A stretch of 64,000 nt of DNA. Origin: Torpedo marmorata. Its lineage: Eukaryota. The notes under the pieces were generated by a model that was given only the letters and a program-made list of their open reading frames with translations, was not told the origin of the DNA and did no database searches. This document shows positions 1 to 64,000 of this stretch, one piece after another. The stretch lies in the NCBI GenBank assembly GCA_977017645.1, contig OZ360240.1:45880001-45944000 (forward strand), written 5' to 3'. Positions within the stretch are counted from its first letter, which is position 1, and each line of letters begins with the position of its first letter. The translations under genes were made by a program, and so were the position numbers.

Positions 1-354
1 TTAGGTACGTGTTAATTCTGGCCATGACCAGCCTCTCAAAGCATTTCATCACAGTAAAAGTTAGTGCTACTGGGCGGTAGTGTTTGAGGCAATTCACACT
101 ACTCTTCTTGGGTACCGGGATGATTGATGCCCTTTTGAAGCAGGTGGGAACCTCTGACTGCCGCAATGAGAGGTTGAAAATGTCCGCGAACACTCTGGCT
201 AGTTGGTTGGCACAGATTTTTAGTACCCTGCCAGTTACGCCGTCAGGGCCTGACGCTTTGCGAGGGTTCACCCTCTTGAATGATGTTCTGACGTCGCCCT
301 CAGAGACAGATATCACAGGGTCCTCAGCCTTTTTAGGGATTCTAGTAGGCACTG
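1..354 (-). mobile_element. Rex1/Babar LINE fragment (RT region), runs off window; abuts CR1 ORF1
   Basis: Near-identical to 8619-8972 of the long Rex1 copy. Confidence 0.88.
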
Positions 355-3300
355 CAGTAGGGTGGGGGGGGGGGTGGTGGAGAGAAGAGAAATGTAGTGG
401 GAATCAGGGATAGTATAGTTAGGGGAATAAACAAAGTTCTCTGTCGCAGTGATAGAGATAGAGCACCCCAAAGGCTGTGTTGCCTGCCTGGTGCCTGGGT
501 TCGGGACATCTTAACTGACCTGCAGAGAAATTTGCAGTGGGAGGGGAAAGATCCATTTGCCGTAGTTCATGTGGGTACTAATGACATAGGTTCTGCTAAG
601 GGTGTTTGAGAACCAATGAACTAAATTACAAAGTAGAACCAAAAAGGTGCTAGTCTCTGGATTAGCACCAGAGCCACGTGCAAATTGGCACAAGGCCCAG
701 AAAATTAGAGAATTAAATGCATAGCTCAAGGATTGGTGTGGGAGAAGTGGGTTCCAATTCATGGGAATTTGGCACCAGTATTGGGGAAGGAAGGAACTGT
801 TCAACAGGGACGGGTTCCATCTGAATCATTATGGGACCTGGATCCATGCGAATCACATAACTAGAACTGTGGATAGGGCTTTAAACTAAATAGTAGAGGG
901 GTGGGTTCAACAGATTGGAGAGAGATGGATAAAGTCAAAGAGAAGAGTGTAGATAAAGTCAAAGCAAAAATTACAAAAGGGAAAAGTAAGAGTAGAGTGT
1001 ATAAAAGTCAAGTGCAAAGGAGGCAAAGATTACCAGATTTTAAAAGCACAATGAGCATCAGGGCACTTTATCTGAATGCCTGTAGTATTCAAAACAAGGT
1101 CAGTGAACTTGTGACACAAATCAGTACAAAAGGGTATGATTTAGTGGCCATTACAGAAATGTGGTTACAGGGTGAAGAGGACTGGGAATTAAATATCCAA
1201 GGATATCAGGTAATACGGAAGGACAGGCAGGAAGGTAAGGGAGGTGGGGTAGCGGACTTAGTTAAGGATGAGATCAGGGCAATAGTGAGAGATGATGAAA
1301 GATTTAAGGAGCAAAATGTTGAATCTATCTGGGTAGAGATTAGGAATAGTAAAGGGAAAAAAAATCACTGGTGGGAGTTGTCTGTAGGCCACCCAATAAT
1401 AACATTACAGTGGCACAGGCAATAAACCAAGAAATATCAGAGGCATGTAAGGATGGAACGGCACTATTGTGGGGGTCTTTAACATGCACATAGACTGGGT
1501 GCATCAGGTTGGTTGAGGGAACCTTGAGGAGGACTTCATAGAATGCATACGGGATGACTTTCTTGAACAGCATGTTACTGAACCTACAAGTGAACATGTT
1601 ATCTTGGATCTGGTCCTGTGCAATGAGACAGGTAAAATTAGCGATCTTGTAGTTAGGGATCCTATTGGAAAGAGGGATCACAGTATGATTAAGTTTCTCA
1701 TACAAATGGAGGGTACAATAGTTTGGCCTAAAACCGGTGTATTATGCCTAAACAAGGGAAACTACAAGGGGATGAGGGAGGAGTTGGCCAGGGTAGACTG
1801 GGAATGCAGACTATGTGGAGGGACAGTTGAGGAACAGTGGAAGACTTTCAAAATGATTTTTCACAGTGCTCATCAAAAGTATATTCCAGTTAAGAGCAAG
1901 GACAGTAAGGGTGGGGACAGCCAGCCTTGGATAACTAAGAAAATAAAAGAAGGCATCAAACTAAAAGCTTGTGCGTACAAAGTCACCAAGAGCAGTGGGA
2001 AACAAGAAGATTTGGAAAACTTTAAAAAGCAACAAAGAACCATAAAGTGAGCAATAAAGAGAGGGAAGGTAGACTATGAAAAAAAGATTAGCACAAAATA
2101 TAAAAACAGACAATAAAAGTTTTTATAATTATATAAAGTGGAAAAGGGTGGCTAAAGTGAAGGTTGGTACCTTGGAGGATGAGGAGGGGGTATTGATATT
2201 GGGTAATGAAGAAATGGCTGAGGCTTTGTATGACTATTTTGTGTCGGTCTTCACGGTGGATGACATGTCTACCATGCCAAAGGCAGATGTTATGGATGTG
2301 ATGGGAGGTGAGGACCTGGATGTAATAGCTATCACTAGAGAGGTAGTAATCAGAAAACTTGAGAGTCGAAAGATAGATAAGTTCCGTGGTCCTGATGGAA
2401 TGCATCCCAGGGTATTGAAAGAAATGGCAGAAGTTATAGTAGAGGCTTTGGTGATAATTTACCAAAATTCTCTGAACTCTGGGCAGATCCCGGTGGATTG
2501 GAAGATGGTGAATGTCACGCCACTATTCAAAAAAGAATGTAGGCAAAAGACAGGAAACTATAGGTCAGTTAGTTTAACATCTGTAGTTGGGGAAAATACT
2601 TGAAGCTATCATTAAAGAAGAAATAGCAAGACATCTGGAGCGAAATGGATCCATCAGGCAGACACAACATTGATTCAGCAAAGGCAGGTCCTGTTTGACA
2701 AACTTGCTGAAGTTCTTTGAAAATATAACGAGCGCGGTAGATAGAGGGGAGCAGATAGACATTTACCTGGATTTCCAGAAGGCTTTCGATAAGGTGGTGC
2801 ATAAAAGACATACTGTACATAAGATAAGGATTTATAGAGTTGGGGGTGATGTATTAGCATGGATAGAGGATTGGTTAACCAACAGAAAGCAGAGTTGGGG
2901 TGCAGGGGTGTTTTTCTGGTTGGCAATTGGTGGTGAGCAGGGTACCGCAGGGGTCAGTGCTGGGCCCGCAAATGTTCACATTAACGATCTGGAAGAGGGG
3001 ACAGAGTGTAATGTATCTAAGTTTGCTGATGACACTAAATTGTGAATGGGCAAGGGTCTGGCAGATGGAGTACAATGTTGGTAAATGTGAGGTTATTGAC
3101 TTTGGAAGGAAGAATGGAAGATCAGAGTATTATTTAAATAGCAAGTGATTGCAGCATACTGCTGTGCAGAAGGACTTGGGAGTGCTTGTGGATGAATCGC
3201 AAAAGGTTGGTTTGCAGGTGCAGCAGGTGATCAGAAGGCAAATGGAATTTTGGTCTTCATTGCTAGAGGGATTGAATTTAGGAGCAGGGAGGTTATGCTG

Positions 3301-3902
3301 CAACTGTACAAGGTACTGGTGAGGCTTCATCTGGAGTACTGCGTACAGTTCTGGTCTCCTTACTTGAGGAAGGATGTATTGGCTTTGGAGGTGGTGCAGA
3401 GGAGGTTCACCAAGTAAATTCCAGAGACGAGGGGGTTAGCCTATGAGAAGAGATTGAGTTGTGTAGGACTGTATTCACTGGAATTTAGAAGAATGAGAGG
3501 GGATCTTATAAAAACGTATAAAATTATGAAAGGCATAGATAAGATAGAGGTAGGTAAGTTGTTCCAATTGGTGGGAGAGACTAGAACAAGGGGACATTGC
3601 CTCAAGATTCAAGATGGTAGATTTAAGACGGAGATGAGGAGGAATTGCTTTTCGCAGAGGGTGGTGAATCTATGGAATTTGCTGCCCATTGAAGCATTGG
3701 AGGCTACCTCAGTAAATATATTTAAGACAAGGTTGGATAGATTTTTACATAGTAGGGGAATGAAGGAATATGGGGAAAAGTCAGGTAGGTGAAGATGAAC
3801 CTATCATCAGATTAGCCATGATCTTATTGAATGGCGGAGCAGGCTGGATAGGCAGGATGGCCTACTCCTGCTCCTATTTTTTATGTTATTAAGTTCATAT
3901 GT
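355..3902 (+). mobile_element. Near-full-length degenerate CR1 LINE (ORF1 SGNH-esterase part, ORF2 APE endonuclease + RT, 3' UTR)
   Basis: ORF1 DSIVRG...CLPGA...HVGTND; endonuclease YLNACSIQNK, AITEMWL, LDLVL, DHSMI; RT GPDGMHPRVLKE, YLDFQKAFDKV, VPQGSVLGP, KFADDTKL; C-terminal FSQRVVNLWN; TTATG-type tail. Many stops and frameshifts. Confidence 0.93.
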
Positions 3903-4449
3903 GCCAACATGTTGTAGGATTAGGAGACAGCAGAAGGTGAGTTGTTGGATGTGAAGTGAGGGTAAGGAAACACTATACTGCAATCTGAACTGCATTTTGT
4001 AATTACTATATAGTGGAATCTCCGTGACTCTCCGTGACTCTTATATATAGGACATTTGATGACGTCCTTCATAAAAGATAGACTAAAGCTCATGGAAGTG
4101 GAATAATTTGAAACTCTTGGCTGAGTTACAAATTGTTTGAGTGGTAAAATGCAGAGAATAGAGACTTCAGCTACTCAAACTGGCAATGTAAGACTGATGG
4201 CATGAATCTGTCTTGGGACCTTAATTATTCCAATACATTTAAATGATTTAAATATTGGGAGAATATCACATCCTAATTGGTAGATAAAAAACTGAATGTC
4301 ATTGTTGGAAAATGTGAGTGAATCTATGTTAGGTCTAAGAGGAGAAGGCTTCTGGGATGGGGATGTGAGGTGAAGGCAAAAGCATTGCTTGATGTAGGGA
4401 TGATGTTTCCAGATGGATCCACAGTGGATCAAACAAAGAGTGATATCGC

Positions 4450-5210
4450 TATCAATATCCTGGGGGTTACCATTGACCAGAACAGAACTGGATCAGCCAT
4501 ATATACAATATGACTACAAGAACAGGTCAGAGACTAGGAATCCTGTGGTGAGTAACTCACCTCCTATCTCCCTAAAGCACATCCACCATCTACAAGCCTC
4601 AAGTCAGGAGTGTGATGGAACACTCTTAACTTGCTTGGATGCATGCAGCTTCAACAACATTTCAGAAGCTCAACACCATACAGGTGATAGCAGCTTGCTT
4701 GGTGGGCATCTGATCCACAACCATTCACTCACTTCATTGCCGACACACAGTAGCGACAGTTTGTACCATCTACAAGATACTCTGCAGCAACTCATCAAGT
4801 CTCCTTAGGTGGCACCTTTCAAACCCACAACCTCAACCAGCTGAAAGGACAAGTGCAGGAAAAGCATCAGAACACCACCACCATCCTCCATGCGCATACC
4901 ATCCTGACTTGGAAATATATCGCTGATCCTTCACCATTGCTGAGTTAAATTTCTGGAACTCTCTTCTGAATAGCTTTGTAGGTACATCCCAACCTCAGGG
5001 ACTGTAGTCATTCAAGAAGGCAGGGCAATTAGGTATGGAAATTCTAGTGTGTCTTCATGAATGGTTCTGCCCTGAAACGTTGATCATTCTTTTTTCCCAA
5101 CTAATGCTGCTCAACTCAATGAACTCCTCAAGCAGATTGTGTTTTGCTTTGGGCAATTAAATGCTGGCAGACCCTATGACGCTCAGATGCACTAAATGAA
5201 TTTCTAAAAA
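4450..5210 (+). mobile_element. Old CR1/L2-clade LINE 3' fragment, interrupted by a Penelope-type fragment at ~5040-5150
   Basis: Degenerate RT C-terminal sequence and a GGGCAATTAGG...GGGCAATTAAATGCTGGC tail split by the insert. Confidence 0.5.
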
Positions 5211-5257
5211 CTTACAAATAGGTAAAATGCTGGAGTTCAAAGATGCGTTGGGATCCA

Positions 5258-5410
5258 TGAGCAAAATGCAGGCAGGCACCTGAATAAAAAAAAATGCAGG
5301 CACTTGCTTGCTTTTTGCTCGTACCTTGAAGAGGGGCTCAGGCCTGAAACATTGGTTATATATTGTTACCTTCTATGGATGCTGCGAGTCCAGCATTTTT
5401 GTGTTTTTAC
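5258..5410 (+). mobile_element. Penelope-derived foldback element fragment (inverted copy of 5955-6120)
   Basis: Matches the reverse complement of 5955-6120 including the central junction; contains TTGAAGA-GGGGCTCAGGCCT-GAAAC. Confidence 0.7.
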
Positions 5411-5951
5411 AAAGTGCAAAGACATCCTGAGCAATTTGCGATTGCTTGATGCTTGTTTGCTGAAGGTACTCACAGATGTGGACACAACGAAGTCAGAAAT
5501 TCATTAGCAAAATGGATTTAGGATAATATTTGGCCAATATCATAATGAGTGGCGAAAGAGGAGGAGGCGAAATGATTGAAAATGGAGCCACAACAATCGA
5601 GTGAGGAAAGAAGAGAGGTCCCAGTGAGAAAGAGGCTGGGGTTGCAGGGCAAAAAAGAGAAACCTTTTACATGAGAGGAGAAAGGGTACGACAATATGAG
5701 AAATCTGAAATGGAAGAAGGCATCAAAAGAGTGGATGGAAGGACCAAAGTGTGATTTCATATTTCAGGCTACTTCTTCGCGAGGTTTTGGAGAAGACAGG
5801 AAATTATAACCCATAAAAATAAAGTGAGGTGGCATGGGTTGAATGGGCTGAATTGCCTTCTGTGTCATCATATTCATGTGATAAACAGTGTGGCTTCAAT
5901 CATGTACAAGGTGACTTGTATCTAATTCAAAGCCAGGATGTCTTTGCACTT

Positions 5952-6259
5952 TGGAAAAACACAAAAATGCAGGAGGAACTCAGCAGGTCACGCAGCGTCC
6001 ACAGGAGGTAACAATATATAACCAATGTTTCGGGCCTGAGCCCTTCTTCAAGGTATGAGCAAAAAGCAAGCAGGTGCCTGCATTTTGTTTATTTAGGTGC
6101 CTGCCTGCTTTTTGCTCATACCTTGAAGAAGGGCTCAGGCCTGAAACGTTGGTTTTATATCTTTGTCTCCGATGGACACTGCGTGACCTGCTGAGTTCCT
6201 CCAGCATTTTTGTGTTTTTACTACAATCACAGCATCTGCAGACTTGCGTGTTTCACTCC
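5952..6259. mobile_element. Foldback (palindromic) Penelope-like mini-element with two hammerhead-like motifs and TSD
   Basis: Inverted arms 5955-~6072 and ~6104-6219. Flanking direct repeat ATGTCTTTGC(A/G)CTT at 5938-5951 and 6260-6273. Arm sequence is homologous to the region downstream of the Penelope ORF end at 63661-63760. Confidence 0.8.
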
Positions 6260-6919
6260 ATGTCTTTGCGCTTGTCTAGTTTTGGCAATGGGAATTGAAA
6301 AAAATAGGTATCCTGCTGGCAACATAAACTTTGCTCTCCAACAAAGTTGTGTGGATGGACAGCTGCATGGATGGAAGGGAGCATTGTGAATTTAGCTCCT
6401 GACAGTATATGGGGTGGGAAGGCCAGTGAGATAGGTGAAAGAGGCAGTTTATGTTGCAAAATGACAGTGATCTGTGCCTTGCTGAATCTTTTGGAGATTG
6501 TCCGGAAGGTGCACAGAACAGACATGGGTTTTCCCAGTGAAGATTTAAGCATGGAATGGCAAAAGGCAATGAGGAGGGCAAACGTACAATGGTAAGTGAA
6601 GGGAACAATTATTGTTTCCAAGAAGAGAAAAGGAAAGCAAAAAGAAAAAAACAACAGGAAGGGTAGGAGGCAAGAGAAAAATATTCATTCAGAGCCAAAA
6701 GGAAGAGATAATGTTCTCAGGTTCAGAGTAAAAGCCAAAATGTACATGTATTTAACATTTAATTGCTGAATCCTCTTTCCTGTTGCTCTATTCCAGTTCC
6801 CATCCCAAACCATGTTTTCTATTTTTGTACTGCATCTGGGAATTTAAAGTCAGTTAATTAAATAAATATGGAGTAAGATACGATCAATACTTGTAACTAT
6901 GGAACAAGCAGATTATCTT

Positions 6920-7075
6920 AAAGCCCCATCTGGCTCACTGATGTGGGTTTGGGGAAGGAAATTTGCTGTTCTTACCCAATCTGGTTTATATGCAAGTCCA
7001 GACACAGCCACATGGTTGACTCTTAACTGGCCTCTGCAAATGCGAAGCAAACTATTCAGTTGTATCAAACCCTCC
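6920..7075 (+). mobile_element. Degenerate chondrichthyan SINE-like repeat
   Basis: CCCATCTGGCTCACT...GGGAAGGAAAT...GGTTGACTCTTAACTG motif recalled from shark repeats; not verified. Confidence 0.35.
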
Positions 7076-7388
7076 ATGAAAGTCAATAATAATAAGTAAG
7101 TATGGACTCAATACCAAGATCACCCTCACACCAGTAATGATGAAAGTTTCTGCATTAAATGAACATTTAAGCTGCGCTTGTAACCTAAAATACTTCATCA
7201 TATATCCATCCTATATCCAGTCACACCGGCAGTGTCATATCCAATGAATCTGTCAACCAATAACCACAAGATTTCCATTTCATCCCCTGTTGTACATGCA
7301 TTCAAATTTGCTAGTTATCCTAGGGTAGCCTTTCAGAAGATGCCATTGGGATGGTTGGTAGTCCATATGAGAGTTTCATCCCTACCGT

Positions 7389-10195
7389 TCAGAATCAGAA
7401 TCAGAATTTATTGTCATGAACAAGTCATGAAATTCAGTGTTTTGCGGCAGCATCATAGTGCAAACATTCATATTATTACCATCTTACGACATTACTATAA
7501 AAAACATAAATAATAGTGCACGAAACGTAAGTCACTGTCTTTGGTTCATTGATTATTCAGGAATCTGATGGCAGCGGGGAAAAAGCTGTCCTTGTACCAT
7601 TGAGTGCTCTACTTTAGGCTCCTGTACCTTGTTCCCGATAGTAGCAGAGTGAAGAGGGCATGGCCTGGGTGGTGGGGGTCTTTGAGGACGGAGGCTGCTT
7701 TTTTAAAACACCGTCTCGTGTAGATGTCCTCGATGGAGTGCAGTCTGGTGCCTGTGATGTCACAGGCTAAGTTAACAACCCTCTGGAGTTTATTCTTGTC
7801 CTGAGAGTTGGCGCCTCCATACCAGGCAGTGATGCAACCAGCCAGAATGCTCTCCACGGTACACCTGTAGAAGTTTATGAGAGCCTTCGGTGACATACCA
7901 AATCTCCTCAGGCACCTCACAAAGTATAGCTGCTGGCGAGCCTTCTTTGTGATTGCATCAATATGGAGGCTCCAGGACAGATCCTCGGAGATGTTGACAC
8001 CCAGGAATTTGAAGTTCTCGACGCTCTCCACTACTGAGCCCTCGATGAGGACTGGGTCGTGTTCCCCTGACTTCCTGCTGAAGTCCACAATCATCTCCTT
8101 GGTTTTACTGATGTTGAGCGCAAGGTTGTTGTCGTTACACCATTCAACAAGCTGATCTATCTCCCTCCTGTACGCTTCCTCATTGCCGTTTGTGATTCTG
8201 CCAACAACTGTGGTGTCATCAGCAAACTTGTAGATGGCATTGGAATTGTGCCTGGCCACACAGTTATGGATGTATAATGAGTAGAGCAGTGGACTAAGCA
8301 CGCATCCTCGGGGTGCGCCTGTGTTGATAATCAGTGAGGAGGAGACGTTGTTTCCAATTCGTATTGACTGTGGTCTTCCGATGAGAAAGTCAAGGATCCA
8401 GTTGTAGAGTTGGGTACAGATGCCTAGAGTTTGTAGCTTCTTGACCAGCACTGAGGCAATAATGGTATTGAAGGCCGAGCTGTAGTCGATGAAGAGCAGC
8501 CGTATGTATGAATTGCTGTTTTCGAGGTGATCCAGAGCTGAGTGGAGAGCCAGTGATATTGCATCTGCTGTGGAGCGATTGTGACGATAGGCGAATTGCA
8601 GTTGGTCTAGATCTTTGCTTAGGTATGTGTTAATTCTGGCCATGACCAGCCTCTCAAAGCATTTCATCACAGTAGAAGTTAGTGCTGCTGGGTGGTAGTC
8701 GTTGAGGCAGCTCACACTACTCTTCTTGGGTACCGGGATGATTGATGCCCTTTTGAAGCAGGTGGGAACCTCTGACTGCCGCAATGAAAGGTTGAAAATG
8801 TCCGTGAACACTCCGGCTAGTTTGTTGGCGCAGATTTTCATTACCCTTAGAGGTACGCCGTTAGGGCCTGACGTCTTGTGAGGGTTCACCCTCTTGAATG
8901 ATGTTCTGACGTCGCTATCAGAGACAGATATCACAGGGTCCTCAGCCTTTTCAGGGATTCTAGAAGGCACTGTTTGGTTCTTCTTCTCAAAGCGGGCATA
9001 GAAGGTGTTCAGCTCATCGGGTAGTGAAGCATCACAGCCGACTATAGTGTTTGCCCTCGCTTTGTAGGCTGTAATGGCCTGCACTCCCTGCCATAGCTGG
9101 CATGTATCTGTCTCTGTCTCCAGCTTCCTCCGGAATTGCCACTTTGCTTCAGAGATGGCCTTCCGCAGGTCGTGTCTGGTCTTCTTGTAAAGATCCCAGT
9201 CCCCGGCCTTAAATGCCCTTGTTCTCGCCCTCAGCAGGTTGCGAATTCTCTGATTCATCTAGGGCTTCTGGTTGGGGAACACCCAGTATTTGCGCGTGGG
9301 CACACACTCATCCACGCAGGTCTTGATGAAGTCGGTGACACCTGTTGCATATTCACTCAGGTCTTTGGATGAGTTCTTGAATATGTTCCAGTCCACCGAT
9401 TCAAAGCAGTCCTGAAGATGCTCCTCCGCCTCCCCCGACCATACTTTTGCCGTCCTCACCACTAGTGCTGTGGTCTTTAGTCTCTACTTGTACGCTGGGA
9501 GTAGAAGTACAGCCATGTGAGCAGACTTGCCGAAGTGCAGTCGTGGTATGGCTCGGTATGCGTACTTCATGGTGGTGTAGCAGTGGTCAAGTGTGTTGGT
9601 TCCCCTGGTCTCGCATGTGACATGTTGGTGGTAGTTTGTCAGTGACTTCTTCAGATTGGCCTGATTGAAGTCTCCTACAATGATCGGGAAGGCATCAGGA
9701 TGTGCTGTCTCATGGCTGTTTATCACAGTGCTCAGTCCCTCCAGTGCCAGCCTGACGTTAGCCTGGGGCAGAATGTACACTGCGACCAGGATGATGGCGG
9801 TGAACTCCCTCGGCAGATAGAATGGGCGACACTTGATTGCCAGATGTTCCAGGTCGGGGGAGCAGGACTGGGACATGACCGTCACGTCTGTGCACCACGA
9901 TGAATTGATGATGGCACAAACGCCGTTCTCCCCTGGCTTTTCCAGACGGCAGTGTTCAGTCAGCACGATGGAGGGTGTAGCCCTTGGGCTGCAGCGCCGT
10001 GTACGGAATGTCCGCGTTTAGCCACGTTTCTGTAAAGCACATCACGCAGCACTCCCTGATGACTCTCTGATGTTGAAGTCTGGCTTGGAGTTCAAGTTTG
10101 TTCTCCAAGGATTGTACATTGGCCAGGAGGATGGTAGGCTCCCTACCAAGCTTCAGGTCCCCCTGTAGCCCCCCTCTGCGTCCACGTGGTCCACG
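7389..10195 (-). mobile_element. Near-complete Rex1/Babar LINE (APE endonuclease + RT), inactivated by a few stops/frameshift
   Basis: LLANVQSLENK, CFTETWL, IIVGDFN, TLDHCY; [40 protein letters not shown]. ORFs 9484-9966, 9259-9462 and 7609-9258 share one frame separated by TAG stops. 3' tail ACAATAAATTCTGATTCTGATTCTGA. Confidence 0.93.
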
Positions 10196-10265
10196 TCACT
10201 GATAAAGAGGGAAAAGGCCAATGAATGACTGTCATGGTTTATGTTGGGTAGATGATCTGAGGTGA

Positions 10266-10738
10266 TCATAATCAGAATTTATTGTCATGAACAATTCATG
10301 AAATTCGGTGTTTTGCGGCAGCATCTTTGTGCAAACATTCATTTTATAATCATCTTACTATAAAGAATATAAATAATAGTGCACGAAAAGTAAGGCAGTG
10401 TCTTTGGTTCATTGATGCCCTTTTGAAGCAGGTGGGAACCTCTGACTGCCGCAATGAGAGGTTGAAAATGTCCATGAACACTCCGGTTGGTTGGTTGGCG
10501 CAGATTTTCAGTACCCTGCCAGGTACGCCGTCAGGGCCTGACGCCTTGTGAGGGTTCACCCTCTTGAATGATGTTCTGACGTCGCCCTCAGAGACAGATA
10601 TCACAGGGTCCTCAGCCTTTTCAGGGATTCTAGTAGGCACTGTTTAGTTCTACTTCTCAAAGCGGGCATAGAAGGTGTTCAGCTCATCGGGTAGTGAAGC
10701 ATCACAGCCGTCTATAGTGTTCGTCCTCGCTTTGTAGG
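10266..10738 (-). mobile_element. Rex1/Babar copy, 5'-truncated and with ~1.19 kb internal deletion
   Basis: The 3' UTR is joined directly to internal RT sequence at ATTGAT (10411-10416). Confidence 0.88.
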
Positions 10739-11922
10739 ATGAGTGAATGTCTTGAAATAAATAAAGCTGAGGTCGAATTTCAGTAGTGTAAGTGCGCCCA
10801 GGGGGGCGGTGTGGATAAACTGAGGGGTGAAGTGCTGGAAATGAATGAAGAGGGAATCGTGAGGGTTACAAACTAATTGTCACATCAGACCCGGAAGTGT
10901 CTTTGATCTCTCTGACCACTGTTGTCTTCCAGGTGTCAGCCTCTTCTTCCTGTTGACAGTAAAGGTGATGCCATTACCTGTCCCAGATAGACCCCAGCAT
11001 CTCATCCAATGACACCACCTTAGAATGACATTTTTTTCAATTTTGTTCCTTTATTGACATTGCAGGGAACTACACAAGACTTCAAGCTTCATGCTTCCTC
11101 ACTCTCTTTGAATACCTGAAATTAAAATACTGCATGTGCATTCATGCTTACCTCTTCTGATGGGAAGGACACTTGGAACAAACATGTTCAGAGAATGGGT
11201 GAGATGAAGCTCACTATTGCAGAATAAAAATCAGATCCACCTCCTAATCCCCAGAAGTTAGGGGGTTACAATTTTCCCCTCAGTCTGAGTTATGCAGTCT
11301 GTAACTTGACTTGCTCACAGTCATCTCTGGGTCCTCTCCAGAAGTCACAAGACTGAATTAATGGTTCTGAAGCCCATAACAGCTCAATAATAATGACTTG
11401 TTTGAAACATTAACTCTGTTAACATAGATGTTGGTTGACTGCTGAGTACTTTCAGAATTTTGTGGCTTAATTTACAGTAAAATACAGTATCAAAAATATG
11501 GGTAAGGTATCATTGTTCCCAAATGTCCAGAAAATTATGTCCAATATATATTTATCAGTGGTATGAAGTCATTTGGGAGTGAGTTGCTTAAGTCCAGCCC
11601 ATCGTGACATTCTACCATCTCCTACACTCATTAAAGGGAAAAAGCATTTGTGTCAGGTATTTTCTGTTCAACTTCTCCATCAACATCAATTGAAAAACAA
11701 TTAGAACAGGAAGCAGCTGAATATGTCTGCTCCAGAAAGCAGTAATCGCACTGACCAGGAGGAAATCCAGCACTGAGATATATGGACATCCAAGATGCAA
11801 GCAGTTCTGCAACTGTTTTGAGCGGATCTGCTGCAGAGGTGCGAGACCCAATTCATGGACCTTGGCACTGCAACACATCCATGTTTTTGCAATGGACAGT
11901 AGCTCCATTCTGAGACTAATTA

Positions 11923-12527
11923 CACTGGACAATGAAGAATTTGCTTCCTAAACAACTTTGGGTGTATTTTATGGATTTTGGGCTTATGATCATAAATTTT
12001 TTCTACCACGTACCGTTTTTTTAGATATAACCTATTTTTGTGATTTCCTGTCATATTTTTAGTCTACTTCAAGCATACAAAACCATGAAGTGCAACACGT
12101 CATTGAAAATTCATTTTCTGCATTCGCACTTGGACTTCTTCCCTGCTGATCTTGGTGCAGTCAGTGACGAACATGGTGAAAGGCTCCACCAGGACTTTGC
12201 GACCATGGAAAAGCGGTATCAGGGTAACTGGAATCCATCAATGCTGACCGACTATTGTTGGACACTGACATGAGAGGCATCAGATGTTGAGTGCAAATGA
12301 AAATCAGCAGCAAAACATTTTTAGGTCAGTTGAACTAATGTAATGTGTCAGCATCATTATGCGATTAAACATGCTAAATTCAATAAAAGTTAATTGAATG
12401 TTTCTCCAATTTCCTACGTGATACAGCAAATCTGACATTATCTTTGTGTTCAGCTTGAAGTTGTCTGTCATAATCCTCAACGTATTTTCAGGAAGCAAAC
12501 GTTTTGAAAAGAAATTGTTGTCCAGTG
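11923..12527 (+). mobile_element. Non-autonomous Chapaev3-like (CMC superfamily) DNA transposon, 605 bp
   Basis: 10-bp perfect TIR CACTGGACAA/TTGTCCAGTG, TTA target duplication on both sides, and a transposase C-terminal remnant SLKIHFLHSHLDFFPADLGAVSDEHGERLHQD...YCWTL. Confidence 0.78.
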
Positions 12528-13441
12528 TTATATAAGCAAACAATGGAGTAAAGTTTCTGTACATTGATGGCTGCTCCTGAATTTAAGCTATTTATTACAA
12601 TCAGGGACAACTTCAGGTCATTATTATATTAATTTATATATTGAAAGGAAAAAGAAAATGCTGGAAATAAGGCTGGGAAGAGAAACAGAGTTAATGTTTC
12701 AAGCTGAAGACCTGGTTTTTCATCTTCTGCCACTTTTGTTTATTCAATTACTTTTGTAATTGCTAAATTTTTATTTAGTTTTGTTTCTGTCTCCTTTCAT
12801 TTGCAAAGACATGCATTTACAATGTGAGGTGCGAGTAGCCCATTCGGTGGATATTATATGAGGTAATACAAGTCCCGTTGTATGTGTGAGGGCAGGGAGA
12901 CTTCCAGCCTGGACTGCACATTTCTCCATTCAAACACTTCATGAGCAACCCATGTTTATCTCTGTATAAATTTGGAGTCTGAAACTGTTTGGATGCAGTG
13001 CTAATTTTAATCATGTGTTTAGCTGTAACTGCACCATTAAGAATGGAAATGATGTCAATATGGGATCATTGGATGGTAACTTTATTTTAAATTTCAGGAA
13101 GTTGATCCATGTGCATTTAACCACAGTTATGAGATAGTTATCATTTGTTGGAGCACGTTCATGCAAGCAATTGTTTATTTTCTCTTTGATGATTTGGAAG
13201 TAAATGTTTTGCTTGGTTGTCTCAGGAAGATCCAAATCTTAGTCCTTGGTCTGTGCTGAGTTAGCTCATCTCTGCCAGAGCACCAGCCAAATCAAACTAA
13301 TTAACCTCACCATCATTCAGTATGGGGAAGGAAATAATGAACATTTCCCATTGCAGATTATTATTGATAATCTCACAAAGTGGACAGATTCAGGATCAAT
13401 GTCTATGTTTTCTTGAGGAAAGATTGGTTACCTCGAAGTGA

Positions 13442-13890
13442 TTAGATTTAGATTTATTGTTAGAGTACATACATGACATCACATATACAACCCTGGGATT
13501 CTTTTTCCTGCGGGCGAGGCAGAATTACCATTTATTGGTAGTGCAAAAAACTAGTCAAGAAGAAACGTATACAGCACATGTAAACAAATAAGGAAATCTA
13601 AACAAACCAACTGTGCAATACAGAGAGAAAAAAAATCAATAAAGTGCAAAAGTAAGAGTCCTTATATGAGTATCTGATTGAGTTTGTTGTTGAGGAGTCT
13701 GATAGTGGAGGGGTAGTAGCTGTTCCTGAACCTGATGGTGTGAGTCCTGTGGCACTGATTGTAGCAGCAAGAAAAGAGTGTGTGTTGGGTGATGTGGATC
13801 CTCGATGATTGCTGCTGCTCTCTGACGGCAGCGTTCCCTGTAGATTCTCTTGATGGTGGGGAGGGTTTTGCCTGTGATGTCCTGGGCTGT
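13442..13890 (-). mobile_element. Rex1/Babar-like subfamily B 3' fragment
   Basis: Homologous to 33013-33765 and 41026-42137; tail ACAATAAATCTAAATCT. Confidence 0.75.
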
Positions 13891-13949
13891 AAGTGGATTA
13901 TTACTCTGCAGGTAAGACCTTGGTGGTTACATTACTAATATTTTAAAAT

Positions 13950-14155
13950 ACCTTTTTTATTTGGAGAAACAGCACGGTAACACACCCTTCCGGCCGCTCA
14001 AATACGCCAGTTAACCTACAAACCCCATATGTCTCTGGAAAATAAGAGGAAATCAGAACACCCAGAGGATAAACACCTTACAGACAGTGCTGATTCAAAC
14101 CCAGGTCACTGGCGCTGTAATAACATTGCACTAACCTCTTCGCTAACCATGCCAC
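13950..14155 (-). mobile_element. tRNA-derived V-SINE (HE1-like), degenerate
   Basis: tRNA-like head with GGGTTTGAATC B-box, partial V-core, CR1-type tail GGGTGTGTTACCGTGCTG. Confidence 0.65.
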
Positions 14156-14159
14156 TCTA

Positions 14160-14424
14160 ATTAAATTAATGTAATTTTAGATTAATTTAGATATACAGCG
14201 TGGTAACAGGCCCTACTGGCCCACGAGCCCGTGCCACCCAAATACACCAATTAACCTACAAACTCAAATATTTTTAGAGAGTGGGAGGAAACCAGAGCAC
14301 CCGGAGGAAACGCATGCAGGCACGGTGAGAACGTACAAACTCCTTACAGACAGCGCCAGTTTTGAACCCAAGTCGCTGGCACTGTAATAGTGTTGTGCTA
14401 ACCGCTACACTAACCACGCCACCT
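14160..14424 (-). mobile_element. tRNA-derived V-SINE (HE1-like)
   Basis: GGTGGCGTGGTTAGTGTAGCGGTTAGC head, GGGTTCAAAAC B-box, V-core GTTTCCTCCGGGTGCTCTGGTTTCCTCCCAC, tail GGGCCTGTTACCACGCTGTATATCTAAATT. Confidence 0.82.
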
Positions 14425-14574
14425 ATTTGGCATCAATAGACCTAGATGATTCGTATGGTCATTGTAATTAGATTAGTTTCTCAATCACCGATGCCTTTAT
14501 TTAGAATAAGACATGCTTTTGCAAGATTGCAAGCATATGCCCACTTTGTTGCTAGTTTATCAGATTACTAATTA

Positions 14575-15399
14575 CACTGGGCAACAATTTTTTTTCAAAA
14601 CATTTGCTTCCTGAAAATAAATTAAGGATTATAATAGACAACTTCAAGCTGAACACAAAGATAATGTCAGATTTGCTGTATCACGTAGGAAATTGGAGAA
14701 ACCTTCAATTAACTTTTATTGAATTTAGCATGTTTAATCGCATAATGATGCTGACACATTACATTAGTTCAACTGATCTAAATATGTTTTGCTGCTGATT
14801 TTCATTCGTACTCAGCATCTGATGCCTCTTAAGTCAGTGTCCAACAATAGTCAGCCAGCATCCAGTTACCCTGATACTGCTTTTCCATGGTCGCAATGTC
14901 CTGGTGAAACCTTTCACCATGTTCGTCACTGACTGCACCAAGATCAGCAGGGAAGAAGTCCAAGTGCGAATGCAAAAAATGAAATTTCAATGACATGTTG
15001 CACTTCATGGTTTTGTATGCTTGAAGCATGTCCAAAATATGGGAGGAAATCACAAAAATAGGTTATATCTAAAAAAAACAATACATTTTCAGGTGATTTT
15101 TGTGATCAGCAGCCAAAATCCATAAAATTTAAATTTTATTTAATTTAGATATATAGCATGGTAACAGGCCCTTCTGGCCCATGAGCCCATGCCACCCAAA
15201 TACCCCAATTAACCTACGACCCCGGTACGTTTTGAAGGGTGGGAGGAAACCCACGCAGACACAGGGAGAACGAACAAGCTGCTTACAGACAGCGCCGGAT
15301 TCGAACCCGGGTCGCTGGCGTTGTAATAGAGTTGTGCTAACCACTACGTTAAACATGCTGCCCAAAAGTGTCAGAAAGCAAAATCTTCATTGTCCAGTG
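14575..15399 (-). mobile_element. Second Chapaev3-like copy, inverted, interrupted by a V-SINE
   Basis: CACTGGGCAA...TTGTCCAGTG ends, TTA/TCA flanks, same transposase remnant (ORF 14829-15053). Confidence 0.78.
15129..15362 (-). mobile_element. V-SINE nested in Chapaev3-like copy 2
   Basis: Same family as 14160-14424 (GGGTTCGAATCC B-box); splits the transposon subterminal sequence. Confidence 0.82.
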
Positions 15400-15484
15400 T
15401 CACTTCATGCTTTTTTTTTAAATCTTGAAAAGATTGGCTGTGAGCTCTATGCTGAAGAGAGATCTTTTGGAAGGAACCAAAAAA

Positions 15485-15665
15485 CCAACTTCTGCGGAAC
15501 TCAATAGGATAGGCAGCATCTGTGAAGGCAAAGGGATAGTTGCCATTTCGGGTCAAGACTGAGGGTGCAAAGGAAAGATAGCTAGTATAAAGAGATCGGG
15601 GCTTGGGAGGAACACGAGCTGGCAAACAATAGGTGGATCGAGGTGAGGAGGAATTGATGGTCATC
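15485..15665 (-). mobile_element. Degenerate Penelope-type terminal fragment
   Basis: Minus strand reads AGTCTTGACCCGAAATG...ACAGATGCTGCC, with a pyrimidine-rich upstream tract. Confidence 0.5.
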
Positions 15666-15670
15666 CAGAT

Positions 15671-16476
15671 GGACAAGATGGCAGCGTTGTCGGAGCTGCC
15701 GTTGGTGCGGACACACGGAAAGTGGGGAGTGGAGTCACAGTGCTCCCGCGGGGTCCAACCGCCCAGTCCGACTGCAGTTTGTTCCATGCAGGCTTTAAAC
15801 TGCCTGTAAATAGAGCCATCGGTGGTTTTATTTGGAAATCCTGCGACCGCGGGGTCTGCATCCAAGTTGGCGGCGCCTATGATTGACAGCAGCCACGAGG
15901 TGTTGCAGACTCCAGGGAAGCAGAGAACTGGCACAGGGCACCAGAAAACAGGGAGACCACCACCCCCCCCTCCCCCCCCAATTTGAGAAGGAGAAGCAGA
16001 GGAGATGACCCACGGGACGGTGACTGCAGCGGACCAGTGAGGGGTTCTGCGGTTGAAGAAACACATAGGCAGTGGGCTGTTAGTGACTTGAGGTGAGGAA
16101 CCCACGCAGGCTGCTGGCGACTGCGATCGAGGGATCCATACTGGGCTACGGACTGCTGTAGACTGGCTGAAGGTGAGCCAGGTATCGGAGCTGGGATGCG
16201 AGAGAGTGCCGAGGGTGCTGAAGGGTTCCTGATTGTGTCGGAGGTTTGGACCTGGAGCTCGGGCTGCTGATGGTTTGGACTGGAATCTGTGTGGCTGCGG
16301 GGCCTGCGGCAGCACTGGAGGCGAATTCACGGACACTCGGTGACTCTGGGGGGACTCTCATTTGCTTCTCTTTCTCTTACTGTAAGAGGCGCTTCAGGGA
16401 AGCCTTATGGCAGACGAAAACAAATTCCATGTAATATTGCACTCTTTATTATATAACAATAAAGGAATTTGAATCT
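15671..16476 (+). mobile_element. Unclassified GC-rich non-coding retroposon-like element with Rex1-type 3' tail
   Basis: Starts CAAGATGGCAGCG, has a CpG-rich body, and ends AATTCCATG...ACAATAAAGGAATTTGAATCT. Confidence 0.5.
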
Positions 16477-18116
16477 ATTGAAACGCTATCTATTGAGTGC
16501 TCCAAATGCAATATACTTTAAAGAGCAACGTGAATATCTGGAATATTGTATAAACCTATGTCTGTTAGATGAGTGTACTGTAAATACCCATTTCTTTTTG
16601 TTCTCCTTTTAAACCCACTTGGTCTAGATTACTTTAGTTCCATGGGTAAGTCGCAAATCCACAACCTTTTAAGTGGTTGACTGAGATCAGGATAAGCTTT
16701 CAGTAAAATGCGCACAGGAACAGCAAATCCTCTTTGGTCACTGATCATAGGAACAGTATTTAATGCCTTTGTAAATCAGCACAAATAATGCACCGCAATG
16801 GATCTTTTTATCCAGATCAAAGTAATGATGTGAATAATTTTCAAATAATCTAGTAAATAATTCAGTAACAATGGAATAAAGAAAGGGAAGATAGATTATG
16901 CAAGTAAACTCACACAAAATTTAAAAAAGATAACAAAAATTGTAATAATTACAGAAAGATTTTCTACTATAATGAACATAGGTCCTTTGAAAGATGAGAA
17001 GGGGGGCAGGGGCATTAATATTGGGTAATGCAGAAATGGCCGAGGCCTTGATCAACTATTTTATATCAGTCTACACGGTGGAAGACAGGTCCAACATGCC
17101 AAAGAGAGATGTTATGGATGCGATGGGAGGTGAGGACCTCGATACAATCACCATCATTAAAGAGTAGTGCTCAGCAAACTAGTAGGACTAAAAATAGATA
17201 AGTCCCCTGGTCCTGATGGAATGCATCCCTGGGTACAGAAAGAAATGGCGGAAGTTATAGATAATTTACCAAAATAGTCTGAAATCTGGGCAGGTCCCAG
17301 TGGAATGAAAGACAGCAAATGTCATGTTATTGTTTAAATAAGAATATTGCAAAAAAACAGATAGCTATAAACCTGTTAGCTTAACATCTGTAGTTGGGAA
17401 CATTAAGATAAGGAAGAAATTGGGATGGAAATTTATCTATCAGGAAGAGCATTCCTGTTTGACTAATTTACTGGAGTTATTTGAGGATATAACAAGCACA
17501 GTGGATAGAAGATGGATGTTGTATGCTTGAATTCCAGAAGGCATTCAATCAGGTGCCACATAAAAGATATCCAGAAGATAAGGATGCATGGAGTTCAGGG
17601 TAATGTATTTGCATGGATTGCTTAACCAATAGAAGGCAGAGATTTGGGATGAATGGGTGTTTGTGTGGTTGGCAATCAATTGTGAGTGGAGTGCCATTAG
17701 GCCCACAACTGTTCATGATATACATCAGAAAGAGGGAACCTAGTGTATCTAAGTTTGCTGCTGACACTAATTGAGTAGAAAAGCAAAATGTGCAGAGGAT
17801 GCAGATAGTCTGAAGAAAGATAAAGATAGGTTAAGTGAATGGCAAGGGTCTGGTAGATGGAGTACAAGGGACTTACAGTAGGAGTGCTTGTGCATAAATC
17901 ATAACTGGTTAGTTTGCAAGTGTAACAGGGAATCAAGACGGCAGATGGCCTTAATTGCTGGAGGGATTCAATTTAAGAGCTGGGAGGTTCTGCTGCAACT
18001 GTATTGGGTACGGATCAGGCCGCACCTGGAGTATTGCATGCAGAGAAAAAATATACCTGCTTTGGAGGTGATGCAGAGAAAGCTAACCAGGTTGATTCCA
18101 CAGGTTAGGATTTTAT

Positions 18117-18323
18117 TCTGATCTCGGAAGCTTAGCAGGCACAGGAATGGTCAGTACTTGGAGGGGAGACCGCCTAGGAACACCAGGTGCTGGTGGTTTC
18201 TGTGAGGGGCGCTGGACAAAGTAGCGACTCTCTGCCTTACAGTAGACAAAAATTAAAGAATTTCATGTATGTTACATTCTAAAAATGTAGTATTACGTGA
18301 CAATAATGGAACCTTTACCTTTT
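18117..18323 (+). mobile_element. 5S rRNA-derived SINE (SINE3-type), 5'-truncated
   Basis: 18117-18199 aligns to the 3' two-thirds of vertebrate 5S rRNA (TCTGATCTCGGAAGCT.AGCAGG...AGTACTTGGA.GGGAGACCGCCT.GGAA.ACC.GGTGCTG). It continues into a non-5S body and a TGACAATAATGGAACCTTTACCTTT tail. Confidence 0.8.
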
Positions 18324-18434
18324 TCTGTACGTGTGTATGTCTGGTTGTGTGTCTGCGTGTTTTGCACCAAGGACCGGAGAACGCTGTTTCATCGGGTTGT
18401 ACTTGTACAATCAGATGACAATAAACTTGACTTG
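18324..18434 (+). mobile_element. Short Rex1-like 3' tail fragment
   Basis: Ends ATGACAATAAACTTGACTTG. Confidence 0.5.
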
Positions 18435-19225
18435 GGATCTTATAGAAAAAGATAAAATTGTGAAAGAGATAGATGACAAAGAGGCAGGAAAGATTTTTCC
18501 ACTGGTAGATGAGACAAGAACTAAGGGACAAAGCCTCAAAATTCAGGGGAGTGGATATAGAACAAATGAGGAGTTACTTTTTCCAGAGAGTAGTGAATCT
18601 GTGGAATTCTCTGCCCAAGGAAGCAGTAGAGGTTGTTTCATTAAATATATTTAAGACACAATTAGATAGTTGTTTTTTTTTTTGCAATACTGGGGGAATT
18701 AAGGGTTAAGAAGTAAAGGCAGGTAGGTGGAGCCGAGTCTACTTCTGATCAGTCATGATCTTATTGAATGGCGGAGCAGACTTGATGGGCCAGATGGCCA
18801 ACTCCTGCTCCTATTTCTTATGTTCTCATGTTTTTGTGCCTTTTTCTGTTGTTGTAGCATCAATTATTTCTAAATTGATCTTATTACAGTATCTGCATGC
18901 ATTTGAAAACTGTATTTTTGTCTCTGCTTCAAGCTCTAAAGATATCAACAATAAATCTGCCATCAATGTATCTAATTAAAAATCTTGATTCTACCTACTT
19001 TCAAGTCTGCTCATAATAACTGGGTTTTAAAGAGACAGGAACTAAGTCAATACACAAGTCAATCTGGCATGGACAAGCTGGGCCTGTTTCTGTACTGTAA
19101 AGCTCAATGATAAACAATCAAGTTACTTTGTTATTATGCAATTTGCAGTATTATTTTGCTTCACACTTTAAATAAACTAAAATGTTTTTGAGTAAGATTT
19201 AGCCCTGTGATGGTCAGGGGTAGAA

Positions 19226-20243
19226 CCTCTGCAACTGGATCCTTGACTTTCTCATCGGAAGTCCCCAGTCAGTACGAATTGGAAACAACGTCTCCTCCTC
19301 ACTGATTATCAACACAGGCGCACCCCAAGGATGTGTGCTTAGTCCTCTGCTCTACTCATTATACACCCATGACTGTGTGGCCAGGCACAATTCCAATGCC
19401 ATCTACAAGTTTGCCGATGACACCACAGTTGTCGGCAGAATCACAAACGGCAATGAGGAAGCGTACAGGAGGGAGATAGATCAGCTCGTTGAATGGTGTA
19501 ATGGCAACAACCTTGAGCTCAATGTCAGAAAAACCAAGGAGATGATTGTGGACTTCAGGAGGAAGTCAGGGGAACACGACCCAGTCCTCATCGAGGGCTC
19601 AGTAGTGGAGAGGGTCAAGAACTTCAAATTCCTGGGTGTCAACATCTCCGAGGATCTGTCCTGGAGCATCCACGTTGATGCAATCACAAAGAAGGCTCGT
19701 CAGCGGCTATACTTTGTGAGGTGTCTGCGGAGATTCGGTATGTCACCAAAGACTCTTGTAAACTTCTACAGGTGTACCGTGGAGAGCATTCTGGCTGGTT
19801 GCATCACTGCCTGGTATGGAGGCACCAACTCCCAGGACAAGAGTAAACTCCAGAGGGTTGTTAACTCGGCCTGTGACATCACAGGCACCAAACTTCACTC
19901 CATCGAGGACATCAACATGAGGCGGTGTCTTAAAAAAGCAGCCTCTATCCTCAAAGACCCCCACCACCCAGGCCATGCCCTCTTCACTCTGCTTCCATCG
20001 GGAAAAAGGTACAGGAGCCTAAAGAAGAGCACTCAACCGCACAAGGACAGCTTCTTCCCCGCTGCCATCAGATTCCTGAATAATCAATGAACCAAAGACA
20101 CTGCCTTACTTTTCATGCACTATTGTTTATAATTTTTTATAGTAATGTCGTAAGATGGTTAATATGAATGTTAATTGCACTATGATGCTGCCGCAAAACA
20201 CCGAATTTCATGACTTGTTCATAACAATAAATTTTGATTCTGA
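19226..20243 (+). mobile_element. 5'-truncated Rex1/Babar copy with open RT C-terminal frame
   Basis: ORF 19335-20090 is nearly identical to the C-terminal half of 7609-9258; tail AATAAATTTTGATTCTGA. Confidence 0.92.
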
Positions 20244-22124
20244 TATACTGTATGTGTAATTGAAAAATCAAATTTTAGATGTACTCAGAATCATGGCACA
20301 CAAACTAATAAATGCATAAATCTTGAATCAATTAAGGAGACCAGTACAGATAACACAAAACCTGCTGAGCCAAATTACTTACATTAAGCATGGTTTAAAG
20401 TATCACTTTATATTGTACGTATATAATACTGCTGTAACCTCATTCTCTGAATATAGCAGAGTTCTGGATTTTTAACTGCATGAACTATGAATCATATTCA
20501 TTCTAGCCAACGAGAGCGGAAGTGACAAACACCATTGCATAACTCAGGGCTGAAGATCCCAGAGATGAAATGTCAGCTAAATGTACCACCCTATTTGTCC
20601 TTCCCTTCAGTAATATTGGCCTTTGGGAGAAACCTTGGGTATAAACAGCAGTTAAAAAATACCATTGGAAATAACTTTTCTGTCACACCCTTGCTGTAAA
20701 TATTAATCTGTTAATTATTTATCTGGTTTCTAGACTCAAGCCTGTGAAAACATGCCTACCTCTAAAACCGCTCCTAAATTGTCCTTCTGGTGGTTAAGTC
20801 AGTAAGTTTAAACATACTTTTATTTGTTTTCTAATCTTAAACCTTTGTACCCTTATAAGTATATTGTATCAGTAATAAAAGAGTGGATTTTTATCACTGC
20901 ATTAGCTTTATTCAAAAATACCAGGAATTACGAAAACTCCTGTGGTTCAATATAGGTCTTTAAATTTACTTGGATATATTTGAACCTTCGGAATTAACAT
21001 TCTTTTTAAATAGACAAATGACTGCACTTGACAACTGAAAATTTCTTTGAAGGTTTAAAAGTATGAGTATACATGCAAGAAAAGCACAAGAAATATTGAC
21101 AGGCAGTTGTTCATATAAATGACAATGAATTCTGACTAGCCAGAACAGAAAGACCCTGGCAATACAGTTTTGCAACTGATAGCACGTCAAAGAACAGTGT
21201 GTACCTGGAAAAAGGGCATATTTATCTGTGTAGAGACTGTACTAAACCCTATTACAAAACAAATAGCAAGTCATTTTAGAGTCTCATTGTCTCAATTAAA
21301 GATTATCTTTAGCACTCAAATATTTAATTATTATCCAATTTCATGTAATTAGGATTGGTGAGTTTATTGTTTCTAGAATTTTAGCTATTACTCATCAATA
21401 TATTGAGAGAAATGCAGTTAATCTTGAAGCTCCAAACACAGGGCAGAATGAAGACTGAGCATGAAAAGGCATTTTTTTTTCTCTATACAGGTGTTTAGTT
21501 TTGCAAATTAGCACCAATGAGATTTTAGGATTCAAATTGAATTGATTCTGTTAATGCATCAATAAAAAACATAAAATGGTCATGTTTTCAAATTTTAGCT
21601 CAGCTCCTAGAAAACATGATTCTACCTGCAAGGAAGCAGAAGCATTTCACACCGTTGAACCTTTATTCATATCATTTACACATTTTTTAAAAAAGTGTGG
21701 GGGGGGGGGGGGGAGTGTGTGCTCTATATTCATGCAACATATCAGATAATCAGACCTCACATCCAAACTGTTTGGAACATGGCAGGCACTGTTTTAGAGT
21801 AGTTAAGAGCTACAGCATGGAAACAGTCCTCTGAGTTCACACTCACCATCAACTGTCCATTCCAATTTGCTCAACTCTAACATCTCCTCAATTGTTTCCA
21901 TTAATCAAACACATCTTTACCTTGTTTATATTGTCATTCTCCAAAGAAATTCCCAGCACTATTTGTTCTTTGATGAACATAATTTGATCTTTCATGTTTT
22001 AACACATGACCTTACCTTGCCATTACTTTGAGTTATCTTGCCATGAGGCTGGCATTAGAGTAATGCAGGCATCAAGCAGATCATTCACAACAGGTTGGTT
22101 TAGAATTAAGTGGGAAGTAACATA

Positions 22125-22437
22125 CAGGTAGTCCCTGACTTACAACCTATGTGACTTATGGCCATCTGTACATATGACCGAAATTTAAAAAATAAAAAAA
22201 TAAAGAAAAAATATATGTAAATGTACAAATTATGCTTTTGGGGTGAAAGTAGGGGCCTACCTATGCAAAATAGCGCCTATGGCAGGGGTGGCCAACCTCT
22301 CGCGGGAGCTGGCCTTGGTGGCAGCCATGTTGTATTTGACAAACGATAAAACAGATAGTGAATTTCCAATTTACGTCCATTTCGAGATACGACCTGTCAG
22401 TCAGAACGGAACACGGTTATAAGTTGAGTACTATCTG
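22125..22437. mobile_element. Tc1/mariner (Tigger/pogo-like) MITE
   Basis: Imperfect TIRs CAGGTAGTCCCTGACTTACAACC / (rc) CAGATAGTACTCAACTTATAACC, with TA on both flanks. Confidence 0.72.
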
Positions 22438-22486
22438 TATTTCACTTTTTGTACACTGATTTCAGCACGGCCAACAGAATGGGTAC

Positions 22487-22760
22487 AAACAAGGACTGCA
22501 GATGCTGGAAAACTGGAGCAATGTACAACATGCTGAGGGGTTGGCTTTCCAGATGCTGCAGCTCTACAACAGTGTTCACCTTTCATCTGCCAGTCTGTGT
22601 TTCTCCACCTCCCACTATCCTTTTAATCTGGCCTCTCCTCCCCCCCCCCCCATAGATCCTGATGAAAGGTCCCAACCCCAAAAATTGACTGTGTATTGCC
22701 TTCCATGGATGCTGCCAAGCCTGCTGAGTTCATCCAGCATTTTGTGTGTTGCTCCATATT
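22487..22760. mobile_element. Penelope-type element with short inverted end and 10-bp TSD
   Basis: GAATGGGTAC at 22477-22486 and 22761-22770; CTGATGA core at 22659-22665; CCTGCTGAGTTCATCCAGCATTTTGTG family motif. Confidence 0.72.
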
Positions 22761-23288
22761 GAATGGGTACTTCTCACCTTGTCTTGTATTTTCCCCACTC
22801 TTAGCTGGGTGAAAATTCTCTCCCGGGAATAGAGCATTAAAGCTTCATATTACAATTCTCCCTTCCCAGATTGATAAGCAACATTGTTGCATAATCTGTG
22901 AAAGATTAGTTGTGTTTGATACTTAGTTTTATTCACAAACTTCCCACATAAAAGCTTTTGAAGGTCGTCAGGGGAAACCAACACAATTGTTAAAGATATA
23001 GATCATTCGAATAGAGAAAGGCCTCTGCATTATTCAATTGTTTTTAAAATCATGATATTGATAAATGGAATACAAAACATGTTTTTGTCACTTCCAAATT
23101 AATATCTCCTCTTCTGGATTTATTCAGATTATTTGTATTTGATGCAACATGCAACAGAATGTAATGAAAATAAAACATGTCAAATAATTTATACCACTTT
23201 TAGATGGAAGGTAAAGAATTACGTGTATTATGGTGGTGAATAAATATTTCATTTCCAAAAAAAAGACCATCAATTTGGTAAAATATAT

Positions 23289-23298
23289 TTTATTTATT
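23289..23298 (-). terminator. Candidate polyadenylation signal (overlapping AATAAA pair) for HS3ST3B1-like mRNA
   Basis: AATAAATAAA on the minus strand ~2.5 kb after the stop, in AU-rich UTR-like sequence. Alternative AATAAA sites lie at ~23505 and ~23756. Confidence 0.3.
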
Positions 23299-25086
23299 TC
23301 TTCATAGCAAGAAGAGACTGTTTTTTTTCAAATTCCTAGAAACATTTTATCTGTGTAAAATTAATTCTTGTACATACCACAAAATACTTGATTTACATAT
23401 TTTTTTTTTTTACACTTTAACTATTCTAAAGTACAATATTATCAGAAAGAATTTTGCTAATATACGTACTTTTGAATGCAAGCTGAATAAAACTCAGCCA
23501 CAAATTTATTATTACAAACTGATAGCTAGCCACCATGTCAAGGTATAACTTTACCTTTCGGAAGACAATGGATTGAATACACTGTGATATTATGCATTGG
23601 GCTGAAGTAAACAGACGTGCAACTCATTTCAATGGCATAACAGCTATGTACAACACTGTTGCAGCCTCAGTGCATTCAATATAATAGATAGCTTCTATTT
23701 TGAAAAGGAACAGTTCTTGTCACTGAATAATGATGGCATTCTGGAGAAGATTCTTTTTATTTAAAAAAAATTTAGAGTGACTTTAAAAAGAACAAAAGGG
23801 GTGGAATCTATGGTTAATATTAGTTAAACATAAATGAGAATCTTAACAAAATTCCAAACAACAAAAACAGGAAATGTGTTTTGTTCATTAGCAACATTTC
23901 TAGCTAACCTAAAAAAAATGAGTGTGGATGAACTCTAAATATCAGACACCTGGTCAGAGGCTCCCATTTTTAAGCAACAGAAACAAGAAACATTTAGTCG
24001 ATTAAACTGAGAAGTAGGTTTGAGTAACGTTGTTATAGGTTTCATCATCATGGGACTTTATGGCTTTTGTTTTCTGCTGTTTAGGCAAAAAAAGGCCATG
24101 AGATTCAGCAAAAGTTTGAAAGCAGCCAGGACCCACGTAACAAATAACATTTCAATGCAGGCTTCCCCTAAGTTTTTAAGCTTGCTCTTCTGAAATACAC
24201 AAGCACAATTTGAGCCAAAGTAGACCTTCCCTATTACCAAGTCAATCTATGTTATTGTGTAATCACTTGCGCAATATTTCTACAGGCACAAAAAAAATTA
24301 CTTGGCTTCAAATCAACTGCTTCATGTAACAAAGGGACACAGCATTGCTTGAACTGACAGCAGCACGTCCTCATATCAAGACTATAATCACTTGACTTTA
24401 CTATCAGGAGTTTGGCCAACTAAACAACCAGTAGATCGTGGAGTTATCGTGGAGTTACACCAGGAATGCAGGAAAGATCTGAACTGACCACAAGGACATT
24501 GGACATCCCATTTTTATAACAACCAATCAAAGGATTACTTTTTTCTTGTTTCAAGGGTTCTATTATTTGGATCAAAGGGATGACGAAAAAATGAAGTCTG
24601 CAGATCGCAAACCAATAGGGTTTTTTAAATTATATTAATGTTGAATATAATAATGGGTAAATAAACAGACATCCTTCAAAACCGAGCCCTACTTATGGTC
24701 AGGAGAATGTCTGATTCCAACATATCTGGGAATCCATTTGGGGATTATTATTTACTCAAACTCCTGGGAGTGACAGACTAGTCTAATTACAACTCATGCC
24801 ATAAAAATAGAAAATATGGAATCTGTGATCTTAGGGACAGAAGAAAAAAAAAGAAAGATTTAAACAAGACACTGTTCATAATCTGTTCATTACAGGACTT
24901 CGACACTATTGTTACAACTGGTGATTTAATCAAGGTGTGGTAGTGGATTGAATTTAATTCTTCCTTCTTGTTGAGCTGCACAAACTGACCACTCATTGTT
25001 TTCATGATGGACTTAGACTGCAGAAGCATTCTGCATGCAACTAATGTTTATCAGCGAGAAATCAAATGTCCAGCTGTAAGTTCTTA

Positions 25087-25527
25087 TGACTGGTATGGAG
25101 GCGCCAACTCTCAGGACAAGAATAAACTCCAAAGGGTTGTTAACTCAGCCTGTGACATCACAGGCACCAGATTTCACTCCATCGAGGACATCTACATGAG
25201 GCGGTGTCTTAAAAAAAAAAAAGCAGCCTCTATCCTCAGACCCCCACCACCCAGGCCATGCCCTCTTCACTCTGCTACCATCGGGAAAAAGGTACAGGTG
25301 CCTAAAGACAAGCACTCAACAGCACAAGGACAGCTTCTTCCCCGCTGCCATCAGATTCCTGAATAATCAATGAACTAAAGACACTGCCTTACTTTGTGCA
25401 CTATTATTTATATATTTTTTGATATAGTAATGTCATAAGATGGTTATAATATGAATGTTTGCACTATGATGCTGCTGCAAAACACCGAATTTCATGACTT
25501 GTTCATGACAATAAATTCTGATTCTGA
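25087..25527 (+). mobile_element. Rex1/Babar 3' fragment, antisense within probable HS3ST3B1 3' UTR
   Basis: Matches 19808-20243; tail ACAATAAATTCTGATTCTGA. Confidence 0.9.
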
Positions 25528-25807
25528 ATACCCGTAACAAAAAATGTGCTTTTAGATATTAAACCTTAATAAAAGACAGCGCCATCAATGAGCAATGCAA
25601 ATAAAAGTGTGGAATGTTAGAAGATATGGGCTGATCTATATACAGTGTCAAGTGTGGTTAGGCAGCTTAGTGAATTAATTGCTTAAGAATTAAAAATAAA
25701 TTATTATAAAATATATTTCTGTACAAGTTACACACACACATATATATATATATTTAATATAAAGCAATAAATTCATGTCTCTTTTGTCATTATGAAGTTA
25801 ATTGACC

Positions 25808-26426
25808 TTAGTCCCAGCCAAAGTTCTGTCCTGTCATTTGGTAAAATTTCATGTTAAAAGGCCTATAGAAGTCTCTCAGCCTCTGAACAACCTCTGGGTC
25901 AATGTTGGGATGGATTCTGCCCTTTGTTTTGCCCAAGCAATGGGGCTTGCTGCTTCCCTCTGTTTTTTTCAAGCAAGGAAAGCCCTTGGTCTGGTTAAAG
26001 TAGAAATGTTTGTCTGTGATGATTCTCTTCAAACCCAGAAAGTCTTGTACCCTGCTTAGTTCTCCAGCTGGGTCAGTGATCAGCCTCTCTCCACTCACAA
26101 ACAGGATCTGGCGCATTGGGAAATACTGCAGCCAATTCTCCAGGTGCTTGGCATAGATGCCAATTTGAATAGCACTCCATGAAGTGTCAATCAGGCCTGT
26201 AGTCATGTTTTTGAAAGTCAAGCTCTCAAAACTGGGAATATGGGGTTTTTTTGAGAGAATTTGTGTATAATCAGAGATAGCCCGAGTGACTGGGTCCCGG
26301 ACCACCACTATTAGTTTGGCATCCTTGGACATTGCATAGATGCGGGCAGCTGCTTCCTTGGTCACAAAGTAACTTGGAGTTTTCTCCATGGTGATTTGAC
26401 CATCCATAGTCTTCGGCATCAGCTCC
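25808..26426 (-). CDS. HS3ST3B1: HS3ST3B1-like coding exon 2 (catalytic sulfotransferase domain to stop)
   Basis: Acceptor poly-T...TAG|G with a CACTAAC branch-site motif (26455-26449). CA+G joins to give WYQELMPKT in frame. Motifs: [18 protein letters not shown] (3'-PB), [16 protein letters not shown], ending FGWD-TAA. The two exons total 524+619=1143 nt, i.e. 380 aa plus stop. Confidence 0.96.
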
Positions 26427-27799
26427 CTAAAAAAAAAAAAAACCACATGTTAGTGAACAAAAACATCTGAGGAATCTGATTGAAGTGGATTGTCATTAAA
26501 TATCAGAAAACATGGCAGATGCAATCATACAGCATCTTACATCAGTTAGTACATACTGCTGGAGATATATTTTGTACAATTTTCTGTCAGTCTTTAACTA
26601 TTGGTTTCCTAATAAGACCAAAATAACAAGAAAATCTGCTGAATAGGTACTTGCAGGATAAGGGAACTGAGAGCTAAATATTTTTTATAACAATGTTATG
26701 TTCTGCAAAACATACCAAATCCAGAAATTATGAACAATATTTGTAAATATGACAAAAAAATACTTGATACTGCTGGAGCCAACTTCAAGGAAGCTCTTGA
26801 TTCTGAACACCAGCTATTCAAATATACAAGAAATTATGAATACCATCTAGTTATTGCAATTCATATCCACTGCAGTAGTTCAATAAAAAAGTCAAAATCA
26901 TGATTGTTCTGCATGTTTTTATTGCAACACCCACCCAGAAAAACAAAGGTCAAATCCTCAAGTACAGCTCTGTCAACAAACCAAAAATTTAAGTGAAGGA
27001 CAATGTTATACATCACTGTTCCAGGGCATTCAATGGTGGACAAAGCTGCCCTATCCAGCAGTGCTCAATCTACAAATTATAAAAGGTGGGGATGACACAT
27101 TGAATGGTATAATTCCACAGCAAACCTAAAGAAGATTTAATTGATAAAAGACAGCAGCTTTTCTGCTAATGCTTGTAAAGACTTGCCTTAGCCGAACAAC
27201 AGATTGGCCTACTTTAGTTAAGTTCTGTACTTGGAATCTTTCCATTTTAAGACCCAAAATTTTGGAGAAGTAAACTGCAAAGCTCAAGGTGCAGCATAAA
27301 AAGTGAGCAATAAACCCCAAGGGTTTTTGCATAACAGAGAAAGGAAATGAGATGGTCACAAAGCATCAATAGCAGGTGGTCATTTTATAATCCAGTTTCT
27401 GGGTCCAATGCCTTTATTGGAGGTTTTGTCTGTGCAAAAGAAATCTGCAGTAATCTGCTACTGTTTCTCAGAGAGACATTCACTAACTATTATCAACAGG
27501 AAAGTAGAGGATTTGTGATTTTTTTTAAATATATAAATGTTCAACTGTAACAAATTCTCTGCAGTGACAGGAATCTGGCAAGCCATCCGCATGTGTGTTA
27601 TGGGTAGAAACTCATTTTCTTCAGCATAAAGAAACATCCAACCAGTGAATTAGTGTTAAAAAGAAACTGCCGAGCTTGACTGATTGTTTTACTCTTACGA
27701 ACAAAGTTAGAAAGAAGCAGTGGGAGTTCACTGCGCTCATATCCACCAGTCAATCTTATTTTGCGTTCTCAGAACTTTTGGTATTCAAAAAAAAGGAAG

Positions 27800-27968
27800 C
27801 CCTTGCTTTAATGAAGTGCTATTCACAACCTCTGCATCTCCCAAAGTGCTACAGCTAATGAAGTACTTTTGAAGTGCAGGCACTCTTATAGGAATTAAAA
27901 CTGTCTACATGGCCACACAAGGCTCACAGATACAGCAATGTGATCACGGCCAGATAATCTGCTTTTCA
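27800..27968 (-). mobile_element. Deu-domain SINE (SacSINE1/AmnSINE1-like) 3' part
   Basis: Reverse complement reads CAGATTATCTGGCCGTGATCACATTGCTGT...CACTTCAAAAGTACTTCATTAGCTGTAGCACTTTGGGA, recalled DeuSINE consensus. Confidence 0.6.
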
Positions 27969-27998
27969 AATGCAAGTTTTGACACAAACACTCTAATA

Positions 27999-28201
27999 CA
28001 GCCATTCTCAACCATTTTTTTTGGCTATGGCCCTCTTAAGACTGTTCAAAGTTTATGGGCCCCCTTCCCTGTGAAGCAGTCAAGTTTTGGTTTCTTCCGC
28101 TCTACCGACGACATAAAAAACCAAAAAAATATTTATATTACGAGGTGAAAAGTAAAAAGGCTTTTACTTAAATGTGCTGTGGCCCCCATTGAGAATGGCT
28201 G
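27999..28201. mobile_element. hAT (Charlie-like) MITE, 203 bp
   Basis: 13-bp perfect TIR CAGCCATTCTCAA/TTGAGAATGGCTG and perfect 8-bp TSD CTCTAATA (27991-27998, 28202-28209). Confidence 0.9.
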
Positions 28202-28794
28202 CTCTAATATACCATTAATAATGACAACACTACTTGTGCAAAAAGCAAATCAGTAAGCAGAACAGTCTGTGGACAATATTTCAATGAACTGGAGATTAAA
28301 AAATAGCAAATCGTTCGAAATATGGTCCAATTAACTCAGTAATTCTACCTGAACTACACTAGACAGTTTAATTTTGTAGAAATATGTTGTGGGAAAAATC
28401 TAGCTATTGTTTTAAGTTTTGTTTATAAATTTAATGACTATCATGGGTAGTTGATATGGTGGGCTGAAGGTCCTGTTGCCATGCTCTCTCTATCCCTCTC
28501 TGACTCAATCATGCCAACAGAAATAAAGAGAAAGATAAAGAATTTGTAGAAGGTGGTTCAGGTGTGCGATATGGTCATTGTGCAGTGTGTTGACAACCAT
28601 GTTGGTCATGGGACCACCACTGCAAACTTTCAGGCACAGCTAAATTGACATTGTACTTCTTCCATAGCAGTTAATGGGAAATGTGCCATCCAGAACTCAG
28701 ATTGGATATGGGAGGTGGATGGCAGAGCAGAAAAGGCTGGCAAATGGAAGCTCAGAGCTTCAGATAGGTCAGTGATCATGGCCAAATACACAAG

Positions 28795-29170
28795 AGTGTA
28801 TGAGCAGGAATAAGCAAGCTGGTACTTTCAAGCCCCACCATTCAATCTAATTATGACTGATTGACCATAGGCCTCAATTCCTCGTCTATTGCCACATCGC
28901 CAATGTTCTCAAATCATTCAAAAATCATCTACCTTCACTTATGAGCAAACCTCGACAAATCTCCAGATTCAACACGATCTGCGGCAAGATATTTTGATGT
29001 AACGTTGATTACTTTTATCTTGAAAATTCCCTCATTCAAGATACTTCCACGAGCAAAAATATCTCAACATCGGCCCCCCTTCAGACTTCATACATTTCAT
29101 TTAGATCACCCCTCATTTTACTCAGCTCCAAACCTTTGGACAGCTGGGTCATCAAGGATTCGAAGTGGGT
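28795..29170 (-). mobile_element. Old CR1 3' fragment
   Basis: Degenerate match to the CR1 tail; MRGDLNEMY remnant. Confidence 0.5.
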
Positions 29171-29313
29171 CAGGGCCAGGATGTTTAATGGGAATTGATT
29201 GTCATATACACAAGTAAATTGTGCAGGTGCACTGAAAGCCTTATTTCTAAGCTTTAGTTTTCCTTTTGCTCCTACTGCTGGGCCATCAATCCCTGTCTGA
29301 CTGCCCAACCCCA

Positions 29314-29679
29314 CCCTATTGTGGCGGCGTATATAGTTACATACTTATTTATCGTATAGATACTTGTGTAGCAGTTGACTTTTGTGGACCAATTTTTAGG
29401 GTCGACTATTACGCGTATACTACTTTTAACCACAGTAAGTACCTGCGTTGACCGAGGCGTCGGAAATTCCAATGGGCAGGCAGCCGGCCGGGAACGGATA
29501 GTCCGTCCGCATTCGGGGTGTCGGGAGCTCAGATGGGCGGGTGGGTGGCCGGGACCAGATGGTAAATCTGCGTCAGGAGCTCGATGGGTGGGAGGGCAGA
29601 CAGGACCAGGCAGTAAGGCCAGGGCCAAAAATAGGGTGTCGACTTTTACATGGTATCGACTATTACAAAGTATATACAG
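29314..29679. mobile_element. Tc1/mariner (Tc2/pogo-like) MITE
   Basis: Repeated GTCGACT(A/T)TTAC subterminal motifs, right end GTATATACAG-TA, CpG-rich interior. Confidence 0.5.
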
Positions 29680-31120
29680 TAGTTGCAACATGTTCACGGT
29701 AACCCAGTTCACTGATGGTCTATGAATGCGTAGATACCCAGGGAATAGTCAGCAGTGGATGCAGCTGATTATTCTCCATTCCATGGTCCTTTTTAGGGGA
29801 TTAATGTTATTTGATGTGTCACTTGAACATGACTATCTGGCAAAACCCCTTTGAATTTATGGTGAAATGAAGAGATTAGGAATCATCATTATAACAGCCA
29901 TTTTTGTTTTAAAAATCAATTACAAGGCACTGAATTTTTAAAAAAAAACCCACAAATTTCTAACTGACTGGAAATGGTGCTTATAATTAGAGGTTTTAAA
30001 TCTTTTGCTTATAAACTTTGAAAACTATTTAATCCTCAAATACTAAAAGGAAAATGTGTTTCCCTGCATACAGTCATGTGTTTACAGCTTCACAGTGTGC
30101 TGGACAGAAGTTTTGGGATATATTTTCACAATCAACCTACTTTGTATGACCTTTAAATATCAAAACATTTTATGAAACACTATGACACTTAGCACACCTA
30201 CTAATCCAAGGATGATTCAAATCAATGGTTTCGGTTTCCTCAAACCATAAAAAAATAATCAGTAGTAATATGCATCAAGCACTCAATAATTAGGACCGGG
30301 CTTTAATAAAAAGGTAAAGCTCATCCATGGAGTCAAGTGTGTTGATCAACAAATTGCTGACCTCAATGTTATTGTCATTTTGGTCACTGGCACTTTAAAA
30401 AAAAGATATGTACTAAGTTCAAAGATTTATAGCAACAATTATCTTTGCAGAAAGTCACTTATCAGGAACTACTTTGCTATTCAATAGTTTAGAGCACCTC
30501 TACACCATTCAGCCAGCTATCAGTTAGAGAAAAAATAACATTTGAATTGAAGTAAAGCCTTCTGACAACAAAATTGCTTTAATCCATGGAATAAACAGTT
30601 TGCAGTGGGAGATTTTCTTGCACACAAATTTAAACTGGAAATCAATAATATACAAATAATCACATGGTTGTCAAAGATGAAAGTCTACAGTTGTACAGTA
30701 TAGATTTTAGCAGAAAGATACATGTCAAAGCATGTTCTGGGAAAAGATCCACAAAAGTCAAACATCTTGTGATGAACTACTGTACAAATTCTATTAAGTC
30801 AGATTAGCCTTCTGAGAACATGTATAGTCTTGTCAAATTTAGGAACATCTGTGCTTTTCAGTTATCTACTTTGATATGTAGTACATTGGACTATGCATGC
30901 AAATACTCCCACTTTTGATTGTAAAGCAAAGGAATTCTGGTTGCACAATACCATTAGCTACCTATATACCAGTAATCATGGGTAAAACAAGCTTCCACAT
31001 GACTGTCATTTCAATGTTAAACCAATAATAGTGCAATCATTCTCAATGATGGTCCACGGTAACTATGGTCCAGATACAAATGGCATCACAGCATCTTGTA
31101 ATACAAACAGAGCTGATTGT

Positions 31121-32333
31121 AAATAGGAGGAAAAGGATTGATTTCTTCAAGGATGCCTTTATATCAAAATGGACTTATTCCATTTACTATTAATAATCAA
31201 TTATTTAAAATTTGGTTTCAAAAAGGAATTAAGAAAATAAGTGATTGTTTTGAAGCTGGGAAATTTATTACTTTTCAAAGAATGAAAGATAAATTTAATA
31301 TATTAGATAATACACTTTTTGCTTATTATCAAATTACAGCTTTTCTGATTGAGAAATTAGGTTATGCATTGATTTTACCAAGACAGAATGGATTAGAATT
31401 ATTAGTTACTAATGGAGATGCCAATAAATTTATTTCTCAAATGTATAAATTGTTTCAGAGGAAAATGCCTAAAGTAGGATTGCATAAATCAAGATTAAAA
31501 TGGGAATTAGATTTGAATGTAAGAATAGATGAAAATCATTGGAAAGAATTATGTAAATTAAGTATGACGAAGATTATTAATGTTAGATATAGATTAGTAC
31601 AATACAATTTTTTTCATCAATTATATTTAACACCTAAAAAACTAAAGAAATTTAATCCGACACTATCAAGTTTATGTTTTAGATGTAATAAAGAGGAAGG
31701 GTCTTTTGTACATTCTACATGGTTTTGTCCAAAAGTTTATGATTTTTGGTTGAAAGTTAAAAATTTCTTAGATAAAGTAAAGATTACATTTCCAATGGAT
31801 CCTATGATATTTTTGTTTGGAGATATTAGAAAATTTAGTATTAAGATGAAATTAAATATGTATCATAGAATTTCTGCGAATTGCTTTAGCTGTTTCAAAG
31901 AAATGCATTGCTATTACTTGGAAATCTGATGTAGATTTAGGGTTAGAAAGATGGCATGCAGAACTTCGTTCATGTATACTACTTGAGAAAATTACTTATA
32001 ATTTACGTAATAAATATCATTTCTTCTTAAAAATGTGGAGCCCATATATGAAAGCTGTTGGTTTAAGGATTTGAAGATCTCTGGATATTGGATCTACTGG
32101 CATACTTGACCTCCATAATAGAATTAGTTTATAGATTGGCATTCTCCTTACTTTTTCTTTTTTCTTCTTCTTTTTCTATTTTTATTTTTTTTTTTTATTT
32201 TTTATTAGATTAGTGGGGTTGGGAAGGGGAGGGAGGGGGGGGTGAAAAAGTATCACAAATAATTTGATAATTTTATATTTTATTTTATGTATTTTGTGAT
32301 TTAAAAATTTTAAATAAAATATTTTTTAAAAAC
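31121..32333 (+). mobile_element. 5'-truncated L1/Tx1-clade LINE (ORF2 C-terminus with CCHC zinc knuckle, 3' UTR)
   Basis: CFRCNKEEGSFVHSTWFC motif; AT-rich; T-rich then G-rich 3' UTR, AATAAA and A-tail; TSD AGCTGATTGT at 31111-31120 and 32334-32343. Confidence 0.88.
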
Positions 32334-32519
32334 AGCTGATTGTGAGAACATCATACGGTGAAACTTCAAATTTTACCTCCCTCTCTGCAGGAGAACAAAA
32401 ATGAAGAACTGAGTTGATGCAAAAGTTTTAGGAGAAACATCGACCACACACCTACGCTCAATGTCACTGCTGATTTAGTGTATGGTGCTGTGTATAAATT
32501 GATCATTACTTAAATTAGT

Positions 32520-32985
32520 ATCAATATCAATGCAAGTTTATTGTCATATACACAAGTACAAGTCAAAGATGCACCAAAATTCTTACTTGATGCAGCCAAA
32601 CAGATAAACAAGATATACCAACTACGTTTGCAAAAATGTAATTTACCACAAATGGCAAGACAGAAAAAGAGATAATAAATATTAAAAAGTAAGACAAATG
32701 ATATTCACAGTTGCAGTTAGTGCAAGAAAAAAATGATTCAGTTGCACCGACAGATATTTTGGTGGTCTTGGAGTAGTTTATGGTTAGGGTAGTGCAGAGA
32801 GGTCCAACAGCATGATAGCTGTTGGATTAAAAACTGTTCTTGAACCAAGAGGTAATGGACTTGAGGCTTCTGTCTGAAGAAAGCAGTGAGAATAGATTGT
32901 GACCTGGGAGATGGGTATCCTTTCTGAATCTGCCTGCCCTATTGAGGCAGTGCCTCACACAGATATCTTCAATGGATGGGGGGGG
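32520..32985 (-). mobile_element. Older Rex1/Babar-like 3' fragment
   Basis: TTTATTGTCAT tail motif and degenerate C-terminal ORF sequence. Confidence 0.5.
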
Positions 32986-33012
32986 GGGGTGGAGTACAGT
33001 GCCAGTGAAGAA

Positions 33013-33765
33013 CTCAGATTTCAGATTTATTGTCAGAGAACATACATGATGTCACATACAACCCTGAGATTCTTTTTCCTGTGGGCGCAGCAGAATTACC
33101 ACTAATTGGTAGTGCAAGTTAACTGTACACAGCGTAACATGTAAACAATCAAAATAACTGCTAACAGGGAACGAATGAAACTGAAAATGAAACTGACTGT
33201 GCAATACAGAGAGCAAAGAAAAATCTATAAAGTGCACGAGTAAGAGTCCTTAAATGAGTCTCTGATTTGACTTTGTCGTTGAAGATTCTGATGGTAGAGG
33301 GGTAGCAGCTGTTCCTAAATCTGGTGGTGCGAGTCTTGTTGCACGTATACCTCTCTTCTGATGGCAGCAGCGAGAACAGAGCATGCGCTAGGTGGTGTGG
33401 GTCTTTGATAATTGCTGCTGCCCTCCGACGGCAGCGTTCCCTGTAGATGTACTCAATAGTGGGGAGGGTTTTGCCAGTAAGGTCCTGGGCTGTGTCCACT
33501 ACCGGCTAAGTTTGCCACTTTCTACAGCCTTCTACGTTCCTGGTAACTCAAGTTTCCACTAGGCTGTGATGCAATAAGTCAGGATACTTTCCACAGCACA
33601 CATGTAGAAGTTCAATAGAGTATTTGACGACATGCTTAATCTCCTCAGAGTAAGTAAAGGCTTTGGTGTGCCTTCATCATGGTAGCCTTCATGAGCTTGC
33701 TCCAGAGAGAACCTCCGATATATGGACTCCCAGGAACTTGCCCTCCACACTACCATCCTGTCAGT
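33013..33765 (-). mobile_element. Rex1/Babar-like subfamily B fragment
   Basis: NFYMCAVESILTYCITA and AAAIIKDPHHLAHALFSLLPS; tail ACAATAAATCTGAAATCTGAG. Confidence 0.85.
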
Positions 33766-35937
33766 GAAGATATTACCGAGAAATGATTGCTGGATTCGGT
33801 TTCATCAACACGTCAGCACAATGAGTTGGGATTTTTTAAAAATTTACTGAAAGATAATGCAAATTATAATTCCATAAAATTTCAGAAGGTACCCTCTGCT
33901 TGATATACAATTTACTAACACTGTTTGCAAAGCTTTTGGGTATTACAGAAATTAAGTAGTATTTATTGAAGACTTTGTTTTTTAAATTTGATTCATAAAG
34001 TGAAATAAACAGATAACAGGGAGGTTATTTGTCAGGTTGACATGTTTAACTGAAAGTCTGACATTTTTAAAGAGCATTCGATTATAAGAAGCCATTAGAA
34101 GTTTGTAGAATTCAAAACTCCACATTCCCATGGTGAACAGCCTCAACATTTGTGGTGTGACTTGAACCTGTTGGAACACTGATAAAAGTGAATATCACAG
34201 CAGCATTTTCTATTCCTGCCCAGACTGGTAGTTGTCAGTGCTGAATGGCAGTTATGCAACCTTCCTAAGAGAACAGAGGAAATAACTACTTTGGATCACT
34301 CGTGTACTGGAAAATTACACCATGTGCTGTGTAAAGTATTCTAACAGAGACAGCCATTGTGCAAGAGCCTCTCCTACCACCATCCCCCAAATAAAGAATG
34401 CCAGGTGGCAAGGTGTTCCATACAAAGGGAAAATGAGATGAATTTGGTAAAAATGTAGGCCAAAGTCTAAAAGAGTGTTCACAGATTATGCCATACCTAC
34501 TCATGTTATGAAGCCTGCAAATGCAATATAATCCAGGCCATTCATTACTGCAACCAGTGTTTGTGCATTAAATAGAAATACTCAGAGCACAGACTTTCAA
34601 AGGAGAGCTGATTAATCTATTTATCTTTGGTTGTTTGCCAGAGGTGTTAGTAACCTGTTACTGACCTGTCTTATCACAGAAGAATAACAGAGGCTTATCA
34701 AAGTGACAGCAGTTTGGGGCCTCAATCAGAACAAAGCTCCAACACTCTTCTATACAAAACAAGTTACATTTGTAGCACCTGATAAGTCTTTCAGCAGGTA
34801 TGCCAAGCCCACTCCAGAGGCCTATGATATGTTGATCATGCTGTACTTTGGGGATCAAACTAGAACAGAAATTTGATGCAACTTAATCTGCAAAAAAGCA
34901 CAAACAAGAAACTCCAAACTGCACAGCAGATTGCAGTGTGAAACTGTCACATGCTTCATATGAAGCCACTTCCCCCCCCGGTATACAAGCATGCTATACC
35001 ATGCATGAACTCACCACAAGTGTGAACTAATACATAGTACATTCCAAATATGAAACCAAAAAAAATAGTCAAATTCAATCCATTACTTTTGTCTTGTCCT
35101 TGTGCTTAACCAAGCAAGTTCTCACACGTTACTAATGCCCTGATCTGATATTTTTCTGCATACGATTTATAAAAGGTAGTTTGCTATCATCACGAGCACC
35201 TTCAAAGATAATATCACTAATTGTTATACAGCAAGTGTCAAATAACCAATAGAGGTAAAAAAGTTGAAATGAAAAGTTGATTTGAAAATGTTGATATTTT
35301 AAACAATTTGAAATGTTGATGTTCTGTTCAACAACATCATAAGTAAATTACAGAACACAAAAGAAATGTGAATTGTCAACAAGATAGACGGCCTGATCAC
35401 AGTGTCAGGTATGATAAGCTCATTATTGGCCATCTCCTCGTAGTTTACATTGCAGTATACCAGTATAATCAGCCAAGTTGGGAACTGTAGTTCATGTGCA
35501 TCAAGAGCAGACATTGACACATTTCTGGTATCAAATGCTGGTTTTACATTACAAGCTTTGGGATAATCATTTATATTTGGTCATGCAGGTACTTCCTGGG
35601 CATTTAAAAAAAAAATGTTCCTTTTGACATTGTTAGGATTGGACAGGATCCACATAATTCAGTAATTGATTAGAATTGAATATTTCTGACTTCAATCCAT
35701 TTTATGTCTTACTTCCCATCCTTAGCTGCTAACTGATATTAACTGCTGGGAGTGGAAAGTCTAAGGCTATTGCTTCCATTTATGGTGCAAAAATACATTG
35801 GGTACCATGCTGTTGGAAAGTTAATCCTGTGCATTTACAATGAAATCTCAACAACCTTGTTCTTCTTCTGCTACATTGTCATACAACTTTGGAGAGTTAA
35901 TTATTTAATTTTATACTCAACAGTACTTTAAGGATCT

Positions 35938-36168
35938 AAATACAATCTGCTGGAGAAACTCAGCGGGTCGAACAGCATCACTGGGAGAAAAAGAATGGTC
36001 AAATGTTTCAAGTCAAGAACCTTTATCGAGGCAGTAGTCTTGACAAAGTGTTTCAACCCAAATATTGACCATTCTTTTTCTCCCACTGATGCGGTTCGAC
36101 CCACTGGAGTTCCTCCAGCAGATTGCGTTTAGGTTCAGATTCCAGCATCTGCAGTCTCTTGTGTCTCT
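35938..36168. mobile_element. Foldback Penelope-type mini-element, 231 bp, with 16-bp TSD
   Basis: Inverted arms ~35944-36030 and ~36038-36125; AGTACTTTAAGGATCT at 35922-35937 and 36169-36184. Confidence 0.8.
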
Positions 36169-37483
36169 AGTACTTTAAGGATCTCGTGCCTCAGGAAGTT
36201 CTGACTTCCTTGTGCACAGCCTAGTTTATTTGAGAATAGGTAGCAGGGGAAATGGGTAGAGAATGCACTCCAAAAGTAACGATGAGGAGATTAAATTGCA
36301 TTTATCTGTATGCAAAGCATATGAGCAAAACCAAAGGGGAAGGGAAGAAGCATAGTGCATTTCTTTGCTGTGCCTTTCCAAGTTACACAAATTTGGAGTT
36401 GCTCACTTGCATCCATCTGAAATAAGCATTAAATGTTTTGAATGTGCAAACATGCATATATATCCCCATTTTAAACAGCATTCCTTATAAATCTAGTGCA
36501 TATTTAATGATTCATAACAGTTGAGCCAATCTTCCCTGAAAGGGATCAATAGAAACCATTCTTAAATTGAGATGCAACAATTCCATTACTACCTTACCTG
36601 CTGAGAACTGCTAAAATTTTCCCATTTCATAACAGGTTTGGAGCTGCCCAAACCTCCTAGCTACTCCCTTTAAAATAGAAATTTCCTTTTGTGAAATGGA
36701 CAATTTTCTTTAATTCGGCAAATTCCACATCAAATAGCTGGTAACATGTCGCCATTGTTCAGTAGTGGTCTTTTAACCAATACTAGCATATGGGCAATAA
36801 TGGAAACTAGGATGTTATGGTTTTAAGGATGACTACAAGTTGTCTAGTAGACTCAATCATTTTGTTAAAAGTATGTAACAGCTGATTTTATTTCTCCCTT
36901 CACTTCCCGCAGGTTTCTTATACTGGGCGCTGCAATTTCCGCACGAAACTATGGAGTTTTGGAAGTCCTTGGGTCCATGCAAAATCTTCCACACATGTAG
37001 ACTGATTCAGTTACATCCTGGAACATCTCAGCTATTGCATCTCATGCTTGGAAAGTGGTAGACAAATTGCACGACTGTGAATTTTAAAATCTGACGAGAC
37101 GGGATGAGTTGCTGCAGTCAGAGGGAGTTTAAATATTCGGTTTCTACTGTTTTAAGAAGAAAAAGATTATTCTCTGCAACAATTCCATTGCTTGGTTGAC
37201 ATTGCCATGGTGAAGCAACCAATTAAAGCAGAATGTTACCATTTACATAATGCACAACTGTTGTCACTTGTTAGAAGCCATTTTGGAGTATAGTGAAAAG
37301 AGCATGAAAGAATATGTTAAAAGACTGTACTATTTTCAGTGCACTATATTTGCACTCAGTAATGAGTATATGTGCAAATAAATCAAATTAAAATAATACC
37401 ATCAACATAAATTATTGAAACCACAGAAGTTGAAGCCTTCTCATATGAAGCTGATTAAAATGTTCTCCACAGTATTCCTCAGA

Positions 37484-37987
37484 GAGGGGGCGTGGCGTGA
37501 TGGCGTAGGTTGGAGTCGTGAAATACACTCCTCCCACAGAATTAATCAAAAACCGTAATTTAAAACTTCATCTGATTAGTAAAAAAAATAGTTAAAACTC
37601 TTTTTAAAAGAATAAAGAATGACTACAAGAAAAGGTAAAGATCAGAAGACAAAGAAAGCAGTGTCTAAAGAAAGTTCAATTCAAGGAGAAGATAGGCCTA
37701 CCTCAGCGATGGAACCTCGGGATGAAGTTCCTCTCCCTCCTCGAAAGATGCAGACTCGACTGGGTAAGCCTGTAGTGACGCCAGCGCCGTCCTCCCGGGG
37801 AGCTGGGGAAGATGGCGCTGGTGCCCGAAAGAAAACGGGACTACAGAAAGAAGCCGACGTACTGCGTATGCGCGAAATGACGCGCCCGATTGAAATACAA
37901 CGGGAGCTGCCAGCTGAAGCTGACAGCCAAAAAAAAATCACCTCGTTCGATTCAGTATGTTGTTGGAGAAGATGGATCATCATCACG
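37484..37987 (+). mobile_element. Putative L1/Tx1-like 5' end only (5' UTR + ORF1 start), flanked by direct repeat
   Basis: Begins GAGGGGGCGTGGCGTGATGGCG; basic ORF MTTRKGKDQKTKK from 37619; CpG-rich; GTATTCCTCAGA at 37472-37483 and 37988-37999. Confidence 0.55.
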
Positions 37988-39409
37988 GTATTCCTCAGAA
38001 GAAAAACTGAACAATTTGTTTGCATTGTATACGAGAACTATTGCTGCTACAAAATTAGTGGGAACCAATTATCCACATGGCTTGCAGAGAATTTAAAACC
38101 TCAGAAGCAACATTTTACAGCAAGAACAATCTTTTTATCATCAAAGGATCTTCATGAGAAGCCCCCAAGGTGTCAACACCATTATAACTTTACAGTCGAT
38201 GTTGACATTTTCTGGTAAAATAAAAGGGGCTATTTATGCCAGGTCTCTGCCTCTTGACGAATAGATGAGTCACTGGTGCATTAAGAGTTAATAATTGATG
38301 GAAGTGGTGTGGTGCTTGGCTGCTTCCTTTGCTCTCATTTGTTTCTCACCCTTTTAATTTTGTGAATAAACATCAGTGCTGGGCTCCATATTGTCACAAT
38401 AAGTGTCCAACATCCACACAAGAAACCTATAACATTATCCTTGTTTGGGCTAAAATAAGAGTTTTACTGCTGTACAAATCAGCAGGCTTCCTTCGATGCA
38501 GCTGATTAAAGGGGAAATGGAAGAAGAAATGTGCACAGAAAGAGGTTTGATGTGGAAGGCTATTCGAGTGGTCATGAACAATAATTGACGGTAAACCATG
38601 TGCTGAAGGCTTTCTGCCGACATGGGTGTTTGACACGAAGTTCCTGTTGGACTGAATCACTTTTGTTTCTGTCTTCAGCAGGAGATTCCTCTCTCGCTCA
38701 GCCATGTTTTCCCAACTGTTGTGGCCACATTCAGTGATGGCCAGCAGGTGCCAGGCCACCCCAGTAGCCTCAGCCCTCCCCTCTCCCCATGTCCCCCTCA
38801 CAATTAGCCTCTGTAATTCAAAATGAAAACAATCCACTGCTTCTCAGTGCAAGATGAAAGGACTTTGTGCAGCAGAAGTAATTTTCACTGCTGTGAAGAG
38901 GCCACTCCAGGCATTGTGTCCAGTTAAGGAGTTGGAATGGGATTGGCTGGAAGGGGCTGCCATGTGATTGCACGGCTGCCCACTGTTTTTATGGTGCTTA
39001 GGTAGAGACTGTTGGGATAATGATCACAAAGAACACAGGAGAGAAAGTAATCTTTTAATGTACAGAGGAAAGTGTTCTATTTATACAACACTAGTTCCTC
39101 CATTGCCCTCAAACTTAATTGCACTCAGTGGTAAGTGCTCTTCATGCTGAATATTTTCTAAGAGAATAGATTGTCCTTTGCCTCACAGTGGCCTAATTAC
39201 ATGCAACTTTAAACAAGTGCATGTTATGGTTTGCGATCACAGCTTAGGCCAGCATTAACTTGATACACCGATCAAACCACTCAAGTTTACAGAGAGGACA
39301 CTATCAGGTTGCAGAGTCGTGCTGAAATCAAGAAAAACGTAATGGTGAAAAGAACATCACTCATTTAGATTCTATTTCAAATTTGTAATGTTACAAATAT
39401 AAAAGTTAG

Positions 39410-39605
39410 AACAGAGAAATCTAAAGCACATTACAGGCCTTTAGGCCCACGGTTTTGTGCTGACCCAATAACCTACTCTAACAACTGCCCAAAATTTCCC
39501 TACTCCATAACCTTTGATTTTTTTCTATTCCATGTACCCATCAAATAGTCTCTTAACAGATCCTATTATGTCTGCCTCCTCCACCATTGTCGGCAATGCA
39601 TTCTT
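39410..39605 (-). mobile_element. CR1 3' tail fragment
   Basis: Reverse complement of a CR1-type 3' end (GGGCCTAAAGGCCTGTAATGTGCT...). Confidence 0.55.
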
Positions 39606-39829
39606 AATAAGAGAAAGCTATGCAGAAGTCTCAATGTTCTATAAATTACAGAACGCTTATACATATATTTAACATGTATATAAAAAGCAAAGGCTGTGTA
39701 ACTCAACTGGCCCAGATTCACATTCTATAAATGAATCTGTTTGTAATCAGTTGACCTCAGCATCCAAATTCCAGTTAAACCCTCAATTTACAGTCAAGTT
39801 CATTGTTCCAAGCTGATAGAGGCATACAA

Positions 39830-40175
39830 AATTAGACGTGCCCAAATAGGATAGATAGCAATAGGCTTTTCCCCATGGCAGTTGTGTCTAAACAAGAGGG
39901 CACAGGTTTAAGATGAAGAGCAAGAGGTTTCCAGGGAATCTCAGGAAGAACCTTTTCATCCAGAAGATGGATGCAATTTGAAACACAACCTGAGTTGGTG
40001 GAGGCAGGTACTCTTACAATATTTAAGTATCTTGATGATCACTTGAATTGCCACGGTATAGTAAAAATATGGAACAAGTGCTGGTAAGTGGGATTAGTGT
40101 AGAGAGGCACTTGGTCGTTTGCATAGACTTGGAGGGCCAAAGGACTAATTTCTGTGCTTTTCGACTCTGATTCGA
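39830..40175 (+). mobile_element. CR1 3' fragment
   Basis: AGAGGGCACAGGTTTAAG...GGGCCAAAGGACTAATTTCTGTGCT tail. Confidence 0.6.
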
Positions 40176-41025
40176 TTAAACTGTCTGACCTTAATATCTA
40201 TCGGAGTAGAGAATTAGGCAATCAAGCAACTAAGATAAAATGAGGATTAGTTACTTTGTTGCTTAAACTACAGGATATTAGCCTGGCCTTTTCCAGCATA
40301 CTCTTGTTCCCATTCATTACAAATCTGAACTGTAAGGCAATGAGGTATTTTGGTCAAGGGTTGGCAGGCCAGAAGGACATCTGGGTCAAAGAAATCAATC
40401 ATTAAAGAAAGTATTTAGCATTGAATGTATACGAAAGGCTGAGTAAGATAAACAAAGGCAGATACAATCATTTTTCTGATCCAAAAAGATTGTTCATCTT
40501 ACCTTTTGACTGTGAGCTATGATATAGACTTTGCATGTGAACAACTCATTTGTAATTTTAGCACAATGTAGATGTTTCAGTGTTCTGACTTATTGTACAG
40601 ATCAATGCTCAAATTTTCACTGTCAGTTAACAAGCAGCTACAATTTTGGGTGCTTAAATTTTAATATGCAAATAGTATGTTATCCTCAGAAAAATAAGAT
40701 TAAATATTATGAAATAAGTGATTTAAGTCACAGACAAAAACAGATATCTGATACAAAACTTCCTGTTGCCCTTATCCCCATCTAGGAATCTCTCAACAAT
40801 AATGCGCAAATCAAATAACATTATGCTTGCAAACCTTACTGTGACACCATATTTTAACAAGAACAATTTCAGTTTATTTGTGAAAAAGGATCAATAGTTA
40901 ACCAATCATCTTTGTGTATCTAAACATGTTGGAATGGAACCCTTAATCAACCATTTCATCACAAAATTTCACAAAGTAAAAAAAAGTAATTATAAAAAGC
41001 AATTTTATAGACAAAGTTGCATAAA

Positions 41026-42137
41026 TCAGGATGCCCTTTATCGACTACAGTTCGGCATTTAACACCATCATCCCCTCAAAACTGATCAGCAAACTCCCAA
41101 GATCTCGGAGTTAACACCCCACTGTAATTGGATCATGGATTTCCTCACCTCCAGACCACAATCAGTGAAGATTGGTAAGAACTTCTCCTCCACAATCTCC
41201 ATCAGTACCAGAGCACCACAGGGCTGTTGTTAGCCCCCTGCTCTACTCACTTTACACCTAAGACTGTGTGGCTCGGTACAACAATAACACCATCTACAAA
41301 TTTTCCGACAATACCACGGTAGTGGGTTGTATAAAGGAAGGGGATGAGTCAGCATACAGGATGGAGATTGAAAACATGGCTGAATGGTGCACCAACAACA
41401 ACCATGCACTCAATGTCACCAAAACTAAGGAGCTGGTTGTTGACTTCAGGAAAGGAAAGCCAGAGGTATACAATCCAGTGATCATTGGGGGAATCAGAGG
41501 TGGAGAGGGTGAGCAAATTTAAGTTCTTGGGAGTCACAATCTCAGAGGATCTTTCCTGGATCCAACACACCAATGGCATCGTGAAGAAAGCACGTCAGTG
41601 AAAACTACTTTCTCAGGAGTTTGTGGAGGTTTGGTATGAAACCAGAAACCCTGTCAAATTTCTACAGAGGTGTGGTGGAAAGTGTGCTGACTGGCTACAT
41701 CATGGTCTGGCATGGGAACACCAATACCTGAGCGTAAAGCCCTACAAAAGGTAGTGGACACAGCCCAGGACATTACTGGCAAAACCCTCCCCACTATTGA
41801 GAACATCGACAGGGAACCCTACTGTCGGAGAGCAGCAGCTATCATCAAAGTCCCACACCACCCATCACACCCCTCAAGAATAAACTCAGACTCATTTAAG
41901 CACTCTTACTTGTGCACTTTATTGATTTTCTTTTTTTTATTCTCTCTGTATTGCACAGTTTGTTTACATTCATTATCTGTTTACAGTTCTTTATTTGTTT
42001 ATAAGTATACGCTGTGTACAGTTTTTTGCATTGCACTACCAATTAGTGGTAATTCTGCTGCACCTGCAGGAAAAAAGAATCTCAGGGTTGTATGTGATGT
42101 CATGTACGTACTCTGACAATAAATCTGAAATCTGAGA
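41026..42137 (+). mobile_element. Rex1/Babar-like subfamily B, 5'-truncated and degenerate
   Basis: IYKFSDNTTVVG, NVTKTKELVVDFRK, AAAIIKVPHHP; tail ACAATAAATCTGAAATCTGAG. Confidence 0.85.
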
Positions 42138-43029
42138 TCACTGGGAATGCAAATTGCCATGCTAATTCTTGTTCCACAGAAGAGCAATGTTAGGAGGGAA
42201 TTTTCACATTTCAGTATGAAATCTCAAATACTGGCATGAACCAATAAACTAACAAATGTAACAACTATTTCAAGTTGAAGGGTGATCACAATGATAAAAA
42301 TAAATATTATAATTAGTGTTCATTGCATGGTATTGGTGATGTGTACAGAGTGAACATGAAGGCAAATATTTTATTTTGGGAACCTGTAAGCCAGCATTAA
42401 GTGCTATTAGGAGTAATAGATTTATGATATCATAGAAACTCCAAACATTTGGCAATATCATTATGACTGTCTCGGGATAATCCGAAAATGGCATGAAACA
42501 AATTAAACTGGTATTAAAAACAAGCCTGCAAGGCCTCACTAGTTTCTTTCCTATCAACAAAGTGGTTGCCAGTGGTAATGCAGTTGATTGACAATCAAGT
42601 TATCACCTGTCTGAAGTGATCTTGAAGTTTTTGAGAGACTCTCAGGATACCATAATTGCTATCCATTCACATCACTACCTTTAGAATATCAATGTTGATC
42701 ATTAATTACAAGCATGGAAGTTTTTAGGCGAGATACAAATGGTGACTGGTGTAATGGATTTATTTCTTTAAGTTTGACCTATCAACTATCCATGACTGAT
42801 CCAAACTAAACCAAATATTACAACTGCTCTGTCCTGGCAGAGTGAAAGTTATTGTACATGGACTACTGCAAAAGTACATGCAAGACCTATTACCATTTAA
42901 AATGAGAAAAGAAAAGAATTATTCAACAGTGTAAGTAGTTGTGAAAACTCCACTTGTAAGCTTTTAAATGCATTGCAAATTTGACAAAACACATTTGCAG
43001 GGAAATAACTATCAAGTCCAGTCTATGTT

Positions 43030-43300
43030 ATGACTTTTACACGGCCGCTGCGTAACAGGATATTCTCGCAAAATTCCCGCAACGCTGGCTGTGTAAAAAG
43101 GTTGGGACGGAAATTCGTAACTAATTTCCATCCCGACATTTTTCCTGCAGCAGCCCTAGACAATTTTGCGGACTGCCTGCAGTCTAAACTGAACTTCAGG
43201 CAGTCCGCAACAATGGGCTAATGAATACAACGTCCACCCTCCGAAATCACCGCAACGCAGGAAGTTAGTGTAAACGTCCTTCCTGTGTGAACGGCCACTC
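43030..43300. mobile_element. Possible non-autonomous DNA transposon (Harbinger-like MITE)
   Basis: CpG-rich patch in AT-rich DNA with repeated TTTACAC/GTGTAAA motifs and TTTTACACGGCC...GTGTGAACGGCC ends; boundaries uncertain. Confidence 0.35.
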
Positions 43301-46300
43301 CGGAGGGTAAGTATGCAAATTGATGACGGGAAATTCTCAGTACTTATGTCTAAAAACCATATATGTCTGCATTTACACAACAGCAGTTAAAGTCCTTGAG
43401 ATTAATTGATCCATATGAAGTACTGCAGCTTCCTGAAACAAATCAGCCTGATTTCTGATAAAGTCAAAGTTTTGCATGCTTTCCAAAAGACCATTAAAAG
43501 TGCAGGCCATGAGTTGTTAGTTGTTATGTTCTTTTGTCACATTAATGCAATGGAATGGGAAATAATTTTTCCAAATAATGTATAACATTGTCAGAGTGAA
43601 ATAATATGCTAAAGTTTTTTTATTATTAACACCCCCTCTATTTCTTTGCAAATCCACCACCGTTAATGATTCTGTCTCATTAAAAATATTTTAGATTCTG
43701 GTCGTTCTCTTATCTAGGATTTTAAAATGGGTTCATGTCCTGTTGGTCACTCTCCTCCTCAACAGAACATTGTTTCAAACAGACTAATTAATGATAACTT
43801 CCAAACCTCAGTTCTTGTAAAGCAAACACCAGGCTCACCCTGGTACAGATCATTTCTACACAACTAATTACACCAGCAATATCTGGGCTTTTTGCTATTA
43901 ATTAATGGGTTACCTCTGAAACTATGTAATCACTCAAATGTTAAGATACTGCATTTCAACTTTAAAATGCTGCACAACCATGTTGAAACTCATTCGATTG
44001 CTCAGTAGCCCTCAGTTATTACTTTCTCCTGTCTTGCCTTATCCAAGGATAAATACTGGATTTAATATTTAAAAGGTCAATAAAAATTCCCATTAATGTA
44101 AACTTTAGTGGGTCAAATGAATCAATATTTGTTGTGCCAAATACATAGTCAATATACAAAAATGATCAAACATGCAGATAGTTTCCCATGGAAAAATCTG
44201 TTCACTTGTGTTGTTTTTCATTTACAATTTATTTTCATAAATGTGCCTGCTGTAATTTCCTTGTCAAAAGTTAGAGACCTTACTCTACCAAAAGCAATAG
44301 GTCCCAAATACAGGCAGTTTATCAAGTATATAAATGCAGCCAATGTTTCAGCAACACACTGAATCTGCCTCAGTGAGTACAACAAAAGGAGAAGATTATG
44401 TTCCTTTATTACTTTTGTTTTATGGGAAATCTCCTCTGGTGTTTTATGTCAACTCAATACAAATTAAATGCAAGTTTTATAAATGAAAAGAAAATGTTTG
44501 ATGCATAAATATTACTTCATCAGTTTAAAAATATATAGTTAAATGTAATTATATCTACAAGTCCTTATTGAAACCTTAGTGTACAAAGATACTAGGCTCA
44601 ATGAGTTTCCCTGCCGCCAAGTTTAGTTTCCTGGCAAAAAATACTTGAAATGTAACTACAGTACACAAATCTCTCCAGTTACTTAAGGTGCTGGTGAGTG
44701 GCATCATATATATATATATATACACACACAGAGACAAGATTTCATTCTCCACACTGGAATGCATTGACATTTGAAATATGTTCCTTCAATTTCTCTTTTC
44801 TCAAGAGTACTAAACAAACTGTTCATTCCAAGGAGTCCAGGAGCCATATCAATGCAATGTCCTTTCTAGAACAAGTGCTTGTATGTTGTACATACATTGG
44901 CATTGAAAGACTTGGTGCATACACATACATCTATTATTGGCAGGGTGCAAATACCTCAGGAGTAGACTTGTATGTGACTCATCAGCTATAAGAATGGAAT
45001 TAATTTGTATGAAGCTCTACAAGCAAGGACATTTGCCCAATGGATTCCAATCCAGTGATGGCAGCTGAACCTACCACAACTGGTCCCACCACCTCACCCT
45101 TTTCATGCCTCCTGTGCTCCATATGCCAAGTGACAGACACAGCAATGCCTTACCAATGACACCACCATCCTCCTCAAAACTCACTGGCCAGATTCTCCTT
45201 GGAACCAAGTGGACTGAGTTCTGGAGGGTAATTTACAGAAATAACGCTAGTCTGACAATCTCTCCCATTTTACCCTAATCTTCCATGGAGAATAATGGTT
45301 GGTCACCAAATAAAAACACCAGCTCAAGCCAACACCTTTCCAAAACAAAAGTCTCTGTATGTTTGCATATATTCAGCAATCCTACACCTCTGAGGGGGAC
45401 AATTGACAGCAAAGTGCTCCTCCTTTGAAATGTGAATGTGAACAAGGGTTTGCCGTGGATATCACTTACTGCAACCGGTTTGTTTTGCACTGGGGTTAGC
45501 CCAGGGGAAGTATTTTTGGTACAGCCAGTGATTCTAATAGAAAAGAGATTATTGAACTTTTCTAAAATCTTACCACCGTTACGTCCTAAAACAAATTCAC
45601 AAGGGGACAGATTCCTTTGGCAGAATGTTTCCACAAATGGAATAGGTCAGGCTAGTTCTGACCATTTCTCCCCCCATCTATTCTAAAGGGATGGCTACTT
45701 GAAGGTGGGCATCACCTTGTTGAACTGTCACCCAGGGCTAGCTTGGCAGTGAAGAGAAATGCCCCTGCAATTAAACTACTGTACCTCAATCAATTTGCAA
45801 AGTGATCTCACCACATAGTAAGAGACCATTCGGCCCGTCGAACTAATGGCAGCTCTTAGATATTCAATTTCCCCGCAATTTCCACTGATCTATTCTCCCA
45901 CGTTGGACCTCTCAATACCAGTAAAGATTGAGCTCCAGATCAGTGATTTGGATTGTTGCGAGACATGAATGCCCAAAGCCCTGGAATGCTGGAAGCAGTG
46001 GTACTTATCGTTGCAATATTCATTTTCTCGATTTTCACTGGTGTGGTGGGACAGAGAAAGCCGTGTCAAGAGCCCTGCAAGTGAGGCAGAGTGAGGGAAA
46101 AAATCCGCAATTGAGTGAAGTTTTGTTTTTCCTCTCAAGTTCCTATTTGCTGAAGGGTCTCCACTTGTTGAATACAAGCCTTCAGAAGCTGTGGCGGTAC
46201 CGCCTGACGGTGGCAGCAGCGATACGGCATGAAGCGGCCATCTGTCTGGACAACTCACAGGACACCGCCAGGGCTATTTTTGCTAATGGAAAAGGACGAG

Positions 46301-49300
46301 GCTTAAACCCGCAAACTCCCTTCTGCACCCCCTCCCCACACAAAAAATAAGTGTTCCAGCCCGTTGAAAAATAGATTTTCAACATGCAATTTAATTTGCC
46401 TCCGTTCCCATAAAGTCCCCATCCAATTAATATCTAGGATAAAATGTCCATGATTTTCTCTGAATGCAGTGTTCCGTTTATTTTAAAATACTAATGTTAA
46501 TAAACACCGAATTCCTTTGAATAAACTAGTTTGCTAAACTGCAGTTAGTTGGTCTTCAGTTCAAAGACCCGTCGGATTTGTAATCAAGATCTAAGAAGAA
46601 ACAATGCTTTTCCAAGTCGACATATTTAGCAACTTTTCCCCATTCATTTCACAAGTTCGTCGCTATTGATAAATGGGGCCGTGGCTGAACCATCACATCG
46701 TGCTGATTAGCAGCCCCCAGACCCCGTTATAATTAGCCGTCACTTGCTGTTGGACCGGTTTACCTTCCAGCTCAACATAGAGCAGTCGACCCTTCCCTGG
46801 CAGATGGATTCGTCTTATTTCTTTTTGCCACCTCCGTCCCGAGTCTGGGGAGAGGTGGGTGGAGGAAAGAGTGAGGGAAGTTGGGGTGGGTGGTAACAAC
46901 TGTTCAATGTTGTAACAGTAAACAGAAATAAACTTTTAAAAAAACTCGGTCCCGAGTTCCAAACACCATACTGATACCATATGGACTTTTTTGGATCTTT
47001 ATCTCAACCTGGGGCGCATACCTGACCGTAAACAGCGAAAATAACACAACAGGATCGATGTACATAGGTGCTTTGGTTGTGATCAACAGTAATCAAGCCA
47101 AATAGTGCAATTTAAAAATTAATCGGCAACTATACATTTTCAGTGGGTCAAATAAGATTTAATTAGAATTTGAACTAAAATTTATTGCTAACTCACTCGA
47201 AAGTCCTTCGGTATTTTTAAGCTTCTTCTTTGGACCCCTTACCCTTTTTTTTTATATATAAAGAGAGCCCAGAATGGGAAAGGCCGTTATTCGACTTCTA
47301 AACGTCTTTCTTTTTTAAAAAAATGTTTAACAGACTTCCAGGCAGCTCTTCTCGGCGTGAAGCTGGGAGTTTTTTTTCATCCAGTGATATGACTGGCAAT
47401 TAGAAGGACTTCAGCATGTGGGACTCTTCTCCGGGACTCTCAGCGCAGATAGTTCCAGACAAAAGTGTCTGATAAACCAGGAGAATGATACTGTTGTGGA
47501 TACACTACAGATACAGCCATTTGGGGATTTGTTTTCTTTTCCTTTTGTTGTTGTTGTTTAATGTTGATTTACATTCCACTCAATTCAAGTCAACAAATTA
47601 ACTCGCCACCACGCAGTCTGAGACGAGGGCAAAAATCAACAACAGAAAACGAGTTTCCGTTACATAAATATTCTCACATTCACTTAAGCCTCCCCCTTCC
47701 ACTGCTCACAATCTGGGAGAGATAAATGGGAATATATTCCCAGACAACATGCCCCACAGATTCCATGCTCTAAAGTGTTGTTTTAACATATTTTAATGAC
47801 AATATGGAATTCCTTTTAAAAAAAACCTCTTGCAACCACTCCAACGTCACCATTGAAAATATTGTCTTGTTTTGGAAAAAAACGTAATGATTAGAATCGC
47901 CCCCCCGAACAAATTTCCAGCTGCATATCCCAATGGCACTTGCAGCTAGGGTTGGGATTTTATAGATTCCGTCCCCCCCCCACTTTCAGGAACATTTAAA
48001 TATTTATCGCTGACCATTTTCAAAATCCTTGTCTTCGGGCCAATTAAGCAAATAACCCATAAATCTCAATATTAACAAAACAAATCGTATTTTAACGACT
48101 TCTAAATTATACAATTCATTATAACTTTCGGGTAGGATACACTTCACGGGAGAACAATGATTGCGAACAATGATTATGAAATGCTTGACATATTTAGTGC
48201 ACTATTCTCAAAAGCGGGGACATTAAAACAAGAAACTTTCTCCAACTGTCTTTCAAGCGAAGTGGTGTTTTATCATATACAAAACTTTACATCAAAGCAC
48301 CCCCCCCCCAGGCAAACTGAGCATGTTGGGAGACAGAGGACAAGTGGATGTATTTGTGAGTGAACAAAGATGAGAATAAGACCCCATCAGATTTGGGAGA
48401 TCGCGCCAACGCTGAGGCGACTGTTTCAAATCTTTCAGAAAGAATGAACACTAAATGGGATTGGACGCTTTGTCATTAATTGAAATTAAATCATCGCTCT
48501 CTATAACGTTGAAAATAACCAGGAGGCTGACGTTGTGGTTTTATGTTTTTCTTTATTATTTTGCAGAAGGACTTCTCTCCCCCACCCACCCCTGTTGGAC
48601 TGGAAGGAAAATCTTCTTCACAATCGGTATATCTCGCATCGCCTTCACCATCTGCTCCCACCGTGATCATGCGTAAAATATCTACAAAACAGGAATGCTC
48701 CAAAAAAAAGGTACTTTGTTTTGAAAGAATGTACAATTTTACATCTATAATATTTGGCCACAGACAGCCGCGGCTTAAAGACGCGGTAAAGCCGATTAAA
48801 CAACAATCAGAGAAAACGCAGTTTCCAGCAATTGTTGTCAATCATCAGATCACTGGAATTCATTAGTGAAGACGCCTCTAAAACTTTGTTTTTGAGTATT
48901 GTTGTAATTTGAACAAACCAGCTCCACCGGTTAGATTCTTAATTGTAGTTGGGTTTCACTTTCTGCAAAGGTTGTGTTTCGAAAAAAATCCGAGAACGGG
49001 ACACGAATGGATGCGTTTTAGTTGGGCAAATTAGACGAGATCAGACTTCGCAGGTGAGCCGAGGCAGCGGGTTGTCATTATGTGTCGGAACATGTGTTTA
49101 AAATCAGAGAGCGGCCACAAGTTACACAAACATTCTAGCTCCCTGCAACTGGCGAGGGACGGAATATCTGGGAGAACAAATTGGTTATGGGAAGATTTTA
49201 CCCTCTGTCCTGGAGGGGTGGAAATGAGGGCTCTCTTGCTGAATGCATTCACAAGAACCTTCAGCTGGTAGATGTAAAAGAGAGTTTCACCAGAGAAGGA

Positions 49301-50547
49301 TATCCCTCGTTTCTTTGCATCCCGATTTATTCCCAGAGCTTGTATTACTGAGACGTTTCCTGACTTGATGGATCTAAGCTGAAAGGCTGCTGAGTTTCAC
49401 CTTTTGAACTGACACAATATCCCCTGTTCCTGCGCCACGATGGAGCTCTTATAAAAAATAAAAAGCACATTGCCCTCCGCTCCCTACAGTTTAAACCTAA
49501 CGAATTTTGCACCATAACTTACTTTAATTATCTTCCTTAAACCAACCACCCCCACCCAACACAGTGTATACTAAAAGACCAATTTCGGAGAGAATCAGTT
49601 GAAACTCCGTCCGATGTTCAGGGAACTTATTCCAAGGGAAACTTTTATTATTATTCGAGATAAAGTGGACGATCATATAATTAATCATGTCTACTAAACT
49701 GCAGTCGATGCCACCGTAAGAATGCATCCACCAAAAAAGTTTGCCTTGATAATGAAGAATTTAACGTACAATTAAATAATGTTTCTATCTGCCTCGCGTA
49801 GTTCCAGACGCCCCCCCCCCCGCGTGTGATAATGCCCATACTAACTAACATTTTACTTTCCTTGGTTTCACGGGAATAAATAGTAATTAAGATTGTTTCC
49901 GGAATTTCGAGGGTGATTTTTAAAACACTTGAATATCGTGAAAATGGGAATTGGCAAGCGGTGTGTACACAGTTTTTTAAAAACACACATATAAACAGTC
50001 TGTTTTAAGACAAACGTCGCCCTGACGTTTTTCAAACCAGAAAGCACAAACTTCTCCAGAGAGGGGAGATAAAAATGACATGGATCATAAATTGCCTGTA
50101 GGAGTGACTGAACATTAAAACCCAGGTTTATTACAACCATAAGTGGTGTATTAAAACGTGCGCCCACAAAAGTAGAATCTTACATAGCTCAAACGTTTGA
50201 ATGTGTTTTACTCGGCTGCGTTTTACAACTCCCTGATATACCAGAGGGGGAGAAAAAAAGTTTGGCTTTCAAAGGGAGATGCAGCTTTGTAACAAACGCG
50301 TCGGGTATTGATGGTTGCCCTCTGCATATCCATCACAACACAAACATCCGCAGAGGTATTTCAGTTTGGAAAAAAAACCCACAAGATTCAACCCTATTTT
50401 CCCTGCGTTTACGCGAGTGTCCCACCCTTACAGCGATTGGCGGTAGACGTTCCCGGCCAATGCCCAGCATACGGGCGCTGGTGGCACCGCCAACGTCTGT
50501 CTGCCTCTCTGGAGTTGACGGGTAATCGGTAGGAAGATATCAGGCAA

Positions 50548-50640
50548 CCCCCCCCCCCCCCCAATACTCCCCGGGTGCCGACATCATTCCGCCTCCCCCC
50601 CCCCCCCCACAATCCTCCCCGGGTGTCGACATCACTCCGT
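50548..50640. repeat. Two ~48-bp tandem units containing long C-runs at intron start
   Basis: CAAT(A/C)CTCCCCGGGTG(C/T)CGACATCA(T/C)TCCG at 50562-50591 and 50610-50639, each preceded by poly-C. Confidence 0.85.
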
Positions 50641-50681
50641 GCTTCCTACCGCCCCACAAGTACCTCCGCGATTATCACTTA

Positions 50682-51281
<600 letters not shown>

Positions 51282-54200
51282 TCATCTACAAGATCAGCGT
51301 CATCAGACTACAGACTGTGGCCACAGAGTTGGAAGAGCAATCGGTCGTGAGATAATGGTCCGTCCCCTTATATCCTCCGCTCGCTTTGAGCTGATTCTCT
51401 CTCTAATTCCCCAGCTCAGTATTACTCCCCGAGTGTCCTGATGGCGTGACTTTGGATGATTGACATCTCCGTCATCCAGACATGAGCGGCGTGGCCGACT
51501 CATAAACTGGCATCGGCGTAGGCTTAGCTCCAATCAGAGCTGGCTGGGACTCGGCACGCCCACAGACCGCCCCTTGGCGGCCTATGCGCGCTTCCATTGG
51601 CTCGGAGGTCATTAGTCGGCATCAAAGGTAAGCGTGAGGGGCTGTGTCCACCTGGCGTTGAAGTTCCGTCCAACTTTTGTTGGCGCTTCACTGGCAACCC
51701 TTCCTTGCCATCGCGCCACCCATCTATCACTCGATAAATTACAGGACCATTAAAGAGTATTTTGGTGGCCGTATTTGGTCAGTGCTGGCAAAGTCCTACC
51801 CCAGAACCAGCAAGCGTCCTCGAATAAAACATTCCCACTCCTTTCACAATAGAGCGCTATAATGTGGCAGATCCATCCAATCGTTGACGGAAATTAGTGA
51901 ATCGGACCTGAAAGATCATTTTACCCCAAGACAAGCTCCCAACTTTGTATAGTTGGAGCGTTAAATTCCTTGCCGTGGTTCTCATCAGTTCCGTTTAGAC
52001 GTATCTTGGTAATTGATATCGACGGCGACAAGGAGAGGCTGGTGCAGTTGAAGCACTATAAATAGACGGAGTAATCAGATAAATGGAACGAGTTATGAAA
52101 GTATCAATTTCTCTGCTAATTCGTGGGCTAAATCAGAATGACCCAAAATCCAGAGGACCAAGAAGACAATCTCAAAAGTTACCGAGACATGAAAAATGAA
52201 AATAGAGACAATTGCATTCTCAGATATTACGAACGATGGTTCAATATCAACTTTCATTTCAGTTAAAAGTTCCCTTTGTTCACTTGCCCTCATTTATGCA
52301 ACGTTCAACAATAAAATGGCAAATGTGTCGTATTATGCAATGTCTCATACCATTTTGGATTTGTGTAACAAGATTAAGCTCCGTTGTGGATGAATCTGAA
52401 GCATAGGTTCACAACAATGAATTGTTTTAGAAATCTGTAACTATACACTGTTAAAGTGTTAAACATGAAATGTTCTAAATGTAATTTTGTAGCTATTAAA
52501 ATATCAGGCATTACCAAGCTTCGTAACCCCCTTCCAATTTATTATGCATTTAGATTAGCTACATTTATGAAAAAACGTCCCTTACATGTTGTACAACTAT
52601 CTTTTCAATTGCTATTAATATTTCGATTGGTTTATATTGTCCAATGTGATATTTTGTCGGCTAAGAATAACTTTGTTGATGTTGCAATTTCAACAAAAAG
52701 CTGAATATGTTCGAGGACTGACAGATTTGTAATTAAAATAAGTGTGAGTCTCCGATCATTTAACCCTTAAAGTGTGAGTGAACTGAGTCACGGATGTATT
52801 TGGGGAGGTGAGGAGAAAGAGCTATCTTTATTAAGATGTCTGCTCATCAAGGAGTGGACGTGTGTGTGTGTTCGTTCGGCGTTTCGAAGATAGCTCGCCT
52901 TGAGCAGAGTTTTTTTGAAAACAACATCCACAACTTTGAACACAAAACCCACATCAACACACAAAGCCTCGGATTAACATTTGGAACCGATTCCCGATCT
53001 TTTTGATTCAATTGAGTTAAAGCTTGCCTTTTCTCATTTGAATCATTCACCCTTTTCAAAATAACATCACCGCTTCAAAAATTGCAAATATATAATTGTT
53101 GCTTCCCATTTTAAGTGGTAATTAAAATAACATGAATGCTTTTGAAATAATCGCGCACTCACTTAAAATAGCCTCATGAAATATTTAATTGAGTGCCATT
53201 TTGATTATTTTCCTCAGAATCCATGGTTCTTGAAGTTAAGAGTTCGAGTGAAGTAATGGCCAGAAACCGATCTCTCCGCTGCTTTTACATTGGAGCGGGG
53301 AAGGGGGGGGGGAAGGGGGGGGGCGACGAGGGTTTAAGTTACATGGGAGTTTTACAGTAATTTTGCTACATTCATTGGTGTACAATGAATAATGAGAAAA
53401 TAGTCACAACCAGGCCACGGATGATAAATGACTAAAGTTCTTGTGTCACACAGGATGTCTGCTTGTGAGGTAAAATATTCATCGGACTTTGTATCGGTTT
53501 TGTATATCTACCCCATTCTTTTAATAGGCGCGGATAGAAATCTACATCGAAATGGAAGTAGACAGTCTTCGTTTAGTCTTCTCTAGTCATCTCATTTCCT
53601 TTCATAATGGTTTTGATTGTATCGCATCAATCAGTTTACGGATGGCCCCCGCGCTGTAAATCAGCCGCGGTTACACGGAGATCACCGTCGGTTCATTTTC
53701 AGATCATGAATTTGACATGAAATTGACGCGCGGGTACGAAAACGATACTGACGGTTTAATACCCGTGACTGATAAATTTCCAAGATTGGAGGCACAATTC
53801 CCGGCAAATACAGAGTTGGTTAAGGAAATAATAACGCGCGGTTTGGGGACAGTTATCTCGGCTCGAACTGGTATCTAGATCCGGTCGTTCTTGATCCTCG
53901 GTGCAGGTGTTTGAATTTTTTTTCGGGGAAAGGGGGAGAATTCGGAAATCCTCGTTCAATTGGAACGATGGAATCTTTACAATAAATGGTGTGAATGAAA
54001 AGTTTGCGAAATGTTTGCCAAGTGTGTTGAGAGATAATTAATGGTCATAGGAAACTAATTCAATTTTCATCATCATAGTATTCAATAACTGAATCCGACC
54101 TATGTGCAATTGATGTATGTGGCTACACGAGTATTCTTTTGAAAGACACACGCGTTTTATTGCACTGAATCCCAGGGCTGAGAGATTTGTGACTTTCCGT

Positions 54201-57199
54201 GTTGAATTTGCCACGATCTCATCCAGCATTGCCGCGGGGCTCGAGTGAATAACGACCCTGATTCCGATGAACTCTCAAACCACAGAGAAAAGTTCAGAAC
54301 TGATCAGGAAACTGTCAACTTACAGAGCTATATTTTTCAATGTGTTAGATTTTTCTGTCACGCAGCCTGCCTGTCTTTTGGGATAAAAGTTCATTGTTTA
54401 CCACATTCTCCACCTTAACCATTTAGTTTTTAAAAAACTGCCGCGTTACAATTGAATGACTGGGTTCGTGAATAGTCGACTCTTGTATCGCGTGTTGTTA
54501 CCTTTGTAATTCTGTGTACACTGAGTAGGATATCAAACTACTCACCCAGTATCACATTAATGCACTTTTCCTATAAACATTTCATTAGGAAGCCACAGCA
54601 ACTTCGGTGAGCTCTATGCACATGACCGAGCATGCTTGGTATTAAATCACACCCAACTCCACACTTTATTTGGAGTTGGACATCAACGCCAGTAAATAAA
54701 ACATCAATCCTAATTCCTTACATTAAAATATTTTTACGACAATTGATATTTGGAATTGTATTTTGATTGAACAGTGGGGTAACGTTAAAGCAATAAGTGA
54801 ATAGGTGTGCAATAATGAACAACCTCAACAAATAGCTTCACGCTGTGCGCGATGTATTAACATATTGCGGTTCTATTGTAAAAATGCATGAAATATGAAC
54901 GTATTGTATTGCCGTTATCGATCGTGAAATATAATCAAATCTGGACTGTTTCCCTCTTTAAACATAGGCGGTCATTTGTTTTAAATGGTAGACCCTACTG
55001 AGATAAATAAAATACCAAATGTTTCCTGACAGATGAGCAATGAGGCATTCAGAAATCAGTTAATTACCATCGGAGTCAGGAAATAAGTGTTATATCTCGG
55101 AGTTAACAAAGACAAGTACAAATAGCTATAGTATATGCGCAGCGATGCCGTGCAAACATTTTCCATGTTCGAGGTGTGTAAAAACGTGACAAAGGCCAAT
55201 AAAGTTAATGTAACATAGTAAATAAGGTTACTGATATGAATAAAGTCCGTGCTCCGTGCGAAGGACGGTAACAATGATGGAACAGAAAAAAATACGAGTT
55301 GTGATTTTAATATTAGAAACGTCATCCCTCTCATCTCTAGCGTACGGGATTGACTTCACATTACCAAGTGGGTTTTTTTTTTGGAATATGGTAAGGATGG
55401 AGATTTGATTTTTTGAGTCTCCAAGTGTTCTGTCGCATTGTAGACACTTAATCCCACAATAGGAAATTTCAGTACCTAGAGGGTTAAGCACAATGTCTGG
55501 TGCTGGCGTGAAGAGTGTTTGTAATCTTCCCGGGATGTGGTCAGGAACCATTACAAATACTTACTCCATTTCCAATATTCCCCAAGCACTCGTCTGTCTT
55601 CTTCTGCAGCTCTGGACAGATTCATTATTCCTTAAAAACTCGACATCTATTCTAACCCTGAAATATGAAGTGCCGGTGAATGGTCGAGGTAATATTTAAT
55701 ATCCTGCGAGGCAGCCTTCCCTTTTCTTGACAAATGAACTACAACCCAACCAAATGGTTCACATCTGTTTGGGCGCTTCTTCTGTGTTTGCAAATTAGCA
55801 TTAAAATATGGGTAAACAATAAAAGAAGCCGTTTCTAGATCACAGAACACAGACAATGATTACTGGACTAAGAACCGTGCCAAAAGCATCTGACATGGTT
55901 AGACCAGATGTTTTTACATCTACTATTGCTTCCTTCCTCTTAAAAAAATCCACACAAGTGTCTGATTTGGACGATTTTAAAGAAATGTGACCAAGAGCCA
56001 AGCAGTTCAATTTGACTGTCACCCATCCCCATCATTCATCTTTCTCACCCCTTTCTAGTTTGTATATATGTACACGCTTATTTAAACATGGTACGTTGTT
56101 GAATCTTTAGTCCAGCTTTGTCTTTCGGTTCTCTATTATGCGGTGGAAGTTTTCCCACAGAGCAGAGTGAATCTAACAACCCGAACACACATTTCACAAG
56201 TCAGGTTGGCTACGGTGGATCATATCTTTGCTGGCTGAGTAATAGATGTTTATATTGTCTTCGTGCCAATGAACTAAATTAAATGGAATTCAGCTGAAAA
56301 TTGATAAAATGATAACTATTATCTCAAGAAATGTTCTGTTTGAGCCAGGATTCTTATAAATTATAAATAAGAACAGCACATTTACACATCTTTACACTGT
56401 GGACCATTCACAATTTGATATCACAAAGCATACAATGTCTATATTATATCCAACTCATTCATTTCTTAAATGCACCGTCTTTACTGTTCATCGTCGACTG
56501 TTAGTACGGACCATAAAATGGATTATCTGGGAACATTCCAGTTTTGGAGAAAGGAACTCTGTCTGTCTAATCCTTGGCCGTTTTATTTTTAAATCGGGGA
56601 TCTACCTGAAGCAGATTTGTTTATAAGATCACCGTAAATCTGATCAATGCTTCCGGTGTTAGGAATATTCCATTCCTTCCGAAAGTGGAGTACCTTAAAA
56701 AAAGGAAGCGTTTCAATTTGGAAGTGACAGTCTGCAGAGGAAAGCACGGACTGCACACTTCACCTTTGAACAAGGGTTAGACCACTCTATCAGCATAAGC
56801 TACTGGGGTCCGCTCTGATTATCTATTCTTCAAAAGCATCGAATCGGATTTAAAAAATAACCTGCTGGCAATATTCAGTGAGCAAAATAACAGGTGTTGC
56901 TGGAAGTGTCTCGCGTTTCCAGCAGCAACTGTAGATAGAGAAATGGAGTTAATGTTTACGATCAATACTAGGTTTAGATGGAAGGTCGTGGACTCCCTTT
57001 CTTGCTCCACAGCTGCTGCTTAACCTGACAGGAATTTTCAGCAATGTCGACTCTTCTGCTCTCTTTTCTACAAATGAGTCCACCAGAAACAGATTTAGTA
57101 TTTGTACGTAACTATCGTGAGTGATTTTATCCTTCCCTATAACTCAATTGTAATTTCCTGTTGTAAAGCAAAACGAAAAAGACGAACTTATGAACTAAA

Positions 57200-57548
57200 T
57201 TGTGATGTGTAATGATTGTTGCATTTTAGGAAACAGTGAATTTACAGCCAGCAAGGTTCCTCTACATGAGAATAGTTTGAACATATCCAGTCCGGATGAA
57301 GGGTCTCGACTCGAAACGCTGACTGTACATTTCCCACCACAGATGCTGCCTGAACCGCCGAGTTCCTGAAGCAAATTCGTTTTTGCTCATCTCTTTAGTG
57401 ACGTTGGTTGAGAGGTTAAAGTTGACCGGATACCAGGGATCAATTTGCGACTTCATAGAGAAATAGTGCATTGGATCTTTTACATCCTTCTGAGAAAACG
57501 TGGTGATGGTGGTGCTGTTGTTCCAGCTTAACGTTTCCTCCGAAAGAA
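57200..57548 (-). mobile_element. Deu-domain SINE interrupted by a Penelope-type fragment (~57270-57395)
   Basis: Reverse complement reads CTTTCGGAGGAAACGTTAAGC...GGATGTAAAAGATCCAATGCACTATTT, matching the recalled Deu core. Confidence 0.6.
57288..57325 (+). ncRNA. Degenerate minimal type I hammerhead ribozyme motif (Penelope-associated)
   Basis: CAGTC-CGGATGA-A-GGGTC(TC)GACTC-GAAAC-GCT-GACTG: stem I CAGTC/GACTG is perfect and stem II is present. The core is CTGATGA with one substitution and the cleavage triplet is mutated. Confidence 0.55.
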
Positions 57549-57651
57549 CATCAGAAATGGGAACAAGAATGGGCCATCCGGCCCTTCGAGCCAGTCATTC
57601 ATCAGAATGATGGCGCTCTTCCATTTCCAGCACCACACCCCACGAGTTAAA

Positions 57652-57805
57652 CAGGGAAATCTATGGACGCTGTGATTGTAATATAATACACAAAGGCACT
57701 GGAGAAACTCAGCAGGTCACGCAGCATCTAAAGGTTGGTACCCCTTTAACTTCCCAGAGATCCTGCGTGACCTGCTGAATTTCCCCAGCACCTTTGTGCA
57801 TTGCA
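57652..57805. mobile_element. Short foldback Penelope-type element
   Basis: CACAAAGGCACTGGAGAAACTCAGCAGGTCACGCAG...CTGCGTGACCTGCTGAATTTCCCCAGCACCTTTGTG inverted arms. Confidence 0.7.
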
Positions 57806-58659
57806 CCATATTCCTCAGTGTCCTTTTTGAATACAGACTGCGATTCGGGGAAAGTTTCAAAGACAATTTCGCACTTTCTTGGCACAGTTACTCAAGTTTG
57901 AGTGGAATGCGACCGAAACATTCTCAAATTAGCAAATCCTTATTAAGGCACGGATTTTTCAGAGAGATTGTTGGGCGACTCGTTAATAAAGTGAATGCCT
58001 GGAACTGCATAAGAGCAAGAATGAAATTGGCAACGCAGAATTGTTAAAGTACACATTATTGAAAGCTGACGCGTTGGTTAAGTCACACTTAATAGAGAAC
58101 AATCAGCAACTTCAAAAAGTATTGGCAATTGATTGGATATTAAAAATATATATCCCTCTCCAAGACACTGCACGGGAAAGTGTCGTTTTGAAATTTAACT
58201 GCACAGTTTTATTTTGCAAACCTTTCAATCATTTGACTTGTGTGGGATAACCCCCTTTAACACAGATATTGAGAGGGACAAAATGATTGTAAAGAAGGCT
58301 TTCCAGCGTGGAAGTTTTCAACGACCACCTTATTTCTTCGGTTGCATAATTCCCACTCAAAGAGAAATACTGTAGCCAAACTACTGAACAATCTGCTAGT
58401 TGAAAAGTTCTGGGCAGAAAGATTTTTTATCTTTATTATTCGTCATTTTTGTTCGGCATTTCCTTCAGCTGGAAAGCAATTGCTCTAGAAAGGTTGGAGG
58501 GCGCGTGACACTGCGACTTGGGGTGGTAGGTTTTGTTTCACTTCGTCTCAAACACCCTATCAAATATTTAGTTATTTTACAGGGTGATCCTTCTAAAACG
58601 TTAATGTTTCGTTTTCAAACAACCGATTTTCCAATATACAGCGCATTTCGTCCAGCCTC

Positions 58660-59420
58660 AAATAGAACACATTACAATACGGCCCTTCGCCCACGATGTT
58701 GTGTCGACCTATATAAATCTACTCCACAGCAACAAAACCAATCCCTCCCTCCCTCACAATTCATAACTTTCAATGTTTCGTACACCCATGTGCCTATCTA
58801 AATAATTTAAATGTTCCTGTTATACCAGCCTCTACCACCACCCTAGGCAATGTATTTCAGGCACCCATCACTCTCTGTGGAAAAAAAAACTACCTTTCAC
58901 TTCTCCCCTAAGCTTTTCTCCACTAACCTTAAAGATTTGTCCTTTTGTATTGGCCCTGGGAAAATAAAATGTTGGCTGTCCACCTTATCTTTACCTCTCT
59001 ATACACCTCAAATAAGTCGCCTCTCATCTGCGCTCCAAAATGAAAAGCCCAAGCTCGCTCAACCTTTCCTTATAAGATGTGTTCTCCAATCCAGGCAACA
59101 TCCTGGTAAATCCCCACTGCACCTTCTCCAAACCTCCCTCCCTCCCTCCCTCACTTGTAATGAGGCTACCAGAACTGAACGCAAGACTCGAAACGTGGTC
59201 TAACCCGAGTTTTATGGAGCTGCAACATTACCTCGCGGCTCTTGAACTCAGTTCCCGACTAATAAAGGCCAGCACACCATAAGCCTTCTTAACTACCTTC
59301 TCAATTTGCGCGACAACCTTGAGGGATCTATGGATTTGGACCCCAAGATCCCTCTGTTCTTCCACACTGCTAAGAATCCTGCCATTAACCATGAACTCCC
59401 GCCATCAAGTTCGATCTTCT
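58660..59420 (-). mobile_element. CR1 3' fragment
   Basis: Reverse-complement CR1 ORF2 C-terminus and tail (GGGCGAAGGGCCGTATTGTAATGTGTTCTA). Confidence 0.7.
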
Positions 59421-59794
59421 TCTCATCGAGGTCCATTCCCCCCTTCAGAATAGTTAAATTAACCAGGCCAAGTCATTCACATGCAAGACCCACAGTAGAA
59501 ATACTGAATTAAAACCACCAATGCATATTACTGAGATTGTAATTCTACCCCATATTTTCTTTCTCCGCCGATGGATCAACATAGGGTTAATTATGAAATG
59601 AACCCGCCCTGGACCAGCTGCCTGCAGTTTCTTGCACCCAGCTGCACAAAATCGAATATGCAATGAATCTTAATTATTGGTGACCTTTAACCTGCAGCAA
59701 GTTTTAATTTGGGATTCATTGCTCTTTCACAACCCCTTTAGGAACAACCTACAGAACATTAAATTAATAAATGGGGAAGTTTTACGATTGTGGA

Positions 59795-59950
59795 CAATGA
59801 GCACAGACACTACTTCACTTTTTCTCTTCTTTTGCACTAATTTATTTATTTTTAAAACATGCAAGTTATTACAATTTTTGCACCTGTAACACTGCCGCAA
59901 AGCTACGAATTTCGTGGCACATGTTTATGCCAATAAATTCTAATTCTAAA
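59795..59950 (+). mobile_element. Old Rex1-like 3' tail
   Basis: CTGCCGCAAAGCTACGAATTTCGTGG...CAATAAATTCTAATTCTA resembles 20188-20243. Confidence 0.55.
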
Positions 59951-60357
59951 GGATTCATGTGCACGATAGTGAGATTAACATTTTCTTTGAAAGTTTGGCA
60001 TATTAAAGAAGCAAATTCACTTATTTGCTATGCCTCCAAATATTTGCTGTTCGAAATTGCAATGTAATGTAAAGTAATTATTGATGTATTTGATCAACGG
60101 ATACAATTGGTATATGCCGTTTTTGCATTATCCAAAATTATCATTCTGAATTTGCAGAAACCTCTCTCCCAGAAGATATTTCATTACATCAGGACAAACA
60201 CAAATGATGACGGTATTTGAGAGGGTCGATGTTGATGATGCGACGTTTCCACTTAATACAACCTGCAAGATAGTCATGCATTAATCCAACAATGAGTCAT
60301 TTCGTACATTATCTTGTAGAGTGAAACTGGCTGACACATCAAGGCCAAAGGCAGAGG

Positions 60358-60645
60358 TTCAAGCTCAAGCCCGAAACGTCGGTTATGTATTTCTACCTTT
60401 GCTACATAAAAGACACTGTTTGACCTGCTGAGTTTCTCCAGCATTTGTGTTTTTTACTTCAACAACGGTGTCTACAGATTTTCGTGTTTTACTTTTAAAG
60501 ATAAACTGGAGAGATTCAAGAGTTAGGCAGCATCCATGGGGAGAAATGGTCAGTCAAAGATCCCGATGCTGTTTGACTCGCTGAGTTCCTCCATCTTTTC
60601 TTTGTTCACTCAAGATGGCAGCATCTGCATTTCTTGTGTTTCTCA
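60358..60645 (+). mobile_element. Penelope-type terminal fragments
   Basis: GCTCAAGCCCGAAACGTCGGTTATG...TGACCTGCTGAGTTTCTCCAGCATTTGTG; a second fragment lies at ~60525-60645. Confidence 0.65.
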
Positions 60646-60884
60646 GGTTTATATTCGGATCTGAGGATGAAAACAAAGGAGAGTGGGTTAATAAAGTGCG
60701 GGAATGTGACGAGAATGTTGCGTTGGGCGAAATGGCTTGTGTGCAAATTCTACATCCCTCGAATAAAGTGACAGAGCGCTGAAGATATGAGGAAGGATAT
60801 TAGTTTGGTTACAACGCTAAACCGACAGAGATTCCTAAAGGGGAATAAACTGCAGAGATTAATACCCGACGTCAAAAACGTATC

Positions 60885-60975
60885 GGGGTGTAGGTTAATG
60901 GAGTGTAAAATGGGCAGCACGGACTCGTAGGGCCGAATTGGCCTGTTACAGTGCTGTATGTCTAATTTTTAAAAA
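60885..60975 (+). mobile_element. V-SINE/CR1-type 3' tail fragment
   Basis: GGGCCGAATTGGCCTGTTACAGTGCTGTATGTCTAATT. Confidence 0.6.
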
Positions 60976-62579
60976 AAGGACGTTACCAGGCCAATGTTGG
61001 AGAACTCCACAATCAGAGAGATTTATAGACAGGAAACTACAACAGGGAGGGCCGAAACCACTGAGGGGCCATCAAAGTATTTAAGCATGATTTCTGAGTT
61101 TATTTTTAAAAAAAATAAATTTGTTGTTAGTGGAAGACAACATTGGGTAGCGGGTACAGGGGTTGAATGAGGGAGTGTGGGCCATTTAAACGGCGGCAGT
61201 AGAATACTGAATCAGTCCAGTTTACGGAGCGTGGCAAGGTGAGCTGTGCAATAATCGCGCTGGGATGAATGCTCGAAAAATAAAACTTTAAAGCACGTTC
61301 AAAACACATATCACGAATTTATAAATGAGACGTAAATGGGCTGTAAATTTCTCACTTTTCTTACTCGGAATGCTTGTTTCTCTAATTGAGAAACTTCAGG
61401 CAAACATCACTAACAGCAACGTTCAAAACATGTTTAATAAAATAATCGGACAATTTCATCAAATCCACTGAATAATCATTTTGATATTAGGATAGGACAA
61501 AAGGAAAGACCCGCTGACCTCAAAAGCAGCAGATGCATATAAAAATAGGATAAGGCTTTCAAAATGCAAATTCCTGAGCACTAAATGCTTGGGTTGTCGC
61601 GATTGTATACAGTATTGTGGAGATTATCGGACAGGGAGGGGTCATCAGTTTTCAATCTTCACTCAAGTGCTTTTTGTCTTTGTCTAACAGTTCTTACCGA
61701 AGCCCCTAGGTGGAACACTGCTGGTTCAGCACAGTATTTTCCGGAGCGGAGAGATTCCCGATCCATGGAAACTTACAATCACTGCCTGTTGATGCATCAC
61801 AATGATTTCACTTGAACCATGTTTCACTCCCTTGTCACTAATCATACTTGTTACACACGCAACAGTCGAGACTCCTCCAAGCCCTTTGAGCTGTATGTAG
61901 CTTTATCACCCAGAAATTATTCGTATTAGTTTCAATTAATTAATAGGATTAAAATGTTACTCCATGGACAAAGAATAGTAATTATTAAACAAAATCATTT
62001 CAGGTTTCCAGATCTGCAGATTTTAAAAAAATTTCAAATATAAATAATTGCTTCATTGATAGAAGTGACTTGGTAGTCAAAACCTGAACAATCAGAGACC
62101 ATACAGTGTATTGTACAGCAAAACACACCTCAGAATTATAGAATGGAAGGGAAACATATTGACAAAGGAGCAATGGGGCAATTTATTTTCTTTATTCAAC
62201 TATTTTCTTTCTATTTCTGAAAAGGTAACGTTTGATGTGCTTTGGACCCATGGAGGATACAAAACAATCTCCTGGGCCATCATAAGTTTTATCTACATCT
62301 GTGGCATTTGCACTCAATTAACCAAAGTTTTCTATCCAAAGACTTTCATGATTTTAGGATGCTTTGAAGCAGCTGACAGCCAGCAAAAAAATGTTTGTAT
62401 TTGCGATCACCATTGCAATATTGGATTGGCATAGTCAATTCAATGCATCCTGCAATTTCCAGAGGCAACACGGTGATAACTATTTTTTAAAGATGTTAAG
62501 TTACTGGCAAGGCATTAGGGTGAATTCTACTGCTCTCGATTAGTGTCCTGGGTTATTTTATATTCACTTGAGAGATTAG

Positions 62580-62735
62580 GTGAAAATGCAGTAATATCCC
62601 ATCTGAAAGCTTGTGCTACGGATAGTGGAGTGCATCCTGAATACTGCACTAAAGTGCTTGGTTCAAGGCCTGGAGAGATGCATGTGTCTGCAAACCTGTG
62701 GCTCAGAGATGAAAGTGTTACCACTGAATCAAAGT
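62580..62735 (-). mobile_element. Deu-domain SINE head fragment
   Basis: Reverse complement TCAGTGGTAACACTTTCATCTCTGAGCCACAGG...AGTGCAGTATTCAGGA...CTTTCAGATGGGATATTA. Confidence 0.5.
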
Positions 62736-63218
62736 TGTGATAAAGAGCAAATAAATTTATGGAGAATATTGAATATTTTGATGGAAATAATAAATCAAGC
62801 AAACATAATCCACAAAATCCAGCAGGTGGGGACTAACACACTCAAAATACTTTTTGACCATCTTTTCAGATGTCACACTAATTTCTCCATGAGATAATTA
62901 ACAAAAAAAAAACATATAAACAAATTTATGAGAAATTGCTTCTCCGATAACAATGTAGCTGGAGTGAATGGATTTCCTGGCCAATAATTAGAAAATAAAT
63001 AGCCATGACTACATCATGTTACGTTTACAAAGACTGGCCCCTCTGTAAATAACTGACAACTGATCTCTTGAAACAATGCTTTTTGGAGCATTGAAAATAA
63101 TTTAATTGTCTTGTAATTGTCATTAAAAGCTTTCCTGAAGTAACATTTTCATGATACAACTTCAGTGTGGTATTTATTCAGTAAATACAGCAGATAACCT
63201 GCAACAAATGAAAAGAAA

Positions 63219-63660
63219 TGCTTTAATGTTTCTAAGAAATGTATTGCTATTACATGGAAATCCGATGTAGATTTAGGGTTAGAAAGATGGCATGCAGAAT
63301 TGCGTTCAGCTATACCACTTGAAAAAATTACTTATAATTTACGTAATAAATACCATTTCTTCTTGAAAATATGGAGCCCATATATAAAAACTGTCGGTTT
63401 AAGGATTTGAAGATCTCCGGATATTGGATCTGACTGGCGAACCTGTGTTCCACAATAAAATTAGTTTATAGTTGTTTTGTTTAGAGTGACATTCTCCTTA
63501 CTTTATCTTTTTCTTCTTTCTTTCTTTTTTTCGGGAGGGTTAGGGAAGGGGGGGAGGGAGGAGGGAGGGGGGGTGAAAATGTATCACATGTAATTTGATA
63601 ATTTTGCATTTTAAACGATGTAATGTGTGATTTAAAAATTTTAAATAAAATTTAAAAAAA
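63219..63660 (+). mobile_element. L1/Tx1-clade 3' end (same family as 31121-32333)
   Basis: Highly similar to 31882-32330; G-rich tract, AATAAA, A-tail. Confidence 0.88.
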
Positions 63661-64000
63661 GCAGTGTCCTTTATTAGCAAAGGTAAAAATACATAACTGA
63701 TGTTTCAGGCTTGAGCACTTCATCAAGGTATGGGAAAATGTCGGCAGGCACCTGAACAAAAGAGTAGGGAGGTCGCTAAGGCAGGAGGTGATAGGTGGAG
63801 AAGGGAGGGAGGGGACAGCAGTGATCAAGGGGAGGAGGGATGGCTAGGTGAAGGGAGGGGGAAGGGAGGGAGGAGAACTGGAAAGGGGAAGGGTAGGGGG
63901 GAGGGGGAAGAGGAGAGCAGGTTAGCAGAAACTGTAAAAGTCGATGTTAATGCCATCTGGCTGGAGAGTGCCCAGACGAAAAATCAGGTGTTGTTCCTCC
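63661..64000 (-). mobile_element. Penelope-like retroelement 3' end (GIY-YIG domain C-terminus, pyrimidine tract, hammerhead-like motif); runs off window
   Basis: Minus-strand translation EEQHLIFRLGTLQPDGINIDFYSFC-stop (TAA 63924-63922), typical of the PLE endonuclease end, followed by CATACC-TTGATGA-AGTGCTCAAGCCT-GAAAC-ATC-AGTTATG. Confidence 0.8.

Follow-up and report, generated by a model that had tools for sequence, protein, structure and literature searches.

A near-palindromic Penelope-like insertion stub and the U3-G8 hammerhead-like core of its parent family in Torpedo marmorata

Positions 5938-6273 of a 64,000-nt stretch of Torpedo marmorata DNA (contig OZ360240.1, positions 45,880,001 to 45,944,000; hereafter the window) fold back on themselves and carry a hammerhead-like motif on each strand. 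The genome containing the window is 6.2 Gb in size. Is this palindrome a unit that moves in its own right or what is left of one ordinary insertion, and do its motifs, with U at core position 3, belong to a working ribozyme? The features of the window on which the answers depend are as follows.

5257-5429 (plus): local inverted duplicate of 5934-6119, containing the seam, left arm, target-site duplication (TSD) and a few flank bases
5938-5951 (no strand): left TSD, 14 nt, ATGTCTTTGCACTT
5955-6079 (minus): inverted 5′-truncated pseudo-LTR (pLTR) arm whose 3′ end is the short one, without the tail
6021-6054 (minus): decayed minimal-hammerhead motif with U3 at 6051, stem III ACAU (palindrome broken) and U17 at 6024
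6080-6094 (no strand): head-to-head seam inside the T-rich stretch of the pLTR, unlike the seams of seven other foldbacks
6095-6219 (plus): direct 5′-truncated pLTR arm of group A1 (copies about 7% diverged)
6120-6153 (plus): decayed minimal-hammerhead motif with U3 at 6123, G8 at 6128, G10.1-U11.1, ACGU and U17 at 6150
6220-6259 (plus): one-sided tail of about 40 nt, reaching the long 3′ end of the family
6260-6273 (no strand): right TSD, one mismatch, ATGTCTTTGCGCTT
57644-57802: older, smaller foldback of pLTR 3′ ends with 45-nt arms, lacking the hammerhead part
60363-60493 (plus): short 3′ stub with a tail, from the youngest group (C), cut off inside stem II
63661-64000 (minus): 3′ end of a broken RT + GIY-YIG Penelope-like copy, with the ORF stop at 63922-63924 and a U3 core at 63726

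The near-palindrome described in the initial annotation was borne out: its inverted arms are 125 nt long, 89% complementary (14 mismatches) and separated by a 15-nt spacer. The 14-nt direct repeat reported on its flanks is also there, with its single mismatch, and only 1 in 3000 random 25-nt window pairs reached such a duplication of at least 14 nt with at most one mismatch. A tail, on which the initial annotation was silent, is confined to one arm, where about 40 nt extend past the palindrome up to the right duplication. The two arms are about 11% apart, which fits the 7% median divergence of group A1 copies from their majority line. The segment at 5257-5429 sits 500 bp from the palindrome. 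It matches the left half of the palindrome in the seam, in bases private to the left arm, in the TSD and in bases of the flank, indicating that it is a local inverted duplicate and no independent insertion; it may have originated by a palindrome-triggered template switch.

A hammerhead-like motif was indeed found on each strand. The ACGT-type stem III claimed for both arms is present in the right arm, and the left one reads ACAT. Cleavage triplets in the stub are AUU on the left and GUU on the right (U17 in both) versus GUC in the family, and both motifs are CpG-decayed. Since they are placed on opposite strands, the two motifs cannot act as a dimer. This placement, the AUU and GUU triplets and a read-through RNA that is predicted to be locked in a single hairpin (−215.6 kcal/mol) indicate that both motifs of the stub are likely inactive. 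An Rfam scan of the window gave no hammerhead match up to E 5, and the sub-cut-off Rfam matches to miRNA hairpins were accounted for by the palindrome. The window has four TTGAnGA cores, each accompanied by stem II and GAAAC, at 5326 (plus), 6051 (minus), 6123 (plus) and 63726 (minus). A decayed C3-core copy (CCTGATGAAAGG...), apparently of an older group, is located at 22657-22750.

The arm had been described as homologous to the region that follows a Penelope ORF end at 63661-64000. We found that this copy extends into the neighbouring stretch, where its broken RT + GIY-YIG frame continues. Within the window, 63925-63999 (minus) translates as EEQHLIFRLGTLQPDGINIDFYSFC followed by a stop, and the terminal sequence of the copy is EEQHLIFRLGTLQPDGINIDF. 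Most of the 29 other loci closest to the arm end near one common 3′ point, and many extend upstream through a pyrimidine-rich stretch into the ORF end. The tie of the repeat to RT/GIY-YIG ORFs was confirmed genome-wide by protein-picked and ORF-anchored copies, and with it the Penelope origin of the palindrome: the arm is the 3′ pLTR of an RT + GIY-YIG element. Other frames of the window, at 7609-9258 (minus), 19224-20090 (plus) and 31123-31929 (plus), resemble LINE reverse-transcriptase fragments.

A protein search for the parent gave 125 scored matches with 94-100% identity and no internal stops. One locus, L228, is an intact tandem parent, in which a 1236-aa ORF lies between two pLTRs with the U3 core in both. 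Its ORF contains RVT_1 (E 6e-6) and GIY-YIG (E 5e-4) domains, both slightly below the Pfam curated cut-offs. The parent family, as represented by L228, therefore has the single ORF with RT and C-terminal GIY-YIG that defines an EN+ Penelope-like element (PLE). Partial tandems forming pLTRs are present at L219, L223 and L228, and their pLTR pairs show 3, 0 and 6 differences per 160 nt. The link to the ORF, the intact L228 and the near-identical pairs indicate that the Penelope-like family whose pLTR forms the arm was recently active. The intact ORFs of L228 (3500-4200) and L219 carry a long insert of proline/alanine-rich tandem repeats before the RT domain, and its length varies. A CX4CxxC linker was found in 27 of 28 ORFs spanning the RT-EN region. 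A CX2-5CxxC linker between RT and EN is described as a mark of Neptune/Nematis (PMC8557442), and by this linker sequence the parent family would be of the Neptune/Nematis type.

Is the U of the stub cores at position 3 a product of decay? The initial annotation had concluded that it is fixed in the subfamily, arguing from four copies in the window. The argument is weak because three of the four cores come from one insertion, which leaves two independent insertions; the conclusion held. Matched 29-nt patterns, with the TCAA-loop form excluded, gave genome-wide counts of 7015 for U3-G8, 279 for C3-G8, 141 for A/G3 and 173 for U3-A8. Thirty loci were picked by protein, independently of core patterns; a downstream core was present in 26, with U3 in 26/26. 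U3 and G8 were read in every one of the 39 readable copies among 41 untargeted ORF-anchored ones, and 16 of these 39 belong to older groups; at 18 further untargeted ORF ends the motif was not found. Background sequence of 684 kb gave 53 matches, 46 with U3 and 5 with C3, some of the 53 being inverted partners of targets. The U3-G8 core is thus fixed in groups A1, A2, B and C and inherited from autonomous parents.

G8 is uncompensated opposite U3, and the dominant families lack the Watson-Crick 3-8 pair (C3-G8 or other) that characterizes a PLE minimal hammerhead. A register shift, with C2.1 serving as C3 beside an inserted U, was rejected since the youngest group has no C there. Divergences of the U3 groups are 7, 4, 3 and 2%. 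C3 characterizes separate, older-looking groups, with a median of 10% in E and only 3 rows each in F and D. The tree was built from 53 of 69 rows, with group C thinned and only two rows from the older D/E groups. L091 (G000:C25, ~209,776,900-209,781,300) is a minisatellite in which a 36-nt unit is repeated about 122 times over 4.4 kb. The unit consists of a C3 minimal-hammerhead core, stem II and GAAACGTC; its stem I looks poor, and the array ends in a pLTR 3′ end.

A literature search for C3U, U3-G8 and the UUGANGA variant returned no paper treating the variant, and a search of the shark and elasmobranch literature gave only unrelated papers among the matches listed. Luense et al. 2017 and Przybilski and Hammann 2007 may each be relevant to U3-G8. 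A U3-G8 Penelope hammerhead is already in print: the PLE-linked Saccoglossus motif UUGAAGAA has this core (Cervera and De la Pena 2014, PMC4209133, Fig. S3). There is also mention of a haloviral or saltern variant in which U3 and G8 are written (PMC7151607).

The family motif was then considered apart from the stub. U4 G5 A6 N7 G8 A9, the extra base, G12 A13 A14 and G10.1-C11.1 are all present in the family majority lines, together with a palindromic 15.1-16.1 (ACGU) and a NUH cleavage triplet (GUC). A comparison of the majority lines of five groups shows 4 variable columns among the 28 of the core and 69 among the 110 of the flanks, so that the 28-nt core is likely still selected as an RNA fold, with the qualification that its conservation is partly ascertained because most copies were found via core patterns. 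The core is not coding in the ORF of the element, since it is placed 178 nt upstream of the first ATG in L228; coding constraint was also rejected on the ground that the frame through the core closes. N7 varies freely, and CpGs are decayed in 15-40% of copies and kept in young parents. Among 15 distinct hand-picked rows, two stem I pairs had changed on both sides, only between the C3 and U3 groups, and no compensatory change was detected in stem II or within the U3 groups. An alternative helix of core positions 2.1-6 with loop II, prompted by U3 and the G-to-A change in the loop, was rejected at a pairing probability of about 0. In dimer folding, the hammerhead form was less stable than the alternatives in U3 and C3 groups alike, and the energies do not separate the groups. 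The motif is covered by contigs of four sequencing runs, which as contigs cannot reveal RNA ends.

With slightly less than even probability, the U3-G8 motif has lost catalysis and is a relic that the pLTR retains solely as a promoter or for protein binding. A mutational scan of a type III hammerhead gave low activity for every single change within the CUGA turn region (PMC9901934), and accordingly the motif here may be a non-cutting relic. The inner stem I is weak at 2-3 bp: the youngest group has U2.1-G1.1 there and group B a U-C mismatch. The rescuing U3-A8 form has not been amplified, its 173 matches being at the level of decay. For the Anolis element, insertion in vitro reportedly did not depend on hammerhead cleavage, and RNA ends at the cleavage site were not observed (PMC11167929). 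Against a relic, lineages separated by about 0.2 changes per site have retained all other core positions, GUC and the ACGU palindrome, with three CpGs, even as N7 and loop II vary, and the sole changed position (3) still permits a wobble pair. Measurable cleavage by the family RNA is possible, though we lean somewhat against it. The motif most likely acts as a slow ribozyme dependent on a dimer or a protein, or as a protein-binding fold, and would not be strictly needed for transposition. It is rather unlikely, as a more specific course of events, that the dominant young lineages early on exchanged the near-universal C3-G8 pair for an uncompensated U3-G8 wobble and kept the rest during repeated amplification waves, as an attenuated hammerhead that cuts only with its own protein or a tandem partner. 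If true, the attenuated U3-G8 hammerhead would be a built-in switch timing RNA processing in the transposition cycle.

How the stub was formed can be approached from other insertions of the family. In seven other foldbacks, a tail was found on one arm in five, on neither arm in two and on both arms in none. An automatic screen of 90 pattern-picked copies flagged 20 with an inverted 3′ end, a few of these flags being doubtful; among the 15 flagged copies with both ends classed, 12 had one tail, 3 had none and none had two. Eighteen double-ended candidates left 11 evaluable inserts, 6 of which had a duplication of 10-16 nt, all with one long and one short end and with spans of 383-2897 bp. No TSD was found in the remaining 5 of the 11 evaluable inserts, some of which have mis-set ends.

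Purified Poseidon protein was reported to cut and extend both strands in vitro, with reverse transcription from two internal starts that bound the tail (PMC11167929). Two-strand priming of this kind, a model borrowed from a Poseidon-clade protein in vitro, likely applies to the 5938-6273 stub by analogy. The enzyme of the element would cut both DNA strands with a 14-nt stagger, and copies of the element RNA would be made into both cut ends, starting at two points separated by about 40 bases, one long and one short. Both cDNAs would stall early in the T-rich stretch and then join head to head. Two-strand copying with head-to-head joining would yield a palindrome, a single tailed arm and a TSD, and all three are observed. 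The same element could also have made the palindrome by fold-back self-priming of one cDNA or by use of an antisense template. Self-priming on an antisense template was put forward for head-to-head PLE seams (Arkhipova 2013, PMC3846280), and the seams do concentrate in an A/T-rich stretch. We consider this distinctly unlikely, as one-strand fold-back copying alone does not explain why a long end is paired with a short end and never with another long one.

The initial annotation had taken the palindrome for one of a class of non-coding, PLE-mobilised foldback units. This was not what the wider comparison showed: seams differ, lengths vary, and among the best 30 matches to one arm only two are short foldbacks, one of them being the 5938-6273 locus itself. 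The seven other foldbacks have seven different seams. In a seam search in which the best 40 of 1415 candidates were scored, no dispersed copy of the 6080-6094 seam was found among those 40, and other foldbacks turned up instead. A self-propagating (MITE-like) foldback family was rejected on these comparisons, no seam and length being repeated at many unrelated loci among the foldbacks compared. A non-LTR retrozyme was rejected for the palindrome because its two motifs are on opposite strands and there are no head-to-tail tandem units. One foldback seam is present at three loci (L046, L051 and L052; ~1340-1570, sense orientation), where the flanks are also common, so that a larger repeat carries it along; the alignment of L051 with L052 extends over 1.6 kb. 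At the start, CAGTGGCGG is reminiscent of a DNA-transposon end.

That the palindrome is a non-autonomous foldback mini-element, transcribed and re-inserted whole by the Penelope enzyme, is very improbable: a clean TSD encloses the entire unit, several foldback centres lie within about 30 nt of a common T-rich stretch and the seam is common to the 5257 copy, but that copy is only 500 bp away and includes TSD and flank, all seven other seams differ, spans range from 243 to 2897 bp and no dispersed copy of the seam appeared among the best 40 of 1415 candidates. The stub shows the inverted 5′-truncated copy, the tail of 30-40 bp at one end and the TSD that mark insertions of EN+ Penelope-like elements. 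We conclude that the palindrome is very probably a single decayed insertion stub of an EN+ Penelope-like retrotransposon, likely made by two-strand copying, and that its motif is an inherited part of the pLTR.

The 5938-6273 locus is real and was correctly tied to Penelope-like elements; its layout is known and its core variant was already printed. The stub itself has little weight, being a clean instance of a published insertion layout. The strict asymmetry of long and short ends, together with the 10-16 nt duplications, provides a genomic read-out of PLE two-strand priming. A wobble-core lineage at very high copy number beside older C3 relatives in one genome offers a natural comparison for whether PLEs need hammerhead cleavage.

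The layout of the palindrome is the arrangement of inverted pLTR, one-sided tail and short TSD already described (PMC3846280, PMC8557442). The Adineta elements Pen2/Pen2a (PMC3846280; scheme in PMC8557442) likewise have an inverted 5′-truncated pLTR, a tail of 30-40 bp at one end and a short TSD, and EN+ elements of this type share with the family here the partial tandems and the RT with C-terminal GIY-YIG (PMC3846280, PMC8557442). Unlike in the Adineta examples, both arms here are cut off inside the pLTR, so that no coding sequence is left, and the TSD is 14 bp versus 8-10 bp (PMC3846280). The minimal hammerheads of PLEs were defined in PMC4209133, with low activity even as dimers. Metazoan PLE type I motifs described there resemble those here in the extra base after A9, G10.1-C11.1 and the loop-less palindromic stem III, as well as in the short stem I and the pLTR location. 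The consensus given is CUGANGA and the variant discussed in its text is U3-A8, whereas here U3-G8 dominates thousands of copies, intact young elements included (PMC4209133). Poseidon_Ac of Anolis (Frangieh et al. 2024, PMC11167929) has two 3′ ends bounding the tail and a hammerhead upstream, as here. It differs in having a canonical C3-G8 and an ORF that starts from stem II, whereas the ORF here begins 178 nt downstream and contains the CX4CxxC linker. Non-LTR retrozymes (bioRxiv 10.64898/2026.07.22.740005) are also non-coding, pLTR-derived and hammerhead-bearing, but they form head-to-tail tandems with a one-strand motif per unit, whereas the palindrome here is a single head-to-head insertion.
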